Origin: Octopus vulgaris
Taxonomy: Eukaryota
Length of the DNA stretch: 64,000 nt
Assembly (NCBI GenBank): GCA_951406725.2
Contig: OX597826.1
Location: forward strand, 15,872,001 to 15,936,000
Direction of reading: 5' to 3'
The notes beneath the pieces were generated by a model. It saw only the letters and a list, made by a program, of their open reading frames with translations. It ran no database searches and was not told the origin of the DNA. The translations under genes and the position numbers were made by a program. How positions within the stretch are numbered: the stretch's first letter is position 1; each line of letters starts with the position of its first letter. Positions 1 through 64,000 of this stretch are shown here, one piece after another.

Positions 1-503
1 AAACTAGTCGGAGATGGTAACAGAAAATCAGCATAACAGAACCATAACTGGCATAGATAGGTTTCGTATCTCTACTTCCATAGATCAATTCCCATTTAAA
101 ACGTCCTGCATTTTTGTTTGCTTCATAAAATAGTGCCATTTAATCTTGCTGAATTCTATATATACATCTATAACGTTCTCCAAACGTTGCTGCATTTCGA
201 CTTTATTTGAAACACACACACATCTCAATCACAAGACATTCACACGATTTAAATACTTCTAAAATATCTACAATATTTTCACTTTAGTAATCGTTCTTAA
301 ATTTAATTTAAGCGGTTTTTTCTGCCATTTGCTTTTCAGAGTATATCCTGGGTAAATCTTCTCTCTCTGCTACAAATGTTTCCATCTCCATAAGATACGC
401 AAGAATATTCGGTTATATTTCGGTCATAACAAAACTATCACCAATCCTCATTTCCTTTCTTCCAAAAGCTGACAAAGTGTTGTCACTATTCCTTCACCGT
501 GAA

Positions 504-703
504 GGTGGCCAGATGGCAACATCTTTATCACGCCGGGTAAAAGGTTTAGTGGCATTTCGTCAGTCTTCATGTTCAGCGTTCAAATTCCACCGAGGTAGAC
601 TATAACTATCATCCATTTTGGCGTCGAGAAATTAAGTATGGTTTGAGTACTGAGGCCATTGTATTCGACTTACTCATTCCCCATAATTACTGGCTTTGTG
701 AAA
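504..703 (+). mobile_element. Diverged tRNA-derived SINE (family A)
   Basis: Aligns by eye with better-preserved copies at 24989-25215 and 38905-39135 (GTTCAAATTCCACCGAGGTAGAC B-box region, ATTAAGTA...ACTGAGG...TCGACTTA). Confidence 0.65.
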
Positions 704-850
704 TGTTCTTGTTGTAATGGTAAAATTTGGCAGTAACTTTCTTAATACGCACCATCTGTTCATCGTCGTTCACGTCGCCCTTTGAAATTAAATGATAGCA
801 AAACGTTACAGTTTATCGTTGTTGCACTTAATATTTATACAAGTCTTTCT

Positions 851-2610
851 TTAACCCTTGGTCTCCCAGAGAAAATTTATACCACTAATTACCAACAGGG
901 TCCAATGGACCCAATATTTTTGTTTTTAATTTAATTTTATTTAAACTACCTCAATTTCTTAGCTACATTATATATGCTATCAGGTGAATGAAGAATTACT
1001 GTTTCATAAAAATTTTAATTAATAAAATACAGCTTACAGAATATATTATAAATTAAAAAATTTACAAAAATACAGAATTACAAGTTTTCATTGCAGTGAT
1101 TGCAGACATTGGAATGTTCTCGGCAAACATGGATTTTACAATTCTTACATGTAGTGTGAGTTTTCCTGTCTATTCGTGTGTATGTGGTGAGGGGCTCACA
1201 AAGACGATCTTACCTTTTTCTGTGGCTGAGGAATCTCAAATGAGGTTGAAGAATGTCTTCTTTTCTTGTTTTGCCGAGAATCTTTAGCGGAAATAGAAGA
1301 TTGTTCGTCATGTTCTTATTCAGCATTAACTCCTTTCCTAACTGAATTAGGCTCTGTCTCCTTTTATCCTTGAAACTTTGCAAGTGAAGATGTTTAGCAA
1401 CAAAGAAAGCATTCACTGCACTTATATCAATCATGTTGTAGAATATAACCAGAAGCCATCTTCAAGTCATTATTTTGCAAGTGTATGTCATTACCATCTT
1501 ATTTAGGGTATCCACTACTCCTTTTGTTTTGTTGCAACAGGTAATAACTTTAGGTTTCTTTTCAGTACTTTTGGAATCAATTGAAGGCTAAGAGTGCATT
1601 GTACTAAAAAGTGGGACTACATAATTTTTCTTGGGAGAATAAGTTAGGCTATAGAATCATTTCGAAATCCAAATATTGTGCTGTTGATTTCTCCTCTTCC
1701 GTTTGTGAAAACACTTGGAAGTTCAACTCTGTTCTTTCTCATTGTTCCAACTAAAGTAGTTTTCTTCCTAAGCAGCTTTCGAGCCAATCCTAGACTTGTA
1801 AAAAAAATATCAAAAGTTATATGCAACCAGTATTTTCAAGGTATTTTACTAGGCCTTCAACGACTCTTGGACCTTGATTTGTCTTTCTCCCTTTTACTGG
1901 GTCTTTTCCAATGTAGATTTGCATTTTCCGGACATGTTTCACTGTCGCATAATGTACAAATTTTAATTCCATATTTCTCTGGATTTGAAAGAATATATAC
2001 CGGGAGTGGACAGCGCCCTCTGAATGAAACTAATTGTTCATCAACTGTCATGCAAGAACTTGGAACATATACATCTTGCAAGTTCTGATTCCACATTTCA
2101 AATAATTCCCTTATGGGCTCCAATTTATCATCACTTCTATTAGTTCTTCTTGCACTAGCATCATCAAAACGTAATACTAGTAAAATATATTGAACTCTTA
2201 TCCGGCTCAGAATTTTGTTGAATTTTGGGCGGCCATCTTCTTGACTCCATAACTGTGTGACATTTTTCGTGTTTAGATTTATAAACACCTATAAGAATAA
2301 TCAATTCAATAAATGTATTTCGTTCAGAGTGATCAGTTTCCTTCCATTTATCTTCGTAAACAATCTGACATTCAGCATTTGTTCATTTGCGAATTACTAC
2401 AAGAGGATTCTGGCGCATAAAGATATTAAGACCTTTTAGCAAAACCTTTTAGCAAAGTGGGATTGTCCACATTCTGGGCGAACATTATTGCAAGATGAAA
2501 TTCTTATTGCTGCTTGAATAAGAGGATTAAAACGCCAGACATTTTGTCTGTCTCTAGAAACATAGTACTCATTCATAATAGGGTATCTTCATTATCTGAT
2601 GACATAGAAC
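851..2610 (-). mobile_element. Decayed piggyBac DNA transposon: transposase pseudogene plus one terminus
   Basis: Minus-strand fragments carry piggyBac motifs LRFDD..., TVDEQLVSFRGRCP...KYGIK, FFTSL..RKLL...TTLVGTMRKNRVELP and MIDISAVNAF, plus a C-terminal Cys-rich domain (TCKNCKIHVCREHSNVCNHCN, stop at 1078-1080). TTAA at 851-854 is followed by CCCTT, the typical piggyBac end. Multiple frameshifts and stops. Confidence 0.9.
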
Positions 2611-2620
2611 CTCAACTGTC

Positions 2621-2879
2621 CGTTGTGTAAAACAACAAAAAAATGATGGTAAATATCCGTCAAATGTAAATAATGTAGATAATTCCTAATCTCTTAAATA
2701 TAGAACTGTATCATTGGATCTAGTTATTGTCGCCTGACTCATAATGTCACAAGTATATTTAACAATACATGATACCACTACGCCATATGCCCGTGGGCAC
2801 ATGACGTAGTGGTTAAGAGCACGGGCTACTAACCCCAAGATTCCGAGTTCGATTCCAGGCAGTGGCCTAATTAATAATG

Positions 2880-2919
<40 letters not shown>

Positions 2920-3209
2920 TGATGATGATGATGATGAATAATAATAAAAATAATAACAACAACCACAACAACAACAACAACATCGATATTACCTTAGGAA
3001 TGAGAACCCAGGTTCGAAATTTCCCCAAGACACCTGTTGAAGGCTGACATTTTGTGTTAACAACAAACAAGATGAGGACAAATATCCTCCAAATATAAAT
3101 AATATAAATAATGTTCATAATTCCTGAACGCGTAAATATAGAACTGTATCATTGGATCTAGATATTGTCACCTGACTCGTAATGTCACACGTATATTTAA
3201 CAATACATA
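2621..3209 (+). mobile_element. Non-autonomous retroelement: ~150-bp direct repeats around a tRNA-like Pol III head, a (TAA)n tract and a hammerhead remnant
   Basis: Direct repeats at 2621-2770 and 3052-3209. tRNA-like segment at 2795-2868 has A-box-like TGACGTAGTGG and B-box GTTCGATTC. ACAC-CTGTTGA-A-GGCTG...GTGT at 3030-3057. Confidence 0.7.
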
Positions 3210-3354
3210 TCAAAATATGACGGATATTTCTGCTTTTCCATCTTGATTTAAGGGCCTACTTTCGAATTACCATCATCGAATTCTTATTTCGATTTCAAGA
3301 ATATATTTCAGGTCGGTTCTGAATGGTTATCAACAATTTTTTCTCACTACACAA

Positions 3355-3505
3355 GGCGCAAGAGTGGCTGCGTAGTAAGTAGCTTGCTTACCAACCACAT
3401 GGTTACGGGTTCAGTCCCAGTACGTGGTATATTGCGCAAGTATATTCTACTATAGTCTGAAGTCTTCTACTTTTGACGGAAACTGAAAGAAGCCCGTCGT
3501 ATCTA
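3355..3505 (+). mobile_element. tRNA-derived SINE family B, head
   Basis: GGCGCAAGAGTGGCTGCGTAGTAAG...GGGTTCAGTCCCA...GACGGAAACTGAAAGAAGCCCGTCG. Matches copies at 29744 and 52305. Confidence 0.8.
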
Positions 3506-3507
3506 TG

Positions 3508-3589
<82 letters not shown>

Positions 3590-3591
3590 TA

Positions 3592-3800
3592 TAAGAAATT
3601 AAAAAAGGAAAATACGCACACTATTTTTTCTTAGGAAGAAATACCTATTCAAATAAGTAAAACATAGTATCATGAATAGCGATAGCGAAACCGGTCGATA
3701 CATCAAAATTATATTAAAACTATGTAAGTGTGCGTATTTCCCTTTTTTAATTTCTTATATACATTACAACTCACCACGTGGGAATAATCGAAATTCCTCT
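3592..3800 (+). mobile_element. PLE pseudo-LTR-like fragment with a short inverted repeat
   Basis: 3592-3621 is the reverse complement of about 3728-3757, and the interval encloses a hammerhead-like motif. Confidence 0.5.
3667..3701 (+). ncRNA. Minimal type I hammerhead ribozyme variant (A3-U8 core)
   Basis: GTATC|ATGAATA|GC-GATA-GC|GAAA|CCG|GTC|GATAC: 5-bp stem I, 2-bp stem II, palindromic ACCGGT stem III region, GUC cleavage triplet. Confidence 0.7.
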
Positions 3801-3837
3801 TTTCTGTTAATACTACTATATATATATATAAATATGA

Positions 3838-4050
3838 CTGTGTGTCTGTGTTTGTACCCTACCATCACTTGATAACTGATGTTGGTGTGTTTACATCTCT
3901 GTAACTTAGTGATTCGGCAAAAGAAACAAATAGAATAAGGACTAAGGTTAGAAAGAATAAGTCCTGGGATCGATTTGTTCGTCTAAAGGCGGTACTCTAG
4001 CAGGCCTGCAATCAAATGACTGAAACAAATAAAAGAATAAAAGAAAGAGT
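3838..4050 (+). mobile_element. SINE family B, 3' part
   Basis: TGTGTTTGTACCCTACCATC...GTAACTTAGTGATTCGGCAAAAG...AATGACTGAAACAA. Homologous to 11885-12040, 46870-47090 and 52082-52245. Confidence 0.75.
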
Positions 4051-4580
4051 ATGATTAATGGACATCCGTTGCTCTTTGCAATCATCCATGCTTACAAATT
4101 ATTTCATTTAAATACTGGATTGAAATCGCATCACAAACATAGCACTTTTACTATCCATAATATTGCGATGTATAGATGGTCGTCTGTGACACACATCGAT
4201 ATAATTCATCTTCTAAATCATTTATCTTATATCATTTCCATGCTTTGTTCTATGCATTTGTTCCGGGTCTTAATATCTGTTATCCTTCAGATAACATTCA
4301 CCTGAATAATGCATATCACAACTGCACTATCCCTATGAACAGAAATCTCAAAAACGTTATAAAATATGATCATATCAATCTTGTCTCACACAGCAACATA
4401 AAACATAATCAATATTTTCGAAGAAAGCTACAAACCCGTAGAATATTGTCAATATTCAACTTGATCTCTCAAGATCACTTTAAATGCCAGCCCACGACAT
4501 CACTGATTGTTTAACTCAGGAATCACACATTTGCAACAGCAAATTTATGTCACGAAAATTGACCTTTATTTTTAGAGTTT

Positions 4581-4876
4581 GAGGTACATGGGCTAGTGGT
4601 TAGAGCAGCGGACTCGGATTTAAGGGATGACGAGTTCGAATCTAAGACTGAGCGATGTGTATGTTTATGAGCGAAACACTTAAGCTCCACGCAGCCCCGA
4701 CAGAAGGTAATGGCGAACTTCAGCTGACTCTTTCGCCACAACTTTCTCTCACTCTTTCTTCCTGCATCTAGTAGCTCACCTGTGACGGACCGGCGTCCCG
4801 TTAAGGTGGGGAACCTATACGTCAATGAAACTGGGAGACCGGCCCTTATGAACCAGGAATGGCTCGAGAAGGAACG
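4581..4876 (+). mobile_element. tRNA-derived SINE family C
   Basis: A-box-like TGGGCTAGTGG and B-box GTTCGAATC. Shares head and core (CTTTCGCCACAACTTTCTCTCACTC) with 60595-60894. Confidence 0.75.
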
Positions 4877-4889
4877 AAAAACAACTACA

Positions 4890-5420
4890 TAACTAGCTAT
4901 GTATCTATATATTGAAGAAACGATATCCTTAAGAACACTTCATGTGATGATGTGAATCTACTGAATGTTCTATACAAGAATCCTTTCATCTGACTTCCAC
5001 GAATAATTTCCAGAAAACTATGTTCCGGGGCAATTCCTTTTTCCGGTGAAAATTGACGGTATCGCTTGCGCGGTTTTCCCGAGCCTATCAGAGCAAGAAG
5101 GTATGAACGAAGCCTTGAACGCAACATTTCAAGTGTCGAACACATACATTTTGTAAGAAATGTTTTGAGTAGTCGCTGAAGCATGGATGTTGGATCTCGC
5201 TATTTATGAAGTACGTCATGGTCAAGCAATATAATCACGACACTTGTTGATGATTTGTCTGTAGGTGCAGCGCGTACCTTGAGATCCCGAATCCAGAATA
5301 TTAAAAACCCCAACTTCTATCGCTTTTGTCAGAGCCATGCATTTCAGAAGTACTACAGTGTCTTCAATGTTATTTTGCAAGTCGGTTTTCCCTGTTTCGA
5401 CTGGACAACCATTGAACACC
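4890..5420 (-). pseudogene. Possible very old PLE-type reverse transcriptase remnant
   Basis: Minus-strand frames give PTDKSSTSVVII (cf. ADKG..VVI) and IGSGKPRK (cf. YGLPKIHK) in the expected order. Weak, interrupted match. Confidence 0.25.
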
Positions 5421-5924
5421 TGTGAGATGTATAATTCTAGCTAATTATATAATTTTAGATATATCATTTTAGCTTCATATACATTTAGAAATACAGAGGG
5501 CCGCGCGCATTATTTTGTTCCTTCATAATAGCTATACACGTAACGCGTCTTCTTCTTCCATGATACACACACAGCTGTGTATTTTTATGTAATCTAACTT
5601 ACTCAAGAATAGGCAAAACATTCAACGTCACACATATCTTGCACCCATCCTTTATCTTTCTTTTAGCAATGAAATTTATTTCCCTCCCAAAACTTACCAA
5701 TTGATCTGTAATCATGATTAAAAATCGACTCGCTGCAAATACTTCTGTTACGGAAAAACAAAGCTACTCTCCGTTCTGCCTATATTTAATCTTGTATTTA
5801 ATGAATAACATACTGTCCGAAACTGGAGTAGAATTTTATTTTTGTTCTTACTGCGTCTCGTCTACTAATAGATTTGTTTTGTATTTGCTTGTCAACCTTT
5901 TATGATGTTCCCTTGAAATTTTCA

Positions 5925-6945
5925 GCATGTTGGCGCAGAAATTACGTCCGCCTTTCTTCGGGGATTTATATTTCGGATTAAATTTCTTCTTTTGCTATCA
6001 TTCTTAGGGCACCTATGACAACAGGTATTGTATTAGTCTTCAGGTTACACATTTTGCCAATTTCTATTTCAAGATCATTATACTTGGTCAGTTTTTCGTA
6101 GGTCTTGACAGATACATTTATGTCGATTGGGACAATCATCGATGAGGAGGCATGGTTTTTGTCTGGTCTTTCAATGTAATTTCTGGCCTATTCGCATCAA
6201 TCTTTCTGTCAGTTTTGAACAGTGAATTTCCAGATGAGTGAGATGTGATCATTTTGAAACACTGGGGGCCGTTTGTATTCCCACCAGTGTTTATCATGGG
6301 GCAGGTCCAGGTGTTTGTAAATTAACCAGAGAATGTATTGTGCTGCTCTATCATGCCTGTTGACATACTCTGTAGGCGCAAGAAGACTTCACATGGAGAT
6401 AAAATGATAAATGGTTTCATTTTGTTGTTTATATACACGACATGTTGGGCCAAACAAAAGAGGACTGTTGATAGAGTGTCACACTGGAAAATTCCACATG
6501 ACATTCATACATCTCCAGCATTGAGAAAGGCATTGTCACTGATCAAAGTCTGTGTGGTTCTCCATGTTTTCATACTTACAGACTAGAGGTTTCTCAGTTC
6601 TATTTTATACGTTTTCCAGACATCTCTTAATCCAGCTATGTGGTAGACTAGCAAAAACTTTTTTATAGTCTAACCAGACTATCGACAAGTTTTTGTGTCC
6701 TTTGTGATAATGTTCCAATATCATCTTATTGATGAGTAGCTGATCCCAACAACCATATGACCTACGTTTAGATCCTTTTGCTCATTAGGGAATACGCCAC
6801 TTTTTATTAAAACACATTAGGTATATTCAGTGAAGACAGATGTTAGTATTTTATACACTGTTGTTAAGCAGGTTATGGGTCTATAATTTTTGGTTCATTT
6901 GTTTTGGAAGTAGGAATGTTATGACTTTAGCTAGCCAAGAGGGTA
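5925..6945 (-). mobile_element. R4/Dong-like non-LTR retrotransposon fragment with internal deletion
   Basis: Reverse strand gives EQKG..RRSYGC.DQLLINKMILE (RT start) near 6700-6790, and ANRPEI, YEKLTKYNDLEIE and TIPVVIG (REL endonuclease) near 6000-6200. Abuts a (TTA)n tract. Confidence 0.8.
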
Positions 6946-6961
6946 GCATAATAGGTTGTTG

Positions 6962-7187
<226 letters not shown>

Positions 7188-7191
<4 letters not shown>

Positions 7192-7900
7192 TAGTTTTAA
7201 TTTTATAGCGTGATTGCACTTCACTACCGAGCGCAGCTCTATGTGCCTTGGGTATGTGCTGAGATTTGTTGTGATGCTCTGAGGGTTACAGTATTGAAAG
7301 TGTTTTGCGTAGGATGTGTGCAGTGCCTAGTAGTGCAATTTTCTGTATGTTATATATATTTGTAAATTCTGGTGTTTTTGTTATGTATTTGTCTGAATAT
7401 TTTTTATCATACCTAATGCGCCTACTATGAGAGGAATTGTTTCTGTTTTTAGTTGCTTCATTCGAGTTACGAGGTCTTTGTATTTAGAAAGTTTCTCCAT
7501 TTCTTTTAGAGACACGTTGTCATCTACTGGTATTAATACATCAATTAGAAAGCATTTTTTTCTTCATGATCTCTGACAACTATATCTGGCCTATTGTCCT
7601 TAAGTTCTTTATCTGTGTGTATTGGCATATCCCAGAGTATGGTTGCTTTCTCGTTTTCTGTGACCTTTTCTGGTGTGTGCCTATAACATCTTTTTTCTGT
7701 TGTTCTTCCATAATATTGGCATAGCTTCCAGTGTATGTAGGTCCCAACTCTGTCGTGTCTGTGAATATATTCCTTCTTAGCCAGGACTGGGCAGCTAGAG
7801 ATAATATGATTTATTATTTCTTGTCCATCTCCACATATTCTGCAGTTACTTGTTATGCTTCTTTTCATTATATGTTTTTGGTAACTTCTGGTGGGGAGGC
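7188..7900 (-). mobile_element. R4/Dong-like LINE, 5'-truncated copy (CCHC knuckle, REL endonuclease, 3' UTR)
   Basis: ORF 7545-7868: CRICGDGQEIINHIISSC...YIHRHD...ILWDMPIHTDK...NRPDIVV. Flanked on both sides by (TAA)n. Confidence 0.9.
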
Positions 7901-7973
<73 letters not shown>

Positions 7974-9636
7974 TATTATTATTGTTGTGGTTGCTGTTGT
8001 TGTTGCTGTTGTTGTTGTTGGTGGTGGTGTTATTGTAGTTGTTGTTGCTGTTATTATTATTGATACGATTCATTTTACCATCATTTTCGACGATTTATAC
8101 ATACACACGCATATATTAAACAAAAGAAAAATGATATTTTAAAACAACATTACACTCGTGTCAGTAGAGTGATTTGAAATGCAAGAGTATTACATTATTT
8201 TTAAGATATCGAATAACATGGCTTTATAATCACCTCATGAACTTGTATCATCTACCAGATGTCATGGCAAACTTTCCGTTAAATCCATGAGGAAAAAATA
8301 TTTATCAATGAGATTGCAACACGAAGATTAACATAGGCTAGGGATATCATATTTGCTGAGTAATCCTCGTAAGGTATGTAGTGTTAGAGAAGAGTGGTTG
8401 AATAAGCATATATAATTCATAACTTCAAATTTACTACTTATCAAGGGATATTAAAAATTGATGACAAAACAGCTAGCTGTATTCTAAAATGATATAAGCT
8501 TATCGTGCTTATACATACATATATATTTTTTGAAGCAGTTCCTGAATATCAAGTTAACCGATTTCATTTTCCTCCCTATATTTACATACAAAATATATAT
8601 TTACGTAGGATCAAGAAACGAAAATTTCACATTTAATACATTTGCTAAAACTTATTGCCATGCAGTTTATATACAGAAAACTTTTGATTTCATCATTACT
8701 CATAACACCCTCTTCTTTAGTACTGATTTCTAATCTACAGTATTTTAAGTTTTAAATAAATGCGTTTCAATTTTAAGTGAATCATACGTGCTATCGTCTA
8801 ACTTCATTAAAAATATAAACCATTTTCATATACGAAATATAATATTTGTTTGCTTATAAATAAACACAGTTTCAATTGATAATGATTTACTATTTACTAT
8901 GTGGAATTTTATAAAAGAAATTCTAAAAAGTATGCTTTTAGTTGTCATTCTCGACATATTTCCAAACTGGAAAGAGATTCTGATAGTGAGTTCGTAGATG
9001 GTTTATACTGTAATATGCTTTGAACGATTAAATTTGTTATTGTTAGGTCACGTCATTGTAAAGATCTATTCACCAAAATAGATATTAACGTGCTAGCAAC
9101 CACATATAAATCGCAATATTTGTGCATAATTCTCGTTGATTTCATAAGAAAATATATTAATGCAATTTGTTTACTTTAAAAGAACAGGGCACTATGCGAA
9201 CTCGATGATGGAACAGACAATTAGTATGAAATTGATTTACTAGCAAAAAGGAGTCAGAACATGTTTCTGTGTTCAATAAAATGATACGATTGACAATGTG
9301 TAGTAGATGGTGCTCAATATGTATATATTACTTCGGAAGTACGGTAATAGACGATATAGTGAGTTAGGTGTATGTCATTGAGACAAATTTCGAAAATATT
9401 ATTACATATCAGACATTGCCAGAAGCATTTGGAATTTACATTTTCATTTTAAAAAAGTTGTTTCCTCCAACCTAATGAAAAATTATTGGTAAATATCATG
9501 TACGTTACAATTACACAATCACTTAGTTATCTATATCAATAATGTTACAGCACTTCGTCAGTTGATGATATTAAATCACTGTACATATATACATACATAC
9601 ACGCATGCATATATACATAATTACATATATATAAAA

Positions 9637-9980
9637 GGGTAAAGACCCCCTTCGGTCAGGCACTGACCATGGGTTTGCACCTAGAGAGATACCCTCTGAG
9701 GCACAAGTCTGGGCAAGGTTTCTTTTTATGGAAGACCAGCAGTCGCCCATGCATACCGGCCTCCCCTCTCCACGTCACCGATGTTGTCCAAGGGAAAGGC
9801 AAGGGCCGATACAGCTTGGCACCTGTGACGTCGCAACTCATTTCTATAGCTGAGTGAACTGGAGCAACGTGAAATAAAGTGCCTTGCTCAAGAACACAAC
9901 ACGCACCCCGTCCGGGATTCGAGCTCACAACCTCACGATCGTAAGCTCGACGCTCTAACCACTGAGCCCTGCGCCTTCAC
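9637..9980 (-). mobile_element. tRNA-derived SINE family D
   Basis: Reverse complement starts GTGAAGGCGCAGGGCTCAGTGGTTAGAGCG...GCTCGAATCCC (A and B boxes), followed by TTGAGCAAGGCACTTTATTTCACGTTGCTCCAG core. Confidence 0.8.
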
Positions 9981-10028
9981 ATATTATATATATATATGTA
10001 TATGTATATATTATAATATATTTATATA

Positions 10029-10109
<81 letters not shown>

Positions 10110-10214
10110 GCATACATATTTACATGCATAGATATGTACATATATACCTATATCTCTAACTACTTATCTATATGTATAAGAGTATATGTGCATTTTCTCT
10201 TCTTTTTCTTTCTG

Positions 10215-10269
<55 letters not shown>

Positions 10270-10280
<11 letters not shown>

Positions 10281-10660
10281 GAATGATCAACAGGAAGAAA
10301 AAGACAATGCTTCAAAGGAAAGGGATACGTGGAAGACGGGGGAAAGTGAGTAGAGAAAATAAAGAGAAACATTTCAGGTCCGAATGGGAATGCTAGTCTA
10401 AGGCTAAGAGTTTTGAAACAAGGATGAATCGTTGAATTGTGTATATTTATAGGAGGGAAAATGATGTGTATGGAAACGGACATTGAGGGATGTCTGTGAT
10501 TGGGATTTGTTTTGCCGGGATGCGTACACCGTGGGAGCAGGTAGTGAGTTCTGGATGTGTGTAACTGTGTAAGTTCTGGATGTGTGTAACTGTGTAACTG
10601 TGCAAGACGAATGCGTAAATAAGGGAATTCAAGAAGATGTAGTAGGTGACAACATAATAT
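10270..10660 (-). mobile_element. Degenerate PLE 3' (GIY-YIG end) fragment
   Basis: Reverse strand NPNHRHPSMSVS...RFIL resembles a PLE endonuclease C-terminus. Lies next to a pseudo-LTR family J copy. Weak. Confidence 0.35.
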
Positions 10661-10744
10661 ATATATACACATACATGATATTTATATATATATATTGCTA
10701 ACATTTACCTAAAACATGTGTAGAAACAACACGCTGATGTATTA

Positions 10745-10930
10745 GTTTAATGCTCTAGAAGAATGGAACAGTTTTTTTTTTTTGTTTCGAGCCTTCGCTC
10801 TTCAACAAGAAGGATTAAGACAGAAGAAAAGGAGAGAGTAGGAAAAAGAAACGGTGACAGAAAATTACATTTTATAGCGGGGTTAACGTTGCAACATGAC
10901 GAAATAGACAGAAGGCTGAATGAAAGAGAG
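10745..10930 (-). mobile_element. Pseudo-LTR-like repeat family J with hammerhead-like motif
   Basis: Reverse complement TTGTTGAAGAGCGAAGGCTCGAAAC at about 10784-10808. Confidence 0.6.
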
Positions 10931-11039
10931 CCAAATGTATGCATATGTGTTTGTGTGCGCACACACACACATACACCCACGCGCGCATATTATCCTTATT
11001 TATAAATATATATATATATATATATATAAATTTGCACTT

Positions 11040-11245
11040 AAGGTTACTTCAGAAATGTAATTTCATAAGGATTGTTGGCGATTTTCTCTTTGAATTTTAT
11101 CCTTTCCCGTGGAGAGCTATGCTCGAAACATTAACGACTTTATCCTTTCACCGAGCATCAAATTACTGCATTGCCTGTGAACCCCCTATGTTGATCTTTT
11201 CCCTTTTTTCTTTGTTTTTTAATTGTCTGCTCTCTGAAGTGATTA
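11040..11245 (+). mobile_element. Pseudo-LTR-like repeat family J
   Basis: CCGTGGAGAGCTATGCTCGAAACATTAACGAC at about 11107-11138, followed by CCGAGCATCAAATTA as in other J copies. Confidence 0.6.
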
Positions 11246-11258
11246 ATCGTATATATAT

Positions 11259-11384
<126 letters not shown>

Positions 11385-11611
11385 TCATGTGTGTATCTGT
11401 GTGTATGCGTGTATGCGTGTTTGTCTGTGAGGGAGTAATCCAAGGCTAATGCACGACAGACAACAGTTAAGATATCCTGATCAGTTACCTTCCGTTATGT
11501 GCATAATTAGTTATTTGTTTCGAAATGCTCTACACCTCGTGTACCATCGTGCATTCTTAACCTAACTAGACCCGATTACCAACATTCCATTACTGTATAG
11601 TTGAAATGTCA

Positions 11612-11769
11612 TAGGCCTTCTTGTGAGGTAAGATTCTTACTTCCCAACCACATAATTCTAGGTTCAGTCCAACCGCGTGACAAACTAGGTAAGTTTCCTC
11701 CACTATAACCTCGGACCCAACAAAACCTGTAGGGGGACATAATAAACGGAAATTTAAAAAAAGCATTTC

Positions 11770-11770
<1 letters not shown>
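11612..11770 (+). mobile_element. Diverged SINE family B head
   Basis: CCCAACCACATAATTCTAGGTTCAGTCC...ACTATAACCTCGGACC...ACGGAAATTTAAA. Confidence 0.6.
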
Positions 11771-11841
<71 letters not shown>

Positions 11842-11884
11842 ATGTGTGTCTGTGTGTATGTACGTATGTATATGTTTATGTGTG

Positions 11885-12040
11885 TCTGTGTTTTTTCTGG
11901 CTTCGTTTCTTCCTCCAGCATTTGACAAACAGCACCGATTTGAGGAAGATTTTGTGGAATACAGTGCTGTTCCTTTTTTTTGAAACCTGGTACTTATTCT
12001 ATCGGTATCTTTTGCGGAACCGCTAGTTGACGGGCACATA
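11885..12040 (-). mobile_element. SINE family B 3' part, reverse orientation
   Basis: GGTACTTATTCTATCGGTATCTTTTGCGGAACCGCTAG is the reverse complement of the 3838-4050 family sequence. Confidence 0.65.
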
Positions 12041-13146
12041 AATCTTCAGTATAATACTGATATGCGACATAGAATGTATGGTTGAGAAGCTCTGTGTCTA
12101 CACCTGATGCTGCGCAGACAGCTGACTGACCAACTCGAGGTGGGTATAGTTCCATACCAACATAGTATAACGTGATTATCTACCATCTACATCATAATCT
12201 ACATTGGTTGATTAGGCTGTAGACGTTGGCAATACAGAGTCAGCTCTGCTGCATATAATAACGTACTTTACAGTTAACGACAAGCTCTTCGAGCTGAAAT
12301 TCAACTTCAACGTAACGGCGGTTTTGCACCACATTAAATTATAAAATAATCCATTTGTTTTGCTTCACTTTCAGAAAGAGAGAAATTAATACTGTCTACT
12401 ATTTCATTTTCCTGCGATGCATCACTTCAATTGATTCTGATATTGACAAAGAGTTAGTTAAAACAAACAGCTTGCAGTCAATCCAAACAATGCCAAAGCA
12501 TGATTTATGTAAGAAAATAGTTAACTTGTAGAAAGCCGCAGTATTAGCCACTCTATTGACTGGCACTAAATTATGAGCAATATAACTTCACCGTTTACAC
12601 TACCATGAGCACTTCTACCCACCTACCTACTTTTGATATACACAATTGGTTGCAGTAAGACTGTGAATGAAACAAAAACATTCGAAATGTAGCAATGATG
12701 TAGACTGTTATCGCCTATACATGTGTGGCCAACGTGAAAGGAAGTGCACAAGGCCACACTGCGGCTACCTCTTGTGGCTTCGTATGATGAACTAATCAGA
12801 TTTCAATTATAGCTGGAAGACGTGCCGTTTGACTGAATATCGTTCACCAGTATGTAAGCTCCACCAAAATTGCACAATGTGTGGAGATGCGAACAAAAGA
12901 AATTTGAGAAATGATTGTGAAAGTATCACCGGTACCAAACATAGTGTCTTTGAACAATTCTGCACATACTCATTTGGCCATGTCAGACAACGTTGGGCGT
13001 GGAATCATTTTGTAGCGCCTCTACATAATTTTGATCTGAGGCCAAACAACTTAAAATACAAACATACATAAATATACAGACATATATACACAAATATAAT
13101 GTATATTGTCTATATCTGTATTCTTACTATGATTTAAATAATTGTG

Positions 13147-13189
<43 letters not shown>

Positions 13190-13279
13190 ATGTGCGTGTG
13201 TGTGCGTGCTTGTGCGTGTCTGTCTGCGTGTGTGTGTGTGTTTCTATTCATATATGCATATATATAGATGTGACATTTC

Positions 13280-13618
13280 TATATATATATTCATGTCACC
13301 AGCCCTGTTCCACACGCACATACAAGCTCTCTTATACCATACGCATGCGCACTTTTGCTTTGGGATTACCACTACTATATTATTTCCCCTTCTTCCTAGC
13401 TCTCCTGTATCGTGACCCTTCTATCCGGCATTCGCTATGATAGATCGCTAGCCACTACACATTCTTTATTTTCTCTCCTTGTTTCTTTCTGTGTTCATGT
13501 TCTTTTCTGAGGAATAAGGTAGGCTCAAAACGTTAAATACTTTTTTCCCAAGCTTCAAAGTAATACATCTGTTTGTTGTCTACACCACCAGTCTTCGTTT
13601 TTTTTTGTGAATTCTCAC

Positions 13619-13620
<2 letters not shown>
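13280..13620 (+). mobile_element. Pseudo-LTR-like repeat family J
   Basis: ATGATAGATCGCTAGCCACTACAC...TTTCTCTCCTTGTTTC...GTAGGCTCAAAACGTTAAA. Homologous to 30218-30420 and 63545-63750. Confidence 0.7.
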
Positions 13621-13651
<31 letters not shown>

Positions 13652-13702
13652 TATATATGTATATACATATATATATACATATATATATACATATATATAT
13701 AC

Positions 13703-13860
<158 letters not shown>

Positions 13861-14021
13861 TATTAATAAAGTCTCAAAGACATCACACAGAAACTGTTAC
13901 TCAATGTTTCACGTTCCCGTTCGTCGGACACATTTGGCCAAAACTGTCAAAATTATCCAACGAACAGGGACGTGAAACTCTAACTAACAGTGTATATGAT
14001 GTCTTCGCAGCTCTATTAATA
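13861..14021. mobile_element. Palindromic element carrying two inverted hammerhead-like motifs
   Basis: Minus strand 13895-13930 reads TGT|CCGACGA|ACG-GGAA-CGT|GAAA|CATTGA|GTA|ACA. A degenerate plus-strand copy lies at 13954-13991. Arms of about 70 bp are imperfect reverse complements. Confidence 0.7.
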
Positions 14022-14384
14022 AAGCACATTACTCTACCTTCGGTATTCCTGTACTATTTTTCTCACTCTGTTTCATATTAATGTGCTTACTCTGTTATAG
14101 GTATATGTATATATATATATATATATATAAAACACTTATATGTATATACACAAATACATATCCATACACACATACATGCACGCACATCCACATCCATCCA
14201 TTCATACACCATTCAGACTGCCCCAACTTACTATTGACCATTCCATCTACGCACGTGTGCTAAAACACACACACACACATACACACACACACACACATAC
14301 ACATACATACACACACACATGCCACCACACTCACACACGCACAAACGCGCACACATACACATACACATAGATAACCATTCTTCA

Positions 14385-14615
14385 CACTCTCCCGACCCAG
14401 AAATCATGTTCTCTTTGTCCTTCTATTTCCGGTGTTTTGAAAAAAATGTAACTACACGAGAACCTTCCTATGTTTCCTCTTTCCAAAGAAGAGCTATGCT
14501 CGAAACGCAAAACGACCATTCTTTTCCTATTCTAAGCGTCTTATTAATACCTTAAATGTGATACGCTCTCACGTTGCTATATTTTTCTTGTCTTTTCTCC
14601 AATTTTTGACTTATA
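14385..14615 (+). mobile_element. Pseudo-LTR-like repeat family J
   Basis: CCAAAGAAGAGCTATGCTCGAAACGCAAAACGAC at about 14483-14516. Confidence 0.55.
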
Positions 14616-15137
14616 TATGAACAATTCACATCAAATAAAAAAAAACTATTCTCTTCGAGTGATTTACAATTAAAATATTCAACATTTAAGTATTTTCATA
14701 CACGGATTGTAGAAGGCATATTTCACCTGCAATCTTGGTGCTGGTTAAGAGAGTAAATTGATGAAGACTATTTTGATGTTAAATCCATGAGCCAATAAAT
14801 CTATCCGCACCCCCGGAGAAATGAGAAAGAAGAAAATAATTCACATCCAAGACTTAAACATCTAAGGGATTCAAGGCAGTTAGCGCAAATTACTAAATAA
14901 AAAAAGTGGTTCAATGAGATTACACACAGACCCTGAAGACACAAACAAAGAAATAAAAGATGATAGATAATTTAAGAAAGCAAATATAAAATAAAAAGTA
15001 CATATAAAAACAAACAAAATAATCATTATGGGGAAAGGCTGAAAAACAAAAAAACTAAAGGCAGGTACACATATATGTATGAATACGGGTACGAACGGTT
15101 AAAACACATAACCACTTACACACACACACACACACAC

Positions 15138-15227
<90 letters not shown>

Positions 15228-15289
15228 TACTGACAAGAAAGTAGTGTTTAGAACAACAGAAAGATAAGGTATATTACCATTATATGACA

Positions 15290-15380
15290 GAAAATTATTT
15301 GTCAGCAGAAAGCCATGGGGCTCGGACCTTCACCTCACAGATTTCGGCTAAGTACTCTACCATTAAGCCATACTTCCCCC
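15290..15380 (-). mobile_element. tRNA-like SINE head
   Basis: Reverse complement GGGGGAAGTATGGCTTAATGGTAGAGTAC...GGTCCGAGCCCC carries A-box and B-box-like motifs. Confidence 0.5.
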
Positions 15381-15509
15381 GCTGACAGCGAATTCTCTCA
15401 AATTAAACACGAATTTGATAGCTTCTTTTCAAATGCATCAACATATGTAAACAAACTTATTTTTGCTTTCAGAGGCGTCGAATGTGTATAGTATCATATA
15501 GAAGGAGTG

Positions 15510-15721
15510 GCTTTTGTGGAAACTGGATTCTCGAGGTGGTCATTAAACTCTGCAGTAATTTTAATTACCTCTTTCTGATGATATCTGGAAAGAAAAAGCA
15601 ATTTTAGCAAAATATATTAAGCAACACTAATAATAAATCAAAATACATAAAAAAACAAGCTTTTGATGGTCTTATAGATATTTGAAAACTACGATGCTAT
15701 GATGCTAGGTGTTTCCAGTAT
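15510..15721 (-). repeat. Inverted duplication of the 5' part of the adjacent Tc1 element
   Basis: Near-identical reverse complement of 15738-15948 with a 16-bp spacer. Confidence 0.95.
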
Positions 15722-15722
15722 A

Positions 15723-16702
15723 CAGGCGTTGAACAAAATACTGGAAACACCTAGCATCATAGCATCGTAGTTTTCAAATATCTATAAGACCATCAAAAGC
15801 TTGTTTTTTATGTATTTTGATTTATTATTAGTGTTGCTTAATATATTTTGCTAAAATTGCTTTTTCTTTCCAGATATCATCAGAAAAAGGTAATTAAAAT
15901 TACTGCAGAGTTTAATGACCACCTCGAGAATCCAGTTTCCACAAAAGCTATTCGCCGGGAGGTGCACAAAGCCGGAATCTCGGGACGGCTGCAATCCGAA
16001 AACCAGTACTTTCAAAAACAAACGTTTCAAGGCGATTTGAGTGGAGTAAAAACCTACAGAATTGGTCCCCTACATCAGTGGATGAATGTTATTTTCTCGG
16101 ACGAGTCATCATATACCTTATTTCTGACCACCAGCCAAGTGTATGTGTGGAGACAGCATTTGACCCAGACTGCCTTCTTCCAACCGTTAAACATGGAGGA
16201 GGATGTGTGATGATCTGGGGGAGGGGTTGTATCTTGGAAATCCACCGGTCCAATGGTTTCCTTTCATGGTAGAATTAATAGTCAAGTCTATTTAAGCATT
16301 TTATGATTCATCCTATGGTTGCGAACTGTTTCCGGAGGGAACCGTAATCTTTTAGGAAGATAATGCACCAATTCACACAGCTAAAGTTGCTACTGAATGG
16401 CATGACGAACATTCTAGTGAAGTTGAACATCTTGTCTGGCCACTATAGTCCCCAGATCTCAATATTATTGAACATTGGTGCATTTTCGAATAACCAGTAT
16501 ATATCGACATCCTCCACCATCATCACTACAAGAACTGGAGACTTGTTTTAGCTGAAGAATGGACAAAAATGCCTTTGGAAATAATTGAAACTTTGTATGA
16601 GTCCATACATCGTAGAATTCAAGCTGCAATTACTACCAAAGGCGGTTCTTTCCCTATATTAAATATAATTTGTTTGAAATTTTAAGTGTTTTCCAACCCT
16701 AT
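15723..16702 (+). mobile_element. Tc1-family DNA transposon, decayed and internally deleted
   Basis: TA-CAGGCGTTGAACAAAATACTGGAAACACC left end and degenerate right end ...GTGTTTTCCAACCCTATA. Motifs WMNVIFSDES, PTVKHGGGCVMIWG, EDNAPIH and SPDLNIIE fit a DD34E-type transposase. Frameshifted. Confidence 0.9.
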
Positions 16703-16712
16703 ATATATATAT

Positions 16713-16759
16713 CTTCCTGAAGATTTCTCTTGAATGAAACCGTTCTAGTCCTGTAGAAG
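16713..16759 (+). ncRNA. Degenerate type I hammerhead
   Basis: CTTC|CTGAAGA|TTTC-TCTT-GAAT|GAAA|CCGTTCTAGTCCT|GTA|GAAG. Stem I CTTC/GAAG is intact. Stem III looks like a mutated ACAGGACTAGTCCTGT palindrome. Confidence 0.5.
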
Positions 16760-16847
16760 CTCCTTCTATATAATAAATTAATGTTACTCTGCTATGTATT
16801 GAGTACCTTATTTACTGTGGTTAACCCCGAATCAACCCGGGCCCTAC

Positions 16848-16928
<81 letters not shown>

Positions 16929-17014
16929 TATATACATATTCACATATATATATATATATATATACATATTTCCACATATACATATCCATATATATATACA
17001 TATATATATATATT

Positions 17015-17440
17015 TATATATATATAAATGGCTCAAAAACGCAAAATATCCAGACAGTTGCGTGATACGATAAAAGGACAACACAACACCCAGATAGACG
17101 ATACAAAGAAAACAATACGGGTCATGCGGAGTTTTCTATCTTCAGTCGAGTTCCGGGTTATCTTTTCAATTTGTGCTGGATATACTCGAGATTGCTCCAA
17201 TATGGCCAACCCCAAGAAAAAACTAAGCTAAGACCAATAGATTCCTTGGAAGAAAGCAGCCATTGTATACGAAAACAATGACGAAGAAAACAGAAAAATG
17301 TTACTCAAATACAAATCCAATTGACAGAACACAACAACGGGTGTCTTTCGACTAAGAACGAATTAAGTAAAGTTGGCGTGTGCAGAAGTAAAGCCTTATG
17401 GCAGGGACATAAAATTTGACTGGCAGAGGGAGGAATATAT
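17015..17440 (-). mobile_element. Probable PLE pseudo-LTR-like repeat
   Basis: Bounded by (TA)n. Reverse strand contains CGA|CTGAAGA...GTA|TTG, a hammerhead-like remnant at about 17113-17148. Confidence 0.35.
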
Positions 17441-18329
17441 AATTAATTCCATTTCCTTCAAGAATTTAGCTTCGGAGGTGAAAAAATTCGCTAATCAGAA
17501 ACCTCGTCATTCAAACGGAGGATACCCTATATAATATGTAATATACAAGAGAAGCCAACAATCTTTGTATTTTTCGCAACCTCGGTTAAATTCATGTGAA
17601 TTCAAACCATTGTATAAATTGCAAAGTAGCAGCAAGGTAGTTTAACAAACAAAAGTAATCTATGTTAAAAAAATGACGAAAATCACCCGCTTTGTATCCA
17701 CGCATGCTTATTCACAAATTACTTGCACATACAGCTAGTTTAAAAAAGTACACACAAATTGCAACATATATACGCACATGAAAAGTTACAGTTATAATCA
17801 ATGACGATATTCCTTTCAATGAAAATGTAATATTCGACCACTGGAGTTGAATTCAATTGACATTTCGTTTCCATACATATGAAGATGTCTTGTTAACAAA
17901 ATATTTAAAAAAGACATTAAATCGGTTGGACTAAGCTCAAAAATAACTCTGTATCATTTTTACCAGTAAATTATGAAATTTAGAAGGACTGTGATTCCTA
18001 TTTACATAAACGTCGTATAAGAAGAAATACTAAGCTGTTGCATATATTCAACAGCACTTTGATTCCTCATATTTATGTTGCTCGAAATATCAATTCTATA
18101 AACGTGTACATTCAAATGTATACACCGCGAAACACATAAACAAAGACACAACACACAAACATATATGCACTTGAACATTTGTACAATGGACGGTGCATAT
18201 ATAAATAGCTAATTTGGTTTTCAGAGCAGTCTGTGTTGATATGAAAAAAAATATAACATATGCGATTATTGCTGGCTGTCAAGTTATATGCTAATCAACA
18301 TCAATACACACACAACCAAACAAATATTT

Positions 18330-18410
<81 letters not shown>

Positions 18411-18419
18411 GAAAATAGA

Positions 18420-20291
18420 AGTTATTTTCTATATTTTGGCATAAAAATATAGAAAAGCTCATAGAATTCCAAGAAATTTTAAACAGACTGGACGTAAACA
18501 TCCAATTCACGATGGAATATAGCCAGCAACAACTCCCCTTCCTCGATATCCTCATTAAGAAAACTAATAATGTAATAGAAACAGACATATATTATAAGCC
18601 TACAGATTCTAAGCAATATCTTCCATTCAATTCATGCCACCCCAGACACACCAGGATGAATATCCCCTTCAATCTAGCAAAGAGGATATGCACTATAGTC
18701 TCTAATGCAAACACCAGAGACACACGACTACAAGAACTAAAAGATACCCTTATCACCAGGAACTATCCACCTTCACTTATTGACAAGTGCATTCAACGTG
18801 CCCTTCAACTTAACATCAAGGAACTGAGACATCCCAAATCAAAGAAAAACTTACGACCAAAAGCCTTACCATACATCTCCACACACAACCCTCTCAATAA
18901 CGAAGCCTTCGGCACCATCCTCCACAACATACCCCTCCTAAAAAAAGACCACAGAATGAACACAATCCTCCAAACACACACGATCATAAAAAGCAAGAGA
19001 CAGCCTAAATCTATGAAAAGTCTCCTAACACAAGCCCGAATTCACTCTTCAACACAGAAGCCGACAGTAAAAAAATGTGGAAGACCCAATTGCGGGATAT
19101 GCGATTATCTAATTGAGGGATCAGAGTTCTCCTTCAAACAGGGACAACGGTTTACAGTGAAAAGCAACTTCACATGTGCTTCGGAGAACCTGATATACTC
19201 ACTAACCTGCTCCGGGTGTCAAGAGTAGTACATAGGCCAAACAAAAAATAGTTTGCGTAAAAGAATGGCCCTGCACAGATCCCAGATAAAAATTCCCCAA
19301 AACAGAAAAATAGCTTTCAGCCAACACATAGATACTTGCGCCAACAACAAAACACCAGGCTTCAGGATTTTCCCCCTCTACCAATGTAGGGACGATACAA
19401 CCTCGAGACAACGAATAAGTAAAGAAACTCTCTTTATTACAAAATACAGGCCACTTCTTAACGCGTCTACGACAAACGATTAATATACCTTAACTTTAGA
19501 ATAAAAGAAATACACACACAAATATTACGTTCCAAAGAATCCATTACAAATCAACCCCAATCACAGCTATAATCCATAACATGCCAACTTCAAGTCATAC
19601 AACACCTCACTACTTTCACCCATTCATATTCTCCCTTCTCTTTTTTTTCTCCTTCTTCCTCTTCTTCTTCATCATCATCATTATCATCATCAACGTCATC
19701 ATCATCACCATCATCATCATCTTCTTCTTCTCCTTCTCCCTCCTCTTCTTCTTCTTCTTCTTCTTCTTCTTCATCATCATCATCATCATCAACATCGTCA
19801 TCTTCTTCTTCTTCTTCTTCTTCTTCTTCTTCTTCTTCTTCTTCTTCTTCTCCACCTTCTACCTCTTAACTTTATCACTAATGCTTTTTAGTATAACACC
19901 TACGCAAATTCCATAAAGAAACCTTTCAATAGAAATATTCTCCTGAATTGAACTGCAACTGCTAGCCGCCACTGACCATTCAAAATACGACCATCAAGGC
20001 ACTCCCAAATTTTTCCACCCCCTCTCCTCATCAACATTCTTCTTCTTCTACCCTACCAAGAATTCACAACTGCCTCGAACACACAAGTGCAAACAAGGGA
20101 GACAGAGAAAGGCAGAATGCCACTTATATCTGAACACTATACAAATATTCCTTTAAAAAGACTTTTCTTCTAATTTTTCTAAATTTAATTATTTAATCGT
20201 TACAGTTGAAAAGGTCTCAAAATGACCGAAACCGGTACTGAAATGTTCTTTATAAAATTATTTTAGCATTTTCTATTTTGACTTGTTTTTT

Positions 20292-20295
<4 letters not shown>
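18420..20295 (+). mobile_element. Penelope-like element, 5'-truncated: RT thumb, GIY-YIG endonuclease, 3' UTR/pseudo-LTR
   Basis: ORF 18512-19228: QQLPFLD...TDIYYKPTDSKQYL..NSCHPRH...CGRPNCGIC...NLIYSLTC.GC, then YIGQT after a stop. ORF 19253-19483 ends KETLFITKYRPLLN. Hammerhead at 20201. Confidence 0.93.
20201..20242 (+). ncRNA. Minimal type I hammerhead variant (U3-A8 core) in the PLE 3' pseudo-LTR
   Basis: TACAG|TTGAAAA|GGTC-TCAAAAT-GACC|GAAA|CCG|GTA|CTG. Confidence 0.7.
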
Positions 20296-20351
<56 letters not shown>

Positions 20352-20677
20352 CATATATATAGAGAGAGAGACCCTCCTATCACACACCTACACCTGTACA
20401 TATACAAACATATATATATATATATATATGTATGCGTGTGAAAAGTGAGAGAGCACTTTACAAAATATACGAAATATGTACGTATTATAAATATACAATA
20501 TTATACATAATGACGTTACGAATGCAGAGAACACCCTATGGAACACATTGGGGAAAAAACTAAGCATAAACAAATTATACTCAAATGAAACGAAACGGTA
20601 AATCTCACTATATGGAACGTAAGCGACACAATTTTGTAAGAAATAGATATAGGAATTCTGAATATATATATATATAT

Positions 20678-21465
20678 TATCTGACGTACCCGTTAATTCC
20701 CGGGAAAGCGGGGCTATCCCTTGGTTCCGTTCTCATAATTGATTTGCTAATCCAATAACAACAGTACAAAGTATGTAGCCCTTAAAACGGTTTTTGGGCA
20801 TTTACTGAGAATACCAAATTGTCTTACACAGCATCTTGTTGTTAGGAATTCCCAATAAGTTATGAATATCCAAATTGTGAAGTCAGTTAAGTAATAACAT
20901 GAAATTAGTTATCCGATAGTAAGAATTCAAATAAAATATCCCCGAAAAGGGCTTTAATGTGTTCCAAGTGTATATAGAACATAGGAGGAAATACTAATAA
21001 GGTATGTATATAAAATTTGTGAACCACGTTACGTAATAACAGACTAATAAGATATGTTATAATAACAATTCAAAGTAAATAACACTGAGAATGGTTTTGT
21101 GCGTTCTCAGAGAATATTATCCTCATGGATTATTTCAGTCACTAACTGAAATAAGTGGATCTATTGTTTAGAAAAATACTATTTACTTGTTAAAGTGTTG
21201 TATTGGATAAATTGCGAAGATAACTCTAACGGTTCAAAAACTAATAAACAAGCATGCTCAATTTCATTTTTACCAAATAATTTAGGAAAATGAATGGGTT
21301 ATTTCCCTTGGTTATATATAGCGATCCCTTCCAGGGGATAATGAAGTATGCCATAAGTTTTCCAGTCTACTCACGTGTCAAGTTTCATCCAAATCGATAA
21401 AGCGATGTAGGAGTTAGCTAACAACTCACAAACACGCCCACAGACAGAATTTCACACATATGTAG
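20678..21465. mobile_element. Possible non-autonomous Helitron-like repeat
   Basis: One end TCTGACGTACCCGTTAATTCCCGGG, and AAGTTTCATCCAAATCG...ACAGACAGAATTTCAC near the other end, resemble invertebrate Helitron-like interspersed repeats. Similarity recalled, not computed. Confidence 0.35.
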
Positions 21466-21469
21466 TACA

Positions 21470-21519
<50 letters not shown>

Positions 21520-21951
21520 TATCGTACATATCGTACATACATACACACAAACACAAATACACTAATATACACACTTAAATACATGCGTAATACATAAATT
21601 ACGTGGGAAAATGCGAACAAGATAAATAATGTTATAACCCTGGAAACTTATAGGCCAAGTTATTACACTTGGAAAAGTTCAGGACAAATTTTTACATGTG
21701 GTAAAGTACATAACATGAAATTTCTTGCTTAAAATGTTGCTACGAACGATAAAATTTCAAATAAAATATTTAGATTTAGAAAATATTAGCCGTACTTAAA
21801 GCTAAAAAACATATTGCAAGTTATTACATCTATTTGTTATTACTTGCTACCTCTATTAAGAATAAAAAGTAATTCAATTTAGACGGTTTTGCACTTTAAA
21901 AACATACATTTTATTAATTATTAATTAATAATCAGGGATTTGAAAACAGAT

Positions 21952-22782
21952 GGATCTTTTCCTTTTGAACGACACTTTGTAACATAATTTCTATGTAACT
22001 AAAGAGTTTTTAACTTCCTATACTGGTAGATTGTGTTATAAAACACCATTTTCTATTGGCGTTATTGAGAAACTTCTATAGGTTGTAAAATATTTTGTCT
22101 TTAATTTCGAGCATTTCGGAAATTTTAACCAATCGCTGGAGTCCATTTAGGTAAATAACATTCTGTGCTTAATGAATGTCTCCCTCCTTTAAGAAACAGA
22201 TTAGGTTTATTTACATTTGTGAAGAAAAAAAAGATACCCTTCCCCAACACCTAACCCTAACCCTAACTCTAACCCTAAATCTAAAATAGATTGAAATGCA
22301 ATAGATCGATACTAGGGCCATAATTATGGGTGACATTTTCATTTGACACCGCTAGAAAAAAATCCCATTTTCCGTGGCGGTGTCGTATGAAATTGTCACC
22401 CATAATTATGGCCCTAGTATCGATCTATTGCATTTCAATCTATTTTAGATTTAGGGTGAGAGTTAGAGTCAGGGTTAGGGTTAGGGGTGGGGGAAGGGTA
22501 TCTCTTTTCTTCATAAATGTAAATAAACCCAATCTGTTTCTTAAACGAGGGACATATTCAAACAGCAGGGAATGTTGTTGACCTAAATGGACTCCAGCGT
22601 TTGGTTAAAACTCCCGAAATGCTCGAAATTAAAGACGAAATATCTTACAACCTATAGAATTTTCTCAATAAAGCCAAGAGAAAATGATGTTTTATAAACA
22701 CATTCTACCAATATACGAAGTCTAAAAGTGTTTAGTTTACTAGAAATTCTGTTGAAAAGTGCCGTTCAAAAGGAAAAGATCC
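21952..22782. mobile_element. Fold-back (palindromic) non-autonomous DNA element with internal telomeric repeats
   Basis: Arms of about 400 bp are reverse complements (GGATCTTTTCCTTTTGAACG...CGTTCAAAAGGAAAAGATCC). (CCCTAA)n at about 22249-22278 and (TTAGGG)n at about 22450-22486. Flanks AAACAGAT and AAACAGGT form an 8-bp TSD with 1 mismatch. Confidence 0.9.
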
Positions 22783-23122
22783 AAACAGGTTACCAAAATA
22801 ATAGTAGTACATAATTAGTACAATAAACAGAATAATACAAAATTAGTTATATTGTACAGTTAAATCAATCTCTCACAACAAATTCACAGCAAGATTTGCT
22901 TGAGTTATTGCCTAAGTTATTGCCAATTCTTCACATACTTAGTCTTAAACCCAATGCCTACTTTTTACAAAATGAATTTGCTTACTATATATACTATTCT
23001 ACTTTGCATAAAGCTTTAGCTATATTGGTACTTCTGACTCATGTTTTTTTACGTATTCTCGTGTGTCAATATTTTAAGAGAATGATGGTAACTTTTTAAT
23101 TTTAAAGTTACTTTGTAAATAA

Positions 23123-23272
23123 GGCGGCGAAGTCGACATTGCTTTTCATACTTTCGGGGTCAATAAATAAAGTACCAGTTTCGCACTGGGGTCGACGTAA
23201 TCGACTTAATCTCTTTGTCTGTCCTTGTTTGTCCACTCTTTGTTTAGCCCCTTTTGGGTAGTAAAGAAATAT
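23123..23272 (+). mobile_element. SINE family A, internally deleted, with 14-bp TSD
   Basis: GGCGGCGA is joined to AGTCGAC...TAAAGAAATA. TSD GTTACTTTGTAAAT at 23107-23120 and 23278-23291. Confidence 0.85.
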
Positions 23273-24988
23273 ATAATGTTACTTTGTAAATTAAAATCAA
23301 ATAACTTTTAATATTCAAATTTTATCCTTAGCTGCAATATTTTAAGTAAAACTTTTCTTGCTCTGTACTTTACCAGATGTAATAAATTGTCCTTATCTTT
23401 TCCATATGTAATGACTTGTCCTGTAATTTTTCAGGTTTATAATGTTGAGAATATTACTTTTCTTGCTCGCATTTTTCCTTGTAATCCATGTTTGTTTTTG
23501 CAGGCTATGTTATTATGCTAAGTAATAATGGGACAAATGTGTCAATTAGCGGTGTCCTTGATAATTTTATCCTTACCTTAATGATACCGGTAGCATATAT
23601 TAAAAGTCCTCTTATTCAAAAAAATATATAGAACGATATTATCACCCTCAAATTTGAGAAACAAACACTCATAACTTTTAAAATGTAACTGCATGAGATT
23701 GGAACCATGAAATCCCCAGAAGTGACCTCTATCTTTAAAGCTAAATTAAAATATAGTTTGTTTTCAAAACAGAAAAGTTAATTATACTTAAAATCATTTT
23801 TCTCGCTATATTTTTTCGTGATATTTTACCTCACAACTTTTTGATACAAATTTTTTGTTGCATGGAAGCAAATCTAAGTAATTCTTCATGCTTTCTACTA
23901 TGATTGAAGTTGAGATAAATATATTTAGCTTTAAAAAAAGTTATTTGGATATAAACTTTATTGGTGGCGTGATTTATTCTCCTATAACGTCGCTACAAAT
24001 TTTGATGTAAACTTTTTTCTACTGGATCAAATCAGTCCCCTTCAAAACTCTTAACAGTGTTCCATTTGATTAAGAACTGAATTAGCAACAAGCTCTGAAG
24101 ATACTGCGTGTGAGTAAATTGCGCCCTTATGAACATTATTCAACTATTACCGTAGATGAATTAATCATACATACACACATACATATACACATACATACAG
24201 GTAACTAAATATATGTATTATTTTATATTATTTGCAATCAAGAAAGTGGACAGCGTTTCCAATAAAAAGAAAACGAGCAATTTGTTACTGAGCTTGACAA
24301 AAAGAGATTCCACTATCCTCTACAAGCATTTATGTCTGACCATAAACTTTAGGATGATATGAAAGTTTGAGTAGAATATTTCTTTCTTATCCGTTAGTTA
24401 TTGATGATGCGCCGATCGTAATAAAATAAGAACACATAATGCAACACAAAGCGAACTCTTATGCAGCAAGACAACGCAAGAGCCCACACGGCTCGAGCGA
24501 CTCTGAAAGGATCATGAAAGAATCGAACTGATATCACACCGAGCATATAGTCCGGACATATAGCTCCGTTCGATTATTACTTGTTCGGTTCCATGACTCA
24601 ATTGCTGCGCTCACGACGCTTCATGAATGGGGACGGCTGCTTCAGGGACTGTTATCAGCGTCTCATCACGGAAATGGAAGAATGGTGGCTTTTGACAGTG
24701 CACACGATGGCTTCCACTATGAATACTAGGCCGCTTTTGTTGTAACTTCACGAACATAGCAAATAAATTACCAAAATATTTCAAAAAATATACTCAACGC
24801 TATATTTTGATAACTGTTTATCTGCTCTTCATTTGACTAAATATTCTGTGGAAACATGGAACAAGTTAATCGCTGCGCATACTAGGAACAGGGGATGAGA
24901 TCTAAGAGAAGTTGAAAATGACTTCTATTCATTTAGGCCTTAGTTGGTCAGCTGAGATAATGTAGATTAATATTGCCAAGTTTATACC

Positions 24989-25215
24989 TATTTCTTTATT
25001 ACCCACAAGGGGATAAACACAGAGGGGACAAACAAGGACAGACATAGGTATTAAGTTGATTACATCGACCCCAGTTCGTAACTGGTACTTAATTTATCGA
25101 CCCCGAAAGGATGCAAGGCAAAGTCGACCTCGGCGGAATTTGAACTCACAACGTAACGCAGACGAAATACCGCTAAGCATTTCGCCCGGCGTGCTAACGT
25201 TTCTGCCAGCTTACT
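24989..25215 (-). mobile_element. SINE family A, full length, with 15-bp TSD
   Basis: Reverse complement GCTGGCAGAAACGTTAGCACGCCGGGCG...GAGTTCAAATTCCGCC. TSD TGCCAAG(T/G)TTATACC at 24974-24988 and 25218-25232. Confidence 0.9.
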
Positions 25216-25813
25216 GCTGCCAAGGTTATACCAACGATTTCATTCATTTCTAGGCGCCAAATTACAACTAGATGATTGCATGATTTTTGCGCTACATCCA
25301 ACACAGGCTACGGCAAGTTGCTGCCTGCGACATCTCTTCTTTGTAATGGGTGCCACACAGAGTGTGGCAGAACATTGGAATAAGCAATCAACTCACTTTT
25401 CGTATAGTGGAGCCGGAACAACTCTGCAGCACCAGTAAACAAATATGATGGCTTCGGTGCCAGGTTGACCAGCATTTACTTGTTCTGGCCCATTTGAGGT
25501 AAGACATTATTATTGTTCACTGATATATTTTCCAATCTTGTCTGTAATAGATTTGTGACTATTCGGTGGTACAGAAGTATTTTTCGACTATCATTAGCGA
25601 TATAGGTACTCATGTAGTATCCTTGTGTATATATGTACATATCTAATATTGTATGTATATATTTCATTAATTTACCTGTACGGCTGATAATTTGCTTACA
25701 ACTTCTGATGATATTTTAATGATGCCATCCCTATATTTATTTATATATAAGTATGTATGTATATAAACATATATGTATGTATGTATACACACGAACACAC
25801 ACACATACATACA

Positions 25814-25868
<55 letters not shown>

Positions 25869-25889
25869 TTATATATATATTATATACAT

Positions 25890-26145
25890 ATATCTTCTCT
25901 GCCACGAATTCACAACGACCTCGAACCAAAAAGAGTAAACAAGAGTGACAGAGACAGGTAGAAACACGGAAAATGCAACTTTTATTTTAATACTATGCAA
26001 ATATTCTTTTAAAATACTTTTCATTTAATTTTTCCAAAATTTAATTGTTTTCCATACTTACAGTTGAAAAAGTATCAATGACAGAAGCCGGTACTGGAAT
26101 GTTTTTTTATAAAATTATTTTACCATTATCAACCTTGAGTTTTTT
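25890..26145 (+). mobile_element. Solo pseudo-LTR of the 18420-20295 PLE family with decayed hammerhead
   Basis: Homologous to 20050-20295. CAG|TTGAAAA|...|GAAG|CCG|GTA|CTG at 26061-26096. Confidence 0.7.
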
Positions 26146-26989
26146 CGTATATACATATATATATACATGTCTATACTTCGTTTTGGGATTTGGTTTGCAA
26201 GATTCTTTATGTGAGTTCGTGTGTTGAATCATATTTTGTTTTGTCGAGAGAGCATCATTCTCTAATAGTGCCTTATAATTTAACACACTCACCGGTAAAG
26301 TTTCCACTCATTTATTTATTTATTTTTCCCAAAGTTTTCGTTGCGTCTTGCAACCTATTCAAAGTCGTTCACGTTGTCCGTTATCCGAGCTGCGCTCTTT
26401 TGTCTGTTTGTGCACGTGTGAGGGTCAGTGTGCGTGCGCATACACATGAATGTCTGTATATATGTATGCATGTATGTGTGTATGCATGTATGTGTATGTG
26501 CGTATGTATATATATATGTACGTTTGTATGTATGTGTTCTGCATATATATGTGTTTGTGTTTTTCGTGTGTGTTCTTGTGTTTGCCTCTGTGTGTGTGTA
26601 CCTCTGTCTGTCGCCTTGCGTGTGCATGTCTGTGTATGTCAGTGTACGGGATATTTAGACTATGCACTGTATCAGCATGTATGGATGTATGTCTCTATAT
26701 GTGTCCCTGTGTGAATTGAAATGTGTGTGTATATGGCCATGTGTTTCAGTCTTCATTTCGTATGTATGTGTACATGTGTGCTTGTCTGTTCATATTTCCC
26801 ATATTTCTCATCAGTCTGTATGTCTCTGTGTTACATTCATATCCATTTGCCTACATACATGGATATATAATATACGTATACATACACACACATACATACA
26901 TCTATCTGACAGCCCACTAACTATTCTACATGTATGTAAATATAAACTGTGGGAATGGGGGTATGATTACCTATTGCGTTTATTTTCTA

Positions 26990-27525
26990 TTTAAAACTGG
27001 AGATGTTTCCTTTATGAAAACGTCGTCCTGTATTTTCTGAGTGTAGGGTCTTTTGGGTGCTTGGATAAAATGCGGATGTCAATGTGACCCAGGTTGCCCC
27101 CATGTTGGTCCTTGGCATTTTTGTATCATATAGAGGGAGGCCAAATTCTCTTGCAAGCCAATGATCGACCACATCTTGCACAAAGAACGCTACACAAGTT
27201 ACAGGGACTGAACTTGGAAGTTCTCTGTCATCTACCATATTCACCAGACATTGCACAAACTGACTAACAGGATTTTCTAGCATTAGACAACTTTTTGCAA
27301 GGAAAAAACTTCAAATCTGAAGATGTTAAAACAGCCTTTCATGGTTTCATTACCTCTTGCTCTCCAGAATTCCTCGCTGCCGGCATAATTAAGCTACCAA
27401 TACAATAACAAAATTGTGTTCATAATTTAGGTGCATACTTTGATCAAGTGGATTGCTTTTAGGTGATATAGAGTAAAATATACTTTCAGTTCAAAATCGA
27501 GAGTTACATTCTGAATTACCTGATA
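26990..27525 (+). mobile_element. mariner-family transposase remnant with right end
   Basis: Plus strand from about 27140: PILLQANDRPH...LEVLCHLPYSPDIAQTD...LDNFLQGKNF...GIIKLP...GAYFD, typical of a DD34D mariner C-terminus. Ends ...GAATTACCTGATA. Confidence 0.85.
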
Positions 27526-27699
27526 CAAATACTTGTTGAAGTTGTTGAAATTCCACTTGAGAAAAAACTCGGATCTAGGTTAGAAACCTGTTCTTTTTCT
27601 ATTGGCAAATGATTTTGAAATAAAACTGAATAACATAAATACCCACATCCATATCACGTACACATACATAGTGATCGATGTTTGCACGTAAAAATTATA

Positions 27700-28080
27700 C
27701 ACTTCTTTTCGTACCTTTATCTTGCCTTGGTTTGTAGTTGGGGCTTTCCACATGCGCCTTCAATGTTCTTGTATCTCAACCAAGCTTGTCTGCTAATTCT
27801 CCCAGATATGTCTTCTGCGAGACCTGCAACATTCCGCGTCTTCTCCATAACTGTCAGTTTTCATTTCAGGGGCATTTTCCTAAATCCTGCAATAAAGTGT
27901 GACACAGTTGAAAGCACTTCGAAATACGTAACTCAGCATAACATTGTATGTAGAATATCAATATGAATGAAATGTTCACTGCGTTCGTACCTCTACATAG
28001 GACCTTTCAGTGGACCAAGTTTCACGCTAGTACACACTTTAATATGTTTAATATTCAAAATATCAAGAAATATTTGACCT
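27700..28080 (-). mobile_element. Possible Tc1-like 5' fragment (HTH start)
   Basis: Reverse strand KLTVMEKTRNVAGLAEDIS resembles a Tc1 N-terminal HTH. Weak. Confidence 0.3.
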
Positions 28081-28109
28081 ACAATAAAGTTTATATATGT
28101 ATATATATG

Positions 28110-28172
<63 letters not shown>

Positions 28173-28189
28173 GTGTATGTGTGTGTATG

Positions 28190-28225
<36 letters not shown>

Positions 28226-28939
28226 TATATATATATATATATGAATAGGAAATAGAAATATACAATTGTCAATTCAAAAATTAAAATTTATTAATATAAT
28301 ATTATATCATATTCTTATAATAATATAATATAATATAATAAATAATAAATATTAAATACAAATTACATAGAATGTTTTCGATTCTTAACCAGAATAAAAT
28401 TATAAAAATCCATTTTTTTGTGAGTAAGAATCTCTTTGATATATGAGCATGCACAGATCCAAGAGAAGACTCAATTTAAATATATTTGTTTTCAACCGTG
28501 AGCGACAATAAAACAAAACAAAGATTTTAAAATAAAATATAAAGTAATATATCTGTCGTAAAATATATCTGTATACTATTAAGTATTTTAATCAAAATAT
28601 ATCTTAGTGCACTATTTTCTTAAAAATGCCTGGACCAATATTTAAAAAAAAAAGATTTTAAGAAATATTTTAAAATCTTAATGTCGAAATAAAAAATAAC
28701 CCTGTCATATTTTGATATTATTAAGAGACATGTTATTAAAATAACATTACGCTATTTATCTATAGGTAAATAGCAAAATGATATATTTAAAATAATTTAT
28801 TATCTCTAGTCAAATAGCAAATAATATTATAAATTACAAGTGTAGAGGAAACACACTCACACACACACACACACGCACAAGCATATACACACACAGGGTA
28901 ATTTTTATAATATATCAGATTGATATCTGTTAACTCATT

Positions 28940-30100
28940 TTTGTTATATCTGCAGCACGCCAAATGAAGTCTCAAGAGAGAAGGGAGATGAGACTATCAC
29001 AAGAGCAGCAAAGGCATGCTGCATTACGACAAATGAAGCCTCAAGACAGAAGCGAGATGAGAATTTCTCAAGATCAGAAAATGCATGATGCAGAACGTCA
29101 AAATGCAGTCTCTAGACATGAGCGACATGACACTTTCTCAAGATCAGCAAGTGCATGCTGCAGCATGTCAGATGGAATCTCAATACAGAAGGGAGATGAG
29201 ACTTACCTAAAATTTCCCAATGAATCTAGGAACATGCGCTGCTCAGGTGGTACGGTAAGATTACCAGCACTACAAGCTCCTCCTCAAACTCTTATTGATC
29301 TTCAAGAAGCCACTTCCATACAATCAAAGGATTGTCTGAACATTATCAGACAATATACATCTGCATTTCAAGGGCACGTCTGTCACCTAATTTCTTCCCT
29401 GTTATCCGCAAATGAAAAACTACGCTTCCTTCAAATTTAGTCCGTGTGTCATGTAGGGCAGCACACCCGAAGAGGGTATCTAAACTTCAGACGATGAGCC
29501 GTGTAAGGCGCAGTGCCTACTGCCCAAAGGGGGGACACATCCACTGACAGCTTTTCAGCGCGTTCAGAAATCAAATAGCCCCCCACCAATTTCCAAGACA
29601 ACTTAGAACCTGAATATACTCCAAACAGAGGAATGAAATGTCGCTTAGTCCAATTAGACCATCATTTACGCCAGAAAAGTGTTGTCGTCAATGCTGCACA
29701 TTCCCGTATCACCTGTTACAACATAACTGTAATATATATATATAGGCGTAGCAGTGTCTGTGTGGTAAGTAGCTTGCTTATAAACCACAGGGTTTCGGGT
29801 TCAGTCCCACTGCGGGGCACCTTGGGGAAGTGTATTCTACTATAGCCTCGGGCCGACCAAAGCCTTGTGAGTGGATATGGTAGACGGAAACTGAAAGAAG
29901 CCCAGGTGCCACGCAGTGGGACTGAATCCGGAACCCTGTCGTTCGTAAGCAAGCTGCTTACCACACAGCCACTCCTACGCCTATATATATATATATATAT
30001 ATATATTACAGTTATGTTGTAACAGGTGATACGAGAATGTAAAGCATTGACGACAAACTATGCCATTTTAATCCCGGGCAACATTGGGCGTCTCTGCTAG
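28940..30100 (+). mobile_element. Helitron remnant (RepHel N-terminal fragment and 3' terminus)
   Basis: ORF 28964-29440 has E..E.R..RL repeats, LKFPNES...CSGGTVRLP.L..PP, IRQYTSAFQ and GHVCHLISSLL...FLQI. 3' end CCCGGGCAACATTGGG hairpin plus CTAG at 30073-30100. Confidence 0.85.
29744..29903 (+). mobile_element. SINE family B head inside the Helitron, with an inverted partial copy at 29901-29982
   Basis: GGCGTAGCAGTGTCTGTGTGGTAAG...GGGTTCAGTCCCACTGCG...GGAAACTGAAAGAAGCCC. Confidence 0.85.
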
Positions 30101-30217
30101 GACATGTATATATATAAGTATGTTTGTATGTATGTATGTATGTTTGTATGTATGTATGTATGCATGTATGCATGCATGTATGTATGTAAGTATGTATTAT
30201 GTATATATGTATATGTA

Positions 30218-30418
30218 TAGGGAGAATTCACAAAAACAAAAGTCGAAGATAGGTGGTGTAGAAAACAAACAGATGTACTAGTATAAAGCTCAGGAATTGA
30301 AAAAGTCTTTAATGTTTCGAGCCTACGCTCTTCCACAGAAAGGAACACAGAAAGAAACAAGGAGAGAAACAAGGAGAGAAAATATGTTTGTGTAGTGGCT
30401 AGCGATCTATTACGGCGA

Positions 30419-30420
<2 letters not shown>
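30218..30420 (-). mobile_element. Pseudo-LTR-like repeat family J
   Basis: Reverse complement CTTT|CTGTGGA|A|GAGC-GTAG-GCTC|GAAA|C|ATT|AAAG at about 30307-30342. Confidence 0.75.
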
Positions 30421-30492
<72 letters not shown>

Positions 30493-31148
30493 CGAAAGAA
30501 TATTTTTGCACAATTGTTTGTCAGTGCTCATGTCAAACCCGAGATGCTAGACATTATATGACTTGGTTTAAGAAGTAACATTCTCCCATCATCCTACACA
30601 AGAAATTGTTTTTCCTATATAAACGTGAATGACGTAAATGTGGTCTGTATCTGATAGAGTAGCCGACGACCAACATAATCTAACCTAAATTTTCTCTTTC
30701 TCTCACATTCTTCAAACTTAATTATCTATTTCCTTACTCCTGATGAAGGAGACATTGTCAGTGTGAAACTAAAGGATTCATACCCTGTAGACTAATGGAC
30801 TCAAGCAAAGGGCCGTCGAAATACCTCTCATATGGTGCTATAACCCTCTATATACCCTTCTTTAGAACTCTTAAATCCATCGTTAAGGTTTCTCACTGCC
30901 ACCGAGGTATCTTGCAACTATTAATTGTTAATGCAACGTTTTTAATCTGAAATTTAATATGATTTTTAATCGATATAACATCCTTTATTTCTTTATTCCT
31001 TTGAGGTATATTTTTTACCGCATGTAATTCTGCTTCTATTTTAAATAATATATTGATATGTTCCTTCTCTTGAGTTATATGTATTTATTATTTTATGTAA
31101 ATCATAACTATACAATGATTATCTAAATTTGCCTCTACTTAAACGAAG

Positions 31149-31212
<64 letters not shown>

Positions 31213-31578
31213 TGCGTATATATTCGGATAAATATTTGTAGAAATAAATACATCTATAAAATAAAGGTAAAAATAATTATTAAATAATTTATAAATTTAA
31301 AACCTGCTAACAATAAGAAATAATTACATCTAATATAGAAATATAACGTAACATAATGGAATCTAAATAAGCGTTATTATCAGATAATTTTCTCATAATA
31401 TAATTTGAGATTAATCAATCTTTAGTATTATATTAATGAAATATTGACAATAAAAACATGATTCTAATCAATTTACAAGGTAATAAAATAATAATAGTAT
31501 ACTTACATATACATACATACATACACACACATATATATATAAAAATTATGAATCTAAAACTAGATATATACATATACA

Positions 31579-31622
<44 letters not shown>

Positions 31623-31648
31623 CACGCATACATGCATGCGTCTACACA

Positions 31649-31713
<65 letters not shown>

Positions 31714-31927
31714 GGACGGTGAGCCGGCAGAATCGTTAGCACATCGGGTGAATTGCTTAGTGGTATTTCGTCAACCGTTACATACTGAGTTCAAGTTCCC
31801 CGAGGTCTGCTTTGCCTTTCATCTCTTCTGGGTCGGTTACCGATTACGCACTGGGGTCGATGTAATCGACTTAACTCATTTGTCTGTTCTTGTTAGCCCT
31901 CTCCATATTTAGCCCCCTGTGGTTAAT
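31714..31927 (+). mobile_element. SINE family A
   Basis: GGACGGTGAGCCGGCAGAATCGTTAGCAC...GAGTTCAAGTTCC...GCACTGGGGTCGATGTAATCGAC. Confidence 0.85.
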
Positions 31928-31999
31928 ATATATATATTTGTCCTAGCACAAAAAAATAGTCAATAGACTATATATTATTCACATAAAAATATCGTGTAC

Positions 32000-33940
32000 A
32001 TTAGAACACATTAAGAGGCCTCCAAATGGGAAAGCCTTGTGCTAGAAAGAGCAGTGGAAAACTCAAACCACTAATTATGGATAAATTCTCGAAAGGATTG
32101 AAAATTAAAATCTTTTACCATCTAATTTAGTTCCTAGACCAGGATTTCTAACTCATTCCAGCAAAAAAATATTCACTGAGGCTAGTGTCGTCAGTAGGAA
32201 GCCTTTAGGCTTCAAATATACACACAACTAGATTCGCCTATACACCATTTGCCTGTATATCCTAATTTTTCAAAACAACCGCGTCGATACAGTTTATTTC
32301 CGGCGACAGAGAGGATGCCGGTAAAAATTTCGACCAAATCTAGATTTGTCCCTATCTAGCTGTCTATGTTTTTGTAGGCTTTTGGCAACAGATGAACTGA
32401 GTTGGTGGATTTCCCCTTCATTATGTTTTTAGTGATTTTGATGTACCGGTCAAAAATAGCGGAGTCTATTTCTAGCTAATGAAATGTTTGCCTCTGTCTC
32501 ATTGTTAGTCTGCGGTGGGATAAATACCCTTTTCTTGATGGGTACATTTGTGGGGTAGATCCTCATCATGTCGTATGATTTGTTGTTGGGGTTATAGAAA
32601 ACAGATTATAGGATGCAACTGGTGTTACTATCGTTATGGTTATTGTTGCTAGTGTTGCTGGCATTGTTGCCGCTGGCGGAGGTGCTAGTAGTGCTTATGT
32701 TGTGTTCATTGTTATTGTTGTTGTTTTGGTGGATTTTGTTTTTATTGTTGTGGTTAGTCTTGATGTTGGTGGCGGTGTGGATGATGTAGTTGCTATTGCT
32801 GTCTGTGTGTGCGGCGTTGCGGATATTGTTGTCATCGTTGTGATTATCATCTCTATAGCTGTTGTTTTGGTTTCGTATATCTGTGTTGTCGTTGTTATAG
32901 TTGTTTGTATAAATTTGCTTTTTCTCACAAAAGATTCTTCTAAAATATAGATGCGTCTTGTGCGAAAGTGCATCATATACCGAAATATACGTGAAATACT
33001 GTGTACCCTATGTATAAATATCAGGTACACAAAAGATGCAGTGGAACCTTAGGTGGGTTAGCAGAGAAATATAACCTGAAAAATGCTTGATATACTGGAA
33101 TAGTTAGTTGTAGAGGTATATGAGGATATGATGAACCACTGAAATGGCTCATTATATGTGCAAGATAGTGTATACAACTTGAGTGATCTAATTAGTATTG
33201 GGGAAAGGTGTAGAGAAAGCAGGTTAGCTAGAACATGAAAGAGATATAATATGATCAAAGAGGTATTGCCTTGTTAATGACAAGGGGTTTTGCCATAGAT
33301 ATAAAAGGTAAACTATATGAAATAATTTGTGTAATACAGATACAGAATAAAAGTTGTAGAATTGAAATGAGGTATGTTAGATGTATGTGAACTGACATGG
33401 AATACTGAATACAAGTTTAACTAAAAATGTTGTTGTTGTTATTGTCACAATTGTTGGTGTCATTAACATTGTTATTGCTATTATTGTTTTTGTATTGTCC
33501 TAACCATCTTATTTTTAAGAACGTTTATTTTTTTTTCTTAATCTCAGATAGACAATAAATTTTTCTGACACTCTTTTATGTAGCGAATGTCGGTGGTGAC
33601 TCTAAGGCATGCATTTGATCCGTATCTAGCTGCACTGCACTGTATATTCCAGGAGTGTAAATATTGCTTTCTTTTATGGTGGTTGAAGTTGTATTGTTTT
33701 TCGGTGTTCTGGCACCGAAATCCTGTGGTGGTTTACATTCCGATATGGCAATTCCGTCTGTGTTGATTCTTGCCAAGCTGAGATCGTTGTAGTTGCTGTT
33801 TTATCCACTTGAGTTTGTTCTTAAAATGTTTGTTACAGGCATGGTTTACGAAGTGGTATCCTTGTTGGATGTTTGTTATGAAACTGTTTCTTTCGTGTGG
33901 TGTAGTGGTGCTTTCAGTTCATGCAGCAGGACCCTATTTC
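32000..33940 (-). pseudogene. Possible decayed LINE 5' region (Thr-rich ORF1-like tract followed by an APE-like remnant)
   Basis: Minus-strand Thr-rich frames (32695-33030, 33576-33776) broken by stops. GILSVAGNKL near 32300 loosely resembles the APE motif DI..LQETK. Confidence 0.25.
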
Positions 33941-33945
33941 GCTTT

Positions 33946-34240
33946 CGGCACGTGGCTTCGTGGTTAGTGCATTGGACCGTATGATTGTGGTTTCACTTTC
34001 TAGGCCAAGCAATGCTCGTGTTCTCGAGCGAAACGTTTTATTTCACATTGCTCTAGTCCACGTAGCTAGCAACTAATAAGCTGCACCCGTATTTGAAAAG
34101 GGTCAACCTCGTCACATTTCCCATCACGCCGAATCTTCCTGTTTGCGCGTTTGTGTAATTCTCAGCATCTTACAAATTAACTTCACGAGCAGGCTGTTCC
34201 GTTGACAGGATAAACTGGAACACTCGCCGTTCTAACTTTT
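33946..34240 (+). mobile_element. Diverged tRNA-derived SINE related to family D
   Basis: GGCACGTGGCTTCGTGGTTAG head and TTTTATTTCACATTGCTCTAGTCCA core similar to 9637-9980. Confidence 0.6.
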
Positions 34241-35479
34241 AGGAGATATAAACCCATCCTCGTCAATTTTCAAGAGAGTTTATCGCTAAGTGAATGAATT
34301 CCGCAATGCCAATCCTTTCCGCAGGTTCAGGTGACCATAAATTTATATGTCACCAATTTCAGCCAATATTTACTCAGTTTGGACATTACTAACATTTCGG
34401 GCCGTGTTACATAACGTTGTATAACTTATTCCTCAAACACGTCTGTTTAAAACAATTTTTGAATTGCTACTTTTTTCTCCTGTATGGCAATGATAATGAG
34501 GACACAATTCCTTTGTTACCTTTTAGACTTTAATCTTTAAACTTTGGAGTAATATTTCAAAGAAATTTTTATATTTGTTTTCTATTATTTATGATTTCCA
34601 CAATGTCACCACTCTTAAGCTCAAAAGATATGAAAGCTTTCCAGTCATTTATCAAGTCGAAATCACGTTCACAATGAAAATTTGAAAGCTCACCGATGAT
34701 GGCATTTCTTTCTTCAAGTCAAAACAAAATACAGATAGCAGTTTTGGAAAAGTCAGTATACGAAAGATTATTATGAATGGAGAACATAATCTCAACATAT
34801 TGTCATGTTACACCAAATGAATCCATACACAGCAATGAAATATGAATGGTGTCAAGACCTTTTCAATATCTACAATCGTGGGCTGCAGTATCTGCTTTTA
34901 CTATTTTATCTTCATGGCGTTAAAGCGGTTCCTCGCTATCATTCTGTTTTAGCTGTTTCTGCTCTACAGCTTTTCTTTACTGTCACGCTATTTCAAAATA
35001 GCTATATTCTATACCTGCTAATGTCCTATCGAAAGACAAGCGCATGCTTGGCATTGGAGTATATTAATCTTAGTTTACAAAGAATAATGTGAAACAGATA
35101 TAATATTAAGGATGTTATTACTCTCGATACGAGAATGATTCTATATCTAATCCTTTCAAAAATATTACTCCTAACTTTTAATTATTATCCGACTGGGTTA
35201 CAGACACAGCTGATGATTTGAACATCTGCGTTGTTTTCGAGATTCTTTCATAATTTATCAAGATACGAAACCTTCGCTAGATATACATGTGTGCGCGTAT
35301 TTTTGTATTTGTGTCGGAATAAACACACACACTCACACAAGCATGCATACGAATATAGGTATATATACACACACATATATATATATATATACAAATATAT
35401 AGGTATCTCTCTCTCTCCCCTCTCTCTATATATAGAGAGAGAGAAAGAGAGAGAGGAATGTGAAATATATATATATATG

Positions 35480-35988
35480 CATAGAGGAAAGAAACTCGGC
35501 GACAGGTGGTCCTCAAAGGAGAAACCCCCTTTAGGCAAGTGTTTCGGACCTTAACTCCTGACACTCGAAGGGGCCACATCTAAGTCATGACTCTCGGATG
35601 TCCACCTGCTTTCCATTTTAGTATGCCTTAGCTGGGATGGGTTTCTCTGGCTTCTAGCACTGCTGTGACGTATGCTGCGACCCTGAGAAGGGATAAGTAC
35701 CCGTTTCAAGCTGCGAGCGCTCGGACGGCTCAGGTGTGAATGTTCTTTTCTCTCACGGTCCCAGCGGGATTCAAACCCGGATCGTCGGCTATAGAGGCGC
35801 AGGCCTACACGACTACGCCAATGTGGCACTCGCTTGAATTGGGGCAAATTAAGCTTATGTAGTTGGCTTTTGTTTCTCCTAGACCAGATCCAACTTGAGG
35901 CCTTCTCTGCCGTTTCTCCTACGGCCCTTAAGGCTCTAGCCTTGCTTCTGACACACATGGACAGCTGTTTCATGAGGCTGTTGGCAGA
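35480..35988 (-). mobile_element. 3' end of a HERO-like REL LINE followed by a tRNA-like segment and a structured tail
   Basis: KARALRAVGETAEKASSWIWSRRN resembles the AE.AS.W.W..R C-terminus of HERO-type LINEs (recalled motif). tRNA-like A box TGGCGTAGTCG and B box GGTTTGAATCC at about 35755-35830. Confidence 0.65.
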
Positions 35989-35994
35989 TATATA

Positions 35995-36155
35995 TATAGT
36001 TGGAATTTACAGAAAACAAATAAAACAAAAGACGTAGACGGGTGTGTAAACAACAAACAAATATATTAATTTAACACCCGGCTAAGTGAGAAAGTACGTT
36101 TGGGCCTACGCTCTTCAACATAAAAAAACACAGAAATAAAGAGAGAGAAATCATG
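35995..36155 (-). mobile_element. Pseudo-LTR-like repeat family J
   Basis: Reverse complement TGTTGAAGAGCGTAGGCCCAAACGTAC at about 36094-36120. Confidence 0.6.
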
Positions 36156-36269
36156 ATACACACACATATATACATTACATATGCCATAACGTCTGAAAAT
36201 CTAACGGAGGCCTCAAGAAACATTTTAATATCCACAAAGATCAGAAAGCTCTTGGTGGTCCAAATCAGA

Positions 36270-36465
36270 TATGCACTGGGGTTGGTGCCACGTACAAAGC
36301 GCTTGGTACACTCTGCAAAATGATTGGCGTTACGATGGGCATCCAGCCGTAGAAACCAAGCGAAAATAGACTATAAAACTCAGTGTGGCCATTGGCCTTG
36401 CCATTTCCCGTCAAGCCATCCAATCCTTGCCAGCATGGAACTCGGACGTTAAATAATAATGATGA
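36270..36465 (+). mobile_element. Interspersed retroposon tail
   Basis: GGCGTTACGATGGGCATCCAGCCGTAGAAACC...GCCAGCATGGAACTCGGACGTTAAATAATAATGATG, ending in a short tandem tail. Confidence 0.5.
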
Positions 36466-38904
36466 GGAGCAGGAGGGTGTCCCTGCTTTGCAAATGATAC
36501 TAAAGATGAAGAAACACACGGTTCAATTTTGTTTCAAAAGATTCATTTTTAACAGTCTTCTAAATATTGAACGAGATAATACACTTTTGTATTTCGCATC
36601 TTTTTCAAGAATATATTTGTTTGAAAGACGAGGAGGAAAAGCTATTCACTTGTTTGAGATATGTAGGAGAGACAGCTGATTAAGCTGATTATCTTGAAAT
36701 CTGGGAATTTGGTAGTTCGACGGCTTTGATCATATGAACTGGTGTATTTGCAGATATATTACCGGTATCTCTGCTGTGTGCAACAGAGAACAAAGTTGTC
36801 ACCTGTGTTTTGTTGACGTCCAAAAGTGGGGTCTACATAGTTCAAAATTAAGTTATGTATCGAAACCAAGAACTTCCAGAAGAAGCTAAAGAAGCATACA
36901 AAGTAGAATAAGTGAAGAATATCGGTCCAGGGTCACAAACTACGTGTGCTCTTTATTAATCTATCTAAACTGTCTTTCTCTAAGTGTGTGAGTATGTGTG
37001 AATGTGTTTATGTGTGAGTGTGTGTGTGTGAATGTGTGTGTCTGCGTGTGTGTGTATGTGTGAAAGTGCGTGTCACTACATGTGTGTGTCTGTGTTAGCT
37101 TATCACGCAATACTTGACTCGAACATGTAATCATGTGATACTCTGCAAATGTCTTAGCAATATAGTAAAATCTGCGTCCGTATCATGCATATTTAGGTAT
37201 CGTGAAATTCAGTAGCTTGTCAACAATCACCACAACACAATCGTTCTATAGTATAAACCAAAATTATGTTATTTGGGATTTTATATTTAAATAGACGATA
37301 AAAATGTGTTGGCGACCATGTTTATTTCAAATATATTAATATTGCTAGTTAAATTGAATTGTAATTTCACAAATTTTCAACACATGAGGTATGATAATAA
37401 AACAACCAAATCGATATTTTTCAACTTTATGTTGCCCTTATGCTAGCAGGGAGTAAAAAGAAATAAACGACAAAATGTCTAACATTTTTTTCCAACTCCG
37501 AAGCATCTGACTCTATTTACGAATATGTTTTCTGAAAATTTTTACATTTTTTTACGTATGTCATGATTTTCCATTGTCAAATAGTTACAAGTAATATAAC
37601 AATTTTTTTTATGAAATAAAATAAAGATCATTTATTTCAGAACTTTAAGAGAAGAACCGTTAAATAGCAGTAGAAAGTCCAAAAAGCAATTCAAAAGAAC
37701 ATTAACATTTAAAAACTCGGTTATTTTTTACTTTTCTTTCTACTTGATATGAAATCCTATTTATGAGACAAACTCTTCAAAACTGCGATGGCACTTCATT
37801 CACTTCATAAGGAATGTGAATATGTGAAACATACGAAATATAGCAAAGATTATGTCTATTAGTAAATATAATTCTCAACTGACCTGGTGTAGTATTTCAT
37901 GTTTTTGATGTACCTGGTTACGGTTAAACAGCGATGCTAAGTATGGATGGATATAAAATATTTATTAGACCCTTCAGAAATGATAACCAGATTTGAATTA
38001 AAATGGGAATTACAAAGATGAAGAGGATTATAACCAGAGTCTGTAATGTTTGGGGCGAAAGAGAAATTGTGGGAATAGAAAGGAATAGAATAGGGTGCGT
38101 GAAGTGGGATTCCTATGTTCTTTGAGCTGTGAAAAACAATCTTCATAGGTGATTGCTTTATCTTTATTGGGAATATAAAATGTAAATCTGGTAAATCCAG
38201 GCGGATGTTTCATGTTAACTATGAACTGGGTATATTTATAGAGAGAATCGTCGTTGCGGATGGATGTAAGGTTTCAAGGAAGCGTAATAAAATGATTCTC
38301 ATTTATTTAGAGGTGAATGCACAAAAGTGAATGGGAAACTGTTTCATGAGCTTGGCAACCTTGTGACAATATTCATAATGTGTTCTCTTGTAAGATAAGT
38401 ATTCGATATCTGCAAAGTAACATACCAAAGATGTATCCTACGCTCAGATTGTCATAATGTACACTAAAAGTATTTAAAAGGTAAAAAAGAGAAAAAACCT
38501 TTCTAAATGTTAGCATTTATTTTTGAAAGGCCAACAGAGTTTTACCAAGCAGCACTGAAATATTTTGGGGCTATGAAGGAATTTAAATAATGTAACTACA
38601 AGTAGCTAAAGGAATTCCCTTGAAGTACAAGATCATGCAAAGTAAAATTTCTCATGAGATTCAGTTTTACAAAATCTGCATGGAATAAGATGTAATAAAA
38701 ATTTAGAAATAGCAAAATTTTCCGTATCTGCACCAACAACTTCTGTATTGAAGGAGTGGAGAGAGGAGATGTAAAATGCATGTTTCCATTGCAGGAGTCA
38801 AATAGTTGCTGGTATTGCGAGGAGTTCTGAGAGCAACAGACGGAAAAGATATAGAAGGGAAAATTAGTTAGTGAGACGTTTAAGCCAATGCGACTGAAAA
38901 TAGT

Positions 38905-39135
38905 TATTTCTTTACTGCCCACAAGGGGCTAAACACAGAGAGGACAAACAAGGACAGACAAACGGATTAAGTCGATTATATCGACCCCTGTGCGTAACTG
39001 GTACTTATTTAATCGACCCCGAAAGTATGAAAGGCAACGTCGACCTCGGCGGAATTTGAACTCAGAATGTAACGGCAGACGAAATACCGCTAAGCATTTC
39101 GCCCGGTGTGCTAACGACTCTGCCAGCTCGTCCCC
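38905..39135 (-). mobile_element. SINE family A, full length, with perfect 17-bp TSD
   Basis: TSD ATGCGACTGAAAATAGT at 38888-38904 and 39138-39154. A and B boxes present on the reverse strand. Confidence 0.92.
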
Positions 39136-39190
39136 TTATGCGACTGAAAATAGTGAGAAATTTAAGCCAAGGTAACTGGAAACTGTAACC

Positions 39191-39234
39191 TCAGGTGAGT
39201 GGGTTCGAGAGTGCTCTCGAATCCACTCACCTGA
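39191..39234. repeat. 21-bp near-perfect hairpin
   Basis: TCAGGTGAGTGGGTTCGAGAG-TG-CTCTCGAATCCACTCACCTGA with one G-T pair. Confidence 0.9.
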
Positions 39235-39659
39235 AGACCTGCAGGTACATATCTATTGTTGAATCAAGTTAAATCAATACTGTGTATTATAAATGAAGCA
39301 GTTATTAATTACTAACTGATGTTCATGTAATTTCAATTTAAGATTGTTCATACCATTTTCCTATATTATAATACATATATTTTTGAATCGACTAAGCAAA
39401 GCAATAATACAAATGTATATATGACAAATATATATGCGCCCCATATATATATCCTTCCTTCACTTATGACAAATTTCTAACTAAATTATTTTGCTTCTTC
39501 ATGTATTTATACATCTTATATGTATATATATATATTGTTTTTGTATTGTTTTTGAATTGTCAAGTCTAAAGTATATGTATCATTTTATCGTGTTACTTAT
39601 ATCATTGATTATCTGTGTGTGTGCATGTATGTGTATATGTTATAAGTATATGTGTCAAT

Positions 39660-40735
39660 ATATTTGTTGTGCAAGATGTTTTATGTGAAGTCGTGTGTTG
39701 AAACATACATTGTTGTATTTTGGAATGGTCATTTTGCCAGTTTAGTCACAGGAGTGTGACGAAAGAACTCTGGCCGAAATAAGATTAATATTAAAGTACA
39801 AAATAAATAACACTGAAGAAAAGTAACACCAAATACATAGTGTGTGTGTTTTTATTGGCTTATATTATAAATGAACTTTGGAGAGAACTTAAGGAAGGAA
39901 AGAGCTCATCGATTCTGAGCAGGAACACAGGGGATCAATCAACAACATAGATGTTAAAATCTTGTCCACACATAGAACAAATGCAACAATCAGACAAATT
40001 ACGGAAGCTACACACATAATAGAAGATAAACCTAGCCAGAATAGGAAACTGGAATGGAACACTAGCACACACCACAACATATGACAGAAGAGGATCCCCA
40101 TAAACTGGTTACAATATAAACAAAACCGAAAACATAATAAATAAAATTCACACACAAATAAACAAATAGTAATAAATAACTATATAGGTTTTTATTTAAA
40201 ATTTAAAAGTTTGTTTTTTTAAGTTTTAAATTTTTAAAAAATGTTTTAATTTATTTTTTTTAATGTCTTATTATTTTTATTGTTATTACTAGTATTGTTG
40301 TTATACATACATGCATACAAGCATACGTAATAATGATAATAACGATAATAATAAGTGGATGTAAACATGAACAAAAAAATTACACGAACGTATATAAACA
40401 GAAGATAAAAATATTACAGGCATTCTCCCCACACACACATACACACTAACTAAACATAGACGCACATAGAGATATACGCATGCGCAAATGAAGACACATA
40501 CAATAGAAATACAAAATGGCAGACGGTTAGCAAGGAGAGACACAAATAAGAAAGAAGAAAACAAAGGACTACTGATGCGGTCACAGGAGTGTGACGAAAG
40601 AACTCTGGCCGAAATAAGATTAAGATTAATGTAAATAATAAATAACACTGAAGCAAAGTAACACCAAATATATTGTGCCTGTGTTTTTATTGGCTAAAGT
40701 GTTAAAATGACCATTCCGAAATACCACAATATATA
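39660..40735 (+). mobile_element. Short PLE: inverted plus direct pseudo-LTR pieces around a GIY-YIG C-terminal fragment
   Basis: About 39940-40143 reads IDVKILSTHRTNATIRQITEATHIIEDKPSQNRKLEW. Direct repeats at 39745-39860 and 40580-40695. 39705-39745 is the reverse complement of 40693-40735. Hammerhead-like motif at 40566-40610. Confidence 0.75.
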
Positions 40736-40742
40736 TGTGTCC

Positions 40743-40814
<72 letters not shown>

Positions 40815-40815
40815 A

Positions 40816-40912
<97 letters not shown>

Positions 40913-41827
40913 CTCTCTCTATATATATATATATATATGTACATGTGTGTGTGTGTGTGTACACATATGTATATATACGTATTTGTGTGTGTGTGACAGT
41001 ATATTTATGTAGATGTATGAATATGTGCATGTGCATGCAGATATATATGCTCATGTGCATATATATATATATATATATACTTGCATACATATATGTGCAT
41101 GCGTGTATATATCCACATGTGCATATATACATATATATGCATACATACTGTTGCTGCAACTAAATATTAATATATATATATGTATATATTATTACTTATA
41201 ATAATTTTTCAATTATTATGTAACGAGATTAATAAATGGGTTTAATATAATAGATAAATAGGTATTTGGTTCGCGTTTCTGTAATTTTTAGTTTTTGACA
41301 ATCCAGCGAGGTTGTATATGATGTTGACTGTAATAGTTATTCTGTTATTATATAAGGTTAGTTCCTGTAGAAGCGATTATTATATTAATATATTAATTAA
41401 TGCGACGTAAAGTATCTAAGTTTCTATCAAGCATTACGTTGAATAATTACGTGTCGTTATTATTCTTTAGTAATCTATTAGCCATAACGTAGAATATTTG
41501 CGGGCTGTTTTTGTTCTTTAGATACCAGTGACGTCATCAACATTTGTATATAAATAAACTCCTTTTTTCGGTAAAGTTTTTGCATTTTTATTTTAGATTA
41601 TTTATTGTATGTAGATTTCAATGTGTCGTAAAAATTATGAAATTAGTATGGTATTTTTTATATTTTATTTTTATAAAGTAAATTAATTATTGAATGACAT
41701 TCCTCTTGTTTGAATGAATGAATGTCTTACGGGTTGGCGTTGCTCCTTGATAGCGTTTTTTTAATTGCTGCAATTTTTTCATACGTTCAGTTAGAATTCA
41801 CCATTTGGAATTAGCATGATAATGTTG

Positions 41828-41873
41828 AATTGGCATAAATTATCGTAGATATTATTATTAATTTAAATAATAT

Positions 41874-41913
<40 letters not shown>

Positions 41914-41960
41914 ATATTATTTAAATTAATAATAATATCTACGATAATTTATGCCAATAT

Positions 41961-42012
<52 letters not shown>

Positions 42013-42058
42013 ATATTATTTAAATTAATAATAATATCTACGATAATTTATGCCAATT
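41828..42058. repeat. About 50-bp unit in inverted then tandem arrangement around (TA)n
   Basis: 41828-41878 is the reverse complement of 41910-41958, which is repeated at 42009-42058. Confidence 0.85.
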
Positions 42059-42059
42059 C

Positions 42060-44780
42060 GAAACAAAAATATTTACCATACAGAAATTTTACACACACTA
42101 CAAACAAAAACAACCATAGATTCCCACACACACACAACGATCGGGGGCAACAATACCACCACTCCTCCGACCCAATATCACACAACCTCACAGACAACTC
42201 ATACAAACAAAATTACACCCAACATTTTCTAGCCAGGGACCAGGGACACCAGGACACAGGCTGGAACCTAGTAATAAGGAAAAACCGAAGATAATCAATC
42301 TTTCAACCAAACCTCTTTCTAACATAACAATTGACATCCTCTCAAAAGGGCTCAAATTTACACCAACTCCACGCAGAGCCAACCTAAATGAAATCAAGGA
42401 TAATATAACAGAATTTTGCAGAAAATTAAGACTAGCAGAAGCATCAAACAGTTTCAATACTGAAGATGAATCACTAGTCAAGAACAAAAGTGAACACATC
42501 CCACACAGAGGAAGAAATAAAGATCTTGACGAATTCTGTAACCACATTGAGAACTTTCCCTACCATACTATACATAAACAGAAAGCTAACTCAAATTTTA
42601 ACAATACACAATGGAAAGAACTGATAGAACTTCAAAATGATGAGGATATAACCATTAAGGAAGCAGACAAGGGAAATCCAGTTGTAATAATGGATACATC
42701 ATACTACAGAAATCTTGTAATTTCCTTGCTTGATGACGACCTACATTATGAAAAAATTACCAACTACACCCCACAAAAATAATGAAAACTCTATCTTCAC
42801 TAATTAAAACCCATGAAAAGGAACTAACAACCAAATATATTGACTTCCTAACAAACTTTGAATACAGACCTAGCCTTTTCTATGGTCTGCCAAAAATTCA
42901 TAAAAGTCAAATTATAAATGAAACCATTAAAAAATCACCAAAGACATACATACACACACCTAACCCGGGGGACCTAAAACTACGACCCATTGTAGCTGGC
43001 CCAACCTGTGAAACACACAGACTAAGTCTACTTATGGACATCCTCCTGAAACCCTTCCTTAAACATATCGATAGCCATATCAGAGATGACTTAGATATGT
43101 TAAACCACCTTCCAAAAAAAGCTAAGGAAGAAACAATCCTGGTCTCATTTGATGTAGTTAACTTGTATACCAGTATACCTCATAATTATGGACTGGAGGC
43201 AATACAGTTCTGGTTAGACCAATTTCCGGAAGAAATACCAAAAAGCATCAGTAAAGAATTCATTACTAAATCAATTGAATTCATCCTACACAATAACCAC
43301 TTCATGTTTGACAATACAGTTTACCGTCAAAAATCCGGAATTGCTATGGGTACAAGGGCAGCACCAGTCATTGCGAACTTAACAATGGGATACATGGAAA
43401 TAATCATTTACCAGGAATCTTTATCAATCTTTGGAAACCCCTCTCTCAATACATAAAAGAGAATTGGAAACGATTCTTAGACGATTGTTTTATTCTCTGG
43501 AATGAAAACACAGATAAACTCCTAAAATTTAAAAACCTATTGAACAGCATAAACCCAAATATACAGTTCACAATGGAATACAACCAAAAGGAGCTCCCGT
43601 TCTTGGATATACTAATTAAAAAAATTAACCTTAAAATAGAAACAGACATTTTTTACAAAGCCACAGACGCCAAACAATACCTTCTTTTTAATTCATGCCA
43701 CCCAAGACACACTAAAACAAACATCCCCTTCAACCTTGCAAGAAGGATATGCACAATAGTGTCAGAACCAAATACCAGGAACTTTAGACTGCAAGAACTC
43801 AAAAACACCCTAATTGACGGACATTACCCAGCTCAACTCATAGAGGATGGGATCAGACGTGCAACAGAAATCAAGTTCAACACAACAACACACCTTCCCC
43901 GAAAATACTACCTTACAAATCTACATACAACCCCAGAAACAAAGAAGCCTTCACCATCATCACCCAGAATTTACCAATACTTCATAAAAACCCCAAATTA
44001 AAGGAAATTCTAAACATACACCAAATCATTAAAAGCTACAAACAGTCTAAATCACTTTAAAAGATTCTCAGAAAGGCAAAATTGTCTTCTGAAATTACGG
44101 ATGCAAAAGTAAAAAAATGTGGTACATCGAACTGTGCAACATGTCCTAACCTGCGAGAAGGATCAGAATTCCTCTTTAAAGAGGGACAGAAATTCAAGAT
44201 CAAATCTAACTTTACTTGTGCCTCTGAAAACTACGTGGGATCCACGGGACTATCACTCAGACGCAGATGCACACTGCATCGACAACAGATTGCATTCCCA
44301 GAATGATACCTTTTAGTGAGCACATTGAGAAATGCGCAAAGCAACTACTACCACAATTTTTAATCTTTCTATTTTACCAATGTGCTTTCGGATCATCAAC
44401 ACAAAATAGACTAAACAAGGAAACATTCTTCATTGAAAAGTACAAGCCCAGACTCAACCATTCGAACATACTGATACAGAGAAATTCACGGCAAGGGAGA
44501 CGAAAAATTTTTTAAGCGATTATCTCCCTTACACCGGAAGAAATCACTCACTACCTCCCCTTATTTAGAACTCTCCTGAAAATAAACACAACGATAACTC
44601 TATTCAACATAAACATAACGTCACAAGAAATTTGAAAAGCTACACGCGAAATGGGTCTTTCTTTTAAATTATGTCATTATAAGAGAAAAAAAAAAAAATT
44701 TCTAATATTCTTCAGACATATTGACGCAAATATATATATTTTTTAACATTTAAGCCTTCTGTCGTTTTTTCAATCTTCAC
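42060..44780 (+). mobile_element. Penelope-like element, long copy with a frameshifted RT and GIY-YIG ORF
   Basis: KEADKGNPVVIMD, YGLPKIHK, LRPIVAGP, SFDVVNLYTSIP, QKSGIAMGTRAAP, WKRFLDDCF, ELPFLD, SCHPRH, CGTSNCATC, YVGSTG and KETFFIEKYKPRLN in order, with several frameshifts. Confidence 0.95.
44625..44663 (+). ncRNA. Minimal type I hammerhead variant (U3-A8 core) 3' of the PLE ORF
   Basis: AAGAAA|T|TTGAAAA|GC-TACAC-GC|GAAA|TGG|GTC|TTTCTT with a 6-bp stem I. Confidence 0.6.
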
Positions 44781-44784
44781 TACT

Positions 44785-44890
<106 letters not shown>

Positions 44891-44904
44891 ATATATATAT
44901 ATAT

Positions 44905-44979
<75 letters not shown>

Positions 44980-45869
44980 TACGTGTGTTTGGTGCGTGCA
45001 TGTGTTTCTTTGTGCGTTTGTGTATGAATCTAGGAATATATATATATATATATATACTCTAAATCATAAAATTATAATCCTCTATTTATCTAATATCGAG
45101 GTTTCATTCGTTTGTTGCTATTTATTTTTCTTTTTTTAATAAAGATATGATATTCTGTGTACATATTGGTTTTTGTTAAATAGTCTGAATTTCTCAAAAT
45201 TCTACTAAAGAATTGTCGGGTTCACCGTTCATACATGAGGATGTTCCTGCGATTTGTATTCTACATACATTTACTGGTACCTACTTGTTGGAAGCTTAAC
45301 CTTATTCCTTTATACTAAGCGCTTACTTCATATCTGCCAAGATTTTTATATCTCATATTGTCTTGTATATATATATATATATATATATATAGATGCGTAT
45401 GTGTGTGTGTGTGTGTGTGTACATATATTTGTATATATATGTATATGTGTCTATGTGTGCATATAAATCCGCGCGTGTGTATATCTTTCTCTTTCCTTTA
45501 CACCGTCTGTCTCTGCTGCTCCTTAATAATATCTTGCTATGACAGATTTCTGATGAATTTCTAATAGGAAATTCCTTATTATTTTAATGTAAAATGCGAA
45601 CCATTGTAATTGCTATTAGCGAATAAAACACATGTGACGGAGAATAAATTTTACAAAGAAAAAATTCTACTTTACTAATGTGTTATACAATAACTCTGCA
45701 AATAATATTTCCATTATTCTCAATTTTAATGTGAATTTTGTCTAACATACAGCAGCAAATGTGGCCACATAACGATGATAACAATAATGGAAGAAGCATA
45801 TGTGATTCAAGAGGAAACAGGTGAAATTTATCTTAACTACACACACAAACTCTCGCACATACACAGGGA

Positions 45870-46184
<315 letters not shown>

Positions 46185-46569
46185 CTATGTGAGGCTTATT
46201 GTTTAGGGTGTTGCACGCACGATCAAGCAATCGTGATTTCAATTACTACACCAAACGTAGCGTTGCGTTCTTGAGTGAAATACCTCACCTCACGTTGCTG
46301 TGAGTATGAATAAATCATTTTTAATGCTTTTTATTTCTCTGCCTGCCACTTGATGAGTTCGATATTTAAATATTGATCTTATCCTTATTTAAATTTATAT
46401 ATATCTATAAATATATATATATATACAGAGAGAGAAAGAGAGGGTGACAGATAGATAGATAAATAGGTAGATAGATAGATGGAGTGAGAGAGAGAGAGAG
46501 AGATTGCATATAGGTCATCTATAGTCAACAAGACCAGTTTCGAACCTCTAACTTTTTTAAACGACCTTC

Positions 46570-46830
46570 ACCAAAAGTCAAGATAATCAACGAAACCTAA
46601 ATAATGTTGTAATATTGTTTGAAGAGAAAGAATAAAACAGTGGAGGAGAGACAGAAGCAACCACTACAGACTCCGGCATCCACATGTGGCCAATGCAATC
46701 TCCTGTAATACGCGTGGTTTGATCATTTTAGCCACATTCACCACCGGCGTTAATGATCCAAATATTCGTCCAGAAGAAATCAAACAAAGGATTCGACATC
46801 TGAGCCGGCGCCAACAACGACGATACTATA
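46570..46830 (+). mobile_element. Degenerate RTE-type LINE 3' end
   Basis: TCGQCN...SH zinc-finger-like remnant followed by a short (ACG)n-like tail. Confidence 0.4.
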
Positions 46831-46869
46831 TTTACACATATTTAAGCATTTGTATATGTGTATATACCC

Positions 46870-47090
46870 GTGTTTATGTGTCTTCGTGTTTGATTTTGTC
46901 CCTCATCATAGCTTGATGAACGGTATGGGTTTGTTTATGTCAACATTGCTGAACGTTCGGCAAATGAGTTTGATAGAATAAGTACCACGCTTAAAAAAAA
47001 ATAAGTACTGCATCCAGTTTGTTTGGATAAACTCTTTAAGGCAGTGCTCTAGCATGGCCGCTGTCTGGTAAATGAGACAAAAAGAAGATA
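46870..47090 (+). mobile_element. SINE family B 3' part
   Basis: GTTCGGCAAATGAG...GATAGAATAAGTACC...GGCAGTGCTCTAGCATGGCCGC. Confidence 0.7.
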
Positions 47091-48699
47091 AAGACATAGA
47101 AGGAAAGCAGCATCTGTGAAAACATGATTGTGGTGGTTGTGGCGGTCGTGGTCGTGGTAGTAGTAATATTAGTGGTGGTGGTGGTGGTGGTGGTGGTGAA
47201 ATTAGCTTTCTTTGCAAAAGCATTAGCACGCAATCGCTTTGTAGGAAAATACACAAATTTATATTCTGAGAACCTTTAAATAATTGAATTTTGTTCAGAA
47301 GAATTGTATTCTACTGCGAGATAAAAAGAGCAAGAAAAATATTGTATATTTTCAAAGTACACTCAATGCCTGCAGTCGATGTCTCACATTTTATGGAATT
47401 AAAAGTTAACTATGTAAAGCACTGTAGATGTTATTCGGAAACAAAGCAGTATATCACAATCACAGTATAAGGGTGAAAGAAACGACTGATTAGTTTTGAA
47501 TAGCAGTAGGTTTCTATCGAATATTTTCAAATGTTCTGGAGTTAAAATTAACTACGTAACACTATATCATGTCTATATACTACGAAATTCGTTTAAGGTG
47601 GAGTCGAAATGTCATTGGTTGAGGGGGAAATATTTTTGAACAACTTACAATTGTAGAACGAATTTCGACATATTTGATATTTATGAAAAAATTCAGAAAC
47701 AGCTTTAGAATTTAGGAGTTAACTTCATAATACTGATGCAATGACTTTTATTACTATATTTCTCATACTCATTGAAATTTATGCTAGACTGAAAAAATTC
47801 TAGGATTCTACACCCGCATTTATTATTCTAGTCTACTTTCTATCCGGGCAACGCCTCTATTATTATAATTAATTGTTTACCTTTATAAATGAAAAATGAA
47901 ACTATTGCAAATATTTTTCAAATACATGTTTTGTTCAAACTTAGAAAAATTGCTGGTACCTAAAAATAGCAAAGGATTAATAACATCATACTTCTCCCAA
48001 ATAAATATATTTTAAGCATATTTTTGATAAAATTAGGCTATATTTGATAACAGAAAATGTGACGCTGTAACAAGTAGTAGATACACTAATTCACATTTAT
48101 AGCTGTCATAAAATTTCAAGCATTAGATATTGCAACCAATGGTAGAAACAAGAACAAAAAATGAATAACTGTTACAGTGTGGAACAGTAATTACTTCACA
48201 AGAGAGTGGCAAATATTAGCATCACATGCCCACGTCGCACTGGGTTGATGTATACGGTCATTAACATATAACTGATGTTAAAAGTGAGGATATACAGTTC
48301 AGAGTTTGAAATGTGTCGATTATAACTGAGCTATCAGGGGAGTGTATAAATATATATAAGGAACTTCAGGGTGAAGGGCATTTTCTACATTGTTTCGAAC
48401 ATGACTTTCCCTAGTGAGTTTGAATGTGAATGAATATAAATGGAATTAAAACTAACATTTGGCACCTATATAAGACTCACCTCTAAAACTTGTACGTATA
48501 TAGCATACATTATATCATATACACACTTACGTAACTGCATATATATATATATGCATACATGCAAGTATATATGTATGTATGTATGTATGCATGCATGTAT
48601 GTATACGTGTGTTTTGTATGTATGTATAAATACAATACATCATTTATTCATAAGGTTTTAAGTTCATATCTTGAAGGTATTATATTGAAGCTAATATAC

Positions 48700-49200
48700 C
48701 ATTCACAAATTTTTCTGAGATATACTATTATGGATAAAATATTCAAAATGTTTTTCATATTATATTCTAAGCCTGCCATAATCTGGCACATAACCTAGAA
48801 ACATCAGATTACTTATGCTTCTGTTAAAACTCCTAATGGTTTCATGGCTACTATTCTTCGTCACAGGTTCATAAAGGTGGCTCTCATAAGTTTTAACATT
48901 GCTTAACTCTTCTAAGTTGTTAGACGGATCTGTACATCTTGATACTAATGTTCTGATTGTCCGTTTAAAAAATAAATGCATCAAACAATTATACAAATAT
49001 GTGATATTCTCAAGTTTCGAATTTCTTTATTTGCTAGCTTATAGAAATTTAAGCTAAAATTACGTCTTCCAAAGCAAATAATACTACCTAGTATAAATAA
49101 TATAAAGAAGTATAAAATATAGTCATCAATGTAGCAACTACAATTTTGTTGTAATCTCGAAATATTTTCAGTAAAACACAAAATGCAAGAACAGTTCTTC
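48700..49200 (-). pseudogene. Old PLE RT-thumb remnant
   Basis: KRTIRTLVSRCTDPSNNLEEL...HLY resembles the PLE K..I..LV.R....S...EL....N.YP segment. Confidence 0.4.
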
Positions 49201-50079
49201 GAAATAAAGCTTACACTGTAGGAGAATGAACGATTTATCGTTGCTTTTTCTAGATTAATATATTATTACACTTATGTGGGTCTTTTTGTGACATGTATAT
49301 ATATTGAAATCCTTCAGTAATATTATGAATGTCATTAAACTTCAGGAAATATAAATAAATAATAACCCTATACACACAAAAGCAGTGCACTTCACACACA
49401 CAGTTATATATGTGAGTATCTATTTGTGTGCTTCTATGTTGAACTGAAAGAAATTGCAATAAATACATTGCAAGATGCGAGAGTCACTTGCACCCTAAGC
49501 AAAATGCTTATCAGTTTTCTGTTCTCAGTTCAGTCGCCTAGGATATTGCATTTGCCTTTCAATCTCTCGAGACCGCGAAAGCAAGCACCATGTGTGACCA
49601 ATCTCCGCCAAATCGATAGGCTTGTACCAACATTTAGCGACGGACATGATGCGAGGTGTTTATTTCTTTAGACGAACAATCGGTTACACAGATGCCTATC
49701 ATATTGTATCTCACTAACAATTAAAAAACAAGTAAAACGTTTATCCGATATTTCAGCTGCTCTCCCTAAGACAAAATTCTAGCTACATATGATTCCTAAA
49801 GTAATTTTTAACGGTTGGCGTTAAAATTACTTAACATTGGTCAAAAGATGACAAGCGACTTAATATTTTGCTGATTATTGTTATGAGAAACTGCAGAGCA
49901 GTAATACGATACAAGAGAGGCAAATCGGTTAAGTACTTCTTCCTGTGACATTGGTAGCTAATTAGTTGCTTCTTTTTATTTTGATCGTTAATTAGTGCCA
50001 GGTGAATTTAATGGGCCTAATTTCCCTACGTCTATAGAATTATAAGAAGTGGTATACGCTATCTTCATTTTTAATTTTG

Positions 50080-50690
50080 TATTTGGTATATAATAAATGC
50101 TTTTGTCAAATCCGCTTAATTTCAAGGCGTTGTTATAAAATGGTGTGTGTTGTTTAAAGATATCTTCGTTAGCCGATCAGTTTGACAACTTCATAGAGAT
50201 AGCTACTACGATGCTATTAATAGTTGAATAGGGATGGTTTGAGGGTACATTTATATATTGAAGGGTTTGGTTCGGTTTCCTATAGGGATAGTCCGGTATT
50301 TAGGTCTAATGTAACGTCAAGAAAATTAGCTACCTTAGGGTTAATATCAAAATTGATATCAAGGTTATAAACTTTTTTTAATAAATTCATTTAAATTCTT
50401 TTTTAATCTTACTATAGCTGGATTAGAGAGATTGCCTGTGGTAAATAGTGCATCATCCCTATAGATACTGCCAGAAAGACAAGGGAAGCTACTTCTTATC
50501 CTATCATAGAAATACAGACCCACTAAATCAGTGATTTGTGCTGAATCCGACGAGCCCATTGTTATAACAAATAGGGTATTGGATTCAGTCTTGGCCCAGT
50601 TTTGGACCTTATAATTAATTGAAGTCATCCTAGCGGCGTGTATGGATGATTTAGCTCGCAATGAGCACTTCTTAATATAGTCCATATATT
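50080..50690 (-). mobile_element. PLE RT fragment of a second lineage (TMGS.D.A / YRDD type)
   Basis: LFVITMGSSDSAQITDLVGLY...GSIYRDDAL, then ANFLDVTLDL and KPNQTLQYINVPSNHP downstream. Confidence 0.8.
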
Positions 50691-50763
50691 GTGAAGTATA
50701 TTTAAAAAATAAACTTCACAAAAAAAAATATCTTTATATATACACACATATATGTTTATGTAA

Positions 50764-50816
<53 letters not shown>

Positions 50817-50850
50817 TAAGATACATGTATATTAACACATCTACAAGTGC

Positions 50851-50897
<47 letters not shown>

Positions 50898-51947
50898 TAT
50901 ATATATATATATATATATGTATATAAATAAATATAGATATACATATATAAGAATGTACTTTTAGTATTATCATTTATTCACCATTAGAAACATTTCATTT
51001 GCTAATGGGAATTACAAAATATTATTTTGGATGGTTTTTCTATATTAATTAGCAATTAGGGGTCGTATAGATACCTGAGTGAGTGAATAAAAAGCAAACC
51101 TAGTATTACAGAAAGAGGAGAGCGGGTACGGCTGAAAGTAATACACTTTCATGCACAATATAAGTGACCGCATATACTTTATTAGAGAAAGTGTAGTGGT
51201 ATAGGGAATAAAAGATAGGAGAGGGAGATCTGAACACATTTCTGTAGATTATTACGTATGGGCTAGTTTAGTAAGTGGAATGTGTTAATACATCTAGAAT
51301 TTCTCCGCTTCTCTTCCCTTTTTAGTTTGGATATTTTCTTTATGCTTTGGAAGAGGCACACCCATTAGATGTAAGTCCTATTTTTACCACTTTGTTTGTA
51401 TTAAGTTTCATTAAATACGGTAAAAGATAGTTATTTTAATGCGTTTTTACTAATACGAAATTAAATCTAATATATACACACATATCTGTATATATGCGTC
51501 AGATATATTTACACCTATATTTCAACTTAATATAAACAGCTGGATGCATCAACTCAGTGAATGCTAATGCAAAAGGTTGTCAGACGTCAGTCATTTCCGC
51601 TTGAATTTGAATTGTTTGCTAAACTACTTTCAAAAATCAGCAATCCCACTACCACTCTATGAGGAATCTTCGTTAGAAAGATATTCCAATTTGTTACGAT
51701 ACGTCGGGATGTCGTAAAATCAAGGGCTTCACATGTCATATTTGGAATATAATCTCAGGATATTGCACACTGCAGCTTAGTAACGCTGTAGCCGAACGAT
51801 TGAACAAACAGACATATATACATACAAACAAACATGCTGATACTATTAATTATAAGAATAGGTTTATAAACAAAACATTTAACCTGAGAATCTACAGTTA
51901 TCAGTGAAAATGATTTCTTGCTCAAATGTGTATTGTATATCCCCTTT

Positions 51948-52023
<76 letters not shown>

Positions 52024-52081
52024 TACCTTATGCTCACTCTTAATCTGTCATCTCTCTCGCTGGTTGTATATGTACGCTTTA

Positions 52082-52539
<458 letters not shown>

Positions 52540-53494
52540 AATTGAAGTTTAGTTGAATCATGTACTTAAGTTGAAGCACCAAGTCTGTCCGGTATTATCC
52601 GCACAGCTCGAAGTAAGATTAATAAAATCACAATACGCATCAAGATATAAAGAGGTGATGCAGTACGACCGTTTCAAGCGGCTCCATTTACTTGAACAAT
52701 GCAAACATTACTTCAATTTAAATACAAAGCTATCATCAGCTGTACAAATAGATAGAATTTTAATTAGTTGGACACATCAACATAATTTTTCTCAATTACA
52801 TTAACATACCAAGAGGATGGAAGAAATCTATGTTGTCGCTATTATAGCTAAGAATAGACATTTCCAAGAAAGTCATGAAGGTTACTGGGGTCATAACTTG
52901 TAAAGGATTGTGGTGTATTTCTAATTTATTTGTCTTTTTATCAACTTCTAAATCTAACAGTAGAGGACTGTGTGTTTGGAATGACGGGCAAGCGTGAGTT
53001 GACAGCTCATGGCTAGGCATAGTCGTAAATATTGTCTTGATATTAGTAATAAATTGGGTATAAAATAAATGTCTATAAAGGAGGCTGGGCAGGGGATGAC
53101 CCTAAATCATGATGTTAATTACCAGTTAAAGTCGTAAGACGCTAGTAAAAACTATGATGTTAATACAGAGGAAATTTTATCATGGGGTACTATTGGCGAT
53201 TTTTTTTATAAACAATATTTTCATGCTGTGTAAAGATAAAATCTATTATCAAAAATGGTATAAACCAAAATGCGTCAAATGTGTGTATATATCAATTTTC
53301 AACATTAAAAAGAAAATATGCATTCGTGTACTTAATTATTTACTTATTATGTGGTTTCTATAAAGACTGCTCAGGGCATTTACTTATGGAATACTGGAAA
53401 GATAAACATGATATCTATATATTAATTATAAGCGAAGAATCAGAAAAAATAGAGATGCTTACAGATACACACACATATTTATATATGTGCACAC

Positions 53495-53745
53495 ATGCAC
53501 ACATACACAAATCTTTATACGTTTATATGGATATGGTATAACCATCTCGCATAGACTTAAGTAACTAAAAAGTGTCTATTTACGAACAAGCAAGATAGCA
53601 ATTTATAAGGGATATGAAATTTATAAGTTATGCACATATATGCATATATTGCATATATACACAACAAAATTTAAACGTTTATATAGATATGATATAACCA
53701 TCTCGCATAGACCTAAGTAACTGAAAAATTTCTATTTAAGAACAG
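53495..53745. repeat. Imperfect tandem duplication, period about 155 bp
   Basis: ATAACCATCTCGCATAGAC(T/C)TAAGTAACT at 53538 and 53694. Confidence 0.8.
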
Positions 53746-53809
53746 TAACAACTTGCAAGTGATAAGAGGTCAACAGCAAAGTGAGAAAACAAAATAGTAA
53801 CATTTATAT

Positions 53810-54065
53810 ATTTGTTGTGCAAGATTTTTTATGTGAAATCGTGTGTTGAAACATATATTGTTGTATTTCGGAATGGTCATTTTGCCTGTTTAGCCAATAA
53901 AAACACACGCACTATATATTTGGTGTTATTTTGCTTATTTAGCCGAAATAAAATTAAGTTTAATGTAAAAAATAAATAATAACACTGAAGCAAAATAACA
54001 CCAAATATATAGTGCGTGTGTTTTTATTGGCTCAACTGGCAAAATAACAATTCCGAAATACAAAA
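53810..54065. mobile_element. Inverted pair of pseudo-LTR pieces of the 39660-40735 PLE family
   Basis: 53861-53935 is the reverse complement of 53988-54063, and the sequence matches 39660-39860 and 40600-40735. Confidence 0.8.
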
Positions 54066-54659
54066 GTAGTAACATTTTATAGAAAAGGATAAGAAATATA
54101 TATAACCTACATTTAAATAGACAGTGTATTAAAATTTGTGATAGGGAAGAGATAAAGATAAACCGAAAAGAGTAAATAGTAGGTATGAGCGTTGTGATGG
54201 CAGTTAGAGGTATTCAGCCCGAAGAGAGTATATAAGTTGCAATGTTACAGGTGCTAATACATTTATGATTTTATAGTTTCTAGGGGGTATATGATTACGA
54301 AATTTTACACAAACGCCATTACAAAATATACATAATACGATCAGTAGTGCAGAACATCACAGAAAGGACGAATAGTTTAATGACCAAAAACATGATCAGG
54401 TCAGACTAACCTAGGCAGGAGTTTTCATGAGTTAGTAATTACATATAGCACACCACATACCATAATATATAGCTTATAAGACGTGCAATGCAATTTAATT
54501 CACCATATAACTCAATATCCCATGATTTTATTATATATAATACTAGAGGTTAAGTTTACAATGGATACGGCAGGAAATTAATTTTCACCATCAAAGATCA
54601 AGTATGGTAACTATAATCGCTAATTTCGAAAATACTTAACTGTACGCGTGACGCTATGA

Positions 54660-55110
54660 ACGCATAATACCCTTAGATGTAATCTATTATTAATCAGGTT
54701 GTTCTTGTCCCTATACTTAAAAACCTCATAAGTTTCCATAGAGCACAGCTCAAGCTTGTATCAAATATCTTTATAAGATTGCGCTTTCCGCATTATATCC
54801 TATTATAGGCTAAATTCGATCCCGCTTTCCTCAGTTCCCAAATCTTGCTAGATAAGGACGTACAATTGGCTTCATGTTTAAGTATAAAGGATAAAAAATG
54901 GTTATTAATACGGTTTTCCATATTTATCGAACATCCTATATATATAAAGTTACCAGCCTCAGTTATGATTGTACATTTATATTTTATGTTTTGGATTAGA
55001 CATTGGCCTATGAACGGACAGTGGGATTTAACTCCACAGTTGCAACCAGGAGCATTACTACTATTAATATTATTGATATTATTGAATGAGAGAGCAGTGC
55101 ATGTCATCAA
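54660..55110 (-). mobile_element. PLE GIY-YIG endonuclease fragment (CxCx5C type)
   Basis: CNCGVKSHCPFIGQCLIQNIKYKC...YIGCS...RINNH..SF...TSLSSKIWEL, then ELCSMETYE. Confidence 0.8.
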
Positions 55111-55679
55111 GTTCTCCTGCTTGTTTGGCAGGGAGCAGAGCCTTGTTGCCAGACAGAGGGTCTCTCAGCAGCCATCTTCTTAACCCAGAGTAGCACTTGA
55201 TGTAGGTCTCCGTCTTGAGTTTCAGGCTGTGTGGGGAGATGGATGGAGGCATAACGCTGCGTCACTATTAATCTCTCTAAATACCATGATGTTGACTGGT
55301 TATTTGAATTTTATCACTCTCGATATGTGTCCTCAGATTGACACCGAAACACTCTGAAATGTTCGTATTGGGGCTTCCGGTGCGAATGCGGAGCAGTACG
55401 GCATGTCATGTCCAAATTTCTGGAAGAGTGAATTGTGTCGTGTTGCTGTTTTTCTCACAGACGGTGCCTAGCCGATCCTGCTATAATGTGTAGTCGACAA
55501 AATCTAAAACAAATAATCCGTATGCGTGATATTAAAAACACAAAACCGAGACAATTTACCCATCGCATCCTATGTTTGTGTTTGTGTGTGTGTGTGTGTG
55601 TTTCTGTGTGTGTGTGTGTGTGTATTTGTGTGTGTGCTTGTATATGAACATAACAACTAAAAAATCAATGCCCACTCAC

Positions 55680-55844
55680 CTGCAGCATACTCGCCTGAGA
55701 CATCAGGTCTAACATTGCAGTACATCCACGTAAAGCGCCTATCCTTTTCAACAGGGGTAACGGAATACAAAGAATATTTTGAATAGTCATTCCTCGGTTG
55801 TCTGATGGGTGATGTAGAGACTACATTGATCTTTTGGTTATATG
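55680..55844 (-). CDS. Candidate isolated exon of an unidentified host gene
   Basis: Perfect donor CAG|GTGAGT and a 165-nt stop-free frame (YNQKINVV...YSLYSVTPVEKDRRFTWMYCNVRPDVSGEYAA). The acceptor is weak and no partner exons are confirmed. Confidence 0.25.
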
Positions 55845-56612
55845 CTTACTTTTGTAGGATAGTTATTTATTTAGCGCATTCAGTTTTCATGAATAATTAT
55901 GAACAAACTTTGTGTAGCACGGTGTCATTTTTCAATCCTAAATGAACGCTTAACATGTCTAAATAAAAACTACATAAATATACGGATATTACACATATTA
56001 AAGGTCGAATATATATTCCTTATTGTTAAGAATAACGCAAATATTTTGAGATTTTTCTTGATGCCACGAAACGGGTGTGAGAAAGTCACTTGTATAGCCT
56101 ATCCTCTTAAAATTATTTCCGAAACAGGTGTGATCCTTGTTGCATAAAATTATAGATAATATTCATAATCAATAATCCGAATGTGAATACTTGTTTCGTT
56201 CTGGTGAATTAATTTGAGACAATGCGATGCAAGGTGATCGAAATATCATTTATCTGTCTGTTTTCAGGTTTTTGTTTCCTCTTATCACAGTTTTGGTTTT
56301 AGTTCTAACTTCTTTTAAAATATTTATCACCTTTGAGAAACTATGGTTTCATGACTTTGATTTAATTGACTGACGCCATTGAAACATTGCTAATACAGTA
56401 ATGTTTCATGTTTGAGCTGATTCATCTCGGTCGTCTATGAAATTAATTAGAGACATTTTAAAGTTATATTGTTCTAGCTGAACTTTTACACCAGCTCGCA
56501 ACATTTCAAATTAAAGCAGCTTTGTCTAGACTTAACATGAACTATGATTCATGAGGTCTTCGGGATTAATCAGCAACGATAGATTGATGTGTAGGTTACA
56601 TTATTATATATA

Positions 56613-56695
<83 letters not shown>

Positions 56696-57095
56696 GTATA
56701 TATATATATATATATATATAATGATATGAATATTCATTAAAAACCGGTGGTTGTTAAAATCGAATTCAGACGAGAAATTTAGATGATTGATAGAATTCGT
56801 ATTTTCGTTTGAAGAAGCTATTCTTATTGTACCATAATTGTTCCTATCATAATAAGAGCTTAGTGGAATTGGAAATGAAGAACGACGTAATCAGATGAAA
56901 TGAAATGAAAAATTCATCGAAGAACTTTTGTAGGAGACATTTTAAACTGTTATGAGTTTTAATAAGCATAATTTAATTTTTCTTTCATTTATGTTAGAAA
57001 ATAAATATGAACAAAAATCAAACGATATGAAGTTATATATTATATATCTTACTTTCTGGGGGGAAATATGTCCCATGGAATTTGACGGACTGTGA

Positions 57096-57148
<53 letters not shown>

Positions 57149-57244
57149 GTAGTAGTAGTACTACAACCCCCACTACTACTACTACTGCTGCTGCTCGCTA
57201 GCGTTTCTAATAATGATAATAATAACAATAAAAATGATAATAAT

Positions 57245-59912
57245 AATGATCGGTGGAAATTGAATCAAGTCACGAAGAATGTGAAGGAAATTTTGGAACA
57301 CATCAGCACAAAAAATCACAGAAACAAATAATTTCATGAGGCAGCAAGCAATGTTGTAGCAGAAAATGTGAGTGTTGAAGTGAAGAAAAAGGAATATAAT
57401 TCGAGTGACCAAACAAAATATCAATAGTGGAAAAGAAGAATGCATGCGGGTTTGATATGTTCTCGAATGACAGTTCTGTGTTAGATCGAAAAGAGAAGGG
57501 GAGACCTTAAAAGTGAACAAAAATACAGGTTAGTGAACAAATAGTTATGACATTGAAAGTAAGAGTCTGAAAGTATTAATGGAGGAACTGAAACTGCACC
57601 CCGTTGCAAAGAAAGCAGAGATGGTAAGGTACGACCAAAGAATGTAGGGATACCGACTGAATGAGTTATTGAGAGTAGATCAGAAGAGATGCTACAAAGA
57701 AATAAATGGAGAGAGTACAGATGAAAAGTTGATACCAGATAACATTGAAAGTCATATGTTTTGGATTGACATCTGGAGCAAAGACAAGGAACTCAAGAAG
57801 GATGCTGAATGGTTGCAAGAACTGTAGCCAACAGTAGTCTGACCAAAATAAGCAGAACTAGTCATTTCAGTTAGGGAGGTGAAGGAAGAGCCCGAGACCA
57901 GATGGAGTTCAAGTCTACTGGATCCAAAGGTTTGGTGAGTGTCATGCACGAAAAACTGCACAACTCAATACCTTGTTAAATGCCGACCAAGTAATACCTG
58001 AGTGGTTGACATTGGGTAGGACAGTGCTGTGACTGAAAACTTCGAAGAAGGCAAAACTGTAGACAATTACAGGTCGATATCCTGCTTGCCACTTATGTGG
58101 AAATTATTGACTGTAATTAGTCACGGAGTCAATGTACGGACATCTGGAAAAAAGGGAGTCATGCTACAAGAGGAGAAGTGTTGCAAGTGTAAGTGTAGTA
58201 GTACCAAGGATCAAATTCTGATAGACAAAACTGTGCTTAGAGACTGCAAGGGGAAGAAAACTAATTTAGCATAGTCATGGATCGATTATCGTAAGGCATC
58301 CGATATGATCCAACATTCTTGGATTATGGAATGTATGTATCTATGGCATCAAATGTTGAACGATTACTTGGAAAAAGTATGGTGAAGTGGCGGACGGAAA
58401 TGATAGCATATGGAAGGAGATTAAGGAAAATAGAAATCATGAGAGACATCTTGCAAGGAGACTGCCTGGCCCCACTGATGTTTGTATTGAGTATGATATC
58501 ACTGTCACTGATTCCGAGGAAAGCAAAGGCTGGGTATGTATTGAAGAGCTGCCAACAATGAGTCAACCACGTGTTATTCAAGGATGACCATAAACTAAAG
58601 ATTACTCTCAAGTTAGTTCCCTCGTTGATACGGAGTATACTTTCAGTGCTGATATCAGAATGGAGTTCAGACTGAGAAAGGTAAAATCAAATGTATGGAC
58701 GGGCTAACGATAGAAGAGACGGGTTATAATTGATGGAGAAAGAAATGACAGAAAAATTTAAGGTGAAGTCCTTGCGCAGATTGATCCGTAAATCGAAATT
58801 AAACGGATGGAAAAGGAAGCTATCAACAACAGGGCGGTTTCAGTCCTTAGATATGGAGCAGGAGTAATCGCATGGAGAGTAGACGAACTAAACAGTTTAG
58901 CCAGAAAGACAAGGAAGTTCCTGACTAGGCGTGGGATACTCCACGCAAAAAGAGACACAGTGAGACTGGATTGTATATACCAAGAAAAGACTGATTGAAT
59001 GCAAACACCGCATTAGAGCAGAAGAAAACCACACAGCATGGTACGTAAAAAATGCCACAGAACAGCTACTATTGGAACGAAGAAAGTCAGATTTTTGTAG
59101 GATGGAATATTGCAAAGGTAAAACAATGTTCAAGGACTTCAGAATGAAACTGCAAATAGTTGTATAAAGGAAATAATGCATAGGCAATTTCATATTGATT
59201 TTGAAAATAAGACAGAGAAAAATGGCTATGGATGACTAAAAGGGATTTAAAACTGGAAACGGAGGCTCAAAGTAGTGCTGCCCAAGAGCAAGAATTAAGA
59301 ACCAATTACATCAAATACAGAACATACAACAGATCAGAATGTGATAAGTGCAGAAATAGTGGAGAAAATGGTGAAACACTATGTCATATTACCTGTTAGT
59401 GTATGCCACTGGCACAGAATACAAGAGATGTTATGACAATATAGCAAGTTTTTTTTCAATTGGAAACTTTACAACAATTTACAACAATAGAACAAAAAAG
59501 TGGTAAGAACATAAACCCAAAGATGGGATTCTATGATACAGTGCGACTATCAGATATAGAATAGAAAGCCAGACACAGTGTTAATTGAGAAAGAAAGCAA
59601 ATGATGCTGGATCATAGATATAAGGTATGCGATAGAGAAGAAAGAAAAGTCGATAGATATAACAGGTGAGCTTGGGAGGTTAAGCAGTTGTGGTCGCTGA
59701 AAGAAGTGATAGCAGTACCAATAAAGAGTGAGTGAAAATTTTGAGAAGTACATGGAACAAATATGGACTGCAATAACGGTGGGGCACTTGCAGAAACAGC
59801 CCTGCTTGGAACCGATCGAATATACCGGAAAGTGTTCGAAAAATAGAGAGTTATTCCTTAGGTAGTAGAAAGCTGACACCGTAGTACATTTTTAGCGTTA
59901 GAAGCTCTGCAA

Positions 59913-59915
<3 letters not shown>
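57245..59915 (+). mobile_element. R4/Dong-like LINE, long decayed copy
   Basis: PEWLTLGRTV, DNYRSISCLPLMWKLLT, KDQILIDK, WIDYRKA.D, ILQGDCLAPLMF, AINNRAVSVLRYGAG, AAQEQEL, CDKCR..GENGET, KPDTVLI. Ends in (TAA)n and has many stops. Confidence 0.9.
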
Positions 59916-59969
<54 letters not shown>

Positions 59970-59993
59970 GAAGAAGAAGAAGAAGAAGAAGAA

Positions 59994-60029
<36 letters not shown>

Positions 60030-60129
60030 TGATGATGATGATGATGATGACCATGACGATGACCATAACGATGATGATGATGATGAAGACGATGACGATG
60101 ATGATGATGTTGATGATGATGAAGATGAT

Positions 60130-60305
60130 GAATTCTTTCCCAGTTCTTTGTAGCTGCGCTAATTCGGTTTTTGTACGATCTACAAAAGCTGCTGTAAATT
60201 GAAGCAATGATAACGCCCAAGTGTTTACAGCCTTCACTAGATTTGGACCAATCAGCTTTGTCTTCATAAGCTTCCTCACCGTTCTGCTTTACTCCTCAAT
60301 TTTCA
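60130..60305 (-). mobile_element. R4/Dong-like internal fragment
   Basis: RKLMKTKLIGPNLVKAVNTWALSLLQF. Confidence 0.75.
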
Positions 60306-60315
60306 TTATCATTTA

Positions 60316-60409
<94 letters not shown>

Positions 60410-60530
60410 TAGTCTTATTTTCATAACGTGCTTTCACTTCAATACCGATCGCATCTCTGCGTGCCTTGAGTATGTGCCGTGGTTTGTTGTGATGCTCTTA
60501 TCGTTACTGTATTGAAAGTGTTTTGCGTAG

Positions 60531-60535
<5 letters not shown>
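60410..60535 (-). mobile_element. R4/Dong 3' UTR fragment
   Basis: Homologous to 7188-7320 (GTATTGAAAGTGTTTTGCGTAGGATGT). Abuts (TTA)n. Confidence 0.85.
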
Positions 60536-60590
<55 letters not shown>

Positions 60591-60594
60591 TTTC

Positions 60595-60894
60595 ACCGTG
60601 ACCGACCAGGTTATCACATGTTGCTACACATCACTGGTCACAATACGCTTCACATTGTTTTAGCCTTCAAATGACGCCACCCCGCTGGCTAAGCGAGCAG
60701 GTCAACAGAAGAACGAGTGAGAGAAAGTTGTGGCGAAAGAGTACAACAGGGATCGCCACCACCACCCCTGCCTGAGCCTCGTGGAACTTTAGGTGTTTTC
60801 GCTCAATAAACACTCACAATGTCCGGTCTGGGAATCGAAACCGCGATCCTACGACCGCGAGTCCGCTGCCCTATCCACTGGGCCATTGCACCTC
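60595..60894 (-). mobile_element. tRNA-derived SINE family C, alternative tail
   Basis: Reverse complement GGAGGTGCAATGGCCCAGTGGATAGGGCAGCGGACTCGCG...GGTTTCGATTCCC. Confidence 0.85.
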
Positions 60895-60895
60895 C

Positions 60896-60947
<52 letters not shown>

Positions 60948-60950
<3 letters not shown>

Positions 60951-61335
60951 GTTGTCTACTCCTTATGCAGAGTCTGACCACCTCCTGTAACTATACCTTA
61001 AATTCCCCACGGTATCAGATGTGACTTTTTAAACCATCAATATATTGAATAGGCATCCACACAGACTGCGTATCCGATTTGGACAGCCATGAGCTGAAGT
61101 TCAGTTCTTATCTTTGTAGTTTTTAAAATGTCTTTTGAGAATAGATTTGCAGACCCTACGGGATACATAGCATTGAAAGGTATGCACAGACATATAAGCA
61201 GAATAGTTGGTGTAGGTTCGATTCTCATGGGTCGGCAAATGAGATTTGTGCCCAGCAAATGAAAGGCATGGTCTGTTACAAATTTTGCACACAAAAGCAT
61301 CGTTGTGATTCACCTTCTTGATTCTAACATTCTTC
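60948..61335 (-). mobile_element. RTE-type LINE 3' end
   Basis: FVCKICNRPCLSFAGHKSH C-terminal zinc-finger-like motif, then a short 3' UTR ending in (TA)n. Confidence 0.7.
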
Positions 61336-61618
61336 TTTTAATACATTTATTGAATTATAATTATTAAAAGTGAAAATGGAAATTAGAATATATACGCAAC
61401 TTTATATGCCTGTGTGTATAATCACATATACATATGCACAAACCAAATATACGCACATAACGCAAATTTACACATTCACAAACACATAAAAATACACACA
61501 AACACAATCCAAAACGAGTGTTTTTACTTCACTCATATATGTGTGTGCGTTTGTTTGAGTATATGCCTATATACATATAAATGTATATACATATATATAT
61601 ATACATGCATATATATGC

Positions 61619-61679
<61 letters not shown>

Positions 61680-62509
61680 CGTATGTATGTATGTATGCAC
61701 GTATACGTAAACGCAAACATAAATATTTGTGTGTGTGTGTATGTGTGAGTTTGCTATCTGTTTACAAATGCATATTTCAGAGTAAACAACATTTGTTATG
61801 AAACTGATTTCATTATATTTGATTTTCTTTAACTCATTAAATGCAGTAATTATTCTGTCTTATGTTGCTTTCAAATAGAGAGCAAAGTCTATTACATAAT
61901 CAACAGTAGAAATTCAAGAGGTTTTCATTAGCCTATACAATCCTGTAGTTTCTGAACTAAAGTTATCAGAATGGAGGCACCAAGAAATAATTAAGTGAAG
62001 CTAAAATACCTTGAAGTAAATTTCTCAAAAATAAAGGAAATAAATTAACCATAGAAATAACGTGATAAAGGAAAGGAAGATATAGAAAAAATTTACCATT
62101 CGTAAATACAAACGGCATTGCTGTCTTTTGTTTGGACAATAAAGTTCAAATTCAAATGCTGTTTACGTGGCATTTAAAAGACTGCACTTAAAGGAAGTGT
62201 TGAATCCATGCTGCATTGTTGCAGTACATAAGAAAAGTTAATGGACGTTAGAGAATTTTGTACAGCCAGATGATGAGGAAGAACATGTAGATATAGTAAG
62301 CGAAATTGAGAGAAACAGTGAAAGAATAGGAATAAAAGAGACACAGAGAGAGTTATAGAAGGATGGAGAGATGAGTGAGAAATAGTATAGGAAAAGAAAA
62401 ACTATATGAACTTTAGCAATATTCAAGAAGGAATCAAAGGAAAGGAGAGATTGAGCATATATACATCCGTGTGTGTGTGAGGTAATAAGTATATGTGTAT
62501 GTGTGTGTG

Positions 62510-62549
<40 letters not shown>

Positions 62550-62972
62550 ACGTAAATGTATTGATATTTTCCAGATTTTCTTTAGCAGATATCTAATGGC
62601 ATTTGTTTGGTGATTTATTGAAATCTACTTAAACATCTTGGCTGATTTACTGGTGTTAGAAAGTTATTTTTTCTTTAAAAGTTCTTTTGTTTATAAAGTT
62701 TATGCAATTATGTTTACTTTAATCAAAGCTGTTTGCACTGAGTCATATACATTGCAAATCTGATGTCTGTTTTTTCAGTATAAATAAATTTCAGTTTTGC
62801 GTCATGTATATATTTCTACATTCCCGCGTGTATATGCATAGGCATACATTAACTTACACACATGTACTAACACCCTCACAGAGACATCTATTTCCATTCA
62901 CCATATATATTTATAAGCACACAGTTTTCTACCAATATACACATATTACAACACACATATATATGTATGCAT

Positions 62973-63029
<57 letters not shown>

Positions 63030-63199
63030 TATCTATATATATATATTTAGAAAGTGGATTTGTGTGGGGTGGAAATTAATTTGAAGATTGGGTTGTTATG
63101 GAGAGTTGCTTTGGAGAAATATGTATTGATTAAAATTGAGTTTAAGTTATTATTTATAATTTATGTATGTAGAATATTCTAAGAGGCTATCTACGCAGC

Positions 63200-63270
63200 C
63201 GGTTACTGATGAGAATCCGCCTAGCAAATAATCTTAGTTGCTAAAAAAATTTGAAACCTAGGTATAACCG
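63200..63270 (+). ncRNA. Type I hammerhead ribozyme with canonical core
   Basis: CGGTTA|CTGATGA|GAAT...TAGCAA...TTGCTA...ATTT|GAAA|CCTAG|GTA|TAACCG: 6-bp stem I and palindromic ACCTAGGT stem III. Confidence 0.8.
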
Positions 63271-63481
63271 CAAAATATAGTAAGGTAAAAAGGTTTTTAT
63301 TTTTCATTTTCTTCGAAAAGTGCTATTAATTTTGGTTTTGGTCGTTTTGGCTGCTTCTTCTAGCATGTAAAAAATACCTGTTAAAGGGTAATTTTATCTT
63401 GTGTTTATATTGAGAATATGTTGTGTATTGAGTATTTATACACGCTAGGTCACTGATGGTGATATTTCTAAGGAATATTCG

Positions 63482-63513
<32 letters not shown>

Positions 63514-63544
63514 TACGTATATATATATATATCTATATATATAT

Positions 63545-63750
63545 AGGGAGAGTTTACGAAAAAAACAAAATACGAAGACAGGTGGTGTACAAAACAAACA
63601 TATGTATTAGTATAACGCTCAGGAATAGAAAAAGTCTTTTAAGTTTCGAGCCTACGCTCGTCTACAGAAAGGGACACAGAAAAAAACAAGGAGAGAAACA
63701 AGGAGAGACAAAAAATATGAGTAGTGGCTAACGATCTATCATGCTGCCTA
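63545..63750 (-). mobile_element. Pseudo-LTR-like repeat family J
   Basis: Reverse complement CTTT|CTGTAGA|C|GAGC-GTAG-GCTC|GAAA|C|TTA|AAAG at about 63636-63671. Confidence 0.75.
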
Positions 63751-64000
63751 TATATATATCAGTGCAGTTGAGTGAATAAGTCTAGTGTTGGAGCAGAAGA
63801 GTATATGCATTGATTTTCATTGTTTCATGGGCTTAACTTTAAATCCACTGAAGTAACTGGAAGTAAGGCGTGATTATCGCATATTTTTTAACATTTCTAT
63901 ATAAGTAGGGACCACACAAGAAACAATCCGTTAGAGTTCTGAACGTATACTTGGGTGATATGTTTCTAGTTACTACAGGTCTATTAGTAACTCTATATGT

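Follow-up and report, generated by a model that had tools for sequence, protein, structure and literature searches.

A tRNA-like head in the terminal repeat of an octopus Penelope-like element and its probable part in forming SINE-like copies

Related elements with hammerheads or internal promoters

Penelope-like elements with an endonuclease (EN+ PLEs), such as PAc of the anole, carry one ORF in which the reverse transcriptase (RT) is followed by a GIY-YIG endonuclease, a terminal repeat (pLTR) that overlaps the first codons and a hammerhead ribozyme near the start codon. Their copies show two 3' ends 30 to 40 nt apart, 5' truncation, inverted arms and partial tandems (PMC11167929, PMC8557442), and the octopus family described here is alike in all of these features. 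The PAc ribozyme is located within the first codons, its cleavage is unnecessary for insertion in vitro, and reverse transcription begins inside the ORF at two sites, which explains the tail (PMC11167929). The distance from ATG to cut is 71 nt in the octopus family compared with 26 in PAc. Unlike PAc, the octopus pLTR begins with a tRNA-like head bearing A- and B-box motifs and with a (TAA)n tract, and the majority of copies extending as far as the head end there. In metazoan PLEs, minimal type I hammerheads have one additional base between positions 9 and 10.1, a long helix II, a helix I of 4 to 5 bp and a palindromic helix III rudiment (ACGT), and occur dispersed, singly or as opposite-strand pairs 100 to 700 bp apart; the octopus ribozyme, a predicted one, shares these traits and shows no sequence difference from them (PMC4209133).

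Three further groups resemble the family in part. Sm-alpha and Sj-alpha of schistosomes are likewise tRNA-derived, apparently Pol III-transcribed units with a hammerhead, but they are non-coding and often tandem, and their canonical ribozyme releases monomers, whereas the octopus unit is the pLTR of a coding element and has a minimal ribozyme (PMC6765202, PMC2770079). Animal non-LTR retrozymes have in common with it a type I hammerhead, a 170- to 400-nt size class and a proposed PLE origin and mobilization (PMC7229834, bioRxiv 10.64898/2026.07.22.740005). They are defined by a tandem arrangement in which every unit has its own full ribozyme and by RNA in circular form (PMC7229834, bioRxiv 10.64898/2026.07.22.740005), whereas in octopus, tandems are rare and the unit has a promoter-like head. 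Retrozymes have been argued to be PLE derivatives (bioRxiv 10.64898/2026.07.22.740005, PMC7229834, PMC7761336); a term search of the first of these texts found none of the words tRNA, Pol III and promoter. The TRIMp3 elements Cassandra, Helenus and Ajax also have a terminal repeat that contains a Pol III promoter derived from a small RNA. These are non-autonomous LTR elements, whereas the octopus head sits in an autonomous element, and their autonomous partners are argued to require Pol II (PMC10886601). Penelope families also appear in a repeat annotation of octopus, whose excerpts mention neither ribozymes nor Pol III (PMC13282606).

Our literature search found no autonomous PLE with a tRNA-type promoter; the family may be present in Repbase, Dfam or supplementary files. 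To our knowledge, Pol II is regarded as indispensable for autonomous retrotransposons, and SINEs are regarded as separate parasites of LINEs. If a Penelope terminal repeat is a tRNA-type promoter, SINE-like copies can arise without a separate parasite lineage, and Penelope-dependent SINEs, Sm-alpha-like elements or retrozymes could originate in this way.

Layout of the locus and its apparent tandem

The window is the whole 64,000-nt stretch of Octopus vulgaris DNA that was analyzed, and the locus occupies positions 2621 to 3209. A preliminary description had read the locus as about 1.35 copies of a ~430-bp retrozyme-like unit. The period was indeed about 430, with about 1.37 units, and the head, the (TAA)n tract and the ACAC-CTGTTGA-A-GGCTG...GTGTT motif were all found as described (Table 1). 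The sequence is thus real, yet it is no retrozyme: it is the pLTR of a Penelope/Poseidon-type element, a clade name that we take from motifs rather than from a tree. From left to right, the locus consists of a piggyBac relic, copy A, the 58-nt sequence X, a 26-nt inverted head, the head, (TAA)n, the body of copy B and X again.

Table 1. Features at the locus, in window coordinates
Feature	Position	Strand	Remark
piggyBac-like DNA transposon relic, left flank	870..2621	-	start approximate; breaks off exactly at 2621
Copy A, pLTR 3' fragment from GTT cleavage triplet to tail end	2622..2712	+	consensus 2553-2652
X1, first copy of 58-nt locus-specific sequence	2713..2770	+	likely duplicated target or flank
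Inverted 26-nt copy of head	2774..2799	-	100% to consensus 2364-2389
tRNA-like head, likely Pol III promoter	2795..2867	+	A-box-like 2802-2812, B-box-like 2847-2856
(TAA)n/(TGA)n/(CAA)n tract, internal to family pLTR	2872..2981	+	TRF calls (TAA)n at 2872-2956
Copy B, pLTR body and tail, first ~55 Penelope ORF codons	2982..3150	+	ATG 3000-3002
Broken minimal type I hammerhead, with ACAC-CTGTTGA-A-GGCTG...GTGTT at 3030-3058	3029..3058	+	A6>T, 16-nt net deletion
X2, second copy of 58-nt locus-specific sequence	3151..3208	+	4/58 mismatches to X1

The piggyBac relic, which contains a Pfam DDE_Tnp_1_7 match at 1857-2285 (E 6e-24), belongs to an abundant family (1,301 candidates in the genome search). 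A search of the first 6 kb did not find its remaining part right of 3208. The short inverted head, overlooked in the preliminary description, pivots on the palindrome GCCC-AC/GT-GGGC and is a Penelope-type 5' inversion. Directly after X2, positions 3215-3250 may be a degenerate inverted pLTR tail (33 matches with gaps).

Segments 2623-2770 and 3052-3208 aligned at 82% over 158 columns (E 1e-38). The supposed 150-bp repeat is therefore present twice, but it combines about 90 nt of family sequence with 58 nt confined to the locus. Genome matches to 2990-3215 stopped at about 3150 (40 scored of 1,529 candidates), and X had two genome matches, both in the window, by a search in which absence of a match is no proof of rarity. 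Origins of X as piggyBac sequence or as family tail were rejected by sequence comparison. Copy A differs from the family consensus at 7 of 89 positions. Differences between A and B are spread unevenly: the family part has 13 in 71 positions, and the final 76 nt have only 4 (P = 0.019). We infer that the local tandem is two independent family copies plus a duplicated 58-bp flank. Copy B may have inserted at the tail end of the older fragment A, duplicating the flank, and both would have decayed later. This insertion model is uncertain because divergence between the two X copies (4/58) is below twice that of B (about 10%). For the tandem only, it is possible, if less probable, that repair at a later time, by template switch or gene conversion, copied 76 nt of B tail and flank onto another pLTR fragment and deleted part of piggyBac; the restriction of high identity to these 76 nt and the missing piggyBac part would fit such an event, while the identical base at which the 3' ends of A and B meet X, and the tendency of PLEs to insert beside older copies (PMC6765202), speak against it.

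The first repeat had also been described as bounded by a cleavage site. It starts with GTTGTGT/CGTTGTGT, 3 to 4 nt upstream of the predicted cut GTT/GTG, and so it retains the cleavage triplet and has no cleavage-defined end; RNA cleaved at the hammerhead would be without that triplet. The local hammerhead lacks the 3' half of stem II as well as GAAA, as described; this net loss of 16 nt relative to the family also creates TTTT at 3050-3053, and the core additionally carries A6>T (CTGTTGA). The local A-box-like motif has one substitution relative to the family. Given the broken ribozyme and the new TTTT, the locus copy is dead, and in itself it is just one further example of the family.

The coding element that carries the terminal repeat

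The proposed link to Penelope held, the unit being the pLTR of an element with RT and GIY-YIG endonuclease. Element order is ORF stop, about 30 nt, palindrome, tRNA-like head, (TAA)n, ATG, minimal hammerhead, tail and remainder of the ORF. ORF ends were sampled as the best 30 of 2,778 candidates, of which 25 were legible and 3 of these 25 were near-duplicates. Beyond the query end, the ORF end led into the head in 23 of the 25 legible loci and into the palindrome only in 2; in locus L002, a GIY-YIG-type ORF end lies directly upstream of the head. The junction from ORF 3' UTR to head had 133 exact genome matches. In a consensus built from ORF-region loci, a single long frame carried the DKG motif and motifs of RT and endonuclease. 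Pfam RVT_1 scored above the cut-off in two of three real fragments (E 3e-10 and 6e-10), and Pfam GIY-YIG gave no match in the fragments, including that of the endonuclease; GIY-YIG-type C-terminal motifs were read by eye in L002 and in the consensus. The Zn-finger linker of Neptune/Nematis was not seen by eye in the consensus.

At ORF-start loci, the part from hammerhead to tail lay directly upstream in 8 of 22, forming a pLTR partial tandem. The unit had been called non-coding; the pLTR ATG frame instead runs through the hammerhead into the ORF and is unbroken in the consensus of these eight loci. Head, hammerhead and ORF are continuous in L404 and L419, and in the full consensus of 2,652 nt, the head lies 115 nt upstream of the ATG. 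A tail intron joining a downstream ATG to the ORF was rejected: an unspliced frame exists, and no such joint was listed in the run contigs. These contigs, whose sequencing runs were only presumed to be RNA, span the pLTR and the ORF end, are uninformative on starts, strand and level, and contained no informative joint. ORF-start copies (L401, L407, L411, L413 and L415-L418) often end 57 to 67 nt beyond the usual tail end, which suggests a third RT start site.

By sequence criteria, the family is an EN+ Penelope-like element, with RT and GIY-YIG, partial tandem, inverted arms, tail and minimal hammerhead all found. The traits that define PLEs are present, whereas the retrozyme traits of tandem complete units, independence from an ORF and boundaries at the cut site are not. 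As for a tRNA-derived SINE, the 5'-terminal A/B-box head was found, and an independent lineage with target site duplications (TSDs) was not.

Abundance was estimated from exact matches in the genome (2.8 Gb, 227 contigs). As anticipated in the preliminary description, intact hammerheads exist elsewhere: the 42-mer of the intact minimal motif had 1,381 matches, compared with 2,409 for a tail 37-mer, 286 for a head 39-mer and 22 for an ORF-start 30-mer, and reversed controls had 0. From these counts at about 6% divergence, the family likely exceeds 10,000 copies and would be of the order of 20,000. Loci were then drawn as the first listed matches and are not random: 90 tail-pattern loci with 92 arms and 90 hammerhead loci from contig C1, and 70 head-pattern loci from C1 to C3. 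The hammerhead core was intact in 26 of 81 tail-selected arms. A second ribozyme was found within 700 nt on the opposite strand in 16 of 90 hammerhead loci and on the same strand in 1 of 90.

Short and ORF-linked copies diverge by 5.6% and 6.3%, respectively, and common variants occur in both sets (81 and 49 copies). The lowest P among 87 tests was 0.0007, for deletions in the ORF-linked set, and was borderline after correction. The commonest deletion in the region is an in-frame loss of 3 nt at the cut site (consensus 2553-2555; window 3051-3053), present in 8 of 72 copies, or in 11 of 81 under a looser rule. It may be a cleavage scar; slippage between GT repeats could also have produced it. 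Its use as a subfamily marker was rejected, no linked allele being found.

Copy ends and the ribozyme

Where copies begin bears directly on the model of the preliminary description, in which the hammerhead of a separate, non-coding SINE/retrozyme hybrid would produce ~430-nt monomers or circles for copying in trans by a Penelope RT, the locus being a more-than-unit copy of such a circle. We consider this very unlikely. Starts near the cut, which had been expected to cluster, were at background: 6 of 91 fell within 2550-2563 (P = 0.23), and the tail set had 7 of 92 at 2550-2572 (0.34%/nt), similar to neighboring bins. Abundant intact hammerheads, the in-frame loss at the cut, the precedent of schistosome Sm-alpha (PMC6765202, PMC2770079) and the starts of the locus copy and 2 of 92 others at 2552-2553 are in its favor, but the locus copy begins before the cut rather than at it. 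Both local units are incomplete, the 430-nt unit contains 58 nt found nowhere else, and its two copies diverge unevenly. A ribozyme-processed parasite is further disfavored by ends that gather at the head and by the single same-strand ribozyme pair. Nor is there a lineage of its own, since short copies form no distinct subfamily and the unit encodes protein and runs on into the ORF.

At the other side of the copies, 3' ends were bimodal, with 44 of 92 at 2608-2623 and 46 of 92 at 2644-2652, two sites about 35 nt apart. LINE-type TSDs had been predicted to be missing, and a TSD of at least 8 nt was seen in only 1 of 19 simple copies. Inverted arms adjoined 50 of 92 tail-selected and 37 of 70 head-selected copies. 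The tail set had 24 starts in the microsatellite class, about 5 of them short head remnants. Many copies start inside (TAA)n and are joined to (TAA)n tails of other repeats (L101, L104, L150, L153, L159, L184, L232 and L303); the microsatellite within the element is a likely source of 5' microhomology.

The tRNA-like head and a proposed Pol III promoter

The family head matched genomic tRNA-Arg genes in 49 to 51 of 75 columns (z about 7 against shuffles), the highest agreement in a comparison with 30 tRNA genes that represented a few isotypes. Motifs that we take to be A and B boxes are present at tRNA spacing, and the A/B-box head proposed earlier was thus borne out. ARAGORN on the window did not call the head a tRNA, and no cloverleaf fold was found; Rfam on window positions 1-8000 and on one good copy called neither tRNA nor hammerhead. 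RNase P processing at the head is unlikely because of the missing cloverleaf. Among the 32 tail-selected copies that reach the head, the A-box motif was kept in 17 and the B-box motif in 22.

Copies begin preferentially at this head. In the tail set, 27 of 35 started at 2354-2379 (5.7%/nt) and 8 ran beyond. In the head set, 54 of 70 started at consensus 2354-2371, at 8%/nt compared with 0 to 0.5%/nt upstream, and 16 extended into the ORF. The head had been described as internal, not 5'-terminal; this is correct for ORF-linked copies only, and in those 54 head-bearing copies it is 5'-terminal, as in SINEs. The peaks of the head set are at 2371 (tRNA +1, 11 copies) and 2364 (10 copies). Pol III starts are expected about there, 7 and 14 nt before the A box. 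Inverted arms were absent from 19 of 41 copies starting at 2362-2371, and 4 of the 22 ORF-start loci had a forward piece attached directly at 2364-2366, as would be expected when RT reaches the RNA end and then jumps.

These starts suggest, with a probability of roughly two-thirds, that the head is a Pol III promoter yielding SINE-like RNAs that are copied by the element's own RT. RNA would start about 6 nt before tRNA +1 of the head. By analogy with anole PAc, the element protein would bind the first codons and initiate reverse transcription internally, and any head-started RNA would be a full substrate, since the RT-binding and start region lies within those codons. Such RNAs, mostly uncleaved, would give inserts of 280 to 400 nt. 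SINE-like inserts would arise by the thousand, often with inverted arms, and the ribozyme would seldom set an end.

A perfect palindrome lies exactly at the start cluster, however, where it could capture cDNA ends even if no promoter existed. On this basis, the head might be a passenger, left by a tRNA-SINE that landed downstream of the ORF in a master Penelope copy and was carried along; Pol II would read the element, and head starts would be produced only by cDNA stalling, fold-back or annealing at the palindrome. The inverted arms of head-selected copies and the 12 starts mapped at 2354-2357, which are fold-backs, agree with this, as do the Pol II features of the pLTR promoter in known PLEs (PMC8557442). 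We nevertheless regard it as unlikely: the starts lacking an inverted arm and the forward joins speak against it, the two peaks fall in the start region expected of Pol III, and the sense strand has no TTTT, a weak point.

The last observation merits caution. Zero TTTT in the 2,652-nt consensus had P = 0.0065 under base shuffling, 0.039 under synonymous and 0.076 under dinucleotide shuffling, and five LINE ORF fragments held 4 in 3,954 nt, about 1 per kb, giving P of about 0.07. GGGG is likewise absent from the consensus. In view of these controls, we rejected the absence of TTTT as proof of Pol III; it is only suggestive. Together with the position of the head 115 nt before the ATG and the continuous head-to-ORF copies, it underlies a tentative extension of the Pol III promoter reading that we hold to be somewhat doubtful, namely, that the whole 2.65-kb coding element is transcribed by Pol III from a captured tRNA promoter, its uncapped RNA being translated and the hammerhead regulating or trimming it. 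If so, one element would be LINE and SINE at once, an origin of Penelope-dependent SINEs caught in the act, and translation of a Pol III-read ORF would become a direct question.

A repeat search of the whole window was dominated by microsatellites. Two other very common interspersed repeats are present at 3354-3458, which also has a tRNA-like head, and at 3817-4041. A minus-strand fragment at 7545-7890, flanked by (TTA)n, resembles by eye a LINE restriction-like endonuclease. Long inverted repeats occupy 22036-22697 (193-nt arms, 89%) and 15505-15953 (150-nt arms, 98%) and bear no relation to the Penelope family.
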